DNA of 64,000 nt from the NCBI GenBank assembly GCA_050246875.1, contig JBFWVF010000012.1:11375-75374 (forward strand), given 5' to 3'. The DNA comes from Alphaproteobacteria bacterium (GTDB lineage: Bacteria > Pseudomonadota > Alphaproteobacteria > UBA6615). Positions 1 through 64,000 of this stretch are shown piece by piece. The position numbers and the translations under genes were made by a program. Each line of letters opens with the position of its first letter. Positions within the stretch are counted from its first letter, which is position 1. The notes beneath the pieces were generated by a model, which was not told the DNA's origin, did no database searches, and worked only from the letters and a program-made list of their open reading frames with translations.

Positions 1-574
1 GGACGGCCGGCAGATAGTCCTCGTCGAACCAGGGATTGCGCCGCTGCCACCCGGTCGTGCGCCATGACGGGTGCGGCATCGGCAACAGGTCCGGCAGGTA
101 CTCGCGCCAGGCGGCGACGGTCTCGGTCAGCGTCGCCTTGCGTCGCGCGCCGAGGTACCAGGCCTGGGCGTAGCTGCCGACCAGCAGCGTCAGTTCGATC
201 TGCGGCATGAGGGCACGCAGCTTGCGGTGCCAGGTCGGCGCGCATTCCGGCCGCGGCGGCTTGTCGCCGCCCTTGGGCAGCACGCCCGGATAGCACAGGC
301 CGACCGGCACGATGGCGACACGGCATTCGTCGTAGAAGGTCTCGTCGTCGACGCCGAGCCAGGCGCGCAGCCGCGTGCCCGAGGCGTCATTCCACGGAAT
401 GCCGGTCTCGTGGACACGGATGCCCGGCGCCTGGCCGACGACCAGCAGGCGGGCGGTCGTGCTCGCGCGCAGCACGGGGCGCGGCCCCAGCGGCAGGTGC
501 GGCGCGCACTGGCCGCAGGCCCTCACCTCGCCGAGCAGGCGGGCCAGCGCCCGGCGGGCCGATTCAGCCGGCAC
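1..574 (-). CDS. Uracil-DNA glycosylase family protein (3' end runs off window)
   Basis: Manual translation from GTG 574: LGPRPVLR...LLVVGQAPGIRVHETGIPWNDASG...LCYPG...PPRPEC...PHPSWR, typical UDG-like motifs; not in the ORF track because it is truncated. Confidence 0.85.
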   Translation of the reverse strand, partial: MPAESARRALARLLGEVRACGQCAPHLPLGPRPVLRASTTARLLVVGQAPGIRVHETGIPWNDASGTRLRAWLGVDDETFYDECRVAIVPVGLCYPGVLPKGGDKPPRPECAPTWHRKLRALMPQIELTLLVGSYAQAWYLGARRKATLTETVAAWREYLPDLLPMPHPSWRTTGWQRRNPWFDEDYLPAV

Positions 575-1319
575 GGGCCAGCACGCGGCACCGCAGGGCG
601 GCGACGAATTCGGGCACGACGACGGTCGCCGGGCCGTGGCGGGCGGCGTGGAACAGGCCGAAACCCTCCGACGGTTCGAGGTTGAGTTCGATCGTCTGCG
701 CCCCGGCGCCGAAGCGTGCCTCCTGGACGAAGCCGGCGGCCGGATAGACGTTGCCCGAGGTGCCGATCGAGACGAACAGGCCGCACCGCGACAGCAGCCG
801 CCCGATACGGTCCATGTGGTACGGCATTTCGTGGAACCAGACGACGTTCGGGCGCATGCCGCCGGTCCGCCCGCAGGCCGCGCAGGCAATGTCGACCGAC
901 AGGTCGGCGCGGTTTTCCCGCACGTCGCGGCAATGGGCGCACAGCGAGCGCCACAATTCGCCATGCATGTGAACCGGCGCCGACGTGCCGCCGCGCTCGT
1001 GCAGGTCGTCGATGTTCTGCGTGACGACGACGACCTCGCCCGGCCAGAACGCTTCGAGGTCCGCCAGCGCGCGGTGCGCGGCGTTGGGCTGCACCGCCGG
1101 GTCGAGCATCTGGCGGCGGCGCGCGTTGTAGAAGCCATGCACGCGGGCGGGGTCGCGGGCGAAGGCGGCGGGCGTCGCCACCTCGTCGATCGACACGGTG
1201 GCCCAGATGCCGTCGGCGTCGCGGAACGTGGCGAGGCCCGATTCGCGCGAAATGCCGGCGCCGGTCAGGACGACGATCGTCGCGTCGGGTGAAAGGCGGT
1301 CGAGGTCGATCGTCGTCAC
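564..1319 (-). CDS. cobB: NAD-dependent protein deacylase (sirtuin)
   Basis: GAGISRESGLATFR, TQNIDDLHE, HGEL, CxxC..CxxC, GTSGNVYPAAG motifs. Confidence 0.93.
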   Translation of the reverse strand: MTTIDLDRLSPDATIVVLTGAGISRESGLATFRDADGIWATVSIDEVATPAAFARDPARVHGFYNARRRQMLDPAVQPNAAHRALADLEAFWPGEVVVVTQNIDDLHERGGTSAPVHMHGELWRSLCAHCRDVRENRADLSVDIACAACGRTGGMRPNVVWFHEMPYHMDRIGRLLSRCGLFVSIGTSGNVYPAAGFVQEARFGAGAQTIELNLEPSEGFGLFHAARHGPATVVVPEFVAALRCRVLARAG

Positions 1320-1398
1320 GGCTGTGGGCCACCGTTCGCACGCTTGCGCCGGCCGAGCCTAGCGCGCCCGCACCGCCACCGGGAGAAGAAATGCCGCC

Positions 1399-2010
1399 TC
1401 AGCGCCCCTCGTCGTCGCCGGCGTCCTGGACGTCGTCCCACTCGGCGGCGAGTTCCGCCCAGCGGCCGGCGCCGCCCTCCAGCGGATAGCTCGCTTCGCT
1501 GCGATAGACGGGGCCGTCGCTGCCGAGCGTGGAGGAGAACAGCGCGAAGGCGTCGATCTCGACCGGCGCCGCCGCGAAGCCGCCATGGGCGGCGAAGAAC
1601 GGTGCGACGCGCATCTCGGGCAGGTCGGGGCATCGCGCCAGCGTGACGTGCGGCGTGAACCGCCTTCCGTCGCCGCCATGGCCGAGGCGGCGGCAGGCGG
1701 TCTCGACGCGGGCCTGCAGGCGCTCCAGCGCCTCGTTGCGGGCGACCCCGGCCCACAGCGCGCGCACCCGCCGGCGCGAGGCGAACTGGCCGACGCCCTC
1801 GAGCGTCAGCTCGAAGGCCGCCGCGTCGACATGTCCAAGCGCGATGTCGATCTCGTCGGCCGCACGCGGATCGACCTCGCCGATGAAATGCAGGGTGAGG
1901 TGCAGGTTCTCGCGCGGCACCCAGCGCGCGCCCGCGATCGGCGTGTGCAGCATGGCCAGCGTGTCGCGCAGCGCATCCGGAAGCGCGAGGCCAACGAACA
2001 GCCGGATCAC
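1399..2010 (-). CDS. thpR: RNA 2',3'-cyclic phosphodiesterase (2H family)
   Basis: RLFVGL start and two HxT motifs (HLTL, HVTLAR). Confidence 0.9.
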   Translation of the reverse strand: MIRLFVGLALPDALRDTLAMLHTPIAGARWVPRENLHLTLHFIGEVDPRAADEIDIALGHVDAAAFELTLEGVGQFASRRRVRALWAGVARNEALERLQARVETACRRLGHGGDGRRFTPHVTLARCPDLPEMRVAPFFAAHGGFAAAPVEIDAFALFSSTLGSDGPVYRSEASYPLEGGAGRWAELAAEWDDVQDAGDDEGR

Positions 2011-2022
2011 GTCCGTCCCCCC

Positions 2023-3141
2023 TCACACGAACAGGGTCAGCACGCCCGTGTAAGTGTACAGGCGATCACGCGATATCTCGCCGTTGCCGAAGAAGCCAAC
2101 CAGCGGAAAATCGCCGAGCACGTCGCGGATCATGCCCAGCTCGACCGCGTCGGGGCCGAACTGGTTGGGGCCGCGGGCGACGCAGGAATGGTAGAGCCCG
2201 GCCTTCGGCACACCGCCCACGCGGCGGCGCAAATCGGTCAGCATGCGCTCGAGATCGGCCAGCGCGGCGGCCGGGTCGCGTCGCACCAGCATCACCCGGT
2301 CGCCGACCGCGAGCGGCGCGGCGATGGCGAGCCACCCCTCGTTCTCGTCGATGCCGACCAGATTGCGCACGAGATAATCGCCCGTGTCGGAGCCGGCGAC
2401 CGGCAGGGCGGCGTGGATGTAGCCAGCCGCGCGCGCCGGGTCGCGGGCCAGCAGTTCGCCGACATCCGCGCGGAAGACATCTACGGCCCGCCGGCCGTCG
2501 AGGGCGGCGACGACCTGACCGTCCATCGCCGTGATGGTGCGGACGGGACCGATGGGCGAGCAGCCCTGCGTCAGCCCCGTCGCCACCGCCACGTCCGCGC
2601 CGAGCAGCACGCCAGAGGCGCCGCCCGAGGCCGGCGCGTCGGCGAAGTGCACCGGACCGCGCGTCGCCGTCGTCAGGCCGCCGACGAGGAAGCCGCCGGT
2701 CGCCTGGGCGAGCGCGCTCACGAGATCCTGCGGCGCATTGGTCGTCGGGTCGGCATGGACGACGCCGAGCGCCGGCGCGTGCGCCGCGAGCCACGGCCCG
2801 AGTCCCGCCCGGTCCACCACCGCAGCGCCGGTCCCGGCTGGCAGGACGCGGAAGGCATCCTCCGGCAGGTCGCAGGCGAGCACGGCGATGGCCGACTTGC
2901 CGACATACTCGGCACCGGTTGCGCAGACGCCGGGGCCGAGGGCGCCGACCCAGTGCGGAATGCCCGTGCGCTGGCGCAGGAAGGCGGCGACGTCGCCGAA
3001 CATCCGCGCCAGCGGCTCGGAGACGTAGAGGAACGCAAGGCTGGCCTTCGTCTCGCCGAGCTGGGCGAGGCACTTGCCGGCGATCAGGTACCATTCGGTC
3101 CCGACCTCGCCCGCGGCATGGGCGCAACGGAACGCTGCCAT
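2023..3141 (-). CDS. FIST N/C domain protein
   Basis: TQGCSPIG, YLVRNLVG, YHSCVARG, GFFGNGEI...YTYTGVL motifs. Confidence 0.88.
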   Translation of the reverse strand: MAAFRCAHAAGEVGTEWYLIAGKCLAQLGETKASLAFLYVSEPLARMFGDVAAFLRQRTGIPHWVGALGPGVCATGAEYVGKSAIAVLACDLPEDAFRVLPAGTGAAVVDRAGLGPWLAAHAPALGVVHADPTTNAPQDLVSALAQATGGFLVGGLTTATRGPVHFADAPASGGASGVLLGADVAVATGLTQGCSPIGPVRTITAMDGQVVAALDGRRAVDVFRADVGELLARDPARAAGYIHAALPVAGSDTGDYLVRNLVGIDENEGWLAIAAPLAVGDRVMLVRRDPAAALADLERMLTDLRRRVGGVPKAGLYHSCVARGPNQFGPDAVELGMIRDVLGDFPLVGFFGNGEISRDRLYTYTGVLTLFV

Positions 3142-3148
3142 CGACGTC

Positions 3149-3781
3149 TCAGCCCTGGCCGGCAGGCCCGAGCGCCCGCAGGACGTAGGGCAGGATGCGC
3201 GCGACGATCACGGCGACTCCATCGGCGTTGGGGTGAATGCCGTCGGCCTGGTTGAGCCGCGGCTCCGCGGCGACCCCCTCGAGGAAGAAGGGATAGAACA
3301 CGACGCCGTGACGCGCGGCAAGGCGGGGGAAGACGGCATCGAAGGCCGTCGCGTAGTCCGGTCCGAGGTTGGGCGGTGCGCGCATGCCGGTCAGCAGCAC
3401 CGGCACGCCGCGCGCCTTCAACGCCGTCAGGATGGCATCGAGGTTGGCCTCGGTCTGGCGCGGATCGAGGCCGCGCAGGCCGTCGTTGGCGCCCAGTTCG
3501 ACGATGGCGAGGGCGGCGCCGTCATGGCCGGCGAAAGTCCAGTCCAGCCGTGCCCGCCCGCCCGCCGTGGTATCGCCCGACACCCCGCCGTCGACCACGC
3601 GCGCCGCCACGCCCCGCGCGGCGAGCGCGGCCTCGAGCTGGCGCACGAAGGCCTTGTCGGCGGGCAGCCCCCAGCCGGCAACGAGGCTGTCGCCGAAGGC
3701 GACGATGGTCCGGCCGTCGGCCGCATCGGCGGACGGCGCGCGGAACAGGGAGAGGACCGCCAGCAGGACGACCGCGAGCAT
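3149..3781 (-). CDS. GDSL arylesterase / acyl-CoA thioesterase I (TesA-like); start approximate
   Basis: FGDSL, GVSGDTTAGG, ELGAND, DGIHPN blocks; signal-peptide-like N-terminus; divergent from ybbA/ybbP-like pair. Confidence 0.9.
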   Translation of the reverse strand: MLAVVLLAVLSLFRAPSADAADGRTIVAFGDSLVAGWGLPADKAFVRQLEAALAARGVAARVVDGGVSGDTTAGGRARLDWTFAGHDGAALAIVELGANDGLRGLDPRQTEANLDAILTALKARGVPVLLTGMRAPPNLGPDYATAFDAVFPRLAARHGVVFYPFFLEGVAAEPRLNQADGIHPNADGVAVIVARILPYVLRALGPAGQG

Positions 3782-3956
3782 GCGGCGCACGCCACACTTT
3801 AGCCGCATCGATGCGCTGCCGTGGCGTGCATGGACCGCGTCGTTCCCGCCCGTGGCTGACATCGCCGATCGCTCCCTTCCGCCGGAAGCCGCGTTGACAC
3901 CGCCCGTCGAGGGCCCATATGGGCGGGGCACCCCCGCCCTCGCCGGAGATACCCGC

Positions 3957-4667
3957 ATGGCGTCGCCTTCCTCGCCCACGGCCGCGCCGGACGACAGGAT
4001 CGTGCGGCTCGCCGGGGTCAGGCTCGATCTCGCAGGTCCGGCGGGACCGGTCAACGTGCTGCGCGGCATCGACCTCGACGTGCGCGCCGGCGAACGGCTG
4101 GCGATCGTCGGGCCTTCGGGTTCCGGCAAGACGACCCTCCTGATGGTGATGGCAGGACTGGAACGCGCGAGCACCGGCGACGTCGTCGTCGCCGGGGCCG
4201 ATTTCGCCGGCCTCGACGAGGACGCGATGGCGCTGCTGCGTCGCGGCCGCATCGGCATCGTCTTCCAGTCCTTCCATCTCGTGCCGACGATGTCGGCGCT
4301 GGAGAACGTCGCCGTGCCGCTCGAACTCGCCGGCCGCCGCGACGCCTTCGCCCGCGCGGCCGAGTGCCTCGGCATGGTCGGCCTCGCCGGCCGCACCGGC
4401 CACTATCCCGGCCAGCTATCGGGCGGCGAGCAGCAGCGCGTCGCGGTGGCCCGTGCCTTCGCGTCGCAGCCGGCCCTGCTGCTGGCCGACGAGCCGACCG
4501 GCAACCTCGACCGCGCCACCGGCGATCTCGTCATGGACACACTGTTCGCGCTGGCGAAGGCGCACGATACCACGCTTGTCCTCGTCACGCATGACGAGGC
4601 GGTCGCGGCGCGCTGCGACCGCACGGTTCACATCGCCGACGGCCTCATCCGGCGGGCGGCGGCGTGA
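3957..4667 (+). CDS. ABC transporter ATP-binding protein (YbbA-like)
   Basis: Walker [28 protein letters not shown]; ATG 3957 after GGAG. Confidence 0.92.
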
Positions 4668-7210
4668 GCGGGCTCGCCGACTGGGCGCTGGCCGCGCGCC
4701 TCGCCCGGCGCGAGCTGCGCGGCGGCGTGCGCGGCTTCCGCCTGCTGGTCGCCTGCCTCGGTCTCGGTGTCGCCGCCATCACCGCCGTCGGCACGCTCGA
4801 CGCGATGCTGGTGGCCGGCCTGCGCGACGAGGCCCGTACTATCCTCGGCGGCGACGTCGCCGTCCGCCAGATCCACCAGCCTCCCGAGCCGGCGGTGCGC
4901 GACCTGCTCGCCGACGGCGGCACGGTCTCGGCGACGCGCGAACTGCGCGCCATGGCCCATGCCGGCGACGGCGCCCGCACGCTGGTCGAGATGAAGGCGG
5001 TCGACGCGGCATGGCCGCTCTACGGCACCCTGGTGACGGCACCGGCCCTGCCGCGCGACGGCCTGCTGGCGCCCCGCGCGGCCGGCGACGGCGCCACGCT
5101 CTGGGGCGCCGCCATCGAGCCGGCCCTCGCCGACAAGCTCGCCGCCGGCATCGGCGACCGGCTGACCGTCGGCGCCGCGACGTTCGAAGTCCGCGCCCTC
5201 ATCGAGCGCGAACCCGACCGGCTCGGCGGCGGCACCTTCCGCCTCGGCCCGCGCCTGCTGGCCAGCGCCGAGGCCCTCGACGCCACCGGCCTGATCCAGC
5301 CCGGCAGCCTCGTCTCGCACAGCCTGCGGGTGCGCCTGCCGCCGGGCAGCGACGCGGCGGCGCTGGCCGCGCGCCTCGACGACGGCTGGCCCGACGCGCC
5401 ATGGCGCGTGCGGACCCCCGACGAAGCCTCGCCCGGCGTGACGCGGCTGGTCGGGCGCCTGTCGCTGTTCCTCGGGCTGGTCGGCCTCACCGCGCTCCTC
5501 ATCGGCGGCGTCGGCGTCGCCAACGCCGTGACGGCGCACCTCGCGCGCAAGCCGGCGACGATCGCCACGCTGAAGTGCCTCGGCGCGCCGGCGACCCTGG
5601 TGTTCCGCGTCTACCTGCTGGAGACGCTGGCGATCGCCGGCCTCGGCCTCGCGCTCGGCCTCGTGCTCGGCGTCGGGGTGGCGCTCGCCGCGAGCCTGCT
5701 GCTGGGCGATCTGCTGCCGGTGGCGATCGACCCTGCCCTGCTGCCATGGCCCGTGCTGCGCGCCGCGGTCTTCGGCCTGCTGACCGCGCTCGCCTTCGCC
5801 ATCGTGCCGGTGGCGCGCGCGGCGCGGCTGTCGCCGGCGCTGCTGTTCCGCGCCGCCGCCGTGCCGCCCGCCGGGATGCCGCCGCGGGCCTATCTGGCAG
5901 CCGCGGCGCTGTGCGCCGCCGGACTCGCCGCGCTCGCCATCGTCGCAGCGCCGGATGCGCGCTTCGCCGCCTTCTTCGTCGCCGGAGCCGCCGCCGCCTT
6001 CCTCGTCCTGCGCCTCGCCGCCGTCGGCGTGGCGGCGCTCGCCCGGCGCTGGTCGCCGTCCGAGCGGCCGCTGCTGCGGCTCGGCATCGCCGCGCTCTAC
6101 CGCCCCGGCGCGGCAACAGCGCCGGTCATCGTCTCGCTCGGCCTCGGCCTCGCCGTGCTGGTCGCGGTGGTCACCGTCGAGGGCAACCTCGCGCGCCAGT
6201 TCCGCGAGGAATTGCCCGAGACGGCGCCGGCCTTCTTCTTCCTCGACATCCAGCCCGACCAGCTCGTGCGCTTTCGCACCATCGTCGCCGGCACGCCGGG
6301 AACGGGCGCGGTCGAGGACGTGCCGATGCTGCGCGGCCGCATCGTCGAACTGAACGGGCGGCCGGCGGGCGAGGTGGAGATATCGCCCGACGCGCGCTGG
6401 GCGCTCGACGGCGACCGCGGCATCACCTGGGCGGCGACGGCGCCGGAGAACTCGCCCGTGGTCGAAGGCACATGGTGGCCGGCGGACTACAGCGGCCCGC
6501 CGCTGGTCAGCGTCGAGGCCAACATCGCGCGCGGCCTCGGCCTCGGCGTCGGCGACACGCTGGCGGTCAACGTGCTCGGCCGCACCGTGCAGGCGCGGGT
6601 AGCAAGCCTGCGGAAGGTCGAGTGGAACAGCCTCGCCATCAATTTCGTGATGATCTTCTCGCCCGGCCCGCTCGACGGCGCGCCGCGCATGCACGTGGCG
6701 ATCGTCCATGCTGCGCCGGCGGCCGAGTCGCCGCTGGAACGGGCGGTGACGGACGCCTTCGCCAACATCAGCGCCGTGCGGGTGCGCGAGGCACTGGAGG
6801 AAGCGACGGCGCTTGCCGGACAGGTGGCGACGGGCGTGCGGGCCGCCGCCGCGACGGCACTGGTGGCCGGGACGCTGGTTCTCGCCGGCGCGCTGGCGGC
6901 AGGCGAACGGCGGCGGCTGGCCGACGGCGCCGTGCTCAAGGTGCTGGGCGCCCGCCGGCGCGACGTGCTGGCGGCATGGCTCGCCGAACTCGCCCTACTG
7001 GCGCTGGCTGCGGCGATCGTCGCCGGCATCGCCGGCACGCTGGCCGGCTGGGCGGTGACGACGCAGGTGCTGCGGCTGCCATGGACACTGCTGCCGGGCA
7101 CCGTGCTCGCCACGCTCGCCATCGCCGTGCTGGCGACCGTGGCGCTCGGCCTCGCCGGCACGTGGCGGGCCCTCGGTGCCCCCGCCGCGCCCCTGCTGCG
7201 CGAGCCCTGA
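4664..7210 (+). CDS. ABC transporter permease (YbbP/FtsX-like)
   Basis: 848 aa, two FtsX-like hydrophobic halves, ARRELRGG start, overlaps ATPase stop. Confidence 0.9.
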   Translation: MSGLADWALAARLARRELRGGVRGFRLLVACLGLGVAAITAVGTLDAMLVAGLRDEARTILGGDVAVRQIHQPPEPAVRDLLADGGTVSATRELRAMAHAGDGARTLVEMKAVDAAWPLYGTLVTAPALPRDGLLAPRAAGDGATLWGAAIEPALADKLAAGIGDRLTVGAATFEVRALIEREPDRLGGGTFRLGPRLLASAEALDATGLIQPGSLVSHSLRVRLPPGSDAAALAARLDDGWPDAPWRVRTPDEASPGVTRLVGRLSLFLGLVGLTALLIGGVGVANAVTAHLARKPATIATLKCLGAPATLVFRVYLLETLAIAGLGLALGLVLGVGVALAASLLLGDLLPVAIDPALLPWPVLRAAVFGLLTALAFAIVPVARAARLSPALLFRAAAVPPAGMPPRAYLAAAALCAAGLAALAIVAAPDARFAAFFVAGAAAAFLVLRLAAVGVAALARRWSPSERPLLRLGIAALYRPGAATAPVIVSLGLGLAVLVAVVTVEGNLARQFREELPETAPAFFFLDIQPDQLVRFRTIVAGTPGTGAVEDVPMLRGRIVELNGRPAGEVEISPDARWALDGDRGITWAATAPENSPVVEGTWWPADYSGPPLVSVEANIARGLGLGVGDTLAVNVLGRTVQARVASLRKVEWNSLAINFVMIFSPGPLDGAPRMHVAIVHAAPAAESPLERAVTDAFANISAVRVREALEEATALAGQVATGVRAAAATALVAGTLVLAGALAAGERRRLADGAVLKVLGARRRDVLAAWLAELALLALAAAIVAGIAGTLAGWAVTTQVLRLPWTLLPGTVLATLAIAVLATVALGLAGTWRALGAPAAPLLREP

Positions 7211-7324
7211 AACACCCGCCGGCTGTTGAATCAGGCGCCGGCAAACCCCATATTGCGCCCCGTGGGGACTGCGATGGCCGCGCAGACAGACGGCCGCGCT
7301 CATTCAGACGAGACGAGGGACTTC

Positions 7325-8047
7325 ATGGCCAATCTCGAACCGCGCCCGATGACCCTGCGCGCCGGCAGCGCCACCGGCGCGGCGGTGGACGAGGGCCTGC
7401 GCGCCTACATGCTGCGCGTCTACAACTACATGGCGACCGGGCTCGCCGTGACCGGGCTCGTTGCCTGGATCGTCGCCAACACGCCGGCCGTCTACAACGC
7501 CATCTTCGGCTCCGGCCTGATGTGGCTGTTCATCCTGGCGCCGATCGGCGTGGTGTTCTTCCTGTCGGCCCGCATCCACAAGATGAGCTTCGGCGCCGCC
7601 CAGGCGACCTACTGGATCTACGCCGCGCTGAACGGCATCGCCCTTTCGACGCTGTTCCTCGCCTACACCGGCAGCGACCTCGCGCGCGTGTTCTTCATCA
7701 CCGCCGCCGCCTTTGCCGGCCTGTCGCTCTACGGCTACACGACGAAGCGCGACCTGTCGGGCTGGGGCTCGTTCCTGGTGATGGGCCTGATCGGCGTCAT
7801 CATCGCCATGGTGGTGAACATCTTCGTCGAGTCGACGATGCTGCAGTTCGTCATTTCGGTGATCGGCGTCCTCGTGTTCGCCGGCCTCACCGCCTACGAC
7901 ACGCAGAAGATCAAGGAAATGTACGTCGAGGGCGACGGCACCGCCGTCATGGGCAAGAAGGCCATCTTCGGCGCCCTCAAGCTCTACCTCGACTTCCTCA
8001 ACATGTTCGTCCTGCTACTGTACCTGTTCGGCGGTTCGCGCGAGTAG
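7325..8047 (+). CDS. Bax inhibitor-1/YccA family membrane protein
   Basis: DEGLRAYMLRVYNYM, YGYTTKRDLS, TAYDTQKIK, ALKLYLDFLN. Confidence 0.93.
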   Translation: MANLEPRPMTLRAGSATGAAVDEGLRAYMLRVYNYMATGLAVTGLVAWIVANTPAVYNAIFGSGLMWLFILAPIGVVFFLSARIHKMSFGAAQATYWIYAALNGIALSTLFLAYTGSDLARVFFITAAAFAGLSLYGYTTKRDLSGWGSFLVMGLIGVIIAMVVNIFVESTMLQFVISVIGVLVFAGLTAYDTQKIKEMYVEGDGTAVMGKKAIFGALKLYLDFLNMFVLLLYLFGGSRE

Positions 8048-8072
8048 CGCCGCCGCAGCGTCCAACCGACCG

Positions 8073-8108
8073 GCGCCCGGAAGCCCTGCTTCCGGGCGCT
8101 TTTCGTTT
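8073..8108 (+). terminator. Rho-independent terminator
   Basis: GCGCCCGGAAGC-CCT-GCTTCCGGGCGC 12-bp stem followed by TTTTCGTTT, just after the yccA-like gene. Confidence 0.85.
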
Positions 8109-8183
8109 GCGCGGCATTTGCCTCCACCGCCCGCCCCGCTAGGATCGCGCGGCGCCCCGGCAGAGGGCGGCACCGGGGTAGGA

Positions 8184-8972
8184 ATGGAACGTCTGGACCT
8201 CGATGGCAGGATCGCGCTGGTCACCGGCGCCGCGCGCGGCATCGGCCGGGCGACGGCGCTGGAGCTGGCGTGCGGCGGCGCCGTGCTGGCGCTGCACGGG
8301 CGCAGCACGGAGAGCCTCGCCGACACCGTCGCCGCAATACGGGCGGCCGGCGGCGCCGTCGGCTCCCTCCACACCGCCGACCTCACCACGGCCGCCGCCG
8401 CGAGCGGCCTCGCGGACGAGGTGCTGGCGCGCCACGGTCACCTCGACATCCTGATCAACAATGCCGGCGCGCTGACCCTCGGCAGCCCGGCCGAACTGCC
8501 GCCGGACGAGCTGGCGCGCCTGCTCGCCGTCAACGTCGTCGCGCCCTGGGCACTGATGCGCGCCATGCTGCCGGCAATGCGGACGCGCGGTCGCGGCGTG
8601 ATCGTCAACATCTCCTCGATCCGCTCGCGCCTGCCCGACCGCGGCTTCGGCGCCTATTGCGCGACCAAGGCCGGGCTGCTCGCCGTCACACAGTGCCTGC
8701 ATCACGAACTGGCCGGCACCGGCGTGCGCGTCGTGGCACTGTCGCCCGGCCTCACCGCGACCGGCATGGCCGACGCCATCCACGCCTATTCCGGCCCGCA
8801 GGCCGGCACGGCGCCCGCCGACATCCCGCCGCCCGAGCGCCCGGCGCGCGTCATCGGCTGGCTCGCCACCGACGCGGCGGCCGATCTCGCCGGCGCCGAC
8901 ATCATCCTGCAGTTCGACGCCATCACCCTGCGCGCCGGGCTCGAGACCGGCCTCGCGGAGCGCGCGGCATGA
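8184..8972 (+). CDS. Short-chain dehydrogenase/reductase (tandem copy 1)
   Basis: TGAARGIG, NNAG, YCATK. Confidence 0.88.
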   Translation: MERLDLDGRIALVTGAARGIGRATALELACGGAVLALHGRSTESLADTVAAIRAAGGAVGSLHTADLTTAAAASGLADEVLARHGHLDILINNAGALTLGSPAELPPDELARLLAVNVVAPWALMRAMLPAMRTRGRGVIVNISSIRSRLPDRGFGAYCATKAGLLAVTQCLHHELAGTGVRVVALSPGLTATGMADAIHAYSGPQAGTAPADIPPPERPARVIGWLATDAAADLAGADIILQFDAITLRAGLETGLAERAA

Positions 8973-9751
8973 CCGCGCCCGCGTCCCTCGCCGGCAAGGT
9001 GGCGCTGGTCACCGGCGCCTCGCGCGGCATCGGCCGGGCGACGGCGGCCGAACTGGCGCGACGCGGCGCCGCCGTGGCCCTCGCCGCCACCGGCGAGGAC
9101 GGCTGCGAGGACACGGCGGCGGCGATCCGGCGGGAGGGCGGCACCGTCGCCTCGATTCACGGCGCGGACCTGTCCGACCCGCGCGCCGCGAGCGCGCTCG
9201 GCGCGGCGGTCCTCGCCAGCCACGGCCGCCTCGACATCCTCGTCAACAACGCCGGCGCCGCCGCCCTCGGCAGCCTCGACGTCGTGGCGCCGGCCGAGCT
9301 GGCCCGCGTGCTGGCGGTCAACGTGACGGCGCCGTGGGCGCTGATGCGCGCGGTGCTCCCGTCGATGCAGGCGCGCAACGCCGGCATCGTCGTCAACCTG
9401 TGCAGCGCGCGCGCCCACCAGCCCGGCAGGGGCTACGGCGCATACTGCGCCTCCAAGGCCGCGCTGCTGCGGCTGACGCAGTGCCTGCACGCCGAACTGG
9501 CCGGCAGTGGCGTGCAGGTATTCGCCTTCTCGCCCGGCCTGACGCTGACCGACATGGTGCGGGCGATCTACGACCGCGCCGACGCGCCGATGGCGCTGCC
9601 GCTCGACGCCGTGCCGCCGCCCGAACGGCCGGCGCGGGTGATCGCGTGGCTCGCCTCGGGCGAAGCGGCCGACCTTGCCGGGCGCGACATCGCCATCCAG
9701 TTCAACGACATCACACGGCGCGCCGGGCTCGAGACCGGCGCGGGGGGATAG
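8969..9751 (+). CDS. Short-chain dehydrogenase/reductase (tandem copy 2)
   Basis: TGASRGIG, NNAG, YCASK; ATGA overlap with copy 1. Confidence 0.88.
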   Translation: MTAPASLAGKVALVTGASRGIGRATAAELARRGAAVALAATGEDGCEDTAAAIRREGGTVASIHGADLSDPRAASALGAAVLASHGRLDILVNNAGAAALGSLDVVAPAELARVLAVNVTAPWALMRAVLPSMQARNAGIVVNLCSARAHQPGRGYGAYCASKAALLRLTQCLHAELAGSGVQVFAFSPGLTLTDMVRAIYDRADAPMALPLDAVPPPERPARVIAWLASGEAADLAGRDIAIQFNDITRRAGLETGAGG

Positions 9752-9757
9752 GTTGTC

Positions 9758-10534
9758 ATGGTGCTGAAACCGGATGCGCTCGCCGGCAAGCTCGCCGTCG
9801 TCACCGGCGGCTCGCGCGGTATCGGCCGCGCGGCGGCGATCGAGATGGCGAAGGCCGGCGCGAAGCTGGTGCTGACGGCGCGCACGGCGGCGGCCTGCGA
9901 GGCAGCGGCCGAGGCGGTGCGCGCGGCCGGCGGCGCGGTCGCCTCGCTGCACGGCTTCGACGTCGCCGACGTCGCCGCGACCGAGGCCTTCGCCGCCGAG
10001 GTGCAGCGGCGCCACGGCGCGGTCGACATCCTCGTCAACAACGCCGGCGTCGGCACGCTCGGCACCGTCGAGGCCATGGCGCCCGAGGAACTGGAGCGCA
10101 TGCTGGCGATCAACGTCGTCGGGCCCTACACGCTGATCCGCGCCCTTCTGCCGGCGATGCTGGCGCGCAAGGCCGGTGTCATCATCAACATCACCAGCGC
10201 GCGGGCCAACATGCCGGCGGCCGGCTACGGCGCCTACTGCGCCTCCAAGGCCGGGCTGATGGCGCTCGGCCGCTGCCTCGCGCTCGAACTCGACGGCACC
10301 GGCGTCCGCATGGTCGGCTTCTCGCCCGGCTTCACGGCGACCGACATGCTCGACGACCTCTACAGCCCGCAGAACGTTCACCTCGCCGCCATCCCGGCCA
10401 GCGCCGCGCATCCGCCGCAGCGGCCGGCGCGCATCATCGCCTGGCTCGCCACCGACGCGGCCGCCGACCTCGCCGGCCGCGAGATCGGCATCCAGTGGAA
10501 CGACATCACCCTGCGGGCCGGGCTCGAAGGGTAA
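9758..10534 (+). CDS. Short-chain dehydrogenase/reductase (tandem copy 3)
   Basis: TGGSRGIG, NNAG, YCASK. Confidence 0.9.
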   Translation: MVLKPDALAGKLAVVTGGSRGIGRAAAIEMAKAGAKLVLTARTAAACEAAAEAVRAAGGAVASLHGFDVADVAATEAFAAEVQRRHGAVDILVNNAGVGTLGTVEAMAPEELERMLAINVVGPYTLIRALLPAMLARKAGVIINITSARANMPAAGYGAYCASKAGLMALGRCLALELDGTGVRMVGFSPGFTATDMLDDLYSPQNVHLAAIPASAAHPPQRPARIIAWLATDAAADLAGREIGIQWNDITLRAGLEG

Positions 10535-10638
10535 AGGCTCAGTCCCTGAGCGCCGCGGCGGCACGGGCTGTCGGCCCGCCGCCGCTGCGGACATAGGCTT
10601 GCGCCGCGCCGGGCAGGACGCGGCAAGGAGGAGAAACC

Positions 10639-11460
10639 ATGGCCAACGCAACATCCCTCGCCGGCAAGGTCGCCATCCTCAGCGGCGGCAGCCGTGGCAT
10701 CGGCGCCGCCGCCGCCATCGAAATGGCGAAGCGCGGCGCCGCCGTGATGGTGGCGGCGCGCAAGGCCGAATCCTGCGCCGAGACCGTCGCCGCCATCCGC
10801 GCCGCCGGCGGCAAGGCCGAGGCGGCGGCCTGCGAGGTGACCGACTATGCCGCCTGCACCGCCATGGTCGCGGCGACGGAGAAGAAGCTGGGGCCGGTCG
10901 ACATCATTGTCGCCAACGCCGCCGCCATCGACCCGGTCGCGCGCATCGCCGACAGCGACCCGGCGGAATGGGCACGCCACATCGACATCAACCTGACCGG
11001 CATCTACAACGTGGTGCGCGCCGCGCTGCCGGCGATGCTGGCGCGCAACAGCGGCACCATCGTCGCCATGAGCACCGGCGCGGCGACCAGCGCGCGCACC
11101 GGCATCAGCCCCTACTGCGCCTCCAAGGCCGGCGCCCTCATGTTCCACCAGTGCCTCGAACTGGAACTGCGCGACACCGGCATCGACTGCTACGCCTTCG
11201 CGCCGGGCATGGTCGACACGCACATGCATGTGCGCATGCGCGCCGAGCAGATCAACGAGTTGTCCTTCGTGCCGCGCGAGAACCTGCAGCCGGTCGAGGC
11301 GCCGGCCAGCATCATCGCCTGGCTCGCCAGCCCCGACGCGAAGGCGTGGCGTGGCAAGTTCATCATGTTCAACGATCAGGAAGTGCGCCAGCGCGCCGGC
11401 ATCGGCGGCATGGCGGCGCCGGCGACGCCATCCTCCGGCCCGCAGCCCAAGCGCGCCTAG
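10639..11460 (+). CDS. Short-chain dehydrogenase/reductase (tandem copy 4)
   Basis: SGGSRGIG, YCASK, strong SD AAGGAGG. Confidence 0.9.
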   Translation: MANATSLAGKVAILSGGSRGIGAAAAIEMAKRGAAVMVAARKAESCAETVAAIRAAGGKAEAAACEVTDYAACTAMVAATEKKLGPVDIIVANAAAIDPVARIADSDPAEWARHIDINLTGIYNVVRAALPAMLARNSGTIVAMSTGAATSARTGISPYCASKAGALMFHQCLELELRDTGIDCYAFAPGMVDTHMHVRMRAEQINELSFVPRENLQPVEAPASIIAWLASPDAKAWRGKFIMFNDQEVRQRAGIGGMAAPATPSSGPQPKRA

Positions 11461-11463
11461 CTA

Positions 11464-11724
11464 CTACCCACGGCGGAAGCCCAGCGTCTTCACGCGGATG
11501 CCGTCGATTCTCGTCAGGTAGGCGAGGAAGACCTGCGGACGCGCGAAGGGCAGGCTGATGCGCGCGGCGCTGCCGTCGACCTGGACCGGCTGCAGCGCGC
11601 CGTCCGCCGTCCAGCCATAGAGCATGACGCGGCCGTCGGGCGGCGCGATGGCGACGGAGACGATGATCTCCGTCGTCCCTGCGGGCGCCGACAGCGCGAT
11701 CTCGCTGTCGTACGCGACCGGCAC
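11464..11724 (-). CDS. Small hypothetical protein (86 aa)
   Basis: GTG 11724 (PVAYDSEIAL...KTLGFRRG) fills the gap downstream of the TPP enzyme, with host-like codon usage. Confidence 0.5.
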   Translation of the reverse strand: MPVAYDSEIALSAPAGTTEIIVSVAIAPPDGRVMLYGWTADGALQPVQVDGSAARISLPFARPQVFLAYLTRIDGIRVKTLGFRRG

Positions 11725-11741
11725 GTCGCCGCCCAACGGGG

Positions 11742-13421
11742 CTACCCCGTCACGGCCAGCGGCGCCATCGCCTCGATGTCGCTGACGGCGTCGATGATGA
11801 CCGGGCGCTTCATGGCGATGGCCTTCTCCAGCGCCGGGGCGAAGTCGGACGGCTTCTCGACTCGCAGGCCGACGGCGCCCATGTTCTCGGCGATCTGCGC
11901 GAAATTGGTGTCGCGGAAGGTCCACAGCGAACGCGCGTAGTCGGTCTGCGTGCCGTCCCAGGCGCGGTCGAAGCCGCGCTTGGACTGGTTGCCGCCGGCG
12001 TTGTTGTTGACCACCGTGACCGAGTTGATGCCCATCCGCACCGCCGTCTCGATCTCGCTGAGATGATACCAGAAGGCGCTGTCGCCGTTGAAGACGACGA
12101 CGGGACGGTCCGGCGCCGCGCACTTGGCGCCGAGGCCGGCGGAGAACGACCAGCCGAGATGGCCGGCCGAGCGGATGTAGCTCTGGTCGGGCGACGAGAG
12201 ATCGTACATGCCGCCCATCCACATGCCTGAATGGCCGGTGTCGGCGAGCACGATGGCATCCGACGGAAGGTTCTTCGACAGCTCGTGGCAGATGCGCTCC
12301 GGCCGCATCGGCTGGGCGTCGGATTCGAGCAGCGGCTTGTACTTGCCGCGCCACTCCGCGACGAAGGCCTGGGCCTGCGCCACCCACGCCTTGCGGCGGC
12401 TGGCCGAGGCGCCGTTGGTCATCGCCGCCATACGCGACAGCGCCACCTTGGCGTCGCCCAGCACGGCCGCCGACAGCGGGTAGTTGCGGCCCAGCTCCTC
12501 GCCGTTGATGTCGAGCTGGACGGCCTTCACGCCCGGCTTCGGCACGGCCCAGAAATGCGTGACCATGCCGCCGGTGGACGTGCCGGCGAAGAACACGAGG
12601 TCGGCCGCCGCCACCGTGCGGTTGGCGCTCTCGCGCGAATAGGTGCCGACGACGCCGACCGACAGCGGATGGGTGCCCGGGATCGAGTCCTTGCCGTTGA
12701 GCGAGGTCGCCACCGGGATCTGCAGCCGCTCGGCCAGCGCCACGAGGTCGCGCCCGGCCTGCGAATGGCGGATGCCGCCGCCGGCGACGATGACCGGCCG
12801 CTCGGCCGCCTCGAGCAGCGCCAGCGCCTTGCGCAGCTGGTCCTCGGCCGGCTCGGGCCGCAGCGGCGGCACGGCGGCGAACATGCTGTCGACCAGCGGC
12901 TCCATGTCGGCTTCCTCCAGCTCCATCTGGCCCTCGTTGCCGCGAAGCTGGAGATGGACGGGGCCCGGCGTGCCGGAGACGGCGACGCGGAAGGCGGTGC
13001 GCAGCAGGTCGGGAATGCGCGAGACGTCGTCGATGGTGGCGTTGAACTTCGTCACCTTGTCGAAGGAGGGAACGTCGTCGACCTCCTGGTAGTTGCCGCG
13101 GAAGGTCCAGCGCGGGTCACGGCCGCCGGTCAGCGCGAGCACCGGCACCTTCGCCAGCCAGGCGTCGCGCAGGCCGGCGGCGAGGTTCATGGCGCCGATG
13201 ATCTGCGCGCCGCAGACGCCGACCTTGCCCGAGGCGCGGGCGTAGCCGTCGGCCATGTAGGCCGCCGAGGCCTCGCCGTGGGTCTGGATCGAGACGATGT
13301 CGGTGCGCTTCTCCATCTCCATCATGGCCTTGCGCATGATCGCCGGGACCATGAAGAAATGGGTGACGCCGTAGCCTTGGAGCATCTCGGCCAGGACGCG
13401 CGCGCCGGTCATCTTCGCCAT
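11742..13421 (-). CDS. Thiamine-pyrophosphate-dependent enzyme (acetolactate synthase large-subunit-like)
   Basis: HGEASAAYMADGYAR, PGPVHL, GDSAF...VVNNN TPP-binding motif. Confidence 0.9.
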   Translation of the reverse strand: MAKMTGARVLAEMLQGYGVTHFFMVPAIMRKAMMEMEKRTDIVSIQTHGEASAAYMADGYARASGKVGVCGAQIIGAMNLAAGLRDAWLAKVPVLALTGGRDPRWTFRGNYQEVDDVPSFDKVTKFNATIDDVSRIPDLLRTAFRVAVSGTPGPVHLQLRGNEGQMELEEADMEPLVDSMFAAVPPLRPEPAEDQLRKALALLEAAERPVIVAGGGIRHSQAGRDLVALAERLQIPVATSLNGKDSIPGTHPLSVGVVGTYSRESANRTVAAADLVFFAGTSTGGMVTHFWAVPKPGVKAVQLDINGEELGRNYPLSAAVLGDAKVALSRMAAMTNGASASRRKAWVAQAQAFVAEWRGKYKPLLESDAQPMRPERICHELSKNLPSDAIVLADTGHSGMWMGGMYDLSSPDQSYIRSAGHLGWSFSAGLGAKCAAPDRPVVVFNGDSAFWYHLSEIETAVRMGINSVTVVNNNAGGNQSKRGFDRAWDGTQTDYARSLWTFRDTNFAQIAENMGAVGLRVEKPSDFAPALEKAIAMKRPVIIDAVSDIEAMAPLAVTG

Positions 13422-13556
13422 CGTTCTCTCCCCAATCGAATGCTTGGGCCGCCGCATTGCATGCCGCGGCGGCCGTGCTGCCTTAGACCTTCGGGCCGCT
13501 GCCCACAACCGGCAAGCGGGCATGGCTGCCGTCACCCGGCCCGCTGGCGCTCGTCA

Positions 13557-13597
13557 CCCTCTCCTCCGGAGGGAGGAGAGGGCCGGGGTGAGGAGGG
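13557..13597. repeat. Intergenic palindromic (REP-like) element
   Basis: CCCTCTCCTCC-GGAG-GGAGGAGAGGG hairpin followed by CCGGGGTGAGG, resembling the CCCTCTCCC/GGGAGAGGG repeats common in alphaproteobacterial intergenic DNA; single copy here. Confidence 0.6.
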
Positions 13598-13614
13598 TCA
13601 GCGCGGAGGCAAGC

Positions 13615-14619
13615 CTACTTCACCGCCTGCGGGTTGATCGGCGAGCCGGCGCCGCCGGTGATCGGCAGCGGCGGGCCGGCGAAGAGGAAGTCGTAGACCC
13701 CGTCCTTCGCGCAGTCCTCGGCCAGTTCCTTGACGTAGAAGATCTCGCCCATGGTGATGCCGATCATCGGGATCACCACCCAGTGCCACGGCTGGAAGGC
13801 CTCGATCGACTCGTTGGGACGCACCTCGCAGCCCCAGGTGTCGGTGCAGATGGCCGCGATCTCGCGCTTCCAGCACCACTCGGCGGTCTCGAAGCGGATG
13901 CCCGGCGAATCGCCAGCCGCGTAGCCCTTCCAGGTCTTTTCGGCGAGGCAGCGCTCCATGTGGCCGGTGCGCACGATGACGAAGTCGCCGCGACGGATCT
14001 CGACGCCCTGGTCCTTGGCGCACTGGTCGAGTTCGTCGCAGGAGATGCCGTAGCCGTCGGCCAGCACGTCACCGCCGAGCCAGCGCGGGATGTCGAGCAG
14101 CACGCCGCGGCCGACCATCTTCTGGCGCATGTTCTCGATGCCGTTCTTCTTGGCACCGGTGGCGTCGACGAGGCGGGCGTCGTAGCCGTTCCAGATCTTG
14201 TCGACGGCGATGTTGTGGCACAGCGCGTCCCACTGGGTGCCGCACTGCAACGGCATGATGACGATGTCGTCGGCGTAGCGGCACGACAGCTGCGTCGGCA
14301 GCTGCGTGGCGCCGCGGCGATGGTCCTGCACGCCCGCGACGGCGTCGGTGCCGGTCGCCAGCATGAGGTGGATCGGATTGAAGCGGCCGATGTCGCCGAA
14401 CTGCGGGCCGTTGGCGTCGAACGGCAGGCCGAGGCCGAACACCGCGCCCTTGCGGATGCAGTCGCGCGCCGCGAGGATTTCCTTCGGGCCAATGTAGTTC
14501 ATCGTGCCGATCTGGTCGTCCGGGCCCCACTTGCCCCAGTTCTTCACCTTCTCGCGCATCGCCTCGATGTCTTTGATGGTGATGTTCTTTTCGAGGGGCT
14601 TGGCTGGAATGATCTTCAT
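13615..14619 (-). CDS. Cyclase family (kynurenine formamidase-like) metal hydrolase, copy 1
   Basis: NWGKWGPDDQIGT, GTQWDALCH, GRGVLLD, IVRTG, GSPINPQAVK. Confidence 0.9.
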   Translation of the reverse strand: MKIIPAKPLEKNITIKDIEAMREKVKNWGKWGPDDQIGTMNYIGPKEILAARDCIRKGAVFGLGLPFDANGPQFGDIGRFNPIHLMLATGTDAVAGVQDHRRGATQLPTQLSCRYADDIVIMPLQCGTQWDALCHNIAVDKIWNGYDARLVDATGAKKNGIENMRQKMVGRGVLLDIPRWLGGDVLADGYGISCDELDQCAKDQGVEIRRGDFVIVRTGHMERCLAEKTWKGYAAGDSPGIRFETAEWCWKREIAAICTDTWGCEVRPNESIEAFQPWHWVVIPMIGITMGEIFYVKELAEDCAKDGVYDFLFAGPPLPITGGAGSPINPQAVK

Positions 14620-14689
14620 GCGTGTTCTCCGATGACGGAGCGCTGCCGGGCCGTGGCCGGCGCGCCGGATGTTGCCGGGGGAAGCCTGC

Positions 14690-15694
14690 CTACTTGATGG
14701 CCTGCGGATTGATCGGACAGCCGACGCCGCCTGTGATCTGCAGCGGCGGGGCGACGAACATGAACTCGTAGACCTTGTCCTTGGCGCAATCCTCGGCGAG
14801 CTCCTTCAGGTTGAAGATCTCGCCCATGGTGATGCCGATCATCGGGATCACCACCCAGTGCCAGGGCTGGAAGGCCTCGACCGACTCGTTGGGCCGCACT
14901 TCCGCGCCCCAGGTGTCGGTGCAAATAGCCGCGATTTCCTTCTTGTGGACCCACTCGGCGCTCTCGAACCGCAGGCCCGGGGCGGGACCGCCAGCATAGG
15001 TGCCCCAGCCGCCCTGCGACCAGCACCACTCCATGTGGCCGGTGCGCACGATGACGAAGTCGCCGCGGCGGATCTCCACGCCCTGCGCCTTGGCGCAGGC
15101 GTCGAGTTCGTCGTTTGAGATGCCGTAGCCCTCCTCCAGCGCGTCGCCGCCGAGCCAGCGCGGAATGTCGAGCAGCACGCCGCGGCCGACCATGCGGTCC
15201 TTCATGTGCTCGATGCCGTTCTTGTGCGCGCCGTTCACGTCGACGAGGCGGGCGTCGTAGCCGTTCCACATCTTGTCGTGCGCGAAGCAGTGGCCGAGGC
15301 CGTCCCACTGCGTGCCGCTCTGCAGCGGCATGATGATGGCGTCGTCGGCGTAGCGCGGCATGAGCTGCGTCGCCAGCGTGTCGGCGGCGGGGCGGACGTC
15401 CTGGGTTCCGGCGACGGCGTCGGTGCCGGTCGCCAGCATGAGATGGATCGGGTTGAAGCGCCCTTCCGAGCCGCGCTGCGGCCCGTTGGCGTCGACCGGA
15501 ATGCCGAGGGCGAAGACCTTGCCCTTCTTCACGCAGTCGCGCGCGGCGAGGATTTCTTTCTCGGTCACGTAGTTCATCGTGCCGATCTGGTCGTCCGGGC
15601 CCCACTTGCCCCAGTTCTTCACCTTGTCACGCATCTCGAGGATTTTCTCGATGGTGATATTCTTTTCGAGCGGCTTCGCCGGAATAAGCTTCAC
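14690..15694 (-). CDS. Cyclase family metal hydrolase, copy 2
   Basis: GTG start after GGAGG; same length (1005 nt) and motifs as copy 1. Confidence 0.9.
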   Translation of the reverse strand: MKLIPAKPLEKNITIEKILEMRDKVKNWGKWGPDDQIGTMNYVTEKEILAARDCVKKGKVFALGIPVDANGPQRGSEGRFNPIHLMLATGTDAVAGTQDVRPAADTLATQLMPRYADDAIIMPLQSGTQWDGLGHCFAHDKMWNGYDARLVDVNGAHKNGIEHMKDRMVGRGVLLDIPRWLGGDALEEGYGISNDELDACAKAQGVEIRRGDFVIVRTGHMEWCWSQGGWGTYAGGPAPGLRFESAEWVHKKEIAAICTDTWGAEVRPNESVEAFQPWHWVVIPMIGITMGEIFNLKELAEDCAKDKVYEFMFVAPPLQITGGVGCPINPQAIK

Positions 15695-15831
15695 GGACTG
15701 TCCTCCCTGTCGTCTCTCGCGCCGGGGCATCGGCGGGCCGGAAATCGGCCCCCGGCGATGCGCGGCGCAAACTGGCGCGGCCGGCGGGTCGGCCGCCAGC
15801 GCCCGCAGATATTTTTTGCGTCTACTGCAAA

Positions 15832-17598
15832 TTATGCCGCCGACCGCCCCGCCGGGATGACCGGCAGCAACAGGTACGGCTGCCGATCCGGCCCGGCGTG
15901 CAGCGTCACCTCGCCGTGGTGGAACACGGCGGCCGGCCGGTCCTGCGGGTCGTCGTGGCGGAACGAGCCGACCCCGGTCATCGGGTCGCGCCCCTCGCCG
16001 TACATGGTCGACGGCTCGCCGGTATAGACGTAGTCGCGGCCACGCACCGACAGGCCGATGCGGTAGCCCTTCGGGACGACGATCGAGGTCGGCAGGATCT
16101 CGATGTCGAGTTCGACCACCTGGCCGGGCGCGAGCTTCTCGACCTTGTCGTGCGTGTGCCATGGCCGGTACGGGAGCGATTTCTTCGCGTCGAGGCGGCG
16201 GTGCGAGGCGCGCAGCCAGCCGAGCGCCACCGGCTGGTGCGGGTCGATGGCGCCGATGAAGGTCACTTCCTTCATGTCGGGCGCGAAGACGCGCAGCACG
16301 ATGAAAATGTCGGCGTCCTCGGTCGAGGAGGAGACGAACAGCTTCGCCGCCGAGGGACCGGTGATCTCCGTCGCTTCCTTCATCGGCGCCGACAGGAAGG
16401 TGAGGCCGTCGCCGCCGCCGCGATAGCTCACCGACGCCGCCTTGCGCGGCGCCTTCGCCGCGAGCGTCTCGCCGTCGGGTTCGAGGTAGAACTTTGTCCA
16501 TTTCGTGCGCGCGAGCGGCCATTCCGTCTCGTCGCGGGCGACGAACTTCTCGCCGGGATGACGGACATGGAGGAAGACGCGCGGCTGCTTCTCCCAGCCG
16601 GTCTCCTCGCCCCTGAGGTAGTGGCCGAAGAAGCGCTTCTGCAGGCCGACGCCGAAATTCGAATAGAAGTGCGTCCAGTGCAGGTCGCCGTGAACCTCAA
16701 GGTACTTCTCCTCGCTGCCGGCGGCCAGCCAGCCCTCGAAGTTGCCGCGCGTGTGCAGGCCGTGGCCGCCCCAGTTGGCGGTCGACAGCAGCGGCACCCG
16801 GATCTTCGACCAGTCGGGCGTGCGCGACGTCCAGTAGCGGTCGGTCGCCAGCTTGTGGCGGCGCACGTCGCTGCCGAAGTCGTTGCGGTTGGCCGCCAGC
16901 TCCTCCTTCGACAGCGTGATGTCGCCGCCGACAAGGCCGCCGTTCATGCGGCTCTTCGGGCCGTTGGCGCCGCGTCCATGCTGGACGGAATAGACCTGCC
17001 GCGTCGGCCAGTTGACGCAGAAGCCGTTGCAGAAGATGCCGCCGTGATGGCCCATATCACGGTAGAAGTCGGTCGCGCCTTCCCAGATGCAGAGGGCGGC
17101 GAGGTGCTTCGGCCGCAGCGCCGCCACCTGCCACTGGTTCTCCGCGAAGTAGGAGATGCCGTTGAGGCCGACCCTGCCGTTCGACCAGTCCTGCGCCCCG
17201 GCCCACTCGACGCAGTGGAAGTAGTCGCGCGCCTCGCGCGCCGACCAGATGTCGATGATGCCCGGCGAGCGGCCGGCGCCGCGCGAATCGACGCGCACCA
17301 CGACGTAGCCGTCCGGCACCCACTTCTCCGGGTCGACGATCTCCCAGCACTGGAACTCGTTCGAGGTGTTGGAGGCGACCTCGGGAAAGCGCGCGATCAT
17401 GTCGCGCCACTGCGCCGGATAGCCATCGTCGAAGTGCAGCCACTTGCCGTAGGGACCGTAGCTCATCAGCACCGGGTAGCGGCCAGGCGCCACCGGCCGG
17501 TACACGTCGCAGCGCAGGACGATGCCGTCGTCCATCTCGATCGGCACATCCCAGTCGATGCGCATGCCGTGCCGGGTCTCGCTGCTGCCGCGGTCCAT
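15832..17598 (-). CDS. CocE/NonD family hydrolase (peptidase S15-like)
   Basis: MDDGIVLRCDVYRP, DSRGAGRSPG, WSNGRVGLNGISY nucleophile motif. Confidence 0.9.
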   Translation of the reverse strand: MDRGSSETRHGMRIDWDVPIEMDDGIVLRCDVYRPVAPGRYPVLMSYGPYGKWLHFDDGYPAQWRDMIARFPEVASNTSNEFQCWEIVDPEKWVPDGYVVVRVDSRGAGRSPGIIDIWSAREARDYFHCVEWAGAQDWSNGRVGLNGISYFAENQWQVAALRPKHLAALCIWEGATDFYRDMGHHGGIFCNGFCVNWPTRQVYSVQHGRGANGPKSRMNGGLVGGDITLSKEELAANRNDFGSDVRRHKLATDRYWTSRTPDWSKIRVPLLSTANWGGHGLHTRGNFEGWLAAGSEEKYLEVHGDLHWTHFYSNFGVGLQKRFFGHYLRGEETGWEKQPRVFLHVRHPGEKFVARDETEWPLARTKWTKFYLEPDGETLAAKAPRKAASVSYRGGGDGLTFLSAPMKEATEITGPSAAKLFVSSSTEDADIFIVLRVFAPDMKEVTFIGAIDPHQPVALGWLRASHRRLDAKKSLPYRPWHTHDKVEKLAPGQVVELDIEILPTSIVVPKGYRIGLSVRGRDYVYTGEPSTMYGEGRDPMTGVGSFRHDDPQDRPAAVFHHGEVTLHAGPDRQPYLLLPVIPAGRSAA

Positions 17599-17678
17599 GG
17601 CGTCCCTCCCGTTGTCCTCTGTGATATTTCACCCATTGCGCCGCACTTTGCCCTGTCAGGGCAAGGCGCCGGGCCTGC

Positions 17679-20072
17679 CTAGCAGCGTCCCAGTGCGCGC
17701 AGGACCGATTCCGGTGTCACCGGCATGGCGGTGATGCGGGTACCGAGCGGCGCCAGCGCATCATTGACGGCGTTGAGCAGGGCGGCGGGGGCGCCGCCCG
17801 TGCCGGCCTCGCCGGCGCCCTTAGCGCCGAGCGCCGATTCCTTGGTCGGCGTGATGCAGTGGCCGACGCCGATGTCGGGCATCTCCATCGCCATCGGCAC
17901 GAGGTAGTCGGCCATGTTGGCGTTGAGCAGGTTGCCGGCCGCGTCGTAGCGGCACTCCTCCAGCAGGGCGCCGCCGAGGCCCTGCACGACGCCGCCGCGC
18001 ACCTGTTCCTCGACGAGCTGCGGATTGACCGGCGTGCCGCAGTCCTCGATCACCCAGTGACCAAGCACGCGTACCTCGCCGGTCTCGATGTCGACCTCGA
18101 CGTGGCAGGCGTGCATGGCGTTGGTGAAGGCGATGGGGAACTGGCGCGGCACCCAGTTGGCCGAGGCGATGAGGTGCATCTGGTACCCTTCCGGCAGCGT
18201 GTCCGGCCGGAAGAAGGCGACGCGCGAGATCTCGCCGATCGGCATGCGCTCGGTGCCCGTCGCCTCGTCGACGATGCGGCCCTCGCGGATGTCGAGCGTC
18301 TCGGGCGCCGCCTGCAGCAGGCCGCCGGCGATCTCCAGCACGTTGCGCCGCAACTGCACGCAGGCGCGCAGCGTCGCCTCGCCGGCGATGCCGGTGGCGC
18401 GCGAGCCCCAGGTGCCGCCGCCGGTCGGCACCACGTCGGTGTCGCCGGTCACCACGCGCACGTCGTCCATGGAGACCCCGAACGCCGTGGCTGCGACCTG
18501 GGCGATCACCGCCTCGGCGCCCTGCCCCTGCTCCGTGGCGCTGGTCTGGATGACCAGCCGGCCCGAGGCGTCGAGGCGCGCAACGGTGCCGTCCTGCGAG
18601 GAGATGCGGGCGCCGCCGATGCCGTAGGCGGCGGGGCCGGGGTTGGTCAGTTCGATCATCGCGCACATGCCGATGCCGCGATGGACGCCCTTGCCGCGCA
18701 GCGCGTCGCGCTCGGCGCGCAGCGTCGCCAGTGCCGAGATGTCGACCAGCTTGTCGAGCGACTTGTGGTGCGACAGCCCCTCGAAAAGGATGCCGGTGAC
18801 GCCGCGCGCCGGGTAGGCGTCGTCGGGGAACAGGTTCTTCCGCCGCACCTCGACGGGATCGAGGCCGAGGCGGCGCGCGCCCTCCTCCAGCAGCCCGTCG
18901 GTGACGGTGAAGGCGATGGGGTGGCCGACGGCGCGGTACTGGCACATCGGCGTCTTGTTCTGGAACACCGCGCGCACGCGGGCGCGGTAGTTGGCGAAGC
19001 GGTACGGGCCGCCGGTGAAGTTGAGCACCTGCGTCGCTTCCATCGCGCTGGTGCGCGGATAGACCGAATAGGGGCCGATGCCGGTGAGGTCGTCGATCTC
19101 GATCGCCATCAGCTCGCCCTGTGCGCCGAGCCCCATGCGGCCCTTCACGCGATGCGCGCGGGCATGGATGTCGGTGGCGAAGGATTCGACGCGGTCGGCA
19201 ACGAACTTGACCGGCCGCGCCAGCACACGGGCGATGGCCGCCGCGGCCATCTCGTCGGCGTAGGTGTGGACCTTGAGGCCAAAGCCGCCGCCGACGTCGT
19301 TGCAGATGATGCGCACGGACGCCTCGGGAATGGCGAGATGCTTCGCCATGATGCCCTGCATCATCTGCGGCGCCTGGCTGGACATGTAGACGGTGAGCTT
19401 CGCCTCGTCCGGGTTCCAGTCCGCGACGATGGCGCGCGGCTCCAGCGTCGTGCCGGTGTGGCGGGCGAAGTGGAAGGTCTGCTCGACCACCACGGCGGCG
19501 CGGCGGAAGGCGTCGTCGACGTCGCCGATGTCGTGGCGGTTCTCGAAGGCGAGGTTGTCGCCGAGTTCGGGATGGATGACGGGCGTCGCCGGATCGAGTG
19601 CCGTCTCCGGGTCGGTGACGGCCGGCAACTCCTCCCAGTCGACGACGATCTCGGCAGCGGCGTCCTCGGCCTCGGCGCGGGTGGCGGCGGCGACGGCGGC
19701 GACGGCTTCGCCCTGCCAGGTCGCCCGCTCCGGCGCCAGCGGATACTGCGGCGCCGACTTGAGGCCCTTCATGTGGGTCAGCACGCCGACCCAGGGTTCC
19801 ATGACGCCGGCCAGTTCGCGCGCCGTGATGACCGCGACGACGCCGGGCATCGCCTTCGCCGCTGCCGTGTCGATCGAGCGGATGCGGGCGTGCGCGTAGG
19901 GCGAGCGCACGAATGCCAGATGCACCATGCGCGGCAAGCGCACGTCGTCGACGAACTTGCCGCGCCCGGCGACCAGCCGCCTGGCGTTCGGCCGCGGCAC
20001 CGAGCGGCCGATATAACTGTTCGGACGACCGAGAACCGCGATCTCGGGCGGCGACGGCGCGTGCGACGACAT
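17679..20072 (-). CDS. Xanthine dehydrogenase family molybdopterin-binding large subunit
   Basis: RSPYAHARI, DVGGGFGLK, QYRAVGHP, EQGQG, GAKGAGEAG. Confidence 0.92.
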   Translation of the reverse strand: MSSHAPSPPEIAVLGRPNSYIGRSVPRPNARRLVAGRGKFVDDVRLPRMVHLAFVRSPYAHARIRSIDTAAAKAMPGVVAVITARELAGVMEPWVGVLTHMKGLKSAPQYPLAPERATWQGEAVAAVAAATRAEAEDAAAEIVVDWEELPAVTDPETALDPATPVIHPELGDNLAFENRHDIGDVDDAFRRAAVVVEQTFHFARHTGTTLEPRAIVADWNPDEAKLTVYMSSQAPQMMQGIMAKHLAIPEASVRIICNDVGGGFGLKVHTYADEMAAAAIARVLARPVKFVADRVESFATDIHARAHRVKGRMGLGAQGELMAIEIDDLTGIGPYSVYPRTSAMEATQVLNFTGGPYRFANYRARVRAVFQNKTPMCQYRAVGHPIAFTVTDGLLEEGARRLGLDPVEVRRKNLFPDDAYPARGVTGILFEGLSHHKSLDKLVDISALATLRAERDALRGKGVHRGIGMCAMIELTNPGPAAYGIGGARISSQDGTVARLDASGRLVIQTSATEQGQGAEAVIAQVAATAFGVSMDDVRVVTGDTDVVPTGGGTWGSRATGIAGEATLRACVQLRRNVLEIAGGLLQAAPETLDIREGRIVDEATGTERMPIGEISRVAFFRPDTLPEGYQMHLIASANWVPRQFPIAFTNAMHACHVEVDIETGEVRVLGHWVIEDCGTPVNPQLVEEQVRGGVVQGLGGALLEECRYDAAGNLLNANMADYLVPMAMEMPDIGVGHCITPTKESALGAKGAGEAGTGGAPAALLNAVNDALAPLGTRITAMPVTPESVLRALGRC

Positions 20073-20248
20073 ACGGACCCTCCCCCCGGCGGGCCATCTG
20101 CGCGGCTCCGCCCAGCGACATTGCGGCATGGCATGAAGGGTCGCGCAAGTATTTCGCTGATCGGAATACGGCCCACCGGCCCGGCTTGTCGCGGTGGGCC
20201 GGGGACGACTAGGCTCCGCGCCGCCAGCAGACAGGGGAGAGGCCACGC

Positions 20249-21301
20249 ATGGCGCGCAGGACCGCGCTCGTCGCCGGCGGCCTCGGCATCGCCGGGCGGG
20301 CGATCGTCGAGCGCCTCGAAGGCGAAGGCGACTGGGACATCGTCGCTCTCACGCGGCGCGTGCCCGACTTCCCGACGCGGGCGCGCACCGTCGCCGTCGA
20401 CCTGCTGGATGCGTCCGACTGCCGGGCGAAGCTCGCCGGGCTCTCCGCCGTCACCCACGTCTTCTACAACGCCTACGCGCCACAGGGCTCGCCAGCCGCC
20501 GAGGTCGGCCCCAACCTCGCCATGCTGAAGAACCTCGTGATGGCGCTGGAGGACGCGGCGCCGGAGCTGGCGCATGTCCAGCTCATGCAAGGCGCGAAAT
20601 GGTACGGCGTGCATCTCGGGCCGTATCGCAACCCGGCGCGCGAGGACGACCCGCGCCATATGCCGCCGAACTTCTACTACGACCAGCAGGATTGGCTGGC
20701 GGCGCGGCGCGTCGGCAAGCGCTGGACCTGGTCGGCCCTGCGGCCACACCTGATCTGGGGCCCGTCGCTCGGCAGCGTGATGAACCTGATGACCGGCCTC
20801 ACCGTGTTCGCGCTGGTCTCGCGCGAACTCGGCCTGCCGCTGGCCTGGCCGGGCAAGCCCGGGCTCTACGACCGCGCCATCCAGATGACCGACACGACGA
20901 TGCTCGGCGCGGCCATGCTGTGGGCGGCGACCGCGCCCGCGGCGGCCGACCGGCCCTTCAACATCACCAACGGCGACTACACGCGCTGGAACCGGCTATG
21001 GCCGGTGCTCGCCCGCTTCTTCGACATGCCGACCGGCCCGCATCGCCAGATGCGGCTGGCCGAGATGATGGCCGACAAGGAAGGCGTCTGGGCGGCGCTC
21101 GTGAAGCGCCACGGCCTCGTGCCGCACACCATCGCCGACCTCGTGCAGTGGGACTGGATCGACTACGTGCTGGCCAACGACTTCGACCAGCTCTCCGATC
21201 TCAACACGCTGCGTGCCGCAGGCTTCCACGACTTCATGGACACACAGCTCACGCTGACCGACCAGCTCGCGCGCCTGCGCCAGCGGAGGATCATTCCATG
21301 A
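20249..21301 (+). CDS. PRISE-like (progesterone 5-beta-reductase family) SDR, copy 1
   Basis: GGLGIAG, QGAKWYG, PNFYYDQQD, WTWSALRP, FNITNGD. Confidence 0.85.
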   Translation: MARRTALVAGGLGIAGRAIVERLEGEGDWDIVALTRRVPDFPTRARTVAVDLLDASDCRAKLAGLSAVTHVFYNAYAPQGSPAAEVGPNLAMLKNLVMALEDAAPELAHVQLMQGAKWYGVHLGPYRNPAREDDPRHMPPNFYYDQQDWLAARRVGKRWTWSALRPHLIWGPSLGSVMNLMTGLTVFALVSRELGLPLAWPGKPGLYDRAIQMTDTTMLGAAMLWAATAPAAADRPFNITNGDYTRWNRLWPVLARFFDMPTGPHRQMRLAEMMADKEGVWAALVKRHGLVPHTIADLVQWDWIDYVLANDFDQLSDLNTLRAAGFHDFMDTQLTLTDQLARLRQRRIIP

Positions 21302-22353
21302 CCGCGCGCCGCACCGCCCTCATTCCCGGCGCGCTGGGCATCACCGGGCGCTGTCTGCTGGAGCGGCTGGAGCGCGATCCCTCCTGGGACATCGTCGCGC
21401 TGGCGCGGCGCAAGCCCGACTTCCCGACACGCGCCAGGCTGGTCAGCGTCGACCTGCTCGACCCCGCCGAGAGCCGCGCCAGGCTCGGTGCGCTCGGCGA
21501 CGTAACGCATGTGTTCTACTGCGCCTACTCGCCGCGCCCGACCCGTCAGGGCGAATCCGAAACCAATGTCGGCATGCTGGCCAACCTGATGGACGGGCTG
21601 GAGCCGGCGGCGAAGAACCTCGCCCACGTCCAGCTCATGCTGGGCAACAAGTGGTACGGCAGTTCGATCGGCCCGTTCCCGACGCCGACACGCGAGGACG
21701 ACCAGCGGCCGATGGGGCCGAACTTCTATCACGCGCAGCAGGACTGGCTGGTCGCGCGCCGCGCGGGCAAGGCGTGGACCTGGTCGGCGCTGCGGCCGCA
21801 CGGCGTCTGGGGCTTCGCCGTCGGCGGCGCGCTCAACCTGATGAACGCCATTGCCTGCTATGCGGTGATCTCGAAGCATCTCGGCCTGCCGCTGTCCTTC
21901 CCCGGCAAGCCCGGCAATTTCACCGCCATCTACAACATGATCGACGTCGACCTGCTGGCCGAGGCGATGGAGTGGGCGGCGACCGACCCGAAGGCCGCCG
22001 ACCAGGCCTTCAACATGACCAATGGCGACATCCTGCGCTGGTCGAACGTCTGGCCGACGCTGGCGGCGTTCTTCGGCATGGAGGTCGGGCCGCTGCGTAC
22101 GCTGCGGATCGGCGAGATGATGGCCGACAAGGGGCCGGTGTGGGACGAGATCGTCGCCCGCCACGGCCTGCGGCAGCTCAAGCTGCCGGAACTGGCCAAC
22201 TTCAACTACCTCGATTTCGCGCTCGGCGCCGAGTACGACCAGATGGCGCACATGGGCGCCGCCCGGCGCGCTGGCTGGAACCGCTGGCAGGACACCGAGA
22301 AGACGATGACGCGCCAGCTCCAGCGCATCCGCGACCTGCGCGTCATACCCTGA
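21298..22353 (+). CDS. PRISE-like SDR, copy 2
   Basis: GALGITG, GNKWYG, PNFYHAQQD, WTWSALRP; ATGA overlap. Confidence 0.85.
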   Translation: MTARRTALIPGALGITGRCLLERLERDPSWDIVALARRKPDFPTRARLVSVDLLDPAESRARLGALGDVTHVFYCAYSPRPTRQGESETNVGMLANLMDGLEPAAKNLAHVQLMLGNKWYGSSIGPFPTPTREDDQRPMGPNFYHAQQDWLVARRAGKAWTWSALRPHGVWGFAVGGALNLMNAIACYAVISKHLGLPLSFPGKPGNFTAIYNMIDVDLLAEAMEWAATDPKAADQAFNMTNGDILRWSNVWPTLAAFFGMEVGPLRTLRIGEMMADKGPVWDEIVARHGLRQLKLPELANFNYLDFALGAEYDQMAHMGAARRAGWNRWQDTEKTMTRQLQRIRDLRVIP

Positions 22354-22376
22354 GGGCTGCGGCCCGGAGGCCTGCG

Positions 22377-23444
22377 ATGGATTTCGGCATCTTCAATCTG
22401 GTCAACCGCCGCGGCCGCGACCAGGACCCCGGCGTCCTCATCCGCGAATCCGTACGCCAGACGCAACAGGCCGAGCAGGCTGGCTTCGGCATCTCGTGGT
22501 TCGCCGAGCACCACTATTCCAACTACTCGCTGACGCCGTCGCCGCTGCTGATGATCGCGCACTGTGCGGCGACCACCAGCCGCATCCGCCTCGGCAGCGG
22601 CGTCGTGCTCGGCTGCCTCTACGAACCGGCGCGCTTCGTCGGCGAGGTCGCCTACACCGACCAGCTCTGCGAGGGCCGCCTCGTCCTCGGCGTCGGCTCG
22701 GGCTACCAGGCGCACGAGTTGGCGCGCTTCGGCGTCGATCTCGAGCACGCACGCGAGCGCACCGACGAGATGCTCGATATCCTCGACCTGGCCTTCGCCG
22801 AGGGGGTCGTCGAGTACCACGGCCGGCATTTCAGCCTGCCGCGCACGGAACTGTCCGTGCCGGCATTCCGCAAGAGCGGGCCGACGATCTGGCTCGCCGG
22901 CAACAGCCCCGAATCCTGCGCGCTCGCCGCGCGGCACGGCTACCCGCTGTTCTCGTCGGGCTTCGGCATGCCGATCAAGGTGCTGGCCGACGTACGCGGC
23001 CACTACGAGGCGGCGTGGCGCGAGGCCGGCCGCCGGGCCGCCGACATGCACTACGGCGTGCTGCGCTTCGGCTACGTCAGCGACGACCGCGCCGAGGCCC
23101 TGCGCTTCGCCGACAACGCGCAGTACCAGCTCCGCATGTCGCGCTTCCTGCGCAAGGGCCAGACCGCGCTCGACAGCGCCTTCCTGCCCGAGGAGCCGTT
23201 CCAGGGCGAGGCCAGTCCCGAGGAGATCGCGCGGCGCAACCCGATCGGCGGCCCGGCCGAAGTGGTCGACAAGATCCTCGCCGAGATCGAGGCGACCGGG
23301 CCGCGCCATTTCGGCTTCATCATGGCCATGGGCGGCATGAGCCACGCCGAGATCATGCGCTCGATCGACCGCTTCGGCGCCGACGTCATCCCCGCCGTGA
23401 ACAACGCCCTGGCGGCACAGGGTTCCGCGGCCGCCGCGCAGTAG
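22377..23444 (+). CDS. LLM class (luciferase-like) flavin-dependent oxidoreductase, copy 1
   Basis: WFAEHHYSNY, RIRLGSGV, GRLVLGVGSGY; SD GGAGG. Confidence 0.9.
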   Translation: MDFGIFNLVNRRGRDQDPGVLIRESVRQTQQAEQAGFGISWFAEHHYSNYSLTPSPLLMIAHCAATTSRIRLGSGVVLGCLYEPARFVGEVAYTDQLCEGRLVLGVGSGYQAHELARFGVDLEHARERTDEMLDILDLAFAEGVVEYHGRHFSLPRTELSVPAFRKSGPTIWLAGNSPESCALAARHGYPLFSSGFGMPIKVLADVRGHYEAAWREAGRRAADMHYGVLRFGYVSDDRAEALRFADNAQYQLRMSRFLRKGQTALDSAFLPEEPFQGEASPEEIARRNPIGGPAEVVDKILAEIEATGPRHFGFIMAMGGMSHAEIMRSIDRFGADVIPAVNNALAAQGSAAAAQ

Positions 23445-23505
23445 CGGCGTTCCCAAAGCCCGGCGTTTGTGGTGTGGTGACGGGCGGGAACAGGAAGCGC
23501 TGACC

Positions 23506-24327
23506 ATGGCCCCCGACCTGCTCGACCTCGACGCCCTCGCCGCCCGCGTGCCGGACGGCGCCGTCGTCGCCGTGCCGCCGGACTACAGCGGCGTGGCCCT
23601 GGCGGCGACGCTGGCGCTGATCGCGCGCGGCGTGCGCGGCCTGCACCTTGTCGGCGTGCCGTCGACCGGCTTCCAGGGCGACTGGCTGGTCGGCGCCGGC
23701 TGCGTCGCGACCATCGAGGCGGCGGCCGTAACCATCGGCGAGTACGGCCCGGCGCCGCGCTTCACCGCCGCCATGAAGGCCGGCGCGATCCGCATGGTCG
23801 ACGGCACCTGTCCGGCCATCCACGCCGGCCTGCAGGCGGCCGAGAAGGGCCTGCCCTTCATGCCGCTGCGCGGCATCATCGGCTCCGACCTCGCCGTCGG
23901 CCGCGACGACTGGAAGCTCGGACAGAATCCGTTCGCCGACGACGACCCCATCCTGATGATCCGCGCCATCCGGCCGGACGTCGCGCTGTTCCATGCCGCC
24001 AAGGCCGACCGCGCCGGCAATGTGTGGATCGGCGTGCGCCGCGAGCTGATGCTGATGGCGCATGCGGCGAAGGCGACGCTGGTGACGGTCGAGGAGATCG
24101 TCGACGGCGACCTGCTGGACGACGACGCCACCGCCGCCGGCACCATCCCGGCGCTGTACGTCTCCGCCGTCGCCGAGGCGCGCCACGGCATGAAGCCGCT
24201 CGGCCTGCGCCGCGTCTACGGCCCCGACGAGGCGGCGCTGCGCCGCTACGTCGAGACGGCCCGCACCGACGAAGGCTTCCGCACCTGGCTCGACGAGGCC
24301 CTGCCGCGCCCGCGGGCCGCCGAATGA
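23506..24327 (+). CDS. CoA-transferase subunit A (glutaconate CoA-transferase-like)
   Basis: GLQAAEKGLPFMPLRG..GSDL, RPDVALFHA..ADRAGN. Confidence 0.85.
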   Translation: MAPDLLDLDALAARVPDGAVVAVPPDYSGVALAATLALIARGVRGLHLVGVPSTGFQGDWLVGAGCVATIEAAAVTIGEYGPAPRFTAAMKAGAIRMVDGTCPAIHAGLQAAEKGLPFMPLRGIIGSDLAVGRDDWKLGQNPFADDDPILMIRAIRPDVALFHAAKADRAGNVWIGVRRELMLMAHAAKATLVTVEEIVDGDLLDDDATAAGTIPALYVSAVAEARHGMKPLGLRRVYGPDEAALRRYVETARTDEGFRTWLDEALPRPRAAE

Positions 24328-25070
24328 GCGCGCCCGCCTGCCGGCCGGAGGAACTGCTGATCGCCACCGTGGCGACGATGCTGGATGGCCTGAACCATGT
24401 CGCGGTCGGCGCCTCGTCGCCCATCCCGGGCGCGGCGGCGCTGCTGGCCCGCGCGCGCGGCGGCGGCCGGCCGGCGGTCTCAATCCTCGGCGCCGTCGAC
24501 GAGAACGCCTTCACCGACGGCGGCAAGGAGCTGTTCGACTGCGCCGCCGAGGGCCGTATCGACGCCTTCTTTCTTGGCGGCGGCCAGATCGACGGCGAGG
24601 CCAACATCAACCTCGTCGGCATCGGCGACCCGGCGCGGCCGAAGGTGCGCTTCCCCGGCTCCTTCGGTTCGGCCTACCTCTATTTCCTCGTGCCGCGCGT
24701 CATCCTGTTCCGCGAGGAGCATACGCCGCGCGTGCTGGTGCCGCGGGTCGACTACATCTCAGCGCCCGGCTGGAGCGCGCCCAACGTCTATCGTCCGGGC
24801 GGCCCCCACGCGCTGGTCACCGGCCGCTGCGTCTTTGCCTGGCAAAAGGACAGCCACCGCTTCCGCCTCGCCTCGGTCCATCCCGGCCATACCGCCGCCG
24901 AGGTGCGCGCCGAGACCGGCTTCGACTACGACGTCCCCCGCGACGTGCCAGAAACGGCCGTGCCGGACGCCGTGACGCTGGCCCTCATGCGCGGAAGGGT
25001 CGCCGGCGAGATTGCCCGCACCTACCCCGCTTTCGCCGCGCGCGTCTGGAATGTGGCGGCGGCGGCCTGA
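24324..25070 (+). CDS. CoA-transferase subunit B
   Basis: FFLGGGQIDGEANINL, RFPGSFGS, SVHPG; ATGA overlap. Confidence 0.85.
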   Translation: MSAPACRPEELLIATVATMLDGLNHVAVGASSPIPGAAALLARARGGGRPAVSILGAVDENAFTDGGKELFDCAAEGRIDAFFLGGGQIDGEANINLVGIGDPARPKVRFPGSFGSAYLYFLVPRVILFREEHTPRVLVPRVDYISAPGWSAPNVYRPGGPHALVTGRCVFAWQKDSHRFRLASVHPGHTAAEVRAETGFDYDVPRDVPETAVPDAVTLALMRGRVAGEIARTYPAFAARVWNVAAAA

Positions 25071-25105
25071 GATCGACCTGTTCCCATCCGTCAGCGGACT
25101 GTGAA

Positions 25106-26317
25106 ATGACCGAGGAAGCACCATCGGCCGGCGCGCTCGCGGGCCTCAAGATCGTCGACCTGACACGCGTGCTCGGCGGGCCGTACTGCACGCAGATGCT
25201 CGCCGACCACGGCGCGACCGTGATCAAGGTCGAGCCGCCGCACGGCGACGAGACGCGCGACTGGGGACCGCCGTTCCACGAGGGCGACGCCTCCTATTAC
25301 ATCGGGCTCAACCGTAACAAGCGCAACATCGGCCTCGACCTCGGCGTACCGGAGGCGCGCGCGGTGCTGCTGCGGATGCTCGAGGACGCCGATGTCCTCG
25401 TCGAGAACTACAAGGCCGGCACGCTGGAGCGCTGGGAGATCGGATACAGCCAGCTCTCCGCGCGCTTTCCGAAGCTGATCCACTGCCGGCTGACCGGTTT
25501 CGGCGCCGACGGGCCGATGGGCGGCCTGCCCGGCTACGACGCCGTGATCCAGGCCATGGCCGGCTGGATGTCGGTCAACGGCAGCGCCGCCGACCGCGTG
25601 CCGACGCGCGTCGGCATCGCCATGGTCGACATGGGCACCGGCCTCTACACCGCCAACGCCATCCTGATGGCGCTCCACGAGCGCGCGCGGTCGGGCAAGG
25701 GCCAGTTCATCGACATGACGCTCTACGATTGCGCCGTGTCGCTGATGCACCCCTACATTCCCAACTACACGCTGTCGGGCAAGGTGCCGCAGATCACCGG
25801 CAACCCGCACACCAACCTCGCGCCCTACGACAAGTTCCCGACGAAGACCGTCGACATCTTCATCGCCTGCGGCAACAACCGCTCCTTCCGCCGCCTGTGC
25901 GCCGAGATCGGCGCGCCGAAACTGGCCGACGACGCGCGCTTCCGCAACAACAGCGACCGCATCTCCAACCTGCCGGCCCTGCGCGCCGCGCTGGAGGGGC
26001 CGCTGGCCGGGCACGACGGCGAGGCGCTGTGCAGGCGGCTGCTGGAGGCCGGCGTGCCGGCCGGGCCGGTGCGCAACGTCGCCCAGGTGCTGGAGAACGA
26101 CCACACCATCCACCGCAAAATGGCGGCGTCGCACGACTGGTACCGGGGCGCCGGCATCCCCATCAAGTTCTCGCGCACGCCCGGCTCGATCCGCTCGACG
26201 CCGCCGAAGTTCGGCCAGTACGGCCGCGCCATCCTCGCCGAGCACGGCTACTCGGAAGCCGAGATCGAGGCGATGCTCTCGGCCGGCGCGCTGGTCGAGG
26301 AGCGGCGGAAGCTCTGA
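25106..26317 (+). CDS. CaiB/BaiF family III CoA-transferase
   Basis: DLTRVLGGPYCTQMLAD, KVEPPHGD, NRNKR, PGYD. Confidence 0.93.
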   Translation: MTEEAPSAGALAGLKIVDLTRVLGGPYCTQMLADHGATVIKVEPPHGDETRDWGPPFHEGDASYYIGLNRNKRNIGLDLGVPEARAVLLRMLEDADVLVENYKAGTLERWEIGYSQLSARFPKLIHCRLTGFGADGPMGGLPGYDAVIQAMAGWMSVNGSAADRVPTRVGIAMVDMGTGLYTANAILMALHERARSGKGQFIDMTLYDCAVSLMHPYIPNYTLSGKVPQITGNPHTNLAPYDKFPTKTVDIFIACGNNRSFRRLCAEIGAPKLADDARFRNNSDRISNLPALRAALEGPLAGHDGEALCRRLLEAGVPAGPVRNVAQVLENDHTIHRKMAASHDWYRGAGIPIKFSRTPGSIRSTPPKFGQYGRAILAEHGYSEAEIEAMLSAGALVEERRKL

Positions 26318-26373
26318 GGGCCGCGCCGCAGGGTCGCGGTGCATCGGCGGGCCGGCAGGGGTATAAGGCCGGG

Positions 26374-27507
26374 ATGGACTCCGGCGCCCCCGACAGGACC
26401 GCCCCAGAAGACGACGCCTTGGCCGTCGCGCCGCCGCGCGGCCGTGCCGCGGCCCAGGCCGACGCACTGGCCCGCTCGGGCGAGCCCGGCGGACTGCTGC
26501 GCGACGCCTGGTACTTCGCGCTGCCGTCGGCGGCGCTGGCGCGCGGCGCCATGCGGCCGGCGACCATCGCCGGCGAGCCGATGCTGTTCTGCCGCGCCGC
26601 CGACGGCGCCGCCTTCGCGCTCCGCGACATCTGCCCGCACCGGGCGATCCCGCTGCGCCACGGCCGCTTCGACGGCAACGAGGTCGAGTGCTGCTACCAC
26701 GGCTGGCGCTTCGACCGCAGCGGCGCCTGCACCGCCGTGCCGTCGCTGGTCGAGGGCCAGCGCCTCAATCTCGGGCGCATCAACTGCGGCCGCTATCCGG
26801 TGCACGAGGCGCAGGGCTGCGTCTGGGTGTTCGCCGGCACCGACGCGACGGACGTGCCGCCGCCGCGCCTGCCGGACGTGGCCTCGGGCAAGCCGCGCCT
26901 CGTTCTGACCTCCGACTTCCCCTGCAACGTCGACCATGCGGTCGTCGGCCTGATGGATCCGGCGCACGGCCCCTACGTGCACCGCAGCTGGTGGTGGCGG
27001 CCGGGCGGCACGGCACATGAGAAGGCCAAGCGCTTCGGCCCGGTCGACCTCGGCTTCGCCATGCTGCGCCATCGCCCGTCGTCGAATTCGCTGGCCTACA
27101 GGCTGCTCGGCGGCGTGCCCGAGACCGAGATCGCCTTCCGCCTGCCGGGCATCCGCACCGAGCACGTCATCGCCGGCCGCCACCAGGTGCTGTCGCTGAC
27201 CTGCGTCACCCCGGTGGATGCCAACCGCACGATCGTCCACCAGATGCTGTGGTGGACGCCGGCACTGCTGACCGCGCTCAAGCCGGTCATCGCCGGGTTC
27301 GCGCGCGCCTTCATCGGCCAGGACCGCCGCGTCGTGGTGCTGCAGCAGGAGGGGCTGGCGCACGACCCGCCCCTCATGCTGGTCAACGACGCCGACACCC
27401 AGGCGCGCTGGTACTACCGCCTCAAGCGCGACTGGGCGCGGTCGCGCGTCGATGGCCGCCCCTTCGTCAATCCGGTGCCCGAGACGACGCTGCGGTGGAC
27501 GAGCTGA
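26374..27507 (+). CDS. Rieske non-heme iron oxygenase alpha subunit (VanA-like)
   Basis: CPHR...CCYHGW Rieske motif; DPAHGPYVH mononuclear Fe motif. Confidence 0.88.
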   Translation: MDSGAPDRTAPEDDALAVAPPRGRAAAQADALARSGEPGGLLRDAWYFALPSAALARGAMRPATIAGEPMLFCRAADGAAFALRDICPHRAIPLRHGRFDGNEVECCYHGWRFDRSGACTAVPSLVEGQRLNLGRINCGRYPVHEAQGCVWVFAGTDATDVPPPRLPDVASGKPRLVLTSDFPCNVDHAVVGLMDPAHGPYVHRSWWWRPGGTAHEKAKRFGPVDLGFAMLRHRPSSNSLAYRLLGGVPETEIAFRLPGIRTEHVIAGRHQVLSLTCVTPVDANRTIVHQMLWWTPALLTALKPVIAGFARAFIGQDRRVVVLQQEGLAHDPPLMLVNDADTQARWYYRLKRDWARSRVDGRPFVNPVPETTLRWTS

Positions 27508-28481
27508 CGCCGCCCGAGATCGTCGCGCACGCCGACTGGTCGATTCGTCCCGTCGGCCGCCGTATCGCCATAGCTCGCCGCCGCAACGACACCTGGACGG
27601 TCGCACCGGCGATCGAGGCTGGCGACGTCGACGACCTCGCCGCGCGCCTGCTCGCCGAGGCCCGCGGCGGCACCGTCCTGCTCGGCGTCGACTTCCCCAT
27701 CGGCCTGCCCGCGGCTTACGCGGCGCGGGCCGGCATCGACCGCTTCCTCGACTGGCTGGCTTCGGCAGGCACCGGGCGCTGGCGGCAATTCTACGATCCG
27801 GCGACCACGGCCGCCGAAATCGCCCTCGGCCGCCCCTTCTATCCGGCCCGTCCCGGCGGCACGCGGCGCCACCACCTCGTCGACGCGCTCGGCGTCGATG
27901 CGTTCGCCGCGTTGCACCGCTACTGCGATCTCGGCGAGGGCCGCGCCGCGGCGGCGCCGCTGTTCTGGACGATGGGCGGCAACCAGGTCGGCAAGGCGGC
28001 GATCTGCGGCTGGCGCGACCTCATCGCGCCGGCGCGGCGGCGTTGGCCCCGCCAGATCCACATCTGGCCCTTCGACGGCCCGCTCGCCGCGCTGCTGGCG
28101 CGGCCGGGCCTGATCGTCGCCGAGACCTATCCGGGCGAGATCTACCACCACCTTGACCTCGGCATCCGCGACCGCCGCCGCTCCAAGCGCCGGCAGGCCG
28201 ACCGCGCCGCCGACGCGCCGCGCCTGCGCGCCGTCGCCCGCGGCCTGTCGCTGCGCCTGTCGGCCGAGGCCGCCGCCGCGATCGACGACGGCTACGGCCC
28301 GCGCAAGGAGGGCGAGGACTCCTTCGACGCCACCGTCGGCCTGCTCGGCATGCTCAACATCCTGCGCGGCAACCGGCCGGAGGGTGCGCCGGACCATCCG
28401 CTGATCCGCACGGTCGAGGGCTGGATCCTCGGCCAGCGCCCCTCCGGCGCGGTGATTGAGATTGCCTCGCCGAAGCCCTAA
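27495..28481 (+). CDS. DUF429-like protein
   Basis: AHADWS, GVDFPIGLP, NQVGKA, IWPFDG, AETYP, DSFDA, EGWILG. Confidence 0.7.
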   Translation: MDELTPPEIVAHADWSIRPVGRRIAIARRRNDTWTVAPAIEAGDVDDLAARLLAEARGGTVLLGVDFPIGLPAAYAARAGIDRFLDWLASAGTGRWRQFYDPATTAAEIALGRPFYPARPGGTRRHHLVDALGVDAFAALHRYCDLGEGRAAAAPLFWTMGGNQVGKAAICGWRDLIAPARRRWPRQIHIWPFDGPLAALLARPGLIVAETYPGEIYHHLDLGIRDRRRSKRRQADRAADAPRLRAVARGLSLRLSAEAAAAIDDGYGPRKEGEDSFDATVGLLGMLNILRGNRPEGAPDHPLIRTVEGWILGQRPSGAVIEIASPKP

Positions 28482-28536
28482 AACCTTGCTGCCCGGTCCC
28501 GACCACGAAGGCCGGCGGACGATTTCTGGAGGAAAC

Positions 28537-29298
28537 ATGGACGTCAAGGGCAAAGCCGCCCTGATCACCGGCGGCGGCTCCGGCATCGGCGCCGAGTGCA
28601 TGCGTCACCTCGCCCGCGCCGGCATGAAGGTCGCGGCCCTCGACGTGAACATGGACGGCGCGCGCGCGGTGGCGGCGGAGACCGGCGGCATCGCCGTCGA
28701 ATGCAACGTCACGTCCTCGGACAGCGCCGAAGCCGCGGTGAAGGCGGCGCGCGACAAGCATGGCATCGCGCAGGTGCTGATCAACTGCGCCGGCGTCGGC
28801 ACGGTCGGCCGCATCATCGGGCGCAACGGACCGATGCCGCTGGCCGACTTCGAGCGCACCATCGCCATCAACCTGACCGGCTCGTTCAACCTCATGCGCC
28901 TCGCCGTGTTCGACATGTACAACGTCGAGCCGGGCGAGGACGGCGAGCGCGGCATGGTCGTCAACACCGCCTCGGTCGCCGCTTTCGAGGGCCAGATCGG
29001 CCAGGCCGCCTACGCCTCGTCCAAGGGCGGCATCGTCGCGCTGACCCTGCAGGCGGCCCGCGAGTTCGCCTCGCGTGGGGTGCGCGTCAACACCATCTCG
29101 CCGGGCCTGATCGAGACGCCGATGCTGCTCGGCCTGCCCGAGGCCGCGCAGCAGAGCCTGCGCGAGCAGCCGGAGTTCCCCAAACGCCTCGGCCGGCCAG
29201 AGGAGTATGCCCGCCTGGTGCTGCATCTGGCCGAAAACGTGCTGATCAACGGCACCGTCATCCGGCTTGACGGCGCCCTCCGCATGGCCGCCCGCTGA
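28537..29298 (+). CDS. SDR, type II 3-hydroxyacyl-CoA dehydrogenase-like
   Basis: TGGGSGIG, NCAG, ASVAAFEGQIGQAAYASSKGG, RLDGALRM. Confidence 0.9.
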   Translation: MDVKGKAALITGGGSGIGAECMRHLARAGMKVAALDVNMDGARAVAAETGGIAVECNVTSSDSAEAAVKAARDKHGIAQVLINCAGVGTVGRIIGRNGPMPLADFERTIAINLTGSFNLMRLAVFDMYNVEPGEDGERGMVVNTASVAAFEGQIGQAAYASSKGGIVALTLQAAREFASRGVRVNTISPGLIETPMLLGLPEAAQQSLREQPEFPKRLGRPEEYARLVLHLAENVLINGTVIRLDGALRMAAR

Positions 29299-29392
29299 CA
29301 TTCCGCCCCGTGCCCGCGGCGACCGCCGCCGCAGGGCACACATGCAGGCGCCGCGCAGCGTCGCGACGCCGGCCGGAGTAAGCTCGCCCGCC

Positions 29393-30310
29393 ATGCCCGC
29401 CGGTGAGACCCTTCAGGCTGCCGCCGCACCCCTGCGCGGCGCGCTCTACATGATCGCCGCGGCGGCGTTCTTCGCCGCCATGTCGGCGCTGGTCCGCTAT
29501 GGCAGCGCGTTCGCGCACGTGTTCGAGCTGTCGTTCATGCGCGCCGCCTTCGGCTTCGTCATGATGCTGCCCTTCCTGCTGCACGGGCGCGCCGACGCAC
29601 TGCGCATGAAGAGCCCGCGCCTGCACCTGTTCCGCGGCTCGATGTCGTTCATCGGCACCCTGTGCTGGTTCGGCGCCGTTTCGCTGCTACCGCTCGCCGA
29701 GGCGGTCGCGCTCAACTTCACCGCGCCGCTGTTTGCCACCGTGCTGGCGGCCATCGTGCTGCACGAGATCGTCCGCGCGCGGCGCTGGACGGCGACGCTG
29801 GTCGGCTTCGCCGGCGTCCTGCTGGTGTTGCGCCCCGGCGTCGAAGTGATCTCGTCCGGCTGCCTGCTGGCCCTCGGCAGCGCCGCTACCATCGCCTGCA
29901 ACACGCTGGTGGTGCGCACAATGATGAGGACCGAGTCTGCCGGAACGGTCGTGCTGACGCTGTCGGCGCTGCTTACCTTCTTCACCGCCGTTCCCTATGC
30001 CGTGCTGTGGACGGCACCGAGCTGGGAACTGCTCGCCGTCGGCGTCGCCATGGGGCTGTGCGGCACGCTCGGCCACATCGCCTTCAGCCGCTCTCTGGCC
30101 CACGCCGAGGCGTCGGCCGTGATGCCGCTCGACTTCGCCCGCCTGCCCTTCGCCGTCGCCCTCGGCCTCGTCGCCTTCGGCGAGTGGCCCGACGCCTGGA
30201 CCATCGGCGGCGGCCTCGTCATCGCCGGCTCCGCCGCCTACATCATGCACCGCGAGGCCGTCGCCATGCGCCGTCCGACTGTCCCCGTCGCCGGCGAGGC
30301 CGGACGATGA
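29393..30310 (+). CDS. DMT/EamA family transporter 1 (start could be 29342)
   Basis: ~10 hydrophobic segments, FTAPLF, GFAGVLLVLRPG, PLDFARL. Confidence 0.88.
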   Translation: MPAGETLQAAAAPLRGALYMIAAAAFFAAMSALVRYGSAFAHVFELSFMRAAFGFVMMLPFLLHGRADALRMKSPRLHLFRGSMSFIGTLCWFGAVSLLPLAEAVALNFTAPLFATVLAAIVLHEIVRARRWTATLVGFAGVLLVLRPGVEVISSGCLLALGSAATIACNTLVVRTMMRTESAGTVVLTLSALLTFFTAVPYAVLWTAPSWELLAVGVAMGLCGTLGHIAFSRSLAHAEASAVMPLDFARLPFAVALGLVAFGEWPDAWTIGGGLVIAGSAAYIMHREAVAMRRPTVPVAGEAGR

Positions 30311-31221
30311 GCCCGGCGACGAACGCCGCGCCGCACGTCGCCACCAACGTGGTGCTCGGCGCCATGCTGATGGTGGCGCAGGCGGCCTGCTTCGCCGGCA
30401 CGCACACCATCGTGCGCTTCGCCATCGCCGACGTGCATGCGCTGGAGGTGGTGTTCTTCCGTTTCGCCTTTGGCGCGCTGCTGCTGCTGCCGCTGGCCCT
30501 GCGCCACCGCTTCGCCCAGATGCGCACGCAGCAGCTCGGCAAGCAGATGCTGTGCGGCGTGTTCAACGCCTCGACCACGCTGACGATCTTCTGGGCGCTG
30601 ATGCTGCTGCCGCTGGCCGATGCCACGGCGCTGAACTTCACCGTGCCAATGTTCACGCTGCTGCTCGCCGCGATCCTGCTCAAGGAAAAGGTCGACTTCG
30701 GCCGCGCCGCCGCCGTCGTCGTCGGCTTCGCCGGCGTGCTGGTCATCGTGCGGCCGGGCTTCGCGCAGGTCTCGTGGCCGGTGCTGCTGCCGATCGCCGC
30801 CGCGCTGCAGCTCGCCTGCGCCATGCTACTGACCAAGAGCCTGACGCGGACCGACGGGCCGCTGACCATCCTCATGCACCAGTCACTGTGGTCGAGCGTT
30901 TTCGCCGGTCTCGCCCTGCCCTTCGTGTGGACGACACCGGCATGGTCGACGCTGGGCATCGCGCTGGCCATGGCGGCGCTCGGCACGATCGGCATCTTCC
31001 TCACCGCGCGGGCGATGACGCTGGCCGACGCCTCGGTGATGGTGCCGTTCGACTACGCCCGCCTGCCCTTCGTCGCCGTGCTCGCCTACTTCGTCTACGC
31101 CGAAGTGCCGGGCCCGTGGACCTGGGTCGGCGGCGCGATCATCGCCGTGGCCTCGATCTACCTCGCCCAGCGCGAACGCCGCGCCGAACGAGCGCGGCGG
31201 CAGGTGAGTGCCACGGCATGA
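30307..31221 (+). CDS. DMT/EamA family transporter 2
   Basis: FTVPMF, GFAGVLVIVRPG, PFDYARL; ATGA overlap. Confidence 0.88.
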   Translation: MSPATNAAPHVATNVVLGAMLMVAQAACFAGTHTIVRFAIADVHALEVVFFRFAFGALLLLPLALRHRFAQMRTQQLGKQMLCGVFNASTTLTIFWALMLLPLADATALNFTVPMFTLLLAAILLKEKVDFGRAAAVVVGFAGVLVIVRPGFAQVSWPVLLPIAAALQLACAMLLTKSLTRTDGPLTILMHQSLWSSVFAGLALPFVWTTPAWSTLGIALAMAALGTIGIFLTARAMTLADASVMVPFDYARLPFVAVLAYFVYAEVPGPWTWVGGAIIAVASIYLAQRERRAERARRQVSATA

Positions 31222-32153
31222 GCATCGCGCAGGAACGCCCGGCCATCGCGGTGCCGGCGGCCACGGGCAACGCCGTCCTCGGCGCCGGCCTGTTCACCGC
31301 CGGCGCGGCCAGCTTCGCCACCAGCCATACCCTCGTCCGCTTCGGCACGGCGGACGTGCCCTCGATCGAGATCGCCTTCCTGCGCTTCCTGTCGGCCGCC
31401 GTGCTGATGGCGCCGCTGGCCCTGCGCCGGCGCGCGGGCGTGCTGCGCACGCGCCGCCTGCCGCTGAACATGCTGAATGGCACGCTCAACGCCACCGGGG
31501 CGCTGACGCTGATCTACGCCGTCAACGTGCTGCCGGTGGCGCTGGTGACGGCGCTGACCTTCACCGTGCCGCTGTTCACCACCGTCTTCGCCATCCTGCT
31601 GCTCGGCGAGCGCGCCTCGCCGGTGCGCATCCTCGCCACGCTCGTCGGCTTCGCCGGCGCCCTCGTGGTGCTGCGGCCGGATTCCAACGGCGTTACCTGG
31701 GCGATCCTGCTGCCAGTGGCCGGCGCCATGCAGATGGCGGCGGGCCTGCTGATCACCAAGCGCCTGACGCGCACCGAAGGCTCGCTCACCATCAGCCTGC
31801 ACACCACGCTCTGGTCGCTGGTGGTGATGGGCGCGGCCTGCCCCTTCGTCTGGGTGACGCCGACCTGGCAGGCGCTCGCCGTCGGCGTGGCGATCGGCCT
31901 GACGGGCACGGCCGGCCTGTTCCTCTGGGCGCGCGCCATGAGCCATGCCGACGCCTCGCTGCTGGCACCGTTCGACTACGCGCGCCTGCCGGTCGCGGCA
32001 CTGCTCGCCTACATCGCCTACGGCGAGGTGCCGGGGCTGTGGACCTGGATCGGCGGCGCCATCATCATCGCGGCGACGGCCTGGCTCGCGCGGCGCGAGC
32101 GGCGGGCCGAGCGCGCCCGGCAGGCGACGACAGCAGCGGGAGGTACCCCATGA
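31218..32153 (+). CDS. DMT/EamA family transporter 3
   Basis: FTVPLF, GFAGALVVLRP, PFDYARL; ATGA overlap. Confidence 0.88.
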   Translation: MSIAQERPAIAVPAATGNAVLGAGLFTAGAASFATSHTLVRFGTADVPSIEIAFLRFLSAAVLMAPLALRRRAGVLRTRRLPLNMLNGTLNATGALTLIYAVNVLPVALVTALTFTVPLFTTVFAILLLGERASPVRILATLVGFAGALVVLRPDSNGVTWAILLPVAGAMQMAAGLLITKRLTRTEGSLTISLHTTLWSLVVMGAACPFVWVTPTWQALAVGVAIGLTGTAGLFLWARAMSHADASLLAPFDYARLPVAALLAYIAYGEVPGLWTWIGGAIIIAATAWLARRERRAERARQATTAAGGTP

Positions 32154-33217
32154 CCGATTTCGGCCTGTTCGGCCTGCTCGGCCGACGCGACCGCGACAAG
32201 GACATCGGCGCCGTCATCCGCGAGGCGACGGAGCACGCCCGCCTCGGCGAGCAGGCGGGATTCTCGACCGCCTGGTTCGCCGAGCACCATTTCTCCAACT
32301 ACTCGCTCACCGTCTCGCCGCTGATGATGGTGGCGCACCTCGCGGCGGTGACGAAGACCATCCGGCTCGGCACCTCGGTCGTGCTCGGCTGCCTCTACCA
32401 ACCGGCGCGCCTCATCGGCGAGGTCGCCTTCGCCGACCAGATGAGCGGCGGCCGCCTCGTCCTCGGCGTCGGCTCCGGCTACCAGGCACAGGAATTGGTG
32501 CGCTTCGGCGTCACCCTCGAGCAGTCGCGCGAGATGACGACGGAGATGCTGGAGATCCTCGACCGCGGCCTGTCGACCGGCTTCATCGAGTACGCGGGCA
32601 AGCACTTCAGCTTTCCCGCCACCGAACTGTCGGTGCTGCCGGCGCAGCGGCCGCGGCCGCCGATCTGGTTCGCCGGCAACAGCCCCGAATCCTGCGCCAT
32701 CGCCGCCAACAACGACTACACGCTGTTCGCCTCCGGCTTCGGCCGGCCGGTCGACACGCTGGTGCAGGTGCGGCGCGACGCCGAGTCGTCGTGGCGCGCC
32801 GCCGGCCACGACCCGGCGAAGATGCGCCTCGCCATCCTGCGCTACGGCTTCGTCACCGACAGCAAGGCCGAGGCGCTGGCCTACGCCGAGAACGCCCGCT
32901 ACCAGCTCCGCCAGTCGCGCTACCTGCGCCAGGGCCAGACGGCGCTGCCCGGCGCCTTCCTGCCCGAGGAGGGCTTCTCCGGCGAGATGTCGCCCGAGGA
33001 CATCCTCGCCAACAACCCCATCGGCGACGCGGAGATGGTGGCCGAGAAGCTCGCCGCCGAGGTCGCCGCGACGCAGGCCGTGCATATCGGCCTCTACATG
33101 AGCGTGGGTCGTGCCAGCCACGCCGCCGTGCTGAAGTCGATCGAGACGTTCGGCAGCAAGGTGCTGCCGGCGCTGGAGAAGGCGAAAGTCGCCCGGCCCT
33201 CGGTGGCGGCCGGCTGA
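32150..33217 (+). CDS. LLM class flavin-dependent oxidoreductase, copy 2
   Basis: WFAEHHFSNY, GRLVLGVGSGY; same length as copy 1 (1068 nt). Confidence 0.9.
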   Translation: MTDFGLFGLLGRRDRDKDIGAVIREATEHARLGEQAGFSTAWFAEHHFSNYSLTVSPLMMVAHLAAVTKTIRLGTSVVLGCLYQPARLIGEVAFADQMSGGRLVLGVGSGYQAQELVRFGVTLEQSREMTTEMLEILDRGLSTGFIEYAGKHFSFPATELSVLPAQRPRPPIWFAGNSPESCAIAANNDYTLFASGFGRPVDTLVQVRRDAESSWRAAGHDPAKMRLAILRYGFVTDSKAEALAYAENARYQLRQSRYLRQGQTALPGAFLPEEGFSGEMSPEDILANNPIGDAEMVAEKLAAEVAATQAVHIGLYMSVGRASHAAVLKSIETFGSKVLPALEKAKVARPSVAAG

Positions 33218-33229
33218 GGGAGCGGACGC

Positions 33230-34024
33230 ATGGACGTCGTCGCGCGCGGCATCAGGTTCAACGTCGAGCTGGCCGGCCCCGAGGGCGCGCCGTGGCTGAC
33301 CTTCTGCAACTCGCTCAACACCTCGCTGCCGCTGTGGGACGACCAGATTCCCGCATTCGCCGACCGCTATCGCACCTTGCGCTATGATCGTCGCGGCCAC
33401 GGTAAGAGCGCGACGCCGCCCGGTCCCTACGCGCTCGAGGACTTCGCCGACGACATAGTGGCCATCTGGGACGCGCTCGGCATCCGCAAGAGCCACTTCG
33501 TCGGCCTGTCGATCGGCGGCATGACCGGGCAGGCGCTGGCGCTGAAGCACCCGGAACGCGTCAACGGGCTGGTGCTGGCCTGCACGCGCGCCGAGACCGA
33601 CGAGACCTTCCGCGCCTTCGCCCACAAGCAGATCTCGATCGCCGAGACCGACGGGCCACGGGCGCTGTCTGAGATCATGCCGGCGCGCTGGTTCACCCCC
33701 GACGCGCAGCGCGACCGGCCCGAGGTCATCGCCCGCGCCAAGGAGCTGACCCGCGCGACGACCCGCGACGGCTACATCGCCTGCGCCCGCGCCATGCTGC
33801 CGCTCGACTATCTCGAGCGGCTGCGCGACGTGAAGCTGCCGACGCTGCTGATCGCCGCGGCGCAGGACATCGGCACGCCGGCCGCCGGCATGCGCGAGAT
33901 GCACAAGCGCATGCCGCACGCCGAGTACGTCGAGATCGACCCGTCCGGCCACCTCGTCAACATGCAACAACCGGCGGCGTTCAATCGCGCGCTGGCGGCT
34001 TTCCTCGACCGGCTGCCGCGCTGA
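33230..34024 (+). CDS. 3-oxoadipate enol-lactonase-like alpha/beta hydrolase
   Basis: NSLNT, YDRRGHGKS, GLSIGG nucleophile elbow, C-terminal His. Confidence 0.8.
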   Translation: MDVVARGIRFNVELAGPEGAPWLTFCNSLNTSLPLWDDQIPAFADRYRTLRYDRRGHGKSATPPGPYALEDFADDIVAIWDALGIRKSHFVGLSIGGMTGQALALKHPERVNGLVLACTRAETDETFRAFAHKQISIAETDGPRALSEIMPARWFTPDAQRDRPEVIARAKELTRATTRDGYIACARAMLPLDYLERLRDVKLPTLLIAAAQDIGTPAAGMREMHKRMPHAEYVEIDPSGHLVNMQQPAAFNRALAAFLDRLPR

Positions 34025-35600
34025 GCGCCGGCCGGCGGTCGTTCCAGACCAGGCTGTAGAGGTCGTAGCGGCGGTCGCGGAGGTTGCGGACCGCGCCGCC
34101 CGACCGTGCCGTCCGCAAATCCGACAGGCGCAAATCGGCGAAGGCGATGGTCTCGGTGTTGGGCGCGGTGTCGGCGGCGATGCCGTCGCGCGCGAAGGCC
34201 ACGTCGCAGGGCGTGATGATGCAGCTTTCGGCGTAGTGCACGTCCATGTTCTCGACGTTCGGCAGGTTGCCGACGACGCCCGACATGACGACGTAGCACT
34301 GGTTCTCGATCGCCCGCGCGTGGCAGCAGTAGCGCACGCGCATGTAGCCGCGCCGCTCGTCGGTGCAGAACGGCACGAAGAGGATCATCGCGCCCTGGTC
34401 GACGAGGTGGCGCGCCAGCTCGGGAAACTCGGCGTCGTAGCAGAGCAGCACGCCGACCGGGCCGCAGTCGGTGTTGATGACATCGACCGCATCGCCGCCG
34501 ACGATGTTCCACCAGTAGCGCTCGTCCGGCGTCGGGTGGATCTTCTCCTGGCGATGACTGGTGCCGTCGCGCAGGAACACGAAGGCGGTGTTGCGGATGC
34601 CGCCGTCGGCATCCCGCGTCGGATGCGAGCCGGCAACGATGTTGATATTGTACCGCATCGCCAGCGGCTGCACGAAACTCTCGAACCACTCCGTGTAGCT
34701 CGTCACCTTGGCGACGCCGTCGTCGGGCGGCAGCGGCTTTGGCTCGAGCGACAGCAGCTGCAGGGTGAACAGCTCGGGAAAGACGACGAAGTCGCAGCGG
34801 TAGTCCGAGGCGACGTCGACGAAGTACTCGATCTGGGCGCCGAACTCCTCGACCCGGGAGATGCCGCGCATCTGGAACTGCACGGTGGCCACGCGCACGC
34901 GGTCCGGCGGCCCCAGCGCCGACTCGCCGTCGGCGCGATCCTCCGGCCCGACATAGAGCGGATTGCGCCAGACCATGTGAGTGGCGTGGCCGCCCGAGGG
35001 GCCATCAGCGGGATCGTAGTCGGCGAGCACGCCGATCGACTCGAAGCCGTTGGCGAGGTGGAAGCGGATGGCCGCGTCGGCCACCTGCCGGCCCGCCACC
35101 GCCGCCAGATAGTCGGCGGGGTCCGGGAAGCTGCGGCGGCGGCGCGCATAGCCCGGCATCCGCCCGCCGAAGACGATGCCCTTGAGGCGCAGCTCCTGGC
35201 ACAGGCGCTTGCGGGTGTCGTAGAGGCGCTGGCCGATGCGCAGGCGGCGGAAGTCCGGATCGACGCTGATCTCCATGCCGTAGAGAAAGTCGCCGTGGGG
35301 ATCGTGCCGCGAGGCGAGACCGCCGCCGCTGATCTCGCCCAGCGTGTGCGGCGCGAGAGCGACATCGCCGTCGATCATGAAGGTGGCGCAGTGCCCGACG
35401 ATGTCGCCGCCATAGTCGGCGACGAACTGGCCGTCGGGGAAATTGTTGATCTGCGCCCTCACCTGGCGCTGCGTGTGCCAGGGGTGGGGGGCGTAGATCT
35501 TGCGGCTCAGCGCCGCGATGGCCGGCACGTCGGCCAACCGTGCCGGGCGGATCAGCAGCTTGCTCTGGTCCGCACCCGTCGTCCTGCCGCGCGATGCGAT
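33981..35600 (-). CDS. GNAT acetyltransferase + carbon-nitrogen hydrolase fusion (start probably non-canonical ATC at 35600; first canonical start TTG 35537)
   Basis: N-terminal GNAT (FPDGQFVA, RRLRIGQRLY); nitrilase triad FPE, EKIH, CYDAEFPE. Confidence 0.88.
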   Translation of the reverse strand: MASRGRTTGADQSKLLIRPARLADVPAIAALSRKIYAPHPWHTQRQVRAQINNFPDGQFVADYGGDIVGHCATFMIDGDVALAPHTLGEISGGGLASRHDPHGDFLYGMEISVDPDFRRLRIGQRLYDTRKRLCQELRLKGIVFGGRMPGYARRRRSFPDPADYLAAVAGRQVADAAIRFHLANGFESIGVLADYDPADGPSGGHATHMVWRNPLYVGPEDRADGESALGPPDRVRVATVQFQMRGISRVEEFGAQIEYFVDVASDYRCDFVVFPELFTLQLLSLEPKPLPPDDGVAKVTSYTEWFESFVQPLAMRYNINIVAGSHPTRDADGGIRNTAFVFLRDGTSHRQEKIHPTPDERYWWNIVGGDAVDVINTDCGPVGVLLCYDAEFPELARHLVDQGAMILFVPFCTDERRGYMRVRYCCHARAIENQCYVVMSGVVGNLPNVENMDVHYAESCIITPCDVAFARDGIAADTAPNTETIAFADLRLSDLRTARSGGAVRNLRDRRYDLYSLVWNDRRPALSAAAGRGKPPARD

Positions 35601-35759
35601 GGCGCACCTCCTTCTGCCTGCGAGGGGCCCGGCGAGGCCCGCGCAAGGCTATAGCCGGCCGGACGGCGCTCGACCACCCCGATCGGCCGGTGGGCGGCAG
35701 CCGGCTTGGCGGATGTGCCGCGCATCGCTACGCTCCCGGGCCCTGGGGAGGAAAAGAAA

Positions 35760-38141
35760 ATGGCGGACTCCGCGCACGACCGCATCCTCGAGCGGCCCGA
35801 CAGCCTCATCGGCAAGCCGCTGCCGCGCCCCAACGCCCGCCGCCTCGTCACCGGCCGTGGCCGCTATGCCGACGACGTGAAGCTGCCGCGCATGGTGCAT
35901 GCGGCCTACCTCCGCTCGCCCTACGCCCACGCCCGCATCAAGGCCATCGACACCGCCGCCGCCCGCGCCATGCCCGGCGTCACGCACGTCTTCACCGGCA
36001 AGGACCTCGCCGCCGTCTGCAAGCCGTGGGTCGGCGTGCTCAACCACCTCAAGGGCCTGAAGTCGAGCACGCAGTACCCGATGGCGATCGATCGCGCCTG
36101 CTGGCAGGGCGAGCCGGTGGCCGCCGTGCTGGCGGCAAGCCGCGCCGAGGCCGAGGACGCGGCCGAAGCCATCGTCGTCGACTGGGAAGTGCTGCCGGCC
36201 TTCACCGACCCGGCGGCGGCGGCCGAGCCGGGCTCGCCGGTCCTCCACCCCGAGCTCGGCGACAACATCGCGCTGGAGGCCCGCCACGACCACGGCGACT
36301 GGGACCGTGCCGTGGCGGAGGCCGCCACCGTCGTCGAGCACAGCTACACCTTCGGCCGCCATACCGGGGTGACGCCCGAGCCGCGCGGCATCCTCGCCGA
36401 CTACAACGCCGCCGAGCACCGCCTGACGTGCTACCACTCGCACCAGGCGCCGCACATGGTCCAGGACCTGTTCGCCCGCCACCTCGACATCCCGAGCAAG
36501 AACGTCCGCATCGTCTGCGGCGACGTCGGCGGCGCCTACGGCATCAAGGGCCACCTCTACCCGGACGAGATCGGCACCGCGGCCCTGTCGCTGCTGGCGA
36601 AGCGTCCCGTCAAGTTCATCGCCGACCGCATGGAAGGCTTCGCCACCGACATCCATTCCCGCGATCACATCGTTCACGGCAAGCTGGCGATGGCCGGCGA
36701 CGGCACCATCCTCGGCTACTGGCTCGACGACCTCGCCGGCGTCGGCCCTTACTCGATGTATCCGCGCACCAGCGCCGTCGAGGCGCTGCAGGTGCTCAAC
36801 TACACGGGCGGGCCCTACAAGCATAAGACCTACCGCGCTCGCACGCGGGTGGTGTTCCAGAACAAGACGCCGATGAGCCAGTACCGCGCCGTCGGCCATC
36901 CCGTCGCCACGGCGGTCACCGAGACGCTGGTGGAATCGGCGGCCCGCGCGCTCGGGCTCGACCCCATCGACGTGCGGCGGAAGAACGTCATCCCCGACGA
37001 CGCGCATCCGAGCAGGAGCCTCACCGGTGTCCACTTCGAGGGCCTGTCGCACGAGAAGTCGATCGACCGCCTGATGGCGATGATGGACTATGGCAAGCTG
37101 CGCGCCGAGCAGGCGCGGCTGCGCGAGAAAGGCATCTATCGCGGCCTCGGCTTCGCCGCGCTGATCGAACTGACCAATCCCGGCGCCGCCACCTACGGCC
37201 AGGGCGGCGCGCGCATCTCTTCGCAGGACGGCGCCGCCGCGCGGCTCGACCCGTCCGGGCTCGTCATCGTGCAGGCGTCGATCACCGAGCAGGGCCAGGG
37301 TTCCGACACGGTGATCGCGCAGATCGCCGCCTCGGCCTTCGGCACGACCATGGACCGCGTGCGCGTCGTCACCGGCGACACCGACAACGTGCCGGTCGGC
37401 TGGGGCGCCGGCGGCTCGGGCGGCGCCGGCATCGCCGGCGAGGCCACGTTGCGCGCCGCCAAGGCACTGCGCCACAACGTCGTCGCGGTGGCGGGCGCAC
37501 TGCTGCAGGCCGATCCGTCCGGGCTCGACATCCGCGGCGGCAACATTGTCGATGCGGCGACCGGCAACGAGCGCATGCCGCTCGCCGAAGTGGCGCGCAT
37601 CGCCTGGTTCCGCCCCGACACGCTGCCCGAGGGCTTCCAGGCCGAGCCGATGGCCACACGCCACTACGTGCCGCGCGAATACCCGGCCGCCTTCACCAAC
37701 AGCTTCCACGGCGTGCAGGTCGAAGTCGACGTCGAGACCGGCTTCGTGCGCGTGCTCGACTACTGGGGCGTCGAGGATTGCGGCACCGTCATCAACTCCC
37801 TGCTGGTCGACGAGCAGATGCGGGGCGCGACGGTCACCGGCCTCGGCATGGCGCTGTTCGAGGAATGCCGCTACGACTCCGACGGCAACCTGACGAACGC
37901 CACCATGGCCGACTACCTGGTGCCGATGGCCGCCGAGATGCCGGAGATCGCCGTCGGCCACGTCTCGACGCCGACGCTCGAGTCCGAACTCGGCGCCAAG
38001 GGCGCCGGCGAGGCGGGCACGGCCGGCGCGCCGGGCGCCGTGCTCAACGCCGTCAACGATGCCCTGGCGCCGCTCGGCGCCGTGGTCACGTCGACGCCGA
38101 TCACGCCCGCGCGCGTGCTGGCAGCGCTCGGCAAGGCGTGA
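35760..38141 (+). CDS. Xanthine dehydrogenase family molybdopterin-binding large subunit
   Basis: RSPYAHARI, DVGGAYGIK, QYRAVGHP, GAKGAGEAG; clear paralogue of 17679-20072. Confidence 0.92.
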   Translation: MADSAHDRILERPDSLIGKPLPRPNARRLVTGRGRYADDVKLPRMVHAAYLRSPYAHARIKAIDTAAARAMPGVTHVFTGKDLAAVCKPWVGVLNHLKGLKSSTQYPMAIDRACWQGEPVAAVLAASRAEAEDAAEAIVVDWEVLPAFTDPAAAAEPGSPVLHPELGDNIALEARHDHGDWDRAVAEAATVVEHSYTFGRHTGVTPEPRGILADYNAAEHRLTCYHSHQAPHMVQDLFARHLDIPSKNVRIVCGDVGGAYGIKGHLYPDEIGTAALSLLAKRPVKFIADRMEGFATDIHSRDHIVHGKLAMAGDGTILGYWLDDLAGVGPYSMYPRTSAVEALQVLNYTGGPYKHKTYRARTRVVFQNKTPMSQYRAVGHPVATAVTETLVESAARALGLDPIDVRRKNVIPDDAHPSRSLTGVHFEGLSHEKSIDRLMAMMDYGKLRAEQARLREKGIYRGLGFAALIELTNPGAATYGQGGARISSQDGAAARLDPSGLVIVQASITEQGQGSDTVIAQIAASAFGTTMDRVRVVTGDTDNVPVGWGAGGSGGAGIAGEATLRAAKALRHNVVAVAGALLQADPSGLDIRGGNIVDAATGNERMPLAEVARIAWFRPDTLPEGFQAEPMATRHYVPREYPAAFTNSFHGVQVEVDVETGFVRVLDYWGVEDCGTVINSLLVDEQMRGATVTGLGMALFEECRYDSDGNLTNATMADYLVPMAAEMPEIAVGHVSTPTLESELGAKGAGEAGTAGAPGAVLNAVNDALAPLGAVVTSTPITPARVLAALGKA

Positions 38142-38254
38142 CCGCCCGGTTTGCCCCGCCGGCACAGGATATGGGGCACGAACGGTTCGGCTTGACCGGC
38201 AGCCGGGACCGAACGACCTTCCGGCCGAAACAAGGTGCCGTCACGGAGGACGCC

Positions 38255-38947
38255 ATGCCCGCCGTCGAGATCATCAGTGCCTCGACCTGCCCCTACGCCC
38301 AGCGCACGAGGCTCGCGCTGGCCGAGAAGGGCATCGCGCACACCGTCACCGAGGTCGATCTCGAGAACAAGCCGGACTGGTTCCGCGCCGTGTCGCCCTA
38401 CGGCAAGGTGCCGGTGCTGCGCCACGGCGAGACGGTGATCTGGGAATCCTCGGTCATCAACGAGTACCTCGAGGAGGAGTTTCCCGAGCCGCCGCTGCTG
38501 CCGCGCGCGCCGGCCGCGCGTGCCCAGGCGCGCATCTGGATCGACTACGCCAACGTCCGCTTCGCCCCCTTCGTCTACAAGCTGCTACTCGCCCAGTCGC
38601 CAGCCGACCGCGCCGAGCGCGCCCGGCTGCTGCGCGAGTCGCTGCTGTTCATCGAGCGCGAGGCCCTGGCGAAGCGCAAGGAGGGGCCGTGGTTCCTCGG
38701 CCGCCGCCTGTCGCTGGTCGACCTCACCTTCTTCCCGCATTTCGAGCGCCTGCCGGCCGTCGCCCACTATCGCGGCTTCGAGATTCCCGAGGAGTGCGCC
38801 AACATCCGCGCCTGGCTCGCCGCGATGCTCGAACGCCCGTCGGTCGCGGCGCTGCACCAGCCCGATTTCGTCTACATTCGCAACTGGCGCAAGTACGCCG
38901 ACGATTCCGGCACCGGCGTCACGGCCGAGGAGATGCGCCGCTTCTAG
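38255..38947 (+). CDS. Glutathione S-transferase family protein
   Basis: CPYAQR, SPYGKVPVL, ESSVINEYLEE, SLVDL. Confidence 0.92.
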   Translation: MPAVEIISASTCPYAQRTRLALAEKGIAHTVTEVDLENKPDWFRAVSPYGKVPVLRHGETVIWESSVINEYLEEEFPEPPLLPRAPAARAQARIWIDYANVRFAPFVYKLLLAQSPADRAERARLLRESLLFIEREALAKRKEGPWFLGRRLSLVDLTFFPHFERLPAVAHYRGFEIPEECANIRAWLAAMLERPSVAALHQPDFVYIRNWRKYADDSGTGVTAEEMRRF

Positions 38948-38954
38948 GCCCGCC

Positions 38955-39287
38955 TCACCGCCCGGCCAGCGGCGCCATGCCGGGCACCGGCGACGGCACC
39001 AGGATCTTCGCTTCCTGCGACTGCATCAGCGGGCGGATGCGCGCCAGATGCGCCTGCCAGTCGGGCCGCGCTACGTTGGCGCCACGCACCGCCTCGCGTT
39101 CGGCCATGTCGGCGTACTTCCAGAAATGGATGACCTGGTTGAGCGGTCCCAGTTCCGTCTGGAAGTAGCCGAGCAGGTGGTCGCGTAGGCGCGGGTCCTG
39201 CGCCACAAGCCCGCCCTCCTCGTAGGCGCGCCAGTATTCGCCGAGCTTGCCCGGATGGAGGGTGTAGGTACGCAGTTCGAAGATCAT
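38955..39287 (-). CDS. NIPSNAP family protein
   Basis: MIFELRTYTLHPG, TELGPLNQVIHFW, ERxxxR. Confidence 0.88.
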   Translation of the reverse strand: MIFELRTYTLHPGKLGEYWRAYEEGGLVAQDPRLRDHLLGYFQTELGPLNQVIHFWKYADMAEREAVRGANVARPDWQAHLARIRPLMQSQEAKILVPSPVPGMAPLAGR

Positions 39288-39381
39288 GGCGGCAGGCCTC
39301 CCGCGGCCGGATGTGCCGGCGACGGGACACCGGCCGCGCCGCGCGCCGGCGGCGCGGCGCGGCCGGATCGGCCTCGGACTG

Positions 39382-40686
39382 TCAGCCGAAGGCGAGCTTC
39401 GGCAGGAACAGCGCCAGTTCGGGCACGGCGACCAGCAGCACGACAAAGGCCAGCGTGACCAGCACGAACGGCGTCACGCCCATGAAGATGTCCTGCAGCG
39501 GCACCTCGGGCGCCATGTTCTGCATGACGTAGACGTTGATGCCGACTGGCGGCGTGATCAGCGCCAGTTCCGTCATGATGACGACGAAGATGCCGAACCA
39601 CACCGGGTCGAAGCCCATCGCCTCCATCACCGGAAAGACGAAGGGGATGGTGAGGATCAGCATGCCCCAGACATCGAGCACCGCGCCGAGAACGAGGTAC
39701 ATGCAGACGAACAGCGCCAGCACGACGTACTTGCTGAGGCCGGCGTCGGTGATGGCGCCGATGATGCTGTCGGTGAAGTGCGTGACGACGAGGAAGGCGC
39801 CGATGATGTGGCCGGCGACGATGACGGCGAAAATCATGGCGCTGGTGTAGGCGCTGTCGAGCAGGGCCTGCCGCAGCCCCGGCCAGCGCAGCCGGCCCAT
39901 CACGCCGGCCACCAGCAGCACGCCGGACACGCCGATACCGGCCGCCTCGCTGGGCGTGAAGACGCCAAAGTAGATGCCGCCGAGCACGATGGAAAAGATG
40001 GCGATGATCGGCAGCAGCTTGCCGAGCGAGTCGAAACGTTCCGACCAGCTATGCGCGGGGCCGACCGGGCCCATCTCCGGATTGATGATGCAACGCACCC
40101 AGATATAGGCGGCATACATCAGCGCCAGCAGGATGCCCGGCACGATGCCGGCGATGAACAGATGCCCGATCGAGGTTTCCGTCCAGATGCCGTAGGCGAC
40201 CATGATGACGCTCGGCGGAATCAGGATGGCGAGCGTGCCGGCCGACGCGATGGCGCCGGTGGCCAGCTTGGGGTCGTAGCGGTAGCGTCGCATCTCCGGC
40301 ATCGACATCGGCGCGATGGTCGCGACCGCGGCAACGCTCGAGCCGGTGACGGCGCCGAAGCCGGCGCAGCCGGCGACGGACGTGATCGCCAGCCCGCCGG
40401 GCAGGCGCCCGAACCACTTCTCGACGCAGTCGTAGAGATCGACCGCTATCCTTGTGTGATAGACGAGCTGCCCCATCAGGATGAACAGCGGGATCGCCAC
40501 CAGCGTGAACGAGCTGCCGCGCTCGATGGCGTTCATGGAGATCTGGCTCATCGCCGGCACGAGGCCGACCATGACCCAGGTACCGCCGATGCCGACGATG
40601 GCCATGGAGAAGGCGATCGGCACGCCGATGGCGATCAGCGCCAGCATGATGGCGATGCCGATCCAGCCGATGGTCTGCGGATCCAT
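39382..40686 (-). CDS. TRAP transporter large permease (DctM)
   Basis: AIPLFILMG, GSSVA, GTLAILIPPS, ITPPVGIN. Confidence 0.93.
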   Translation of the reverse strand: MDPQTIGWIGIAIMLALIAIGVPIAFSMAIVGIGGTWVMVGLVPAMSQISMNAIERGSSFTLVAIPLFILMGQLVYHTRIAVDLYDCVEKWFGRLPGGLAITSVAGCAGFGAVTGSSVAAVATIAPMSMPEMRRYRYDPKLATGAIASAGTLAILIPPSVIMVAYGIWTETSIGHLFIAGIVPGILLALMYAAYIWVRCIINPEMGPVGPAHSWSERFDSLGKLLPIIAIFSIVLGGIYFGVFTPSEAAGIGVSGVLLVAGVMGRLRWPGLRQALLDSAYTSAMIFAVIVAGHIIGAFLVVTHFTDSIIGAITDAGLSKYVVLALFVCMYLVLGAVLDVWGMLILTIPFVFPVMEAMGFDPVWFGIFVVIMTELALITPPVGINVYVMQNMAPEVPLQDIFMGVTPFVLVTLAFVVLLVAVPELALFLPKLAFG

Positions 40687-40688
40687 GC

Positions 40689-41225
40689 TCAGGCCCTCTC
40701 GCCAGCGTTGTCACCGGCGGCGATGCGTGCATCCGGGTCGCCGCTGTGCGAACCGACGCGATCCGGGCCGAGGATCAGGACGACGACGAACATGACGCTC
40801 ATGAGGGCGCCGGCCACGCCGACGAAGGCATAGACCAGCGCGGTCGGAAAGCTGATGTAGTCGGACGCCTCGCCGACCGCGATCATGCGCGGAATTTCGC
40901 CGAACACGCGCCACGTCAGCAGCACCGAGAAGAACAGGCCGGCGAGGCACCACACGAGGTTGGCGGCGTAGCGCGCCGCGCCGCGCAACTTGCGATGGAT
41001 CAGTTCCATGCGAATGTGGCCGCCGTGCCGCGTGACGAACGGCAGGCTGGCGAAGAAGATCCACAGCAGCAGGATCTCGTTGGCCTCGATCGACCACACG
41101 ATGGGGTCGTTGAGGAGATAGCGAAGGCCGACATCGACCGTGATGATCGCCGTCAGCATCGGAATGAGTATGAGGGCTCCGAACCGGTGCAACAGCGTGA
41201 CGACGCCGTCGACGAGCCTGAGCAT
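40689..41225 (-). CDS. TRAP transporter small permease (DctQ)
   Basis: DVGLRY...WSIE, GHIRME, 4 TM segments, between dctP and dctM. Confidence 0.88.
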   Translation of the reverse strand: MLRLVDGVVTLLHRFGALILIPMLTAIITVDVGLRYLLNDPIVWSIEANEILLLWIFFASLPFVTRHGGHIRMELIHRKLRGAARYAANLVWCLAGLFFSVLLTWRVFGEIPRMIAVGEASDYISFPTALVYAFVGVAGALMSVMFVVVLILGPDRVGSHSGDPDARIAAGDNAGERA

Positions 41226-41356
41226 GACGAACTCCCTCCCCCGGACACTGTCCCCCGCGACCGCGCCTCTTGCGGGCGTCCGCGCGGGTGTCGCGGGCAT
41301 GCCGGCGGTCGCCCGCGCCCAAGCGCGCGGACGACCGCCCGGACCCGCTGCCGAAG

Positions 41357-42517
41357 CTACTTGCCGACGATGCCCTGGACCGGCTGGGTGACCGCCTGCC
41401 GCATGATCGCCTTCCAGTCCATCTTCTCGTACTTGGCGATGGCGGCGTTCATGTCGGCCAGCACGGCCTTGCCCGGCTTGCCGTCCTTCTCGAGGCCGGC
41501 GACGTACTCGCCGTCGATGTCGGCGACGGCCTTCTGCCAGACCGCGAACTCCTCCTTCGTCGGGCGGATCAGCTCGACGCCCTTGGCCTTGAAGGCGTTC
41601 AGCGCGGTCTCGCCCTCGGGTTCGTAGAATCCCTGCGCCATGTACGCGGCGTAGCCCTGCATGAAGTCCGCGACGACCTTCTTCAGGTCGGCCGGCAGCG
41701 CGTCGAACCACTTCGGCCCAAGACAGTATTCGAGGTCGACGGCGAACAGGCTGACCGCCGAGTGATACTTGCTGATCTCGTGCAGCTTGAAGGTCTGCAG
41801 CGCCGGGTCGTTCATGGCGACGCCGTCGACCACGCCGCGCTGCAGCGAGGTGTAGGCCTCGGCCGACGGCACGTTGACCGCGATGCCGCCGAGCGCCTGC
41901 ATGATCTGCGCCTGGATGCCCGCCGACAGGCGCACCTTCACGCCCTTGAAGTCGGCGATGGTGCGCAGCGGCTTGCTGCCGATGACGTTGTACGGCGGTG
42001 TGACGGTGAGACGGCCGGCATAGACGCCCTGCTGGTCGAACTCCTTCTTGAAGTACTTGGGATAGAGTTCGTTGAACACCGCGGTGCCGATCACCGAATT
42101 CTCGAACTTGAACGGCAGGGTGAGCATCTGCGTCAGGGAGAAGCTCTTCGGCTCGTAGATCGAGAAGCAGGCCGTGTAGTCGGCGATGCCGTCGCGCGCC
42201 GCCGTAAAGCCCTGGCGCTGCGGGTGCAGGGACTCGCCGGGATAGGTCTCGAAGACGATCTTGCCCTTGGTGATGGTCTCCAGCCGCTTGAGGCCGGTGA
42301 TCATCGCCTTCTCGAGCGGCGCCGTCGCCGCGACGTAGGAGGCATAGCGCAGCTTGATCGGCTCGCCGGTGTAGGTGACCGTGAACTTCTCGTAGTCGAG
42401 CTTGCCTTCGAGCCAAGCCTGCCCGTCGCCCTGCATCTCGGCGGCCGAAGCCGCCCCGCCCGCCAGCGTCAGCGTCGCCACAGCGGCCGCCAGAACCCAG
42501 TTCGGTGCCTTCGTCAT
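41357..42517 (-). CDS. TRAP transporter substrate-binding protein (DctP)
   Basis: Signal peptide, DFKGVKVR, EAYTSLQRGVVDG. Confidence 0.9.
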   Translation of the reverse strand: MTKAPNWVLAAAVATLTLAGGAASAAEMQGDGQAWLEGKLDYEKFTVTYTGEPIKLRYASYVAATAPLEKAMITGLKRLETITKGKIVFETYPGESLHPQRQGFTAARDGIADYTACFSIYEPKSFSLTQMLTLPFKFENSVIGTAVFNELYPKYFKKEFDQQGVYAGRLTVTPPYNVIGSKPLRTIADFKGVKVRLSAGIQAQIMQALGGIAVNVPSAEAYTSLQRGVVDGVAMNDPALQTFKLHEISKYHSAVSLFAVDLEYCLGPKWFDALPADLKKVVADFMQGYAAYMAQGFYEPEGETALNAFKAKGVELIRPTKEEFAVWQKAVADIDGEYVAGLEKDGKPGKAVLADMNAAIAKYEKMDWKAIMRQAVTQPVQGIVGK

Positions 42518-42850
42518 CGGAGTTCCTCCCCTCCTTGTGCTGCCTGCATGCGCAGGTCGCCGGATCTTGTCCCGCCGGCGAAGAGCGCCCCCCCGGGCGC
42601 CGCGTTCGACGCGCGGCGGAAGTCTACGCGGGTTGCAACCTTCGCCACCACAACCTTCGGCCGGGAGCCCGCCGTTGCCCTAGATCGGCCGTGACGATGT
42701 CTCGGCCGGTGAAACATGGCCTCGCGCGGCACGGCAGTTGTGAAGCGGCGGCGCGGTCGGCAAAGCGGCTGCGCCGGTATATCCTGCCGGCAGCGACGGC
42801 CACCCGGCTGCCATTGCCGGCAGTCCGGGGCCCGACGAGTTGGAGGATGC

Positions 42851-44083
42851 ATGGTTCATTTGCGCGAGATGCCCGAGCATCTGCGCAACGCGCTGGTCAA
42901 CCAGGAGGTGCCGACGTTCGACACCACCCCCTGGGTCGATGCCAGACCGTTGCGCGAAAGCCGGGTCGCCCTCATCAGTACCGCCGGCCTCCACCGGCGC
43001 GAGGATGCCCCGTTCACGCCCGGTGCCGGCGACTATCGCCTGATCCCGGACGACTACGACATGAACGGGCTGGTGATGAGCCACCTGTCGATGAACTTCG
43101 ACCGCTCGGGCTTCTACCAGGACCTCAACACGGCGTTTCCGATCGACCGGCTGCGCGAGCTGCGCGACGCCGGGGAGATCGGCTCGGTCGCCGGCCGTCA
43201 CTACTCCTTCATGGGCGCGACACCGCCCAACGTGATGGAGAAGGTGGCCCGCGATCTCGCCGGACTGCTGAAGCAGGACAGGGTCGACGCCGTCGTTCTC
43301 TGCCCCGTCTGACCGCAGTGCACGCGCGCCGTGGGCGGGCTTGCACACTATCTCGAAGACGAAGGCATCGCGACGGTCGGCATCAGCCTGATCCGCAAGC
43401 ACACCGAGAAGATCCGTCCGCCGCGGGCGCTGGCCGTGCCGTTCGAGCTCGGCCGGCCGTTCGGCGCGCCGGACGAGCCGGATTTCCAGCGCCGCGTGCT
43501 GCGCGACCTGCTGGGCCTGCTCGACCGCAAGTCGGGCCCCGTGCTGGAGGACTTCCCCGACCCGCCGCCGGGCGAGCAGGAGGAAGGCTACGGCTATGCC
43601 TGCCCGGTGAACCTCGCGCCGCCGGTCGAGAACCTGTCGGACGAGGACCTCGTGCGCCGCGCGCTGGAGCAGGAAATCGCCCTGCTGCGGCCGTGGTACG
43701 AGGAGTTCAAGGGACGGCGCAACGGCCGCACGGCGTTCGGCATCTCCGGCTGGACGCCCGAGGCGATCGCCGCCTTCCTCGCCAAGCTGGTGGTCGAGGA
43801 GGACAAGGCGGCACCGCCGGTCGAGGGCCTGTCGCTCGCCGTCGGCTTCAAGCGCCTCGCCGACGACATCCGCTACTTCTACACCGAGGCGGCCATCGCG
43901 CGGCCCGGCACGAAGACCAGCGATGTCGAGCTCGGCAACTGGATGTATGGCGAGACCATGCTGGGGAAGGTGCTGATCGAGATCCGCAACTGGATGCTCG
44001 ACCGCGACGATCCCCAGATGAAGGTGCTCGCCACCACCACCATCGTCCCCGGCCACCAGCGCTTCCGCACGAAGCACGGCTAG
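42851..44083 (+). CDS. GrdB/PrdB-like selenoprotein 1 (Sec at UGA 43310-43312, codon 154; 410 aa)
   Basis: SD GGAGG then ATG 42851; RVALISTAG, D.N..FPIDRL, HYSFMG, DAVVLCPV-U-PQCTRAVGGLAHYLE.EGI.TV, PPRAL.VPF.LGRP; track ORFs 42716-43312 and 43331-44083 are in one frame; SECIS-like hairpin follows. Confidence 0.88.
43318..43346 (+). promoter_or_regulatory. Putative bacterial SECIS element 1
   Basis: GTGCA-C-GC-G-CGCC-GTG-GGCG-G-GC-T-TGCAC hairpin starting 5 nt after the UGA, with a G-containing apical loop ~19-21 nt from it. Confidence 0.75.
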
Positions 44084-44110
44084 GCCACGGGAGACGCGAA
44101 GCGTACCGCG

Positions 44111-44139
44111 CGGGGCCCGTCGCGAAACGACGGGCCCCG
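44111..44139. other. Strong intergenic stem-loop between the two selenoprotein genes
   Basis: CGGGGCCCGTCG-CGAAA-CGACGGGCCCCG perfect 12-bp inverted repeat, weak U-tract. Confidence 0.65.
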
Positions 44140-44220
44140 TTGCGTTTCCGGCGCAGCGCGCGCGGCGACCGGGATGCTACGCTGGGCGCGAAGAAGACGG
44201 CCGCCAGCCCGCGAGGTGCC

Positions 44221-45450
44221 ATGGTCCACGTCCGCGACTTTCCCGGCTACATCCGGGAACAGCTACTCAATCTCGACATGCCGGAGTTCGACCGCACGCC
44301 CTGGGCCGAGGGTCCGCCGCTCGCCGAGCGTCGCGTGGCGCTGGTCAGCACCGCCGGCCTGCATCTCCGCGACGATCGCCGCTTCGAGGGTTACGACCCC
44401 GGCTACCGCGTCATCCCGGACGACACGCCGGCGTCCGAACTGATGATCAGCCACGTGTCGACGAACTTCGACCGCACCGGCTTCTACCAGGACGTCAACG
44501 TGATGCTGCCGCTCGACCGTCTGCGCGAACTGCGCGACGCGGGCCTGTTCGCCAGTATCGCCAGCCGCCACTACTCCTTCGTCGGCGCGGTGCCCCCTAA
44601 CCTGATGGAGCCGGTGGCCCGCGACCTCGCCGGCATCCTGCGGCAGGACAGGGTCGACGCCGTCGTTCTCTGCCCGGTCTGACCGGCCTGCACGCGCGCC
44701 GTGGGCGGGCTTGCACACTACCTGGAAGACGAAGGCGTCCCGACGACCTCGCTGAGCCTGATCCGCTCGCACACCGAGAAGATCAGGCCGCCGCGCGCGC
44801 TGTTCGTGCCGTTCGAACTGGGCCGGCCGTTCGGCGGGCCCGACCAGCCCGACTTCCAGCGCCGCGTGCTGCGCGACTGCCTCGATCTGTTCAACCGCCC
44901 GGCCGGGCCCGTGCTGGAGGACTTTCCCGATCTGCCACCCGGCAGCGAGGCCGAGGGGCACGGCTGGGCCTGTCCGGTCAGCTTCGCCCCGCCGGCGGCG
45001 AACCTCAGCGACAGCGAGGCGATCGAGCAGGCGCTGCTCGGCGAGATCGCGTTGCTTCGGCCGTGGTACGAGGACTCGCGGCGGCGGCGCGGCCGCACCG
45101 CCTTCGGCCTCTCGAACAGCACGCCGGAGGACATCGCGCGCTTCCTCGCCGCCTTCGCCGTCCATCTCGACGCGACGCCGAACCCGGACCCGATGAAGCC
45201 GCTCGGCATCGCCTACAAGCTGCGCGCCGACGACCTGCGCCAGTACTACATCGAGGCGGCGATCGCGCGGCCCGACCACCGCGCCACCGACATCGAGATC
45301 CTCAACTGGATGTGGGCGGAGACGACGCTGGGCAAGCTGCTCGTCGCCGTGCGCGACTGGGCCTATGAGTGCGACGACCCGGTGCTGAGGAAACTCGCCC
45401 TGTCGGCGATGGTGCCGATGAGCCAGCGCCACCACACGAAACACGGCTGA
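44221..45450 (+). CDS. GrdB/PrdB-like selenoprotein 2 (Sec at UGA 44680-44682, codon 154; 409 aa)
   Basis: GAGG then ATG 44221; DAVVLCPV-U-PACTRAVGGLAHYLE; in frame with track ORF 44701-45450; collinear with copy 1 from MVH to TKHG. Confidence 0.88.
44689..44715 (+). promoter_or_regulatory. Putative bacterial SECIS element 2
   Basis: TGCACGCGCGCCGTGGGCGGGCTTGCA, identical to the core of SECIS 1 at the same distance from the UGA. Confidence 0.75.
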
Positions 45451-45459
45451 GGCGCGGTA

Positions 45460-47673
45460 TCAGGCCTTCACCGTGATGGCCGGCGCCGTGCCGGCGCGCG
45501 CCACGACGCGGCCGACGATGGCCGCGTGCGCGTCGCCCGCCGCATGCAGCGCCACGAGGCAGGCCCCGGCGTGATCGGCCGGCACGCCGGCGACGAGACC
45601 GCCGGAGGTCTGCGGATCGACCAGCAGCGCCGCGCCGGGTGCCGCGAGATCGCCGATTGCCTCATAGACGGCGGCGCGGTTGGCCGGCGCGAGCGTGCTC
45701 TCGATGCCCTCGCCGAGGAGGGCGCGCGCGCCGGGCAGGGCCGGCAGCGCGGCGAGGTCGAGTTCGGCGTCGACGCCCGAAGCCGCCAGCATTTCGCCGA
45801 GATGGCCGGCGAGGCCGAAGCCGGTCACATCCGTCGCCGCGCGCACGCCATGCGCCGCGAGGATGGCGGCAGCCGGGCCGACCGGGCGCAGCATCGAGGC
45901 CATCGCGGCCGCGACCCACGCCGCCTCGGCGCGCGCGCGCATGTCGGCGGCGAGCACGATGCCGGTGCCGAGCGGCTTGGTCAGGACCAGCGCGTCGCCC
46001 GGCACCAGCCCGCGCTTGCGCAGCAGCCGGTCGGGCACACCGTGGCCGGTGACGGCGAGGCCGAAGGCGAGTTCGGCGCCCTCGCCGGTGTGGCCGCCGA
46101 CGAGCACGGCGCCGGCCTCGGCCAGCGCCGCCGCCGCGCCGCCGAGCAGCGCTGCAAGGTCCTCCTCCTGCTTCGCCGCGGGACCGTCCGGTAGCACGAC
46201 GGTGGCGAGCGCGGTGCGCGGCTGTGCCCCCATCGCCCAGATGTCGGCGAGGCAGTGCAGCGCGGCAATGCGGCCGAACAGGTACGGGTCGTCGACGAAG
46301 GCACGGAACTGGTCGACCGTCTGCACCAGCACCTCGCCCACCGGCGGCGGTGCGATGATCGCCGCATCGTCCGGCGCGTCGAGGCCGGCGAGCACGTCGG
46401 CGCGCGCCTGCGCCGGCAGGCGGGCCAGCGCGCGGCGCAGCACGCTCGCCGGAATCTTGGCACCACAGCCGCCGCAGCGCATCTGCGCAAGTGCCGCCTC
46501 ACCGTCCGCGCCGCTGCCCGCGTCCATCGCCGGAAGCTGCCGGTAGCGGCGCATCCAGCGACGGTCGATCCAGTCCTTGAGACGCCACATGGCAGCGCCC
46601 GAGAAGGCGATGCCAGCGCGCGAAGCCACGGCGCTCTTTTCGCCGGTCGAGATCAGCGCCAGCGCATGGCGCTGCGGCGTCCACGGGCGCAGTGCCCGGC
46701 CGGTCGCGGCGCGGCGCAGATTGTCGGCCAGCACCGGCCCGGCGCGCACGGCGTAGACGCCGGACTTCGGCAGGGCGCGGCCCTCGACCGACGCCAGATC
46801 GCCGGCGGCGAACACGCCCGGATGCGAGACCGATTGCAGCGTCGTCGCCACACGCACGAAGCCCTTGCCGTCGACCGCCAGCCCGGATGCGGCGGGCCAC
46901 TCCGGCGCGCCGGCGCCGGTGACGAGGATGGCGCGGTCGAAGGCGATGCCGGCGGCACCGTCGCGCTCGATGCGGCCCGCCGCGACGGCGCGCACCGGAT
47001 GGCCGAGCGCCGTGGCGATATCGCGATCGGCCAGCGCCCGGGTCAGCGCCCGCCGGACAGCGGCGTTGTGTGTCGGCACGATCTCGGCCGAGGCATCGGC
47101 GAGCACGACAGACAGGCGCGCGCCGGCGATCTTGCCGAGCCGGTATTGCAGCGCCATCGCCAGCTCCGTGCCGCCAGCGCCGGCGCCGATGATGGCGAGG
47201 CGGAACGGCGCCGTGCCGCGGGCAAGATCGCGTTCCCAGTCCGCGACCGCCGCCAGCAGTCCGTCGATCGGCTTGACCGCCACGCAATGCTCGCGCGCGC
47301 CCGGGATCGCCGCGGCATCGGGAGTCGAGCCGGTGTCGAGGGAGACGAAATCAAAGGCCACGGGCGGGCGGCCGCCGTCGACCAGTACGCGCCGACCGGC
47401 GAGGTCGAGCCCCGTGGCCGATGCATGCACCAGCCGCGCCCCGGCGAAGCGGGCCAGGCGCACGAGGTCGATATGGCATTCGGCGCGCGTGTAGTGACCG
47501 GCGAAATGGCCGGGGATCATGCCCGAGTAGGGCGTCTCGACGTCGCGCGCGACCAGCGTCAGCCGCACCCCCGGCTCCGGCCGCATGCCGAAGCGGCGCA
47601 GCACCGCGACATGGGCATGGCCGCCGCCGACCAGCACGATGTCGGTGCGGATCGGCACGGTCGGACGGTTCAT
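45460..47673 (-). CDS. selD: Selenide, water dikinase fused to an N-terminal FAD/NADH oxidoreductase domain
   Basis: N-terminal VLVGGGHAH, YSGMIPG, IIGAGAGG; C-terminal MRCGGCGAK, DDAA, QTVD, GGHT, LTKPLGTG, DVTGFGLAGH, DPQTSGGL. Confidence 0.93.
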   Translation of the reverse strand: MNRPTVPIRTDIVLVGGGHAHVAVLRRFGMRPEPGVRLTLVARDVETPYSGMIPGHFAGHYTRAECHIDLVRLARFAGARLVHASATGLDLAGRRVLVDGGRPPVAFDFVSLDTGSTPDAAAIPGAREHCVAVKPIDGLLAAVADWERDLARGTAPFRLAIIGAGAGGTELAMALQYRLGKIAGARLSVVLADASAEIVPTHNAAVRRALTRALADRDIATALGHPVRAVAAGRIERDGAAGIAFDRAILVTGAGAPEWPAASGLAVDGKGFVRVATTLQSVSHPGVFAAGDLASVEGRALPKSGVYAVRAGPVLADNLRRAATGRALRPWTPQRHALALISTGEKSAVASRAGIAFSGAAMWRLKDWIDRRWMRRYRQLPAMDAGSGADGEAALAQMRCGGCGAKIPASVLRRALARLPAQARADVLAGLDAPDDAAIIAPPPVGEVLVQTVDQFRAFVDDPYLFGRIAALHCLADIWAMGAQPRTALATVVLPDGPAAKQEEDLAALLGGAAAALAEAGAVLVGGHTGEGAELAFGLAVTGHGVPDRLLRKRGLVPGDALVLTKPLGTGIVLAADMRARAEAAWVAAAMASMLRPVGPAAAILAAHGVRAATDVTGFGLAGHLGEMLAASGVDAELDLAALPALPGARALLGEGIESTLAPANRAAVYEAIGDLAAPGAALLVDPQTSGGLVAGVPADHAGACLVALHAAGDAHAAIVGRVVARAGTAPAITVKA

Positions 47674-47697
47674 GCGGGCGACAACTCCGGCGGGGAC

Positions 47698-47796
47698 TGG
47701 CGGAAAGGAGTGGGAGTCGAACCCACCGGGCACGTGTCCACACGCGCCCCACCGGATTTGAAGTCCGGGCGCCCCACCGGGGTGCGGTTCCCTTCC
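47698..47796 (-). tRNA. selC: tRNA-Sec (anticodon UCA)
   Basis: Reverse complement GGAAGGGA...CCGGA-CTTCAAA-TCCGG...long variable arm...GTGGG-TTCGACT-CCCAC-TCCTTTCC-G-CCA; 8-bp acceptor stem, encoded CCA. Confidence 0.96.
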
Positions 47797-47807
47797 AGCA
47801 CGGGCGG

Positions 47808-47837
47808 ACAATAGGGGGGCGGGGCGGGCGCGATCAA
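47808..47837 (-). promoter_or_regulatory. Putative sigma70 promoter for selC-selD
   Basis: TTGATC-18 nt-TATTGT then GC-rich discriminator, 11 nt upstream of the tRNA 5' end. Confidence 0.55.
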
Positions 47838-47894
47838 CCGGCGCGGCGGCACGGCCTTCGTGCCGCAGCCGTGCCGAAAGGTCGGTCCGCGCCG

Positions 47895-48092
47895 CTACCG
47901 GCGCCTGCCGACGGACGGAGTCTGCATCGGCGTGCCCGACCGCCACGCGGTGGTGCCCTTGCAACGGCCGCAGATGCGCTCGCCGGCCCACTGGCTGGCG
48001 AAAACGGTCTGGCACCGCAGGCAACGCCGCGACCTGGGGTCCAGGGGCGTGACCGGATCGTCGATGCCGTCAATGTGCGGAATGCTGCTCAT
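47895..48092 (-). CDS. Small CxxC..CxxC (zinc-finger-like) hypothetical protein
   Basis: RRCLRC..F.S.WAGERICGRCK; ATGA overlap with upstream gene. Confidence 0.7.
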   Translation of the reverse strand: MSSIPHIDGIDDPVTPLDPRSRRCLRCQTVFASQWAGERICGRCKGTTAWRSGTPMQTPSVGRRR

Positions 48093-48421
48093 GACGACGG
48101 TCCCGCCGGGCCATGCCGATTCGTACCGGCATCGCCCCTGCCACTTGCCAACGCGGGAAGCGGGACCTCGCGATCGCGCCGGAGCGCGGCTTCGAGAACG
48201 GTCGGGTCGATCGTCAGACTTCCGCCAAGGCCCGGCCGGCCGGACGCCACGCGCAGATGAAGCAGCGTCAGGACCCGCCGCCAGGCCGGAAAGGAGAGGC
48301 CGTCCAGCAGTTCCTCCTCGGTTTCCACCGTGTAGTCGCCTGCCGGCAGGGTCTCGTCGAACCCGTCCAGGGCGAAGGGCCGCCCGAAGGTCACGGTCCT
48401 TGTGCTTGTGCGCACCGTCAT
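48089..48421 (-). CDS. Hypothetical protein (110 aa)
   Basis: GGGAG SD, MTVRTSTRTVTFGRPFALDG...LPAGDYTVETEEELLDGLSFPAWRR; protein-like composition. Confidence 0.7.
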   Translation of the reverse strand: MTVRTSTRTVTFGRPFALDGFDETLPAGDYTVETEEELLDGLSFPAWRRVLTLLHLRVASGRPGLGGSLTIDPTVLEAALRRDREVPLPALASGRGDAGTNRHGPAGPSS

Positions 48422-48495
48422 CGATCGTCTCCCGGCTGTTGCTTGCAGGCCCCTCGACGCGCGCCGGAGGGGGCTTGCCCCCTCCGTGCCCGACG

Positions 48496-48642
48496 TCAGG
48501 ACTTGGCGGTCGGCGTCGCCTTGGCCGGGCCTTTCACGGGCGCGGTTACGGGCGGCGCAGCGGCGGGGACGGCCTTGTACTTGTCCACAGGCTTGATTTT
48601 GCCGGGGGCGTCTCGTTCCGTGTCGAATTTCTTGTAGGACAT
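48496..48642 (-). CDS. Small Lys/Ala/Pro-rich protein (48 aa)
   Basis: GGAG SD, MSYKKFDTERDAPGKIKPVDKYKAVPAAAPP...TAKS*, followed by hairpin 48465-48486; below the ORF-track cutoff. Confidence 0.55.
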   Translation of the reverse strand: MSYKKFDTERDAPGKIKPVDKYKAVPAAAPPVTAPVKGPAKATPTAKS

Positions 48643-48871
48643 GCGACGCTCCGTTCAATTATTGAAAAGTATATGGATAGATTAGTAAAATGGTGCGAAA
48701 TCAAAGTATTTTCAACCACCAAGACCAAATAAATATCTCGTTCAATTTTTCTGGATTCTCCTGACAATGAAGCGCCCGGACTGGCGCGGCCTGCTCGTGC
48801 CACGGTTGTGCCGCGCGCCCCTGTCATCCTCTAGACTGCCGGCCAACAAGAGCGCGGGGAGGCTGGGTGTC

Positions 48872-51196
48872 ATGGGTGAGTTTTCGGTCGGCCAGCCGGT
48901 GCCGCGGCGCGAGGACTCACGCCTGCTACGCGGCCAGGGTCGTTACCTCGACGACATGGACCTGCCGCGCCAGACCTGGATGGCGGTGGTGCGCTCGCCG
49001 CACGCGCACGCGGCGATCCGCGCGATCGATACGCACGCCGCGCAGGCGTCGCCCGGCGTGCTGGCGGTGCTGACCGGCGACGACTACACGGCGGACGGAC
49101 TCGGCTCGCTACCCTCGATGGCCGCCTACAAGCGCCGCGACGGACGGCCGATGTTCGTGCCGTTCCGCCCCGCCGTCGCCGTCGGACGCGCACGCGTCGT
49201 CGGCCAGCCGGTCGCCGTGGTGGTGGCGCGCACGCCGGAGCAGGCGCGCGACGCCGCCGAACTGGTCGACGTGGACTACGCCGGACTGCCGGCCGTCGTC
49301 TCCGCCTTCGACGCGGCGCAGCCCGGCGCGCCGGTGCTGCACGACGACTGCCCGGGCAACGAATCCTACTACTACGAGGCCGGCGACAAGGCCGCCGTCG
49401 ATCATGCGTTTGCCAGTGCCGCGCATGTCGTCGAGCAGCGTCTCGTCATCAACCGCATCACGGCGAACGCCATGGAGCCGCGCGGCGCCATCGGCGACTG
49501 GGACGAAGGGACCGGGCGCTACACGCTCTACACCGGCTTCCAGCGGCCGTGGCTGTTCCGCAACGCCATCGCCGAGACGACACTGAAGATTCCCGAGACG
49601 AAGCTGCGCCTCGTCACCGGCGATATCGGCGGCAGCTTCGGCCTGCGCGGCTCGGTCTATCCCGAGCTGATCCTCGTCCTGTGGGCAGCGCGGCGCGTCG
49701 GCCGTCCGGTCAAGTGGATTGCCACGCGCAGCGAGAGCCATATCAGCGACGACGATGCCCGCGACAACATCGTCGACGCGGCGCTGGCGCTCGACGCGGC
49801 CGGCAATTTCCTCGCCGTGCGCATCCGCAGCTGGGCCAATCTCGGCGCCTATGTGTCGTTCCGCGGCGCGCTGCCGCCGGTGGTCAACATCGGCTCGGTC
49901 GCCGGCACCTACACGACGAAGGCGATCCACGTCGCCATCTCCGGCATGCTGACCAACACCCACTGCACCTCGCCCTACCGCGGCGCCGGGCGGCCCGAGG
50001 CGGCCTACATGATCGAGCGGCTGGTCGACCTCGCGGCGCGCCGGCTCGGCCGCGACCCGGCCGACCTGCGGCGGCAGAACACCGTTCCCGCCAGCGCCAT
50101 GCCTTACAGGACGCCGCTGACCTACACCTGGGACAGCGGCCACTTCGACGCCAACCTCGAAAAGGCGCTGGCGCTGGCCGACTGGGCCGGCTTCCCTGCC
50201 CGCCGAGCCGAGGCGGCAGGGCGCGGCGTGCTGCGCGGCATCGGCGTGACCAACACCATCGAGCAGGCAGCGGACGCCACCATCGAGACGGCCGAGCTGC
50301 GCTTCGATGCCGGCGGCGACGCGACGCTGGTCACCGGCTCGGTGCATCACGGCCAGGGCCACTACACGGTGCACAGCCAGATTCTCCACGACCGGCTCGG
50401 CATCGATCCGGCACGGCTGGCCTTCATCCAGGGCGACACCGACAAGGTCGCCTTCGGCATGGGCACCGGCGGTTCTCGCTCCTCCGCGATGAGCGGCGGC
50501 GCGCTGGTGATGGTCGCCGGCAAGGTGATAGAGAAGGGACGGCGCATCGCCGCGCACCTGCTGGAGGCGGCGGAGGCCGACATCGCCTTCGAGGGCGGCC
50601 GCTTCATGGTCGCCGGCACGGACCGCGGCGTCGACGTGCACGAGGTGGCGCGCGCCGCCTTCAACCCGGCGAAGCTGCCCAAGGGCATGGAGCCGGGCCT
50701 CTACGAGACGGCGACGTACAAGGCCGAGGCCGGCAACTTCCCCAATGGCTGCCATGTCTGCGAGATCGAGGTCGATCCCGACACCGGCGTCGCGCGGCTC
50801 GCCAGCTACGTCGTCGTCGACGATGTCGGCACGGTGCTCAACCCGCTGCTGTTGGAGGGCCAGATCCACGGCGCGCTGGCGCAGGGCATCGGCCAGGTGC
50901 TGATGGAGGACAAGACCTACGATGCCGCGACGGGCCAGGTGCTGGCCGGCTCGTTCATGGACTACGCCATGCCGCGCGCCGCAGACCTGTGCGACGTGAC
51001 GGTGGTCTCGAACCCGGCGCCGACGCCGACCAACCCGCTCGGCGTCAAGGGCGCCGGCGAGGCAGGCACGGTCGGCGCCCTCCCCGCCGTGACGCTGGCC
51101 ATCCTCGACGCGCTGGCGCCGCTCGGCGTGACGCATATCGACACGCCGGCGACCTCGGAGCGCATCTGGCAGGCGATGCGGCAGGCGCGGAAGTGA
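48872..51196 (+). CDS. Xanthine dehydrogenase family large subunit (CoxL form II-like)
   Basis: RREDSRLLRG.G.Y.DD, DIGGSFG, PYRGAGRPEA, GQGH, NPLGVKGAGEAG. Confidence 0.92.
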   Translation: MGEFSVGQPVPRREDSRLLRGQGRYLDDMDLPRQTWMAVVRSPHAHAAIRAIDTHAAQASPGVLAVLTGDDYTADGLGSLPSMAAYKRRDGRPMFVPFRPAVAVGRARVVGQPVAVVVARTPEQARDAAELVDVDYAGLPAVVSAFDAAQPGAPVLHDDCPGNESYYYEAGDKAAVDHAFASAAHVVEQRLVINRITANAMEPRGAIGDWDEGTGRYTLYTGFQRPWLFRNAIAETTLKIPETKLRLVTGDIGGSFGLRGSVYPELILVLWAARRVGRPVKWIATRSESHISDDDARDNIVDAALALDAAGNFLAVRIRSWANLGAYVSFRGALPPVVNIGSVAGTYTTKAIHVAISGMLTNTHCTSPYRGAGRPEAAYMIERLVDLAARRLGRDPADLRRQNTVPASAMPYRTPLTYTWDSGHFDANLEKALALADWAGFPARRAEAAGRGVLRGIGVTNTIEQAADATIETAELRFDAGGDATLVTGSVHHGQGHYTVHSQILHDRLGIDPARLAFIQGDTDKVAFGMGTGGSRSSAMSGGALVMVAGKVIEKGRRIAAHLLEAAEADIAFEGGRFMVAGTDRGVDVHEVARAAFNPAKLPKGMEPGLYETATYKAEAGNFPNGCHVCEIEVDPDTGVARLASYVVVDDVGTVLNPLLLEGQIHGALAQGIGQVLMEDKTYDAATGQVLAGSFMDYAMPRAADLCDVTVVSNPAPTPTNPLGVKGAGEAGTVGALPAVTLAILDALAPLGVTHIDTPATSERIWQAMRQARK

Positions 51197-51373
51197 CTGT
51201 ACCGCCTCATTGGAAAAGAGCGGCGCTGCCCCGGCATCGCTACAAAGAGGGATTCAGAATTGCGGAAGAGACATCAAGTGGCCAGTGGCGTGTCGAATGC
51301 TATTATTGGGGATATATCTTCTGGTTCCAGAAAGAATCCGACGCTATAGCGTTTCTGTTACGGGATTATCCCC

Positions 51374-51402
51374 TTGAAGCACGTACGATGGTTCCCTATA
51401 TT
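51374..51402 (+). promoter_or_regulatory. Transposase promoter overlapping IRL
   Basis: TTGAAG-17 nt-TATATT, 23 nt upstream of the transposase ATG. Confidence 0.6.
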
Positions 51403-51425
51403 GAGGGTGTCGAAGGGAACCGATC

Positions 51426-52304
51426 ATGTCCGACAAACTCACAGTCCGCGACTACTTCAAGCGTTTCCCTGATGAGGACGCTTGCCTCCTGCATGTGATG
51501 GAAGTCCGCTACGGGCTCCGTCACGTCTGCGGCCACTGTGGGAAGGACGCGACCTTTCATCGGCTGGCGAAGCGCAAGGCGTTCTCCTGCGCGGCCTGTG
51601 GCGCGCACGTCTACCCGTGCGCCGGGACGGTTTTCGAGGATAGCCGGACCCCGCTGCAACTCTGGTTCTATGCCATCTACCTGTTCGTCACGACGCGCCA
51701 CGGTGTCAGCGGCAAGGAACTGCAGCGTCAGCTTGGCGTGACGTACAAGACGGCTTGGCGGATGGGCCACCAAATCCGCGACCTGATGAACAAGGCCGAT
51801 GGCTTCGCCATGCTGCGCGGCCACGTCGAACTTGATGAGGCGTATGTCGGCGGCCGGCGCAGCGGTGGCAAGCGCGGGCGCGGCGCGCCGGGCAAGACCA
51901 TCGTATTCGGCATGGTCGAGCGTGGCGGCCGGATGGCGGCGGAAGTGATCCCGAACATCAAGAAGTCGACGCTTCGCGAGGCGACGCTTCGCAACGTCGA
52001 GCCCGGCTCGCTGGTGTCGACCGATGAACTGATGAGTTACGGCTTACTGGACGGCGACGGCTACAAGCACGGCACGGTCGCGCACGGCCAGAAGGACTAT
52101 GCCCATTACGACTATCGCCACGACGCGGTGCACCACGTCAACAGCGTCGAGTCGTTCTGGCGGGTGTTCAAGCAGTCGGTAACGTCGACACATATCCATG
52201 TGTCGGAGCGGCACATGAACCGTTATCTCAACGAGTTCGCTTTCCGCTCAAATCATCGGGCGATGCAGAACGCGATGTTCGATCTTCTGATCGGCGCTGT
52301 CTGA
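51426..52304 (+). CDS. IS1595 family (ISXO2-like) DDE transposase
   Basis: Zn ribbon CGHC..CAAC, GVSGKELQRQLGVTYKTAWRM HTH, ELDEAYVGG, STDE, NSVESFW, YLNEFAFR. Confidence 0.95.
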   Translation: MSDKLTVRDYFKRFPDEDACLLHVMEVRYGLRHVCGHCGKDATFHRLAKRKAFSCAACGAHVYPCAGTVFEDSRTPLQLWFYAIYLFVTTRHGVSGKELQRQLGVTYKTAWRMGHQIRDLMNKADGFAMLRGHVELDEAYVGGRRSGGKRGRGAPGKTIVFGMVERGGRMAAEVIPNIKKSTLREATLRNVEPGSLVSTDELMSYGLLDGDGYKHGTVAHGQKDYAHYDYRHDAVHHVNSVESFWRVFKQSVTSTHIHVSERHMNRYLNEFAFRSNHRAMQNAMFDLLIGAV

Positions 52305-52431
52305 TCAATCGGCCCAATGCGGCATCAAGGTCGGCGCTATCCGCCGGCCCGACGCCGCGGGCCTCCTCCTGCGCAACAAACTCCGCTATGCGCCCTTCTT
52401 TGATGGCTTGGGCGAGCGTTAACATTCTCAC
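52228..52431 (-). CDS. Small hypothetical passenger protein (67 aa)
   Basis: GTGA overlap with the vapD stop; MLTLAQAIKEGRIAEFVAQEEARG; overlaps the transposase 3' end in antisense. Confidence 0.55.
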   Translation of the reverse strand: MRMLTLAQAIKEGRIAEFVAQEEARGVGPADSADLDAALGRLIRQRRSEDRTSRSASPDDLSGKRTR

Positions 52432-52754
52432 TCAGCGGCAGCGCTGGGCGCCAGCGGCAGCACATAATCGCCAACGGCCGGCATCAGATCGTTGTTGTCC
52501 TCGATCCGCAGCATCCGAATGTCGGTAACACAGGTGCGGAACCAAGGGTGCTTCGCCACAAGCGCTTGAACTGCAAGCACACACTTCACGGCGTCGATCT
52601 TGTCCGAGCTGGCAAAGTAGACGCTTCCCTGTTGGCGCTCAAAGCCGTGCTCTTCAAGAACGCGTCGAATGTCCTCATAGGCATTGCGCCCGTAGCTACC
52701 AGGGTGGTGCTTGTCGAGAAGTTCGGTATCCAGGTCAAAGACGATGGCGTGCAT
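52428..52754 (-). CDS. vapD: Virulence-associated protein D (VapD, Cas2-like endoribonuclease)
   Basis: MHAIVFDLDT..L, AYEDIRRVL..HGF..QQGSVY, PWF..CVTDIRMLRIEDNNDLMP; GGAG SD. Confidence 0.88.
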   Translation of the reverse strand: MHAIVFDLDTELLDKHHPGSYGRNAYEDIRRVLEEHGFERQQGSVYFASSDKIDAVKCVLAVQALVAKHPWFRTCVTDIRMLRIEDNNDLMPAVGDYVLPLAPSAAAE

Positions 52755-53145
52755 GCGCCGGCTCCATTGCATGGAGTTGGGTAGGTGCGAGCCGGTGCAT
52801 TCAACGGGGACGGGCGCTAGGGCTGACGACGATGTGTTTGCCGGCGAGCCGGTCAACACACGAAATTTCCGCCGGGTCTTGTGCCTCATGAAGGCAAAAT
52901 GAGTCCGGCCGCGCGGCGGTGTCAACGAGAAAACACCGCACCGCACAATGATCTGGCCTAGCCTGTCCGGGTTGGTTATCATGCGTCCCGGCGGAGGAGA
53001 CGCCGCCCCGACGCTCGAAAGAGCATCAGGGCGGCGGCCCCGATCAGCCTAACAAGGCTGGCGGTATGTTACGAACCATGGCCTCGCCTCCTTTCGTCAG
53101 GGCTCTGTGCGCGTGGCAGTTCTCAGGCTGGTTCACGCGACACAC

Positions 53146-53679
53146 TCAGGATGCTGAAGCGGCGGACGATTCGTGGTCGTCCGCCGTTTCGTTTCCTCCC
53201 GTCTGATTCCCGCTAGGCTCCGCGTCTAGCTGCACACCGGCAGCGACGGCTCCTGTTGGGGTAACTCGAAACCGTCCGGGCATTGTACGCTCGACTAGGC
53301 CCTGCTCGCTGTAAATATGCATTTGCGAGCGGATGGTTGTTTTCTGTGTCTGAGTTCCGTACTGAGCGCACAGCCTCTCAATATCTGACAACGAAAAGTC
53401 GCGCGGGTATCGGGCCGACATGGCCGCGATGACAGATTTCCATAGCTCGGACAAGCCTCTACGACGATCCGAGCCGGCGCTAGATGGCGCAGGCTCAGGT
53501 TGCACAACGGGCTCCTGATCCGCGCCAAGGAGGACTTTCGTTGCTTCCTCGAAGCCGCGCAGTTCGGCCTCTAGGGTTTCAACGCGCTTCTGCGCAGCAA
53601 TGACCGAACGACGCGCCGATTCGACCGCGCGCCGCTTGGCTTCTAGCTGCTGTTGAAGGCTGGTGGGCAGGTTCGTCAT
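53146..53679 (-). CDS. Hypothetical passenger protein (N-terminal coiled coil, C-terminal winged-helix-like); start uncertain
   Basis: Heptad-rich LQQQLEAKRR...LEAELRGFEEA; FSLSDIERL...TIRSQMHIYSEQGLVER..PGRFRVT. Confidence 0.6.
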   Translation of the reverse strand: MTNLPTSLQQQLEAKRRAVESARRSVIAAQKRVETLEAELRGFEEATKVLLGADQEPVVQPEPAPSSAGSDRRRGLSELWKSVIAAMSARYPRDFSLSDIERLCAQYGTQTQKTTIRSQMHIYSEQGLVERTMPGRFRVTPTGAVAAGVQLDAEPSGNQTGGNETADDHESSAASAS

Positions 53680-54086
53680 GCGACGGACTCTGGCAGAGTC
53701 CATCGGCAAATACAACGGTACAACGCACGGGAATTTTGTCCCAAAACGGGGCGTTAAACGGCGTTGTTAAATCAAACGCCCGATGGATCGGACGGCGCTT
53801 ATATCGAAACTGTCGATATAACCATCAAACTGTTGGGGCTTAAGGGCCGAATCGCGGTCCCGTGCGTCAAGGGGATAATCCCGTTCTGTTAAGAATGGAC
53901 CTCTGAAACTTACAGAAAATCCGAAGGTCAATCGTCTACTGAAGTTATGAGCGCCCGTTCGACTGCCTGCGGGTCGCGCTCCATCACGCGGAGCAGAATG
54001 CGCGCTGCGACATCGGCACACGCCTGCCCTGCTCCCAGCCGTGTCCCAGCCGTGGAAAGGCTTACACATAGATCATAGAATTGAAA

Positions 54087-54716
54087 CTAACTATTATGTT
54101 CCGCGAATAGCTTGTCAAAAATATCGTCGGCCCCCCACGCTTGTGCGGAAGTGAAGGCCAATCGTCTTTTCTGATCGTCATCCAGAGATTCCACTCCCGA
54201 CTTATAGCCGATATCGTGCTCTGCCTCAGACCAAGCGTGCTGAAATAAAGTCTTTATCTGGAGCTCAAAAAAACTTGGGACCGATTTTCGATCAATCTTC
54301 CTGTCTATTACGTCGTTTGGTAAAATCAATATATGATGATAACCAAAATAGCCAAACTTCCAAACTGACTCAGGTATATGGCGCCTGTGCTCTATCGTGC
54401 GAAAATATTTCTTTATAATTTTATCAATCCTAACGACATCTGAAAGATAAAAAGTTACGATTCGGCATCCTATTTGATCCTGAATCTCATTGAATGGATC
54501 GATGTACTTTCGCTTACCATCTTCCTCCTTCATCGCCTTGGCGACAAAACTTTCTACACCTTTAGATCGCGATGAAACACGATCTATTCTAGGACAGCCA
54601 ACTAAAAAGCTTTCAATATGCTGTCGCAGCGCCTCAGCAATTGGCATTAAAGCAGATTCGCGCCTTCTCCTGTATTCACCCTCGATGTATTCAGCGCTGA
54701 GACTTGAGTTTATCAT
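54087..54716 (-). CDS. RelA/SpoT synthetase-domain protein (small alarmone synthetase-like)
   Basis: RSKGVESFVAK, DQIGCRI, GYFGYH, ELQIKTLFQHAWSEAEHDIGYK; no HD/TGS/ACT domains; AT-rich. Confidence 0.88.
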   Translation of the reverse strand: MINSSLSAEYIEGEYRRRRESALMPIAEALRQHIESFLVGCPRIDRVSSRSKGVESFVAKAMKEEDGKRKYIDPFNEIQDQIGCRIVTFYLSDVVRIDKIIKKYFRTIEHRRHIPESVWKFGYFGYHHILILPNDVIDRKIDRKSVPSFFELQIKTLFQHAWSEAEHDIGYKSGVESLDDDQKRRLAFTSAQAWGADDIFDKLFAEHNS

Positions 54717-55707
54717 CTATAACTTTTCCCTTCGTGGTATATACGACATTTTTCTTTGATCCATCCTCGTATTTCTTATCAAATATTTTTTCAAACTCTG
54801 ACGCCTTGGCCGTCATAAGCGCGCCGTTGTCTAGTTCGACTGACCTATACGCAACGAAATTTCCGAACTCTGCGACATCCAATTGGAAAACCTCGTTGGC
54901 GATTTCTGGATTTTTTAACTCACTAATCAGGGCACCCCTCGCTTCCTTGGAAAGATTAAACCGCTCCGCAAATCCAATAATACTTATGCTCTGTCCGCCC
55001 AACCCTCTCGCCAACCTGCTTGCGGCGATGAGTTCTTCTTTCACTTCCATAGGAGCTTTCTTCACCGCGTCACGTAGTGCGATTCCTAGCCGACGGGAGC
55101 CAGCCGCAGCTGTCGTCACAAACTCGGACATTAAAAAATTTCTTATCCAATAATCGGACAGGTGGTCGTTTCCGTTGCTAATCTGCCTATCGACGGCTTT
55201 GCCTCGCCAAAAGCCACGCTTAAGTGATGAATCATTGTAAAGAGCCGCCTTATAGGAAGTTTTATTTTTCATGAAAACCCGCTCAAGGAACTCCACAGTA
55301 AACTCTGTCGATTTTTCGTCAACGAGGATTGCACTATCAGTAGGAAAGCGAGATATCACTATTTTATGTTGATCAGCCTCCCTCCCTGAGATCAGAAAAA
55401 GCAACCCCAATCCAGATCGACGGTCGGTCATATCTTGCAGACGCTCAGCGATAGTTTGAGCTGATGGAATACTTAGGTCGCTCAGATATTTAACAAGGAG
55501 GGACCGAAACTCGTTTTTCTGCTCCCCTTCTGAGGTCGGACGAAAATTTATGTGGATATCGCATTCCTCTTCAGATCTCTCGTAAATGCCATTTAACAGT
55601 TTGAATAGATTACCAGACAGCGGAACAGCCGTTCCGCTGACAGCGATCTTTTCCCGCCGAGCTTTTCCCGGGCTTACAAGGAATGCGTGAATTTGTTGGA
55701 TTGGCAA
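54691..55707 (-). CDS. Hypothetical protein (338 aa), overlapping and upstream of the RelA/SpoT gene
   Basis: Long uninterrupted ORF in AT-rich DNA, TTG start, 26-nt overlap with the synthetase gene. Confidence 0.8.
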   Translation of the reverse strand: MPIQQIHAFLVSPGKARREKIAVSGTAVPLSGNLFKLLNGIYERSEEECDIHINFRPTSEGEQKNEFRSLLVKYLSDLSIPSAQTIAERLQDMTDRRSGLGLLFLISGREADQHKIVISRFPTDSAILVDEKSTEFTVEFLERVFMKNKTSYKAALYNDSSLKRGFWRGKAVDRQISNGNDHLSDYWIRNFLMSEFVTTAAAGSRRLGIALRDAVKKAPMEVKEELIAASRLARGLGGQSISIIGFAERFNLSKEARGALISELKNPEIANEVFQLDVAEFGNFVAYRSVELDNGALMTAKASEFEKIFDKKYEDGSKKNVVYTTKGKVIDDKLKSQR

Positions 55708-55802
55708 TTCGGCGCCCCCCGCGCTTAATTACGCATACTGCTACCTATCCGTGCAAGTAGAAGATATTTCAGCTCCGCCTAAAGATTAGGGCCGCTTTGG
55801 CG

Positions 55803-56047
55803 CTAGGCGGTGACTTCGGGCAGCTGGACGGCGGCCAGAAGGGTGAACGGCCGAGCCGCAACAGGCGCCGTCCTTCGCCTTCGCGACGGATCATGCCAAC
55901 GCGATCGAGATATTCGAGTATCTCGACAGACACGTTGCGGTCGATGCGCACGACAAGGCGGAGACGCCCGGCACGGCGCAGCACCGACATGACGCGCTCG
56001 GGCTCGGCGCACAGCAGCTTGGCGATCTCTTTGGCGACCGGCAACGC
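55803..56047 (-). pseudogene. Degenerate duplicate of the selB 3' end
   Basis: [31 protein letters not shown] / [24 protein letters not shown] matches the SelB C-terminus (56475-56831), with a 114-bp deletion and a terminal frameshift. Confidence 0.85.
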
Positions 56048-56425
56048 TCAGCCCTTGTCGATCTCGCCGCCGGCATCGAGCCAGCCCTTGAAGCCGCCGA
56101 GGTTGCGCACGTTGGCGTAGCCCATGTCCTTCAGCGTCCTGCCGGCGAGCGCGGAGCGGCCGCCCGACGCGCAGTAGGCGACGATCGTCTTGGCACGATC
56201 GAACGCCGCGTCATGCAGCGGCGAGGCCGGATCGGCCCGGAACTCGAGCAGGCCCCTGGGCACGGCGACGGCGCCACGAACCTTGCCGGAGGCCGCGATC
56301 TCGGCCGACTCACGGACATCGAGAAACAGCACGTCGGGCCGTCCGACCAGGCCCTTGGCGTCGTCGGGGCTGATGCGCGGCACCGCGGCTTCGGCTTCAG
56401 CCAGCATCGCCTGAACCGTCTTCAT
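56048..56425 (-). CDS. Single-domain rhodanese (sulfurtransferase)
   Basis: LDVRE, VPRGLLEF.AD, YCASGGRS, NLGGFKGW; SD AGGGAG. Confidence 0.92.
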   Translation of the reverse strand: MKTVQAMLAEAEAAVPRISPDDAKGLVGRPDVLFLDVRESAEIAASGKVRGAVAVPRGLLEFRADPASPLHDAAFDRAKTIVAYCASGGRSALAGRTLKDMGYANVRNLGGFKGWLDAGGEIDKG

Positions 56426-56474
56426 GCTCAGTCTCCCTGTAGGTCCGTTACGCCCTGCACCGGTGCAAGGCGTC

Positions 56475-58400
56475 CTATCCGGCAACCTCCGGCTGTTGCG
56501 CGGCGGCGAGCAGAGAGGACGCCGGGCGCAGCAGGCGCCTTCCCTCGCCTTCGCGGCGGGTCATGCCGACGCGGTCGAGATACTCGAGAATCTCGACCGA
56601 GAGATTGCGGCCGATGCCCAGTTCGTCGCGGAAATTCGTCGGCTGCAGATTGCCTGCGCGTGCCAGCCGCTCCGCCGTCCGCGCCCATTGCGCGGCGGTT
56701 TCCGTCGGCGCGAAGCGGTTGCGGCCGATGCGCACGACGAGGCCGAGACGCTCGGCACGGCGCAGCACCGACATGACACGCTCGGGCTGCGCGCGCAGCA
56801 GCTTGGCGATCTCGTTGGCGACCGGCGGCGCGTTGCCGGCGGCCTCGAACAGCGGCTCGATGTCGCGCCACAGCGCGGCGTCGGCGGCCTGCAACGCCGG
56901 CCTGTGCGTCGGAAGACGCCACCACGGCCCGGTCGCGTCGACCTTGTTCTCGCCCCGCAACGCGTCGAGCACCGCCGCGACGACGGCCGGGCCGGCGGGA
57001 CCGCCGGCGGTGCGCCGCAGCGTGCCGGCATCCGGCCCGAGACGATCCGGCTGGCCCTTGTGGGCCATCGCCAGTGCCGCCAGCAGGCGGGTGCCGAGAT
57101 CCTGCCAGTGGCGCGGCGCCAGCGCCACGCCGCCGGCCCGTTGCATCGGCACGCTGGCCATCAGGGCGTCGCGCGCGGCGCCATCGAGATTGCGCGCCAG
57201 GAAGAAGCGATCGAGGTCGACGCCGCCGGGCGTGGCATCGAGCAGGCCCGCGAGCGCCGTCGCGGGATCGCCTTCGGCCAATGCCGCCAGCGCCGCCAGA
57301 CGGTCGCTGCGCGCCCGACCGCGCGGCGGCGGGAACGGATCGACGATGCGCCCGCCGGCCAGCGTCTGCCGCCCAGACTGGTCGCGCAGCACGAAGCGGT
57401 CGCCGGCGAGCAGCCCGGCCGGACGGTCGAGCGCCAGGCGCACCAGCCCTTCGCCGCCGGGCGCGAGGCTCGGCCCGCCCAGCACCCAGGCGCGCGCCGG
57501 AATGTCGCCGGCGCCATGATGCAGGTGGACGGGCGTGCCGTCGGCGAAGACGCGCGTCGCGTCAGCCGGCACGCGGGCCAGCACGTCGGCGCGGTCGGTC
57601 GGCGCGTGCAGGTCGGCGGCGACGAGCCAGTCGCCGCGCGTGATGCCGGCCTTCTCGAGCCCGGCGGCGACGATGTTGACGGCGCAGCGGTCGCCCGCCT
57701 GGCCGCTCTCGGCCTTGCGGTCCTGCACGTGCAGGCCGCGCACCCGCACCTCGATGCCGGCGGGGCTCAGCATCAGGCGATCGCCGACGGCGACGCGCCC
57801 CGAATAGGCCGTGCCGGTGACGACGAGGCCGGCGCCGGCGAGCGTGAAGGCGCGGTCGATCGACAGGCGGAAGCCACCGCGGGCGGAACGTGACGGCAGC
57901 GCTGCCGCCGTGGCCGCAAGATGCGCGGAGAGTTCCGGAATGCCGTCGCCGGCGATGGCCGATACCGGGAAGACCGGCGATCCGGCCAGCGCGGTCGGCG
58001 CCAGCATGTCCTCGATCTGCCCCCTCACCTCGGCGACGCGCTCGGGCGGCACGCGGTCGATCTTGGTCAGCGCGACGACGCCGCGCGAGATGCCGAGCAG
58101 GTCGATGATGCCGAGATGCTCGCGCGTCTGCGGCATCGGCCCGTCGTCGGCGGCGACGATCAGCAGCACCGTATCGACGCCGGCGACACCGGCGACCATG
58201 GCGCGCACGAAGCGCTCGTGGCCGGGCACATCGACGATGCCGAGCACCGTGCCGTCGGGCAGCGCCGTGTAGGCGAAGCCGAGATCGATGGTCATGCCGC
58301 GCCGCTTCTCCTCCGGCAGGCGGTCGGCGTCGACGCCGGTCAGGGCACGCACCAGAGCGGTCTTGCCGTGGTCGATATGGCCGGCGGTGGCGATGATCAT
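56475..58400 (-). CDS. selB: Selenocysteine-specific translation elongation factor
   Basis: [41 protein letters not shown]-terminal [20 protein letters not shown]. Confidence 0.96.
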
Positions 58401-59809
58401 GCCGGCGCATCCAGCGCGGCGAGGGTGGCGAGGAAGCCGGCCTCGTCTTCGAGCACGCGCAGGTCGAGCAGCAGCGCGCCATCGGCGATGCGGCCGATCA
58501 CCGGCGCCGGCAGGCCGCGCAGCGCCGCCGCCAGGCGGTCGAGCGCGCGCCCGCCGCCCTTGGCGGACGCCGGGCGGATGGCCAGAGCGGCGCTCGGCAA
58601 AGCCTCGACCGGCAGCGCGCCGGAGCCGATCTGGCTCGCGCAGGGCACCACCGCCACCGTCCAGTCGCGCCCCAGGCGCGCCTGCACGCGCGGCGCCAGG
58701 CGCTCGGCGGCAGCGCGGATGTCGGCCTGCGGCCGCGCCAACAGGCGCAGCGCCGGCAGGCGGGCGGCGAGGCGGTCGGGATCGCGGTAGAGCGCGAGCA
58801 CGGCGGCCAGCGCGGCGATGGTCAGCTTGCCGAGACGCAGCGAGCGCTTGAGCGGGTTCTTCGCCAGCCGCGCCATCAGGTCCTTGCGGCCGACGACGAG
58901 GCCGGCCTGCGGCCCGCCGAGCAGCTTGTCGCCACTGAAGGTGACGAGGTCGGCGCCGGCCTTCAGCGTGTCCGTCACCGTCGGTTCCGGCGGCAGGCCC
59001 CAGCGGGCGAGATCGACGAGGCTGCCCGAGCCGAGGTCCGAGGCGAAGGGAATGCCGTGCTTGCGCGCGATGCCGGCGAGGGTCACCTCATCGACCGACG
59101 CCGTGAAGCCCTCGATGCGGTAGTTGCTGGTGTGGACCTTGAGCAGCAGCGCCGTCTTCGGGCCGATCGCGCTCTCGTAGTCGCGTGCATGGGTGCGGTT
59201 CGTCGTGCCGACCTCGACCAGCCTGGCGCCAGCCCGCGCCATGATGTCGGGCAGCCGGAAAGCACCACCGATCTCGATCAGCTCGCCGCGCGAGACCACG
59301 ACCTCCTTGCCGCGCGCCAGCGTATTGAGCAGCAGCAGCAGGGCGGCGGCGTTGTTGTTGACGGCGACGGTCGCTTCGGCCCCGGTCAGTTCGCGCAGCA
59401 GGTCGGCGATGTGATCGTCGCGTTCGCCGCGCTTGCCGCTGGCGAGGTCGAATTCGAGGTTGGCGGCGCCGCGCGCGACGGCGGCGATGGCCGCCACCGC
59501 CTCCTCGGGCAGCGGCGCGCGGCCGAGATTGGTGTGCAGCACTGTGCCGGTGAGGTTGAACACCGGCCGCAGCGACGGCACGGCGGCGCGGGCCAGCGCG
59601 GCCGCCGCGCGCGCCGCGATGGCGTCATCGCCGGCCACGGCCGCCTCGCCCGCCGCCACGGCACGGCGCAAGGCGGCGAGCTCGGCGCGCAGCGCCGTGG
59701 TCACCGGCACGCGGCCGTGCTCGGCGACCAGCGCCGCCACCGCCGGCAGGGCGAGCAGGCGGTCGACGGACGGGATGGCGGCGTATGCCGTGCGCTCGCT
59801 GTCGGGCAT
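58397..59809 (-). CDS. selA: L-seryl-tRNA(Sec) selenium transferase
   Basis: [58 protein letters not shown]. Confidence 0.96.
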
Positions 59810-59817
59810 GTCCGGGA

Positions 59818-60951
59818 TCAGCCGAAGCGGATGACCTGGCGGATGGCGGCGCCATCGGCCAGACGGTCGAAGCCGGCATTGATGTCGTCGAGGCGGATGT
59901 AGTCGCTGAGCACCCGCTCCACCGGCAGCCGGCCGGCCTCGTTCAGCGCGATGTAGCGCGGGATGTCGCGCGCCGGCACGCAGCTGCCCATGTAGCTGCC
60001 CTTGAGCGTCCGTTCCTCGCCGACCAGCGAGACCTGCTGCACGGAGACCTTGCGGTCGGGATGGGCGAGCCCGGCGGTCACCGTGGTGCCGCCCCGCGCC
60101 GTGACGGCATAGGCGAGTTCGACCGCGGGCGCCGCACCGGCCGTCTCCACCGCCACGTCGACGCCGCCGCCCGTCGCCGCCTTCACCTGTTCGACGACAT
60201 CGGTGGCGCGCGCGTCGAAGGCGGCCGTCGCGCCGAGCTGGCGCGCCAGTTCGAGCTTGCGCGGATCGAGGTCGAGCGCCACCACCTGCGACGCGCCGGC
60301 GGCGAGCCCGCCGAGCAGCGCGTTGAGGCCGACGCCGCCCATGCCGACGACGGCGAGCTTCTGCCCGGCCTTCAGCCCGCCGGTATTGAGCGCCGCCCCG
60401 ACGCCGGTGATGACGGCGCAGCCGAACAGCGCCGCCTTGTCGAGCGGCAGGCGCTTGTGGACCTTGACCAGCGAGCGGCGCGAGACGACACAACGCTCGG
60501 CGAAGCAGGAGACGCCGACGAGGTGATTGACCGGCTTGCCGTTCCACGACAGGCGACGCGCGCCGGTGATCAGCGTGCCGGCGACATTGGCCTTCGCCGC
60601 CGCCGTACACAGGGCCGGCCGGCCCTCCATGCAGGGCACGCAGGCGCCACAGCCGGGCACGAAGACCATGACGACGTGGTCGCCCGGCGCCAGGTCGTCT
60701 GGCCCGATACCCGTGCCGACCGCCTCGACGACGCCGGCGCCCTCGTGGCCCAGCACCATCGGCACGGGACGCGGCCGGTTGCCGTCGATGGCCGAGAGGT
60801 CGGAATGGCAGAGGCCGGCCGCCTCGACGCGCACCAGCACCTCGCCCGGCCCCGGCGCCTCGAGATCGAGTTCGACCAATTCCAGCGGACGGCTCTCGGC
60901 GTAGGGGCGCTTGCGGCCCATTTCCACCAGCACGGCGGCGCGCGTCTTCAT
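59818..60951 (-). CDS. Zinc-dependent alcohol dehydrogenase
   Basis: GLCHSD, GHEGAG, CGAC..C...[17 protein letters not shown]. Confidence 0.92.
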
Positions 60952-61064
60952 GCTTCCTCTCCCGATCACGGGGCGGCGATTGTCCGGCACGGGCGGCGGG
61001 GCCGCAAGGCCGCCCCTGGCGACGGCGGTTATACTGGCGCGGCACAGCTGGCGGGAGAACTGTC

Positions 61065-61724
61065 GTGGCGAGCATCGACGCCAACCCCTACCCGTTCGAT
61101 TTCCGGCCGGAAACGGTCGCCCTGCTGGCCATCGACATGCAGCGCGACTATGTGCTGCCGGGCGGCTACGGCGCATCGCTGGGGCTCGACGTCGCGCCTT
61201 GCCAAGCGATCGTGCCCGCCGTGGTGTCGCTGGTCGACCTGTTCCGCGCCCGCGGCCTGCCGGTCATCCACACCCGCCAAACGCACAGGCCCGACCTTTC
61301 CGATTGCCCGCCGGCCAAGCTGCGCCGGGGCAACCCGAAGCTGCGCATCGGCGATCCCGGGCCGATGGGCCGGCTGCTCATCCGCGGCGAGTACGGCAGC
61401 GACTTCATCGACGAACTGCAGCCGTTGCCCAGCGAAGCCGTCATCGACAAGCCGGGCAAGGGTGCGTTCTACGCCACAGGCCTGCACGACACGCTCAGGC
61501 AGTTCGGCACGGAACAGCTGATCGTCTGCGGCGTCACGACCGAGGTCTGCGTGCAGTCGACCATCCGCGAGGCCAACGATCGCGGCTACGACTGCCTGCT
61601 CGTCGAGGACTGCACGGCGAGCTACTATCCGCAGTTCCGGCAGGCGACGATCGAGATGATCCGTTCGTCCAACGCGCTGATCGGCTGGACCGCACCGCTG
61701 GCGAAGGTTGCGGCGGCGCTGTAG
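61065..61724 (+). CDS. Cysteine hydrolase, isochorismatase family (biuret hydrolase-like)
   Basis: [36 protein letters not shown]. Confidence 0.88.
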
Positions 61725-61728
61725 CCCG

Positions 61729-62697
61729 TCAGACCACCCTGTTGGCGGGCGCGCGGCCGGCGAACAGCTCGACGAAGCCGTCGACGAGGATCATGCCCAT
61801 GCCGTCGCGCGCCTCGATGGTGGCGCTGCCGATATGCGGCGTCATGAACACGTTGGGCATCGACCAGTAACGGCGATCGATGCGGTGCGGCTCGCCATTG
61901 TAGACGTCGAGGCCGGCGCAGGCGATGTGGCCGGACTGCAGCGCCGCGACCAACGCGTCGTCGTCGACGAGGTCGCCCCGCGCAATGTTGACGACGATGG
62001 CGCCCTTCGGCAGCAGCGCCAGGCGGCGCGCATTGAGGAACCGACGCGTCTCGTCCGTCGCCGGCGCCGACAGCACGAGAAGCTGGCTCGCCGCGAGCAG
62101 GTCGTCGGCGTCGGCGTGGTAGGTCGCTCCGGCCTCCTGGTCCGCTGGCAGGCGCGAGCGATTGTGGTAGTGGATCTCGGCGCCAAAGGCGCGCGCCCGC
62201 TGCGCCACGGCACGGCCGATGCGGCCCATGCCGAGGATGCCGAGGCGGCGGCCGGTCATCTGCACGCCGAGCAGCAGCGTCGGGGTGAAGCCCTGCCAGC
62301 CGCCCGACACGGCAAGTTCGTACCATTCGCGCGCCCGGCGCATGGCGCCGAGCAGCAGCAGCAGGCCGACATCGGCCGTGGCGTCCGTCAGGACGCCGGG
62401 CGTATTGAGCACGGCGATGCCGCGCGCCTTCGCCGCCGCCACGTCGACATGGTCGGTGCCGACCGACAAGGTGGCGACGACCTTCACGCTGTCGGGAAGG
62501 GCGGCAATGGCGCCGGCATCGAGCGGCTCGCTGGTGCACAGCAGGATGGCGTCGTGGCCGGCGGCGGCGGCGATCACGTCGGCGCGGGTATAGCGGCGAT
62601 CGTCCGGATTGAGGGTCGCATCGAACAGTTCGGCGAGGCGCGCCTCGACGGCGTCGGTGAGCTTGCGGGTGACGAGTATCCTGCGGCGGCCGGCCAT
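61729..62697 (-). CDS. D-2-hydroxyacid dehydrogenase (glyoxylate/hydroxypyruvate reductase-like)
   Basis: NTPGVLTDATAD, GMGRIG, NIARG, GLDVY..EP, PHIGSAT. Confidence 0.92.
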   Translation of the reverse strand: MAGRRRILVTRKLTDAVEARLAELFDATLNPDDRRYTRADVIAAAAGHDAILLCTSEPLDAGAIAALPDSVKVVATLSVGTDHVDVAAAKARGIAVLNTPGVLTDATADVGLLLLLGAMRRAREWYELAVSGGWQGFTPTLLLGVQMTGRRLGILGMGRIGRAVAQRARAFGAEIHYHNRSRLPADQEAGATYHADADDLLAASQLLVLSAPATDETRRFLNARRLALLPKGAIVVNIARGDLVDDDALVAALQSGHIACAGLDVYNGEPHRIDRRYWSMPNVFMTPHIGSATIEARDGMGMILVDGFVELFAGRAPANRVV

Positions 62698-62837
62698 TCC
62701 GTTCCCCTCGGCGAGTCCGCGCGAAATCTGGCAGCGTGGCCGGCGCCGCGCAACCACAGCCGGGGCAATCGTGCCCACGCTCTGGCCGCCAATCCCGCCG
62801 GCCGATAGAGTGCCGGCCGACGGAATGGGAGGATTGC

Positions 62838-63593
62838 ATGCGTCTGGCGGGCAAGGTCGCCATCGTCACCGGCGGCGGATCGGGCATCGGCGAGGAGATC
62901 GCGCGCACCTTCGCGCGCGAGGGCGCCCGCGTCCTCGTCACCGACATCAACGTCGCCGGCGGCGAGCGCGTCGCCGGGTCGATCGTCACCGCCAACGGCG
63001 CCGCCGTGTTCCAGGCCGGCGATGTAACCAGCAGCGAGGACGTTCAGGCGGCCGTGGACCGCGCGCTGGCCGAATGGGGCCGCCTCGACATCGTCGTCAA
63101 CAATGCCGGCTACGCCCAGAAGGGCGGGCCGATGACCGAGGTGACCGAGGCCCAGTTCGACCGCATCTTCGCGGTCAACGTGAAGGGCCTCTACCACACC
63201 ACCAACGCGGCGATCCCGGTGTTCCGCAGGCAGGGTGGCGGCGCCTTCCTCAACGTCGCCTCGACGGCGGCGCTGCGGCCGCGCCCCAATCTCACCTGGT
63301 ACAACGCCTCGAAGGGCGCGGTGGTGACGCTGACCAAGTCGATGGCGGTGGAACTGGCGGGCGACAACATCCGCGCCAACGCCATCGCCCCGGTGGCCAC
63401 CGACACGCCGCTGCTGCCGACCTTCCTCGGCGAGGACACGCCCGAACGGCGCGCCGCCTTCCGCGCCACCGTGCCGCTGGGCCGGCTCGGCCAGCCCTCG
63501 GACATGGCCAACGCCGCGCTTTACCTGTGTTCGGACGAGGCCGCCTTCGTCACCGGCGTCTGCCTCGAGGTCGACGGCGGACGCTGCATCTGA
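62838..63593 (+). CDS. Short-chain dehydrogenase/reductase
   Basis: TGGGSGIG, NNAG, YNASK, VDGGRCI; SD GGAGG. Confidence 0.92.
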   Translation: MRLAGKVAIVTGGGSGIGEEIARTFAREGARVLVTDINVAGGERVAGSIVTANGAAVFQAGDVTSSEDVQAAVDRALAEWGRLDIVVNNAGYAQKGGPMTEVTEAQFDRIFAVNVKGLYHTTNAAIPVFRRQGGGAFLNVASTAALRPRPNLTWYNASKGAVVTLTKSMAVELAGDNIRANAIAPVATDTPLLPTFLGEDTPERRAAFRATVPLGRLGQPSDMANAALYLCSDEAAFVTGVCLEVDGGRCI

Positions 63594-63640
63594 CCGGCTC
63601 CGGCAAAAAGCCCGGGGCGAACCGCGCGGACGCCCGGCCG

Positions 63641-64000
63641 CACTGGCTGCCGGCATCGGTACGGCAGGCAGCGCCGGTGCGTCGCCTCGCCGCCGGGGAG
63701 GTGCTGTTCCATCAGGGCGATCCGAGCCGCGCCATCTTCGAGGTCGAGAGCGGGCGCGTGCAACTCGTCCGCCACGACGCCGGCGGCCATCGGCTCGTGC
63801 TGTTCAGCGCCGGTCCCGGTGAAGGCCTCGCCGAGGCGTCGCTGTTCTCGCCGCACTATCATTGCGACGGCATCGCCACGCGAGCGGCGTCGGTCCGTGT
63901 CTATGCGGCCGACGCGGTACGCGCCGCACTGCGCAACGACCCAGCGACGGCCATCGCCTTCATGGCCGCGCTGGCCGGCCAGGTACAGTCGATGCGCGCC
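63641..64000 (+). CDS. Crp/Fnr family cNMP-binding regulator (partial; start uncertain, runs off window)
   Basis: WLPASVR...RRLAAGEVLFHQGD...FEVESGRVQLVR...GEGLAEASLF...YHCDGIA. Confidence 0.8.

What the first reader, a model, noticed from the sequence alone, without database searches (positions are those of the whole stretch)
54087..55707. AT-rich two-gene cassette: unknown 338-aa protein + small alarmone synthetase (candidate defence or toxSAS system)
Seen: markedly AT-rich DNA with two overlapping co-oriented ORFs. The second has all the RelA/SpoT synthetase motifs but no hydrolase or regulatory domains. Established: toxSAS enzymes and CapRel make (p)ppApp or pyrophosphorylate tRNA, and act in toxin-antitoxin pairs or phage defence. 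Inference: the upstream protein is the sensor or antitoxin. It loosely recalls nucleoid-associated YejK/NdpA-type proteins in size and layout, but this is a weak impression. I do not recognise this pairing as a named system.
Basis: partly seen in the sequence, partly recalled or inferred. Interest (0 to 1): 0.78.

Follow-up and report, generated by a model that had tools for sequence, protein, structure and literature searches.

The report
Nucleoid-protein plus alarmone-synthetase defence pair
Two overlapping, horizontally acquired genes encode a distant relative of the nucleoid protein YejK and a minimal alarmone synthetase, most likely a stripped-down variant of the recently described PANGU anti-phage system.

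Summary
Two co-oriented minus-strand genes overlap by 26 nt: A (54691-55707, 338 aa) and B (54087-54716, 209 aa). They lie in 44.5% GC DNA inside a 71% GC window. B is a synthetase-only RelA/SpoT enzyme with all catalytic motifs.

A's model matches E. coli YejK (Z 13.9), and its family profile matches NA37 proteins that sit beside long SAS genes (hhalign 97.6%).

The pairing is conserved: 11 of 11 genome loci, 67 of 68 informative metagenome loci, and conjugative plasmids. It is rare in the class (only the window's genome among 401 sampled) and often sits in prophages or beside defence genes.

A named relative exists. PANGU type I (bioRxiv, April 2026) pairs a YejK-like sensor with a GRel synthetase that it activates to make pppGpp.

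This pair differs in three ways. The synthetase carries the psRel motif, not gRel. It lacks the C-terminal DNA-mimic domain through which PANGU's two proteins bind. The nucleoid protein is too divergent for Pfam NA37.

A complex model supports direct binding of A to B's catalytic domain (ipSAE 0.76, best control 0.00).

Verdict: a new variant of a known kind. Function is inferred, not shown.

The parts
54691..55707 (-). Gene A: a 338-aa divergent YejK/NA37-fold nucleoid-associated-like protein. It is the presumed sensor or regulator of the synthetase.
   Evidence: The ORF is. The window's own protein has no Pfam, PADLOC or NCBIfam hit. The AF2 model has pLDDT 87.4. Foldseek's top hit is 9be2, E. 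coli YejK, at E 4.5e-7. VIA gives Z 13.9 with 288 residues aligned, and the next hit scores 5.5. Of 56 family members, 6 hit Pfam NA37. hhalign to an NA37-passing, SAS-linked protein gives 97.6% probability. In the ESM Atlas, 27 of 30 nearest clusters form the set whose listed examples carry NA37.
54087..54716 (-). Gene B: a 209-aa small alarmone synthetase with the SYNTH domain only and a psRel-type motif. It is the presumed effector.
   Evidence: Pfam RelA_SpoT matches at E 2.7e-14. Catalytic residues are invariant in 41 of 41 homologues. The nearest solved sequences and folds are RelQ/RelP. B is 33% identical to the N-terminal 211 residues of a 329-aa gRel-type SAS and ends where that protein's C-terminal domain begins. 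Its 14-residue catalytic word occurs in the Jimmy et al. alignment, and every label in the passages shown was psRel.
54691..54716 (-). The 26-nt overlap between the end of A and the start of B. It points to one transcript and probably coupled translation.
   Evidence: Coordinates are and the sequence. The same overlap or abutment occurs in 11 of 11 genome loci and in the metagenome loci.
55708..55768 (-). Short upstream leader between the selB-like fragment and the TTG start of A. No promoter was identified.
   Evidence: The sequence is. The consensus scan found no minus-strand promoter-like site upstream of A.
53885..54086 (-). Spacer downstream of B, ending at the inverted repeat of an inserted IS1595-type element.
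   Evidence: Sequence is.

Best explanation
The cassette is a two-protein conflict module of the PANGU kind. It was acquired horizontally.

Protein A is a divergent YejK/NA37-fold protein and acts as the sensor-regulator. Protein B is a minimal psRel-type alarmone synthetase and acts as the effector.

Proposed mechanism, by analogy with PANGU type I:
1. A is normally held on chromosomal DNA.
2. When an infecting phage degrades the chromosome, A is freed and binds B.
3. Binding switches B on.
4. B transfers pyrophosphate from ATP to GTP/GDP. ATP and GTP are depleted and (pp)pGpp accumulates.
5. Transcription and translation stop and the infection aborts.

Unlike described PANGU type I, B has no C-terminal DNA-mimic (DMK) domain. 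A is therefore predicted to grip the catalytic domain of B directly.

Shown here:
- the anatomy of the pair;
- the fold of A and its profile link to NA37;
- the intact catalytic motifs of B;
- the conserved pairing;
- the mobile, patchy, low-GC character of the pair;
- a controlled in-silico model that supports A-B binding.

Inferred only: DNA binding by A, release on genome damage, activation rather than inhibition of B, the product of B, and phage protection.
For: A has the YejK fold.
- VIA gives Z 13.9 to 9be2 over model residues 1-336; the next hit scores 5.5.
- Foldseek gives E 4.5e-7, the only hit at E <= 0.001.
- In the ESM Atlas, 27 of 30 nearest clusters form the set whose listed examples carry NA37 (47-100% of members). 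Structural TM is 0.71 to an NA37 cluster.

Both proteins link to a PANGU-type-I-like architecture.
- Two genomes of the phylum carry a second, divergent NA37 gene. Pfam NA37 scores 57.1 and 41.4 bits against a cut-off of 24.6.
- In each, the NA37 gene overlaps a downstream 326- or 329-aa SAS.
- My A-family HMM hits those two proteins (E 1.1e-16 and 5.4e-13). It hits none of the 30 best NA37 loci fetched.
- hhalign gives 97.6% probability, E 4.7e-12, over 236 columns.
- B aligns to the N-terminal SYNTH part of the 329-aa SAS (33% identity, E 1e-17).
- The catalytic words of those long SASs occur in Jimmy et al. Dataset S5, and every label in the passages shown was gRel. The PANGU preprint assigns Pag1B to that subfamily.

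The pairing is conserved.
- 11 of 11 genome loci.
- 67 of 68 metagenome loci with enough downstream DNA; 80 were fetched and 12 end within 109 nt of A.
- All 6 plasmid hits are on conjugative plasmids. The downstream gene is annotated RelA/SpoT in 3 of them, and tblastn with B finds it in 2.

The pair looks like accessory, conflict-related DNA.
- Only the window's own genome among 401 sampled genomes of the class has an A homologue.
- The pair has lower GC than its flanks in 11 of 11 loci.
- Neighbours include phage terminase and portal on either side, DarT with NADAR, HEPN, AbiGi, VirB8/9/10 with PIN, and a serine recombinase.
- Plasmid neighbours include AbiJ-NTD4, an AAA ATPase with a UvrD helicase, TIR, and ImmA/IrrE.
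- One IMG/VR viral contig carries the pair.
- The genome already has a 744-aa long RSH, so B is an extra.

Direct binding is supported in silico.
- Two copies of A were folded with one of B. ipSAE was 0.76, 0.76 and 0.74; the best of 3 controls was 0.00.
- That mark was reached by 58 of 80 solved complexes and 2 of 110 mismatched pairs.
- The runs agree in at least 94% of contacts. Partner pLDDT is at least 84.
- The interface lies on B residues 71-77, 103-111, 129-139 and 148.

The chemistry is likely (p)ppGpp synthesis.
- The only solved sequence relatives are the RelQ/RelP (p)ppGpp synthetases, and these are also the best folds.
- The PANGU preprint reports that Pag1A-activated Pag1B makes (pp)pGpp and does not label tRNA (text read).
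Against: - No experiment bears on this pair.
- The window's own A protein has no Pfam NA37 hit even at E <= 1.
- hhalign of the A family against E. coli YejK itself is not significant (probability 0.8%). Homology to NA37 therefore rests on fold and on intermediate sequences.
- B lacks the DMK domain. In 61 of 61 complete partner SAS ORFs the tail beyond the SYNTH profile is at most 33 aa. The preprint calls NAP-DMK recognition an architectural principle of PANGU.
[quoted passage not shown] The activation logic may therefore not transfer to this pair.
- B carries the psRel motif, not gRel.
- PADLOC has no model for A and only a weak PDC-S33 hit for B.
- Four of the 11 genome loci (L007-L010) have mostly housekeeping neighbours.
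- In this window the immediate neighbours are an IS element and selenocysteine genes, not recognised defence systems.
- The complex model is the program's own confidence. It used my alignments and an A2B layout, both unlike its calibration.
- The PANGU work is a preprint.
Confidence: 0.55

Rival explanations
1. The pair is a classical type II toxin-antitoxin module. B is a constitutively active toxic synthetase. A is its antitoxin, inhibits B by direct binding, and is encoded first and translationally coupled as antitoxins usually are. Release would come from loss of A, not from its relocation.
For: - The architecture is overlapping and bicistronic with the partner gene first. Jimmy et al. used this pattern to find toxSAS modules (PMC7229694, passages read).
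- The predicted interface sits on the catalytic domain of B, next to the G-loop strand at residues 129-139. Binding there could block the enzyme as easily as activate it.
- The pair occurs on conjugative plasmids and in prophages, where addiction modules are common.
Against: - Both proteins are homologous to NA37 plus gRel-type pairs. For that type the preprint reports that neither protein, nor both together, is toxic, and that the nucleoid protein activates the effector.
- A is a 338-aa protein with a DNA-clamp-type fold, much larger than typical antitoxins.
- psRel is not among the five validated toxSAS subfamilies.
Confidence: 0.25
2. The architecture is as in the best explanation, but the chemistry differs. 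B pyrophosphorylates tRNA 3' ends (as CapRel, FaRel2 and PhRel2 do) or makes (pp)pApp (as FaRel and Tas1 do), instead of (pp)pGpp.
For: - Known toxSAS enzymes of defence and toxin-antitoxin systems use these chemistries (abstracts listed).
- CapRel 7ztb appears among the fold matches at E 2.4e-7.
- Substrate cannot be read from the motifs available here.
Against: - Sequence and profile searches of the PDB find only RelQ/RelP. No CapRel, FaRel2 or Tas1 chain appears even at E <= 10.
- RelP and RelQ rank above CapRel by fold.
- The B family is not basic: median pI is 6.0 across 41 members.
- The related gRel effector did not label tRNA and used only guanine nucleotides as acceptor.
Confidence: 0.12
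3. The pair is a housekeeping or stress-response alarmone synthetase with a chromatin-bound regulator, unrelated to phage or plasmid conflict.
For: - RelQ/RelP-type enzymes are housekeeping, and they are the closest solved relatives.
- Four of 11 genome loci have ordinary metabolic neighbours.
Against: - Only the window's own genome among 401 sampled genomes of the class carries A.
- The pair has lower GC than its flanks in 11 of 11 loci.
- It has prophage, plasmid and defence-gene contexts.
- NCBIfam's YjbM equivalog scores 46.7 bits against a cut-off of 320.
Confidence: 0.06

Closest known systems
PANGU type I (Pag1A YejK-like NAP plus Pag1B GRel toxSAS). Li et al., bioRxiv 10.64898/2026.04.06.716658. 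I read section 2 parts 1-4, the Discussion, Methods sections 40 and 42, and the Extended Data legends.
   Same: - It is a two-gene operon with the YejK-fold protein upstream of an overlapping SAS.
- Both proteins here are detectably homologous to an NA37 plus long-SAS pair of that architecture found here.
- The distribution is mobile, patchy and often defence-linked.
- The two proteins are predicted to bind.
   Different: - The effector here is 209 aa and SYNTH-only. It lacks the roughly 118-aa C-terminal domain through which Pag1A binds Pag1B.
- It carries the psRel motif, not gRel.
- The nucleoid protein here misses Pfam NA37 altogether. It would probably fall below the preprint's HMM threshold of E < 1e-10; I did not test this with the authors' HMM.
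- The predicted contact is with the catalytic domain.
toxSAS toxin-antitoxin modules (FaRel, FaRel2, PhRel, PhRel2, CapRel). Jimmy et al. 2020, PMC7229694.
   Same: The effector is a synthetase-only RelA/SpoT homologue in a conserved overlapping bicistron on mobile DNA.
   Different: - The partner is not one of the known antitoxin families. It is a YejK-fold protein.
- The SAS is psRel, a subfamily that main text does not name (0 occurrences).
- No solved toxSAS appears in the sequence searches.
E. coli YejK (PDB 9be2; Pfam NA37 PF04245)
   Same: The whole-length fold matches: Z 13.9 with 288 aligned residues. The size is about 335 aa.
   Different: - Identity is 12%, and profile-to-sequence comparison is not significant.
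- E. coli yejK is annotated with unrelated neighbours (rplY, yejL) and no adjacent SAS gene.
- NA37 is nearly unfound in the sampled genomes of this class.
RelQ/RelP (SAS1/SAS2) of Firmicutes
   Same: They are the best sequence and fold matches, at E 4.5e-12 and 7.9e-9. They have the same size and the same single domain.
   Different: - The NCBIfam equivalog is far below its cut-off (46.7 against 320 bits).
- B is always paired with A. It is also low-GC and mobile.

Membership tests
PANGU type I | The operon encodes a YejK-like (NA37) nucleoid-associated protein. | tested here: met
   Fold Z 13.9 to 9be2. hhalign 97.6% to an NA37-passing protein. ESM Atlas NA37 clusters. Caveat: the window's protein itself has no Pfam NA37 hit, and hhalign to E. 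coli YejK is not significant.
PANGU type I | Bicistronic operon with a small alarmone synthetase next to the NAP gene. | tested here: met
   26-nt overlap. 11 of 11 genome loci. 67 of 68 informative metagenome loci.
PANGU type I | The effector belongs to the GRel SAS subfamily. | tested here: not met
   B's 14-residue catalytic word occurs 5 times in Jimmy et al. Dataset S5, and all labels in the passages shown were psRel. The words of the long SASs L047 and L050 occur in sequences labelled gRel. B is 33% identical to the gRel-type L050 SAS. This is a word match read by eye, not a tree.
PANGU type I | The effector has a C-terminal DNA-mimicking (DMK) domain that binds the NAP dimer. | tested here: not met
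   B ends at the position matching residue 211 of the 329-aa SAS. The tail beyond the SYNTH profile is at most 33 aa in 61 of 61 complete partner ORFs.
PANGU type I | The NAP binds long DNA and leaves the nucleoid on phage-induced genome degradation. | not testable with these tools
   Only fold and charge are available: pI 9.04, family median 7.7.
PANGU type I | The NAP activates the synthetase to make (pp)pGpp, and the pair protects against phage. | not testable with these tools
   There is only a binding model: ipSAE 0.76 against a best control of 0.00.
toxSAS toxin-antitoxin systems | The SAS has an intact SYNTH active site and sits in a conserved overlapping bicistron. | tested here: met
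toxSAS toxin-antitoxin systems | The SAS is toxic and is neutralised by the neighbouring gene product. | not testable with these tools
   This needs expression assays.
toxSAS toxin-antitoxin systems | The SAS belongs to a validated toxSAS subfamily (FaRel, FaRel2, PhRel, PhRel2, CapRel). | tested here: not met
   psRel word match. PDB sequence searches return only RelQ/RelP.
Pfam NA37 (PF04245) | Score over the family's gathering cut-off. | tested here: not met
   The window's protein has no hit at E <= 1. Of 56 relatives, 6 hit, with best E 5.6e-5. The own genome has no PF04245 match.
RelQ (YjbM) equivalog, NCBIfam NF053588 | Score over the curated cut-off of 320 bits. | tested here: not met
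   46.7 bits.

The most novel reading that the evidence does not exclude
The pair represents a DMK-independent lineage of nucleoid-protein-controlled alarmone synthetases. A YejK-fold sensor couples directly to the catalytic domain of a psRel enzyme, with no DNA-mimic adaptor. This would give the uncharacterised psRel subfamily its first function. It would also show that the 'NAP recognises a DNA mimic' rule of PANGU is not general. The direction of control, activation or inhibition, may differ from PANGU.
Probability: 0.4. Interest if true: 0.65.

Novelty: new variant of a known kind. Interest (0 to 1): 0.52.

Why it matters
If the reading holds, sensing of genome integrity by nucleoid proteins reaches further than the first census of PANGU could see. 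That census used an NA37 HMM at E < 1e-10, and this family misses Pfam's NA37 model entirely.

The reading would also show that the sensor can control a bare synthetase domain. That gives a minimal two-protein system of 338 and 209 residues in which to ask how a DNA-binding clamp switches an alarmone synthetase.

It would assign a role to psRel. This is one of the 30 SAS subfamilies of the 2020 classification, and my word search of the held papers found no account of it.

For annotation, hundreds of 'hypothetical protein plus GTP pyrophosphokinase' pairs in Alphaproteobacteria, soil metagenomes, rhizobial plasmids and prophages could be labelled.

Tried and rejected
Searches that found nothing or were not significant:
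- Pfam, NCBIfam and PADLOC on A gave nothing.
- Sequence and profile searches of the PDB with A gave nothing meaningful.
- hhalign of the A family against E. coli YejK was not significant. I therefore looked for intermediate NA37 proteins and found two.
- tblastn of A against cultured phage genomes found no match.
- Four other divergent or second NA37 copies in the phylum sample (L048, L049, L051, L052) have no SAS beside them. They say nothing about this pair.

Ideas considered and dropped:
- KwaB (Kiwa) and RdgC appear only as weak fold matches, at Z 3.9-4.7 over the N-terminal half. I do not file A with them.
- I checked whether the VapD-like gene and the 189-aa gene next door belong to the system. 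They are absent from all 11 related loci. They lie inside a separate IS1595-type element bounded by 24-nt inverted repeats.
- The 100-aa ORF 53767-54069 just downstream of B runs across that inverted repeat, so I take it as spurious.
- The 547-aa A-B fusion P0093 is one protein from one 3.8-kb contig, joined inside the natural overlap. It could be a frameshift error, so I give it no weight.
- I looked for enrichment of family-conserved residues in A's predicted interface. By my own count, only 2 of the 28 invariant or near-invariant positions fall in it, which is about the chance expectation.

Things I could not do:
- I could not place Pag1A's DNA-contact residues (K200, R203, K204) on A, because no tool gave me the Pag1A sequence.
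- The FlaGs neighbourhood figures of Jimmy et al. (Dataset S3, a PDF) and Datasets S1 and S2 could not be read. They may already show a conserved neighbour for psRel.
Full report
**1. The observation**

One search lists two co-oriented minus-strand ORFs. A runs 54691..55707 (338 aa, TTG start). B runs 54087..54716 (209 aa, ATG start). They overlap by 26 nt.

Both N-termini match the consensus of their homologues. Purine-rich stretches precede both starts.

The DNA is AT-rich for this genome. Windows between 54000 and 55749 have GC 0.40-0.48, against 0.66-0.78 on either side. The pair has GC 0.445 against 0.714 for the rest of the window.

B matches Pfam RelA_SpoT (E 2.7e-14, residues 49-174) and nothing else. 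In an alignment of 41 homologues the nucleotide-binding and catalytic residues are invariant: R43, D45, R50, K52, D80, G83, R85, Y123, H127, E151, Q153.

**2. What protein A is**

Family libraries say nothing about the window's own protein. Sequence searches of the PDB also find nothing useful.

It is nevertheless a real, sizeable family.
- At least 833 relatives have E <= 0.001 among the 8000 candidates scored. Almost all are about 338 aa and unnamed.
- There are 603 representatives at the 50% clustering level.

An AlphaFold2 model built on 56 sequences is confident, with mean pLDDT 87.4.
- Foldseek finds one PDB hit at E <= 0.001: 9be2, E. coli YejK, at E 4.5e-7.
- The VIA second look gives Z 13.9, rmsd 12.3 and 288 aligned residues spanning model 1-336 and chain 3-330. 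The next entry scores Z 5.5. The high rmsd and TM of 0.37 fit a multi-domain protein whose domains sit at different angles.

Sequence evidence is thinner.
- Of 56 family members, 6 hit Pfam NA37, with best E 5.6e-5. The window's protein does not hit.
- hhalign of the family against E. coli YejK itself is not significant, at probability 0.8%.

I therefore looked for intermediates.
- In 301 genomes of the phylum, 48 have an NA37 match. Almost none of these are in the window's class.
- I fetched six second or divergent copies.
- Two of them, L047 and L050, pass the Pfam NA37 cut-off with 57.1 and 41.4 bits against 24.6.
- My A-family HMM hits both, at E 1.1e-16 and 5.4e-13. It hits none of the 30 best NA37 loci fetched.
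- hhalign gives 97.6% probability, E 4.7e-12, over 236 columns.

The ESM Atlas agrees independently. 27 of its 30 nearest clusters form the set whose listed examples carry NA37 (47-100% of members), and structural TM is 0.71 to an NA37 cluster.

So A is a divergent member of the YejK/NA37 fold family. It is closer to the SAS-linked branch than to the YejK-type NA37 genes fetched.

**3. What protein B is**

B is a SYNTH-only small alarmone synthetase.
- Its only solved sequence relatives are RelQ/RelP. phmmer's best hit is 3l9d at 9.7e-10. The profile's best hit is 5f2v at 4.5e-12, with no CapRel, FaRel2 or Tas1 chain even at E <= 10.
- These are also the best folds, at E about 8e-9 and TM about 0.6. 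CapRel comes lower, at 2.4e-7.
- B is not the RelQ equivalog: it scores 46.7 bits against a cut-off of 320.
- The genome also has a 744-aa long RSH elsewhere, so B is an extra.

In the alignment that Jimmy et al. 2020 deposited (PMC7229694, Dataset S5), B's 14-residue catalytic word occurs 5 times. Every label in the passages I was shown was psRel. psRel has 0 occurrences in that paper's main text. No other held paper uses the name in this sense.

**4. The pairing and its setting**

The SAS lies directly downstream of the A homologue, overlapping or abutting it, in:
- 11 of 11 loci from reference genomes, all Alphaproteobacteria by their titles;
- 67 of 80 metagenome loci.

Of the 13 metagenome loci without the SAS, 12 end within 109 nt of A and are uninformative. 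One (L124) has 1.27 kb of downstream DNA and no SAS. That makes 67 of 68 informative loci.

All 6 plasmid hits are on conjugative Rhizobium or Agrobacterium plasmids. The downstream gene is annotated RelA/SpoT in 3 of them, and tblastn with B finds it in 2.

Every partner SAS is short. In 61 of 61 ORFs that end inside their locus, the tail beyond the SYNTH profile is at most 33 aa.

The pair is rare and patchy. The A-family profile finds only the window's own genome among 401 sampled genomes of the class. The pair has lower GC than its flanks in 11 of 11 loci.

Pfam hits among 98 neighbouring ORFs include:
- L004: a large terminase directly upstream and a portal directly downstream;
- L002: a portal-MuF gene directly upstream, plus AbiGi; IMG/VR holds a contig with the same ORF layout as L002, listed as viral;
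- L003: a serine recombinase and a terminase;
- L005: DarT with NADAR;
- L006: HEPN_LA2681;
- L011: VirB8/9/10 and PIN.

Four loci (L007-L010) look ordinary.

On plasmids the neighbours include AbiJ-NTD4, an AAA ATPase with a UvrD helicase, DUF6035, a TIR protein and ImmA/IrrE.

In this window the pair lies between a selB-like fragment and an IS1595-type element (section 8).

**5. The known relative**

A full-text search for toxSAS papers turned up a preprint of April 2026, bioRxiv 10.64898/2026.04.06.716658. I read section 2 parts 1-4, the Discussion, Methods sections 40 and 42, and the Extended Data legends.

It defines PANGU as bicistronic anti-phage operons with a YejK-like nucleoid-associated protein.
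- In type I, Pag1A is the NAP. Pag1B is a GRel toxSAS with an N-terminal SYNTH domain and a C-terminal acidic DNA-mimicking (DMK) domain.
- Pag1B alone is an inactive tetramer.
- Phage nucleases degrade the chromosome and free Pag1A.
- A Pag1A dimer then binds the DMK domain, and the heterotrimer makes (pp)pGpp from ATP and GTP/GDP/GMP. tRNA is not labelled.
- Neither protein is toxic alone or together without phage.

The two intermediate loci I found have this architecture. Each has an NA37 protein of 364 or 365 aa overlapping a downstream SAS of 326 or 329 aa. Their catalytic words occur in Dataset S5, and every label in the passages shown was gRel.

B aligns to the first 211 residues of the 329-aa enzyme (33% identity, E 1e-17) and stops there.

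So both components of the window's pair are homologous to the components of a PANGU-type-I-like pair, in the same order. Three things differ:
- B carries the psRel motif, not gRel.
- B has no DMK domain.
- A is too divergent for Pfam NA37. It would probably fall below the preprint's census threshold of E < 1e-10. That last point is inference, because I did not have the authors' HMM.

Searches for YejK with alarmone, for GRel, and for PANGU found no other relevant paper.

**6. How A and B might meet without a DMK domain**

I folded two copies of A with one of B, each with its alignment.
- The verdict was that the model supports binding but does not show it.
- ipSAE was 0.76, 0.76 and 0.74. The best of 3 controls was 0.00.
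- The mark was reached by 58 of 80 solved complexes and 2 of 110 mismatched pairs.
- The runs agree in at least 94% of contacts. Partner pLDDT is at least 84.
- The counts hold only roughly, because my own alignments and a three-chain layout were used.

The interface lies on the catalytic domain of B: residues 71-77, 103-111, 129-139 and 148, flanking the D80 motif and the G-loop strand. On A it covers residues 54-63, 112, 159-168, 195-206 and 265-272. This includes the conserved stretch around G203, R205 and R206.

The solved PANGU complex, as described, contains only the DMK domain of Pag1B. This interface is therefore unlikely to be recalled from it.

Two questions remain open. I could not test whether B's footprint overlaps A's DNA path. 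The model also cannot say whether binding activates or inhibits B.

**7. Explanation and rivals**

Best explanation (0.55): the pair is a PANGU-like sensor-effector module. DNA-bound A is freed by phage-induced genome damage and switches on B. B then makes (pp)pGpp and drains ATP and GTP, aborting the infection.

Rivals:
- Classical toxin-antitoxin pair with A as the inhibitor (0.25). The gene order, the overlap and an interface on the catalytic domain are equally compatible with this. The behaviour of the homologous PANGU pairs argues against it.
- Same architecture with different chemistry, tRNA modification or (pp)pApp (0.12).
- Housekeeping regulator (0.06). Rarity, low GC and mobile contexts argue against it.

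All functional steps are inferred. No expression, toxicity, product or phage data exist for this family.

**8. Context in this window**

The low-GC tract is interrupted by a 2,525-bp element.
- It is bounded by 24-nt inverted repeats (51360-51383 and 53861-53884, 96% complementary).
- It is flanked by a TCTGTT direct repeat.
- It carries an IS1595-type transposase, a VapD/Cas2-like gene and a 189-aa ORF.
- It is single-copy in the genome.
- None of its genes accompany the pair elsewhere.

Upstream of A lies a 91-aa ORF that matches SelB-wing_3. It sits in DNA that is 84-90% identical to the 3' end of the intact selB about 0.7 kb away, with a rhodanese gene between the two copies.

**9. Verdict**

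What remains new is the variant: a psRel synthetase with no DNA-mimic domain, a nucleoid protein invisible to NA37 models, and a predicted direct grip on the catalytic domain. I rate it a new variant of a known kind, of moderate interest.

Noticed in passing
window 51360-53884: A 2,525-bp IS1595-type element. It has 24-nt terminal inverted repeats (96% complementary) and a flanking TCTGTT direct repeat. It carries the transposase (51426-52304, +) and two passenger ORFs: a VapD/Cas2-like protein (52428-52982, -; NCBIfam VapD E 2.9e-17, below its cut-off) and a 189-aa ORF with no family hit (53146-53715, -). It is single-copy in the genome.
   Followed up: partly
window 55769-56047 and 56527-56831: A partial second copy of the 3' end of selB, 84-90% identical over 94 and 114 nt. 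Its 91-aa ORF matches SelB-wing_3. It lies just upstream of gene A, with a rhodanese gene (56048-56485, -) between it and the intact selB (56475-58400, -). It may mark the edge of an old insertion or recombination event.
   Followed up: partly
window 47702-47796: tRNA-Sec (anticodon TCA) on the minus strand. It lies about 9 kb from selB (56475-58400) and from a long ORF (58397-61084) that overlaps selB's start and that I took, without a family search, to be selA.
   Followed up: no
L124 (metagenome contig), 1-852 and 1638-2120: The one informative locus where the A homologue has no synthetase downstream. About 0.8 kb follows without a convincing ORF, then an ORF with a P-loop-like GxxGxGKT motif. 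It could be a decayed copy or a different effector.
   Followed up: partly
L048, L049, L051 (G262:C6, G265:C17, G059:C57): Divergent second NA37 copies (Pfam E 4e-15 to 3e-6) in genomes that also have a standard yejK-type copy. None has an SAS beside it. They may be other PANGU-like types.
   Followed up: no
P0093 (547 aa, one 3.8-kb metagenome contig): A single-polypeptide fusion of an A homologue and a psRel-type SAS, joined within the region where the two genes normally overlap. It is either a natural fusion or a frameshift error.
   Followed up: partly
L078, L125, L130 (metagenome contigs): Partner SAS ORFs that cover only part of the SYNTH profile (positions 8-158, 104-210 and 6-166). These are possibly decaying copies.
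   Followed up: no
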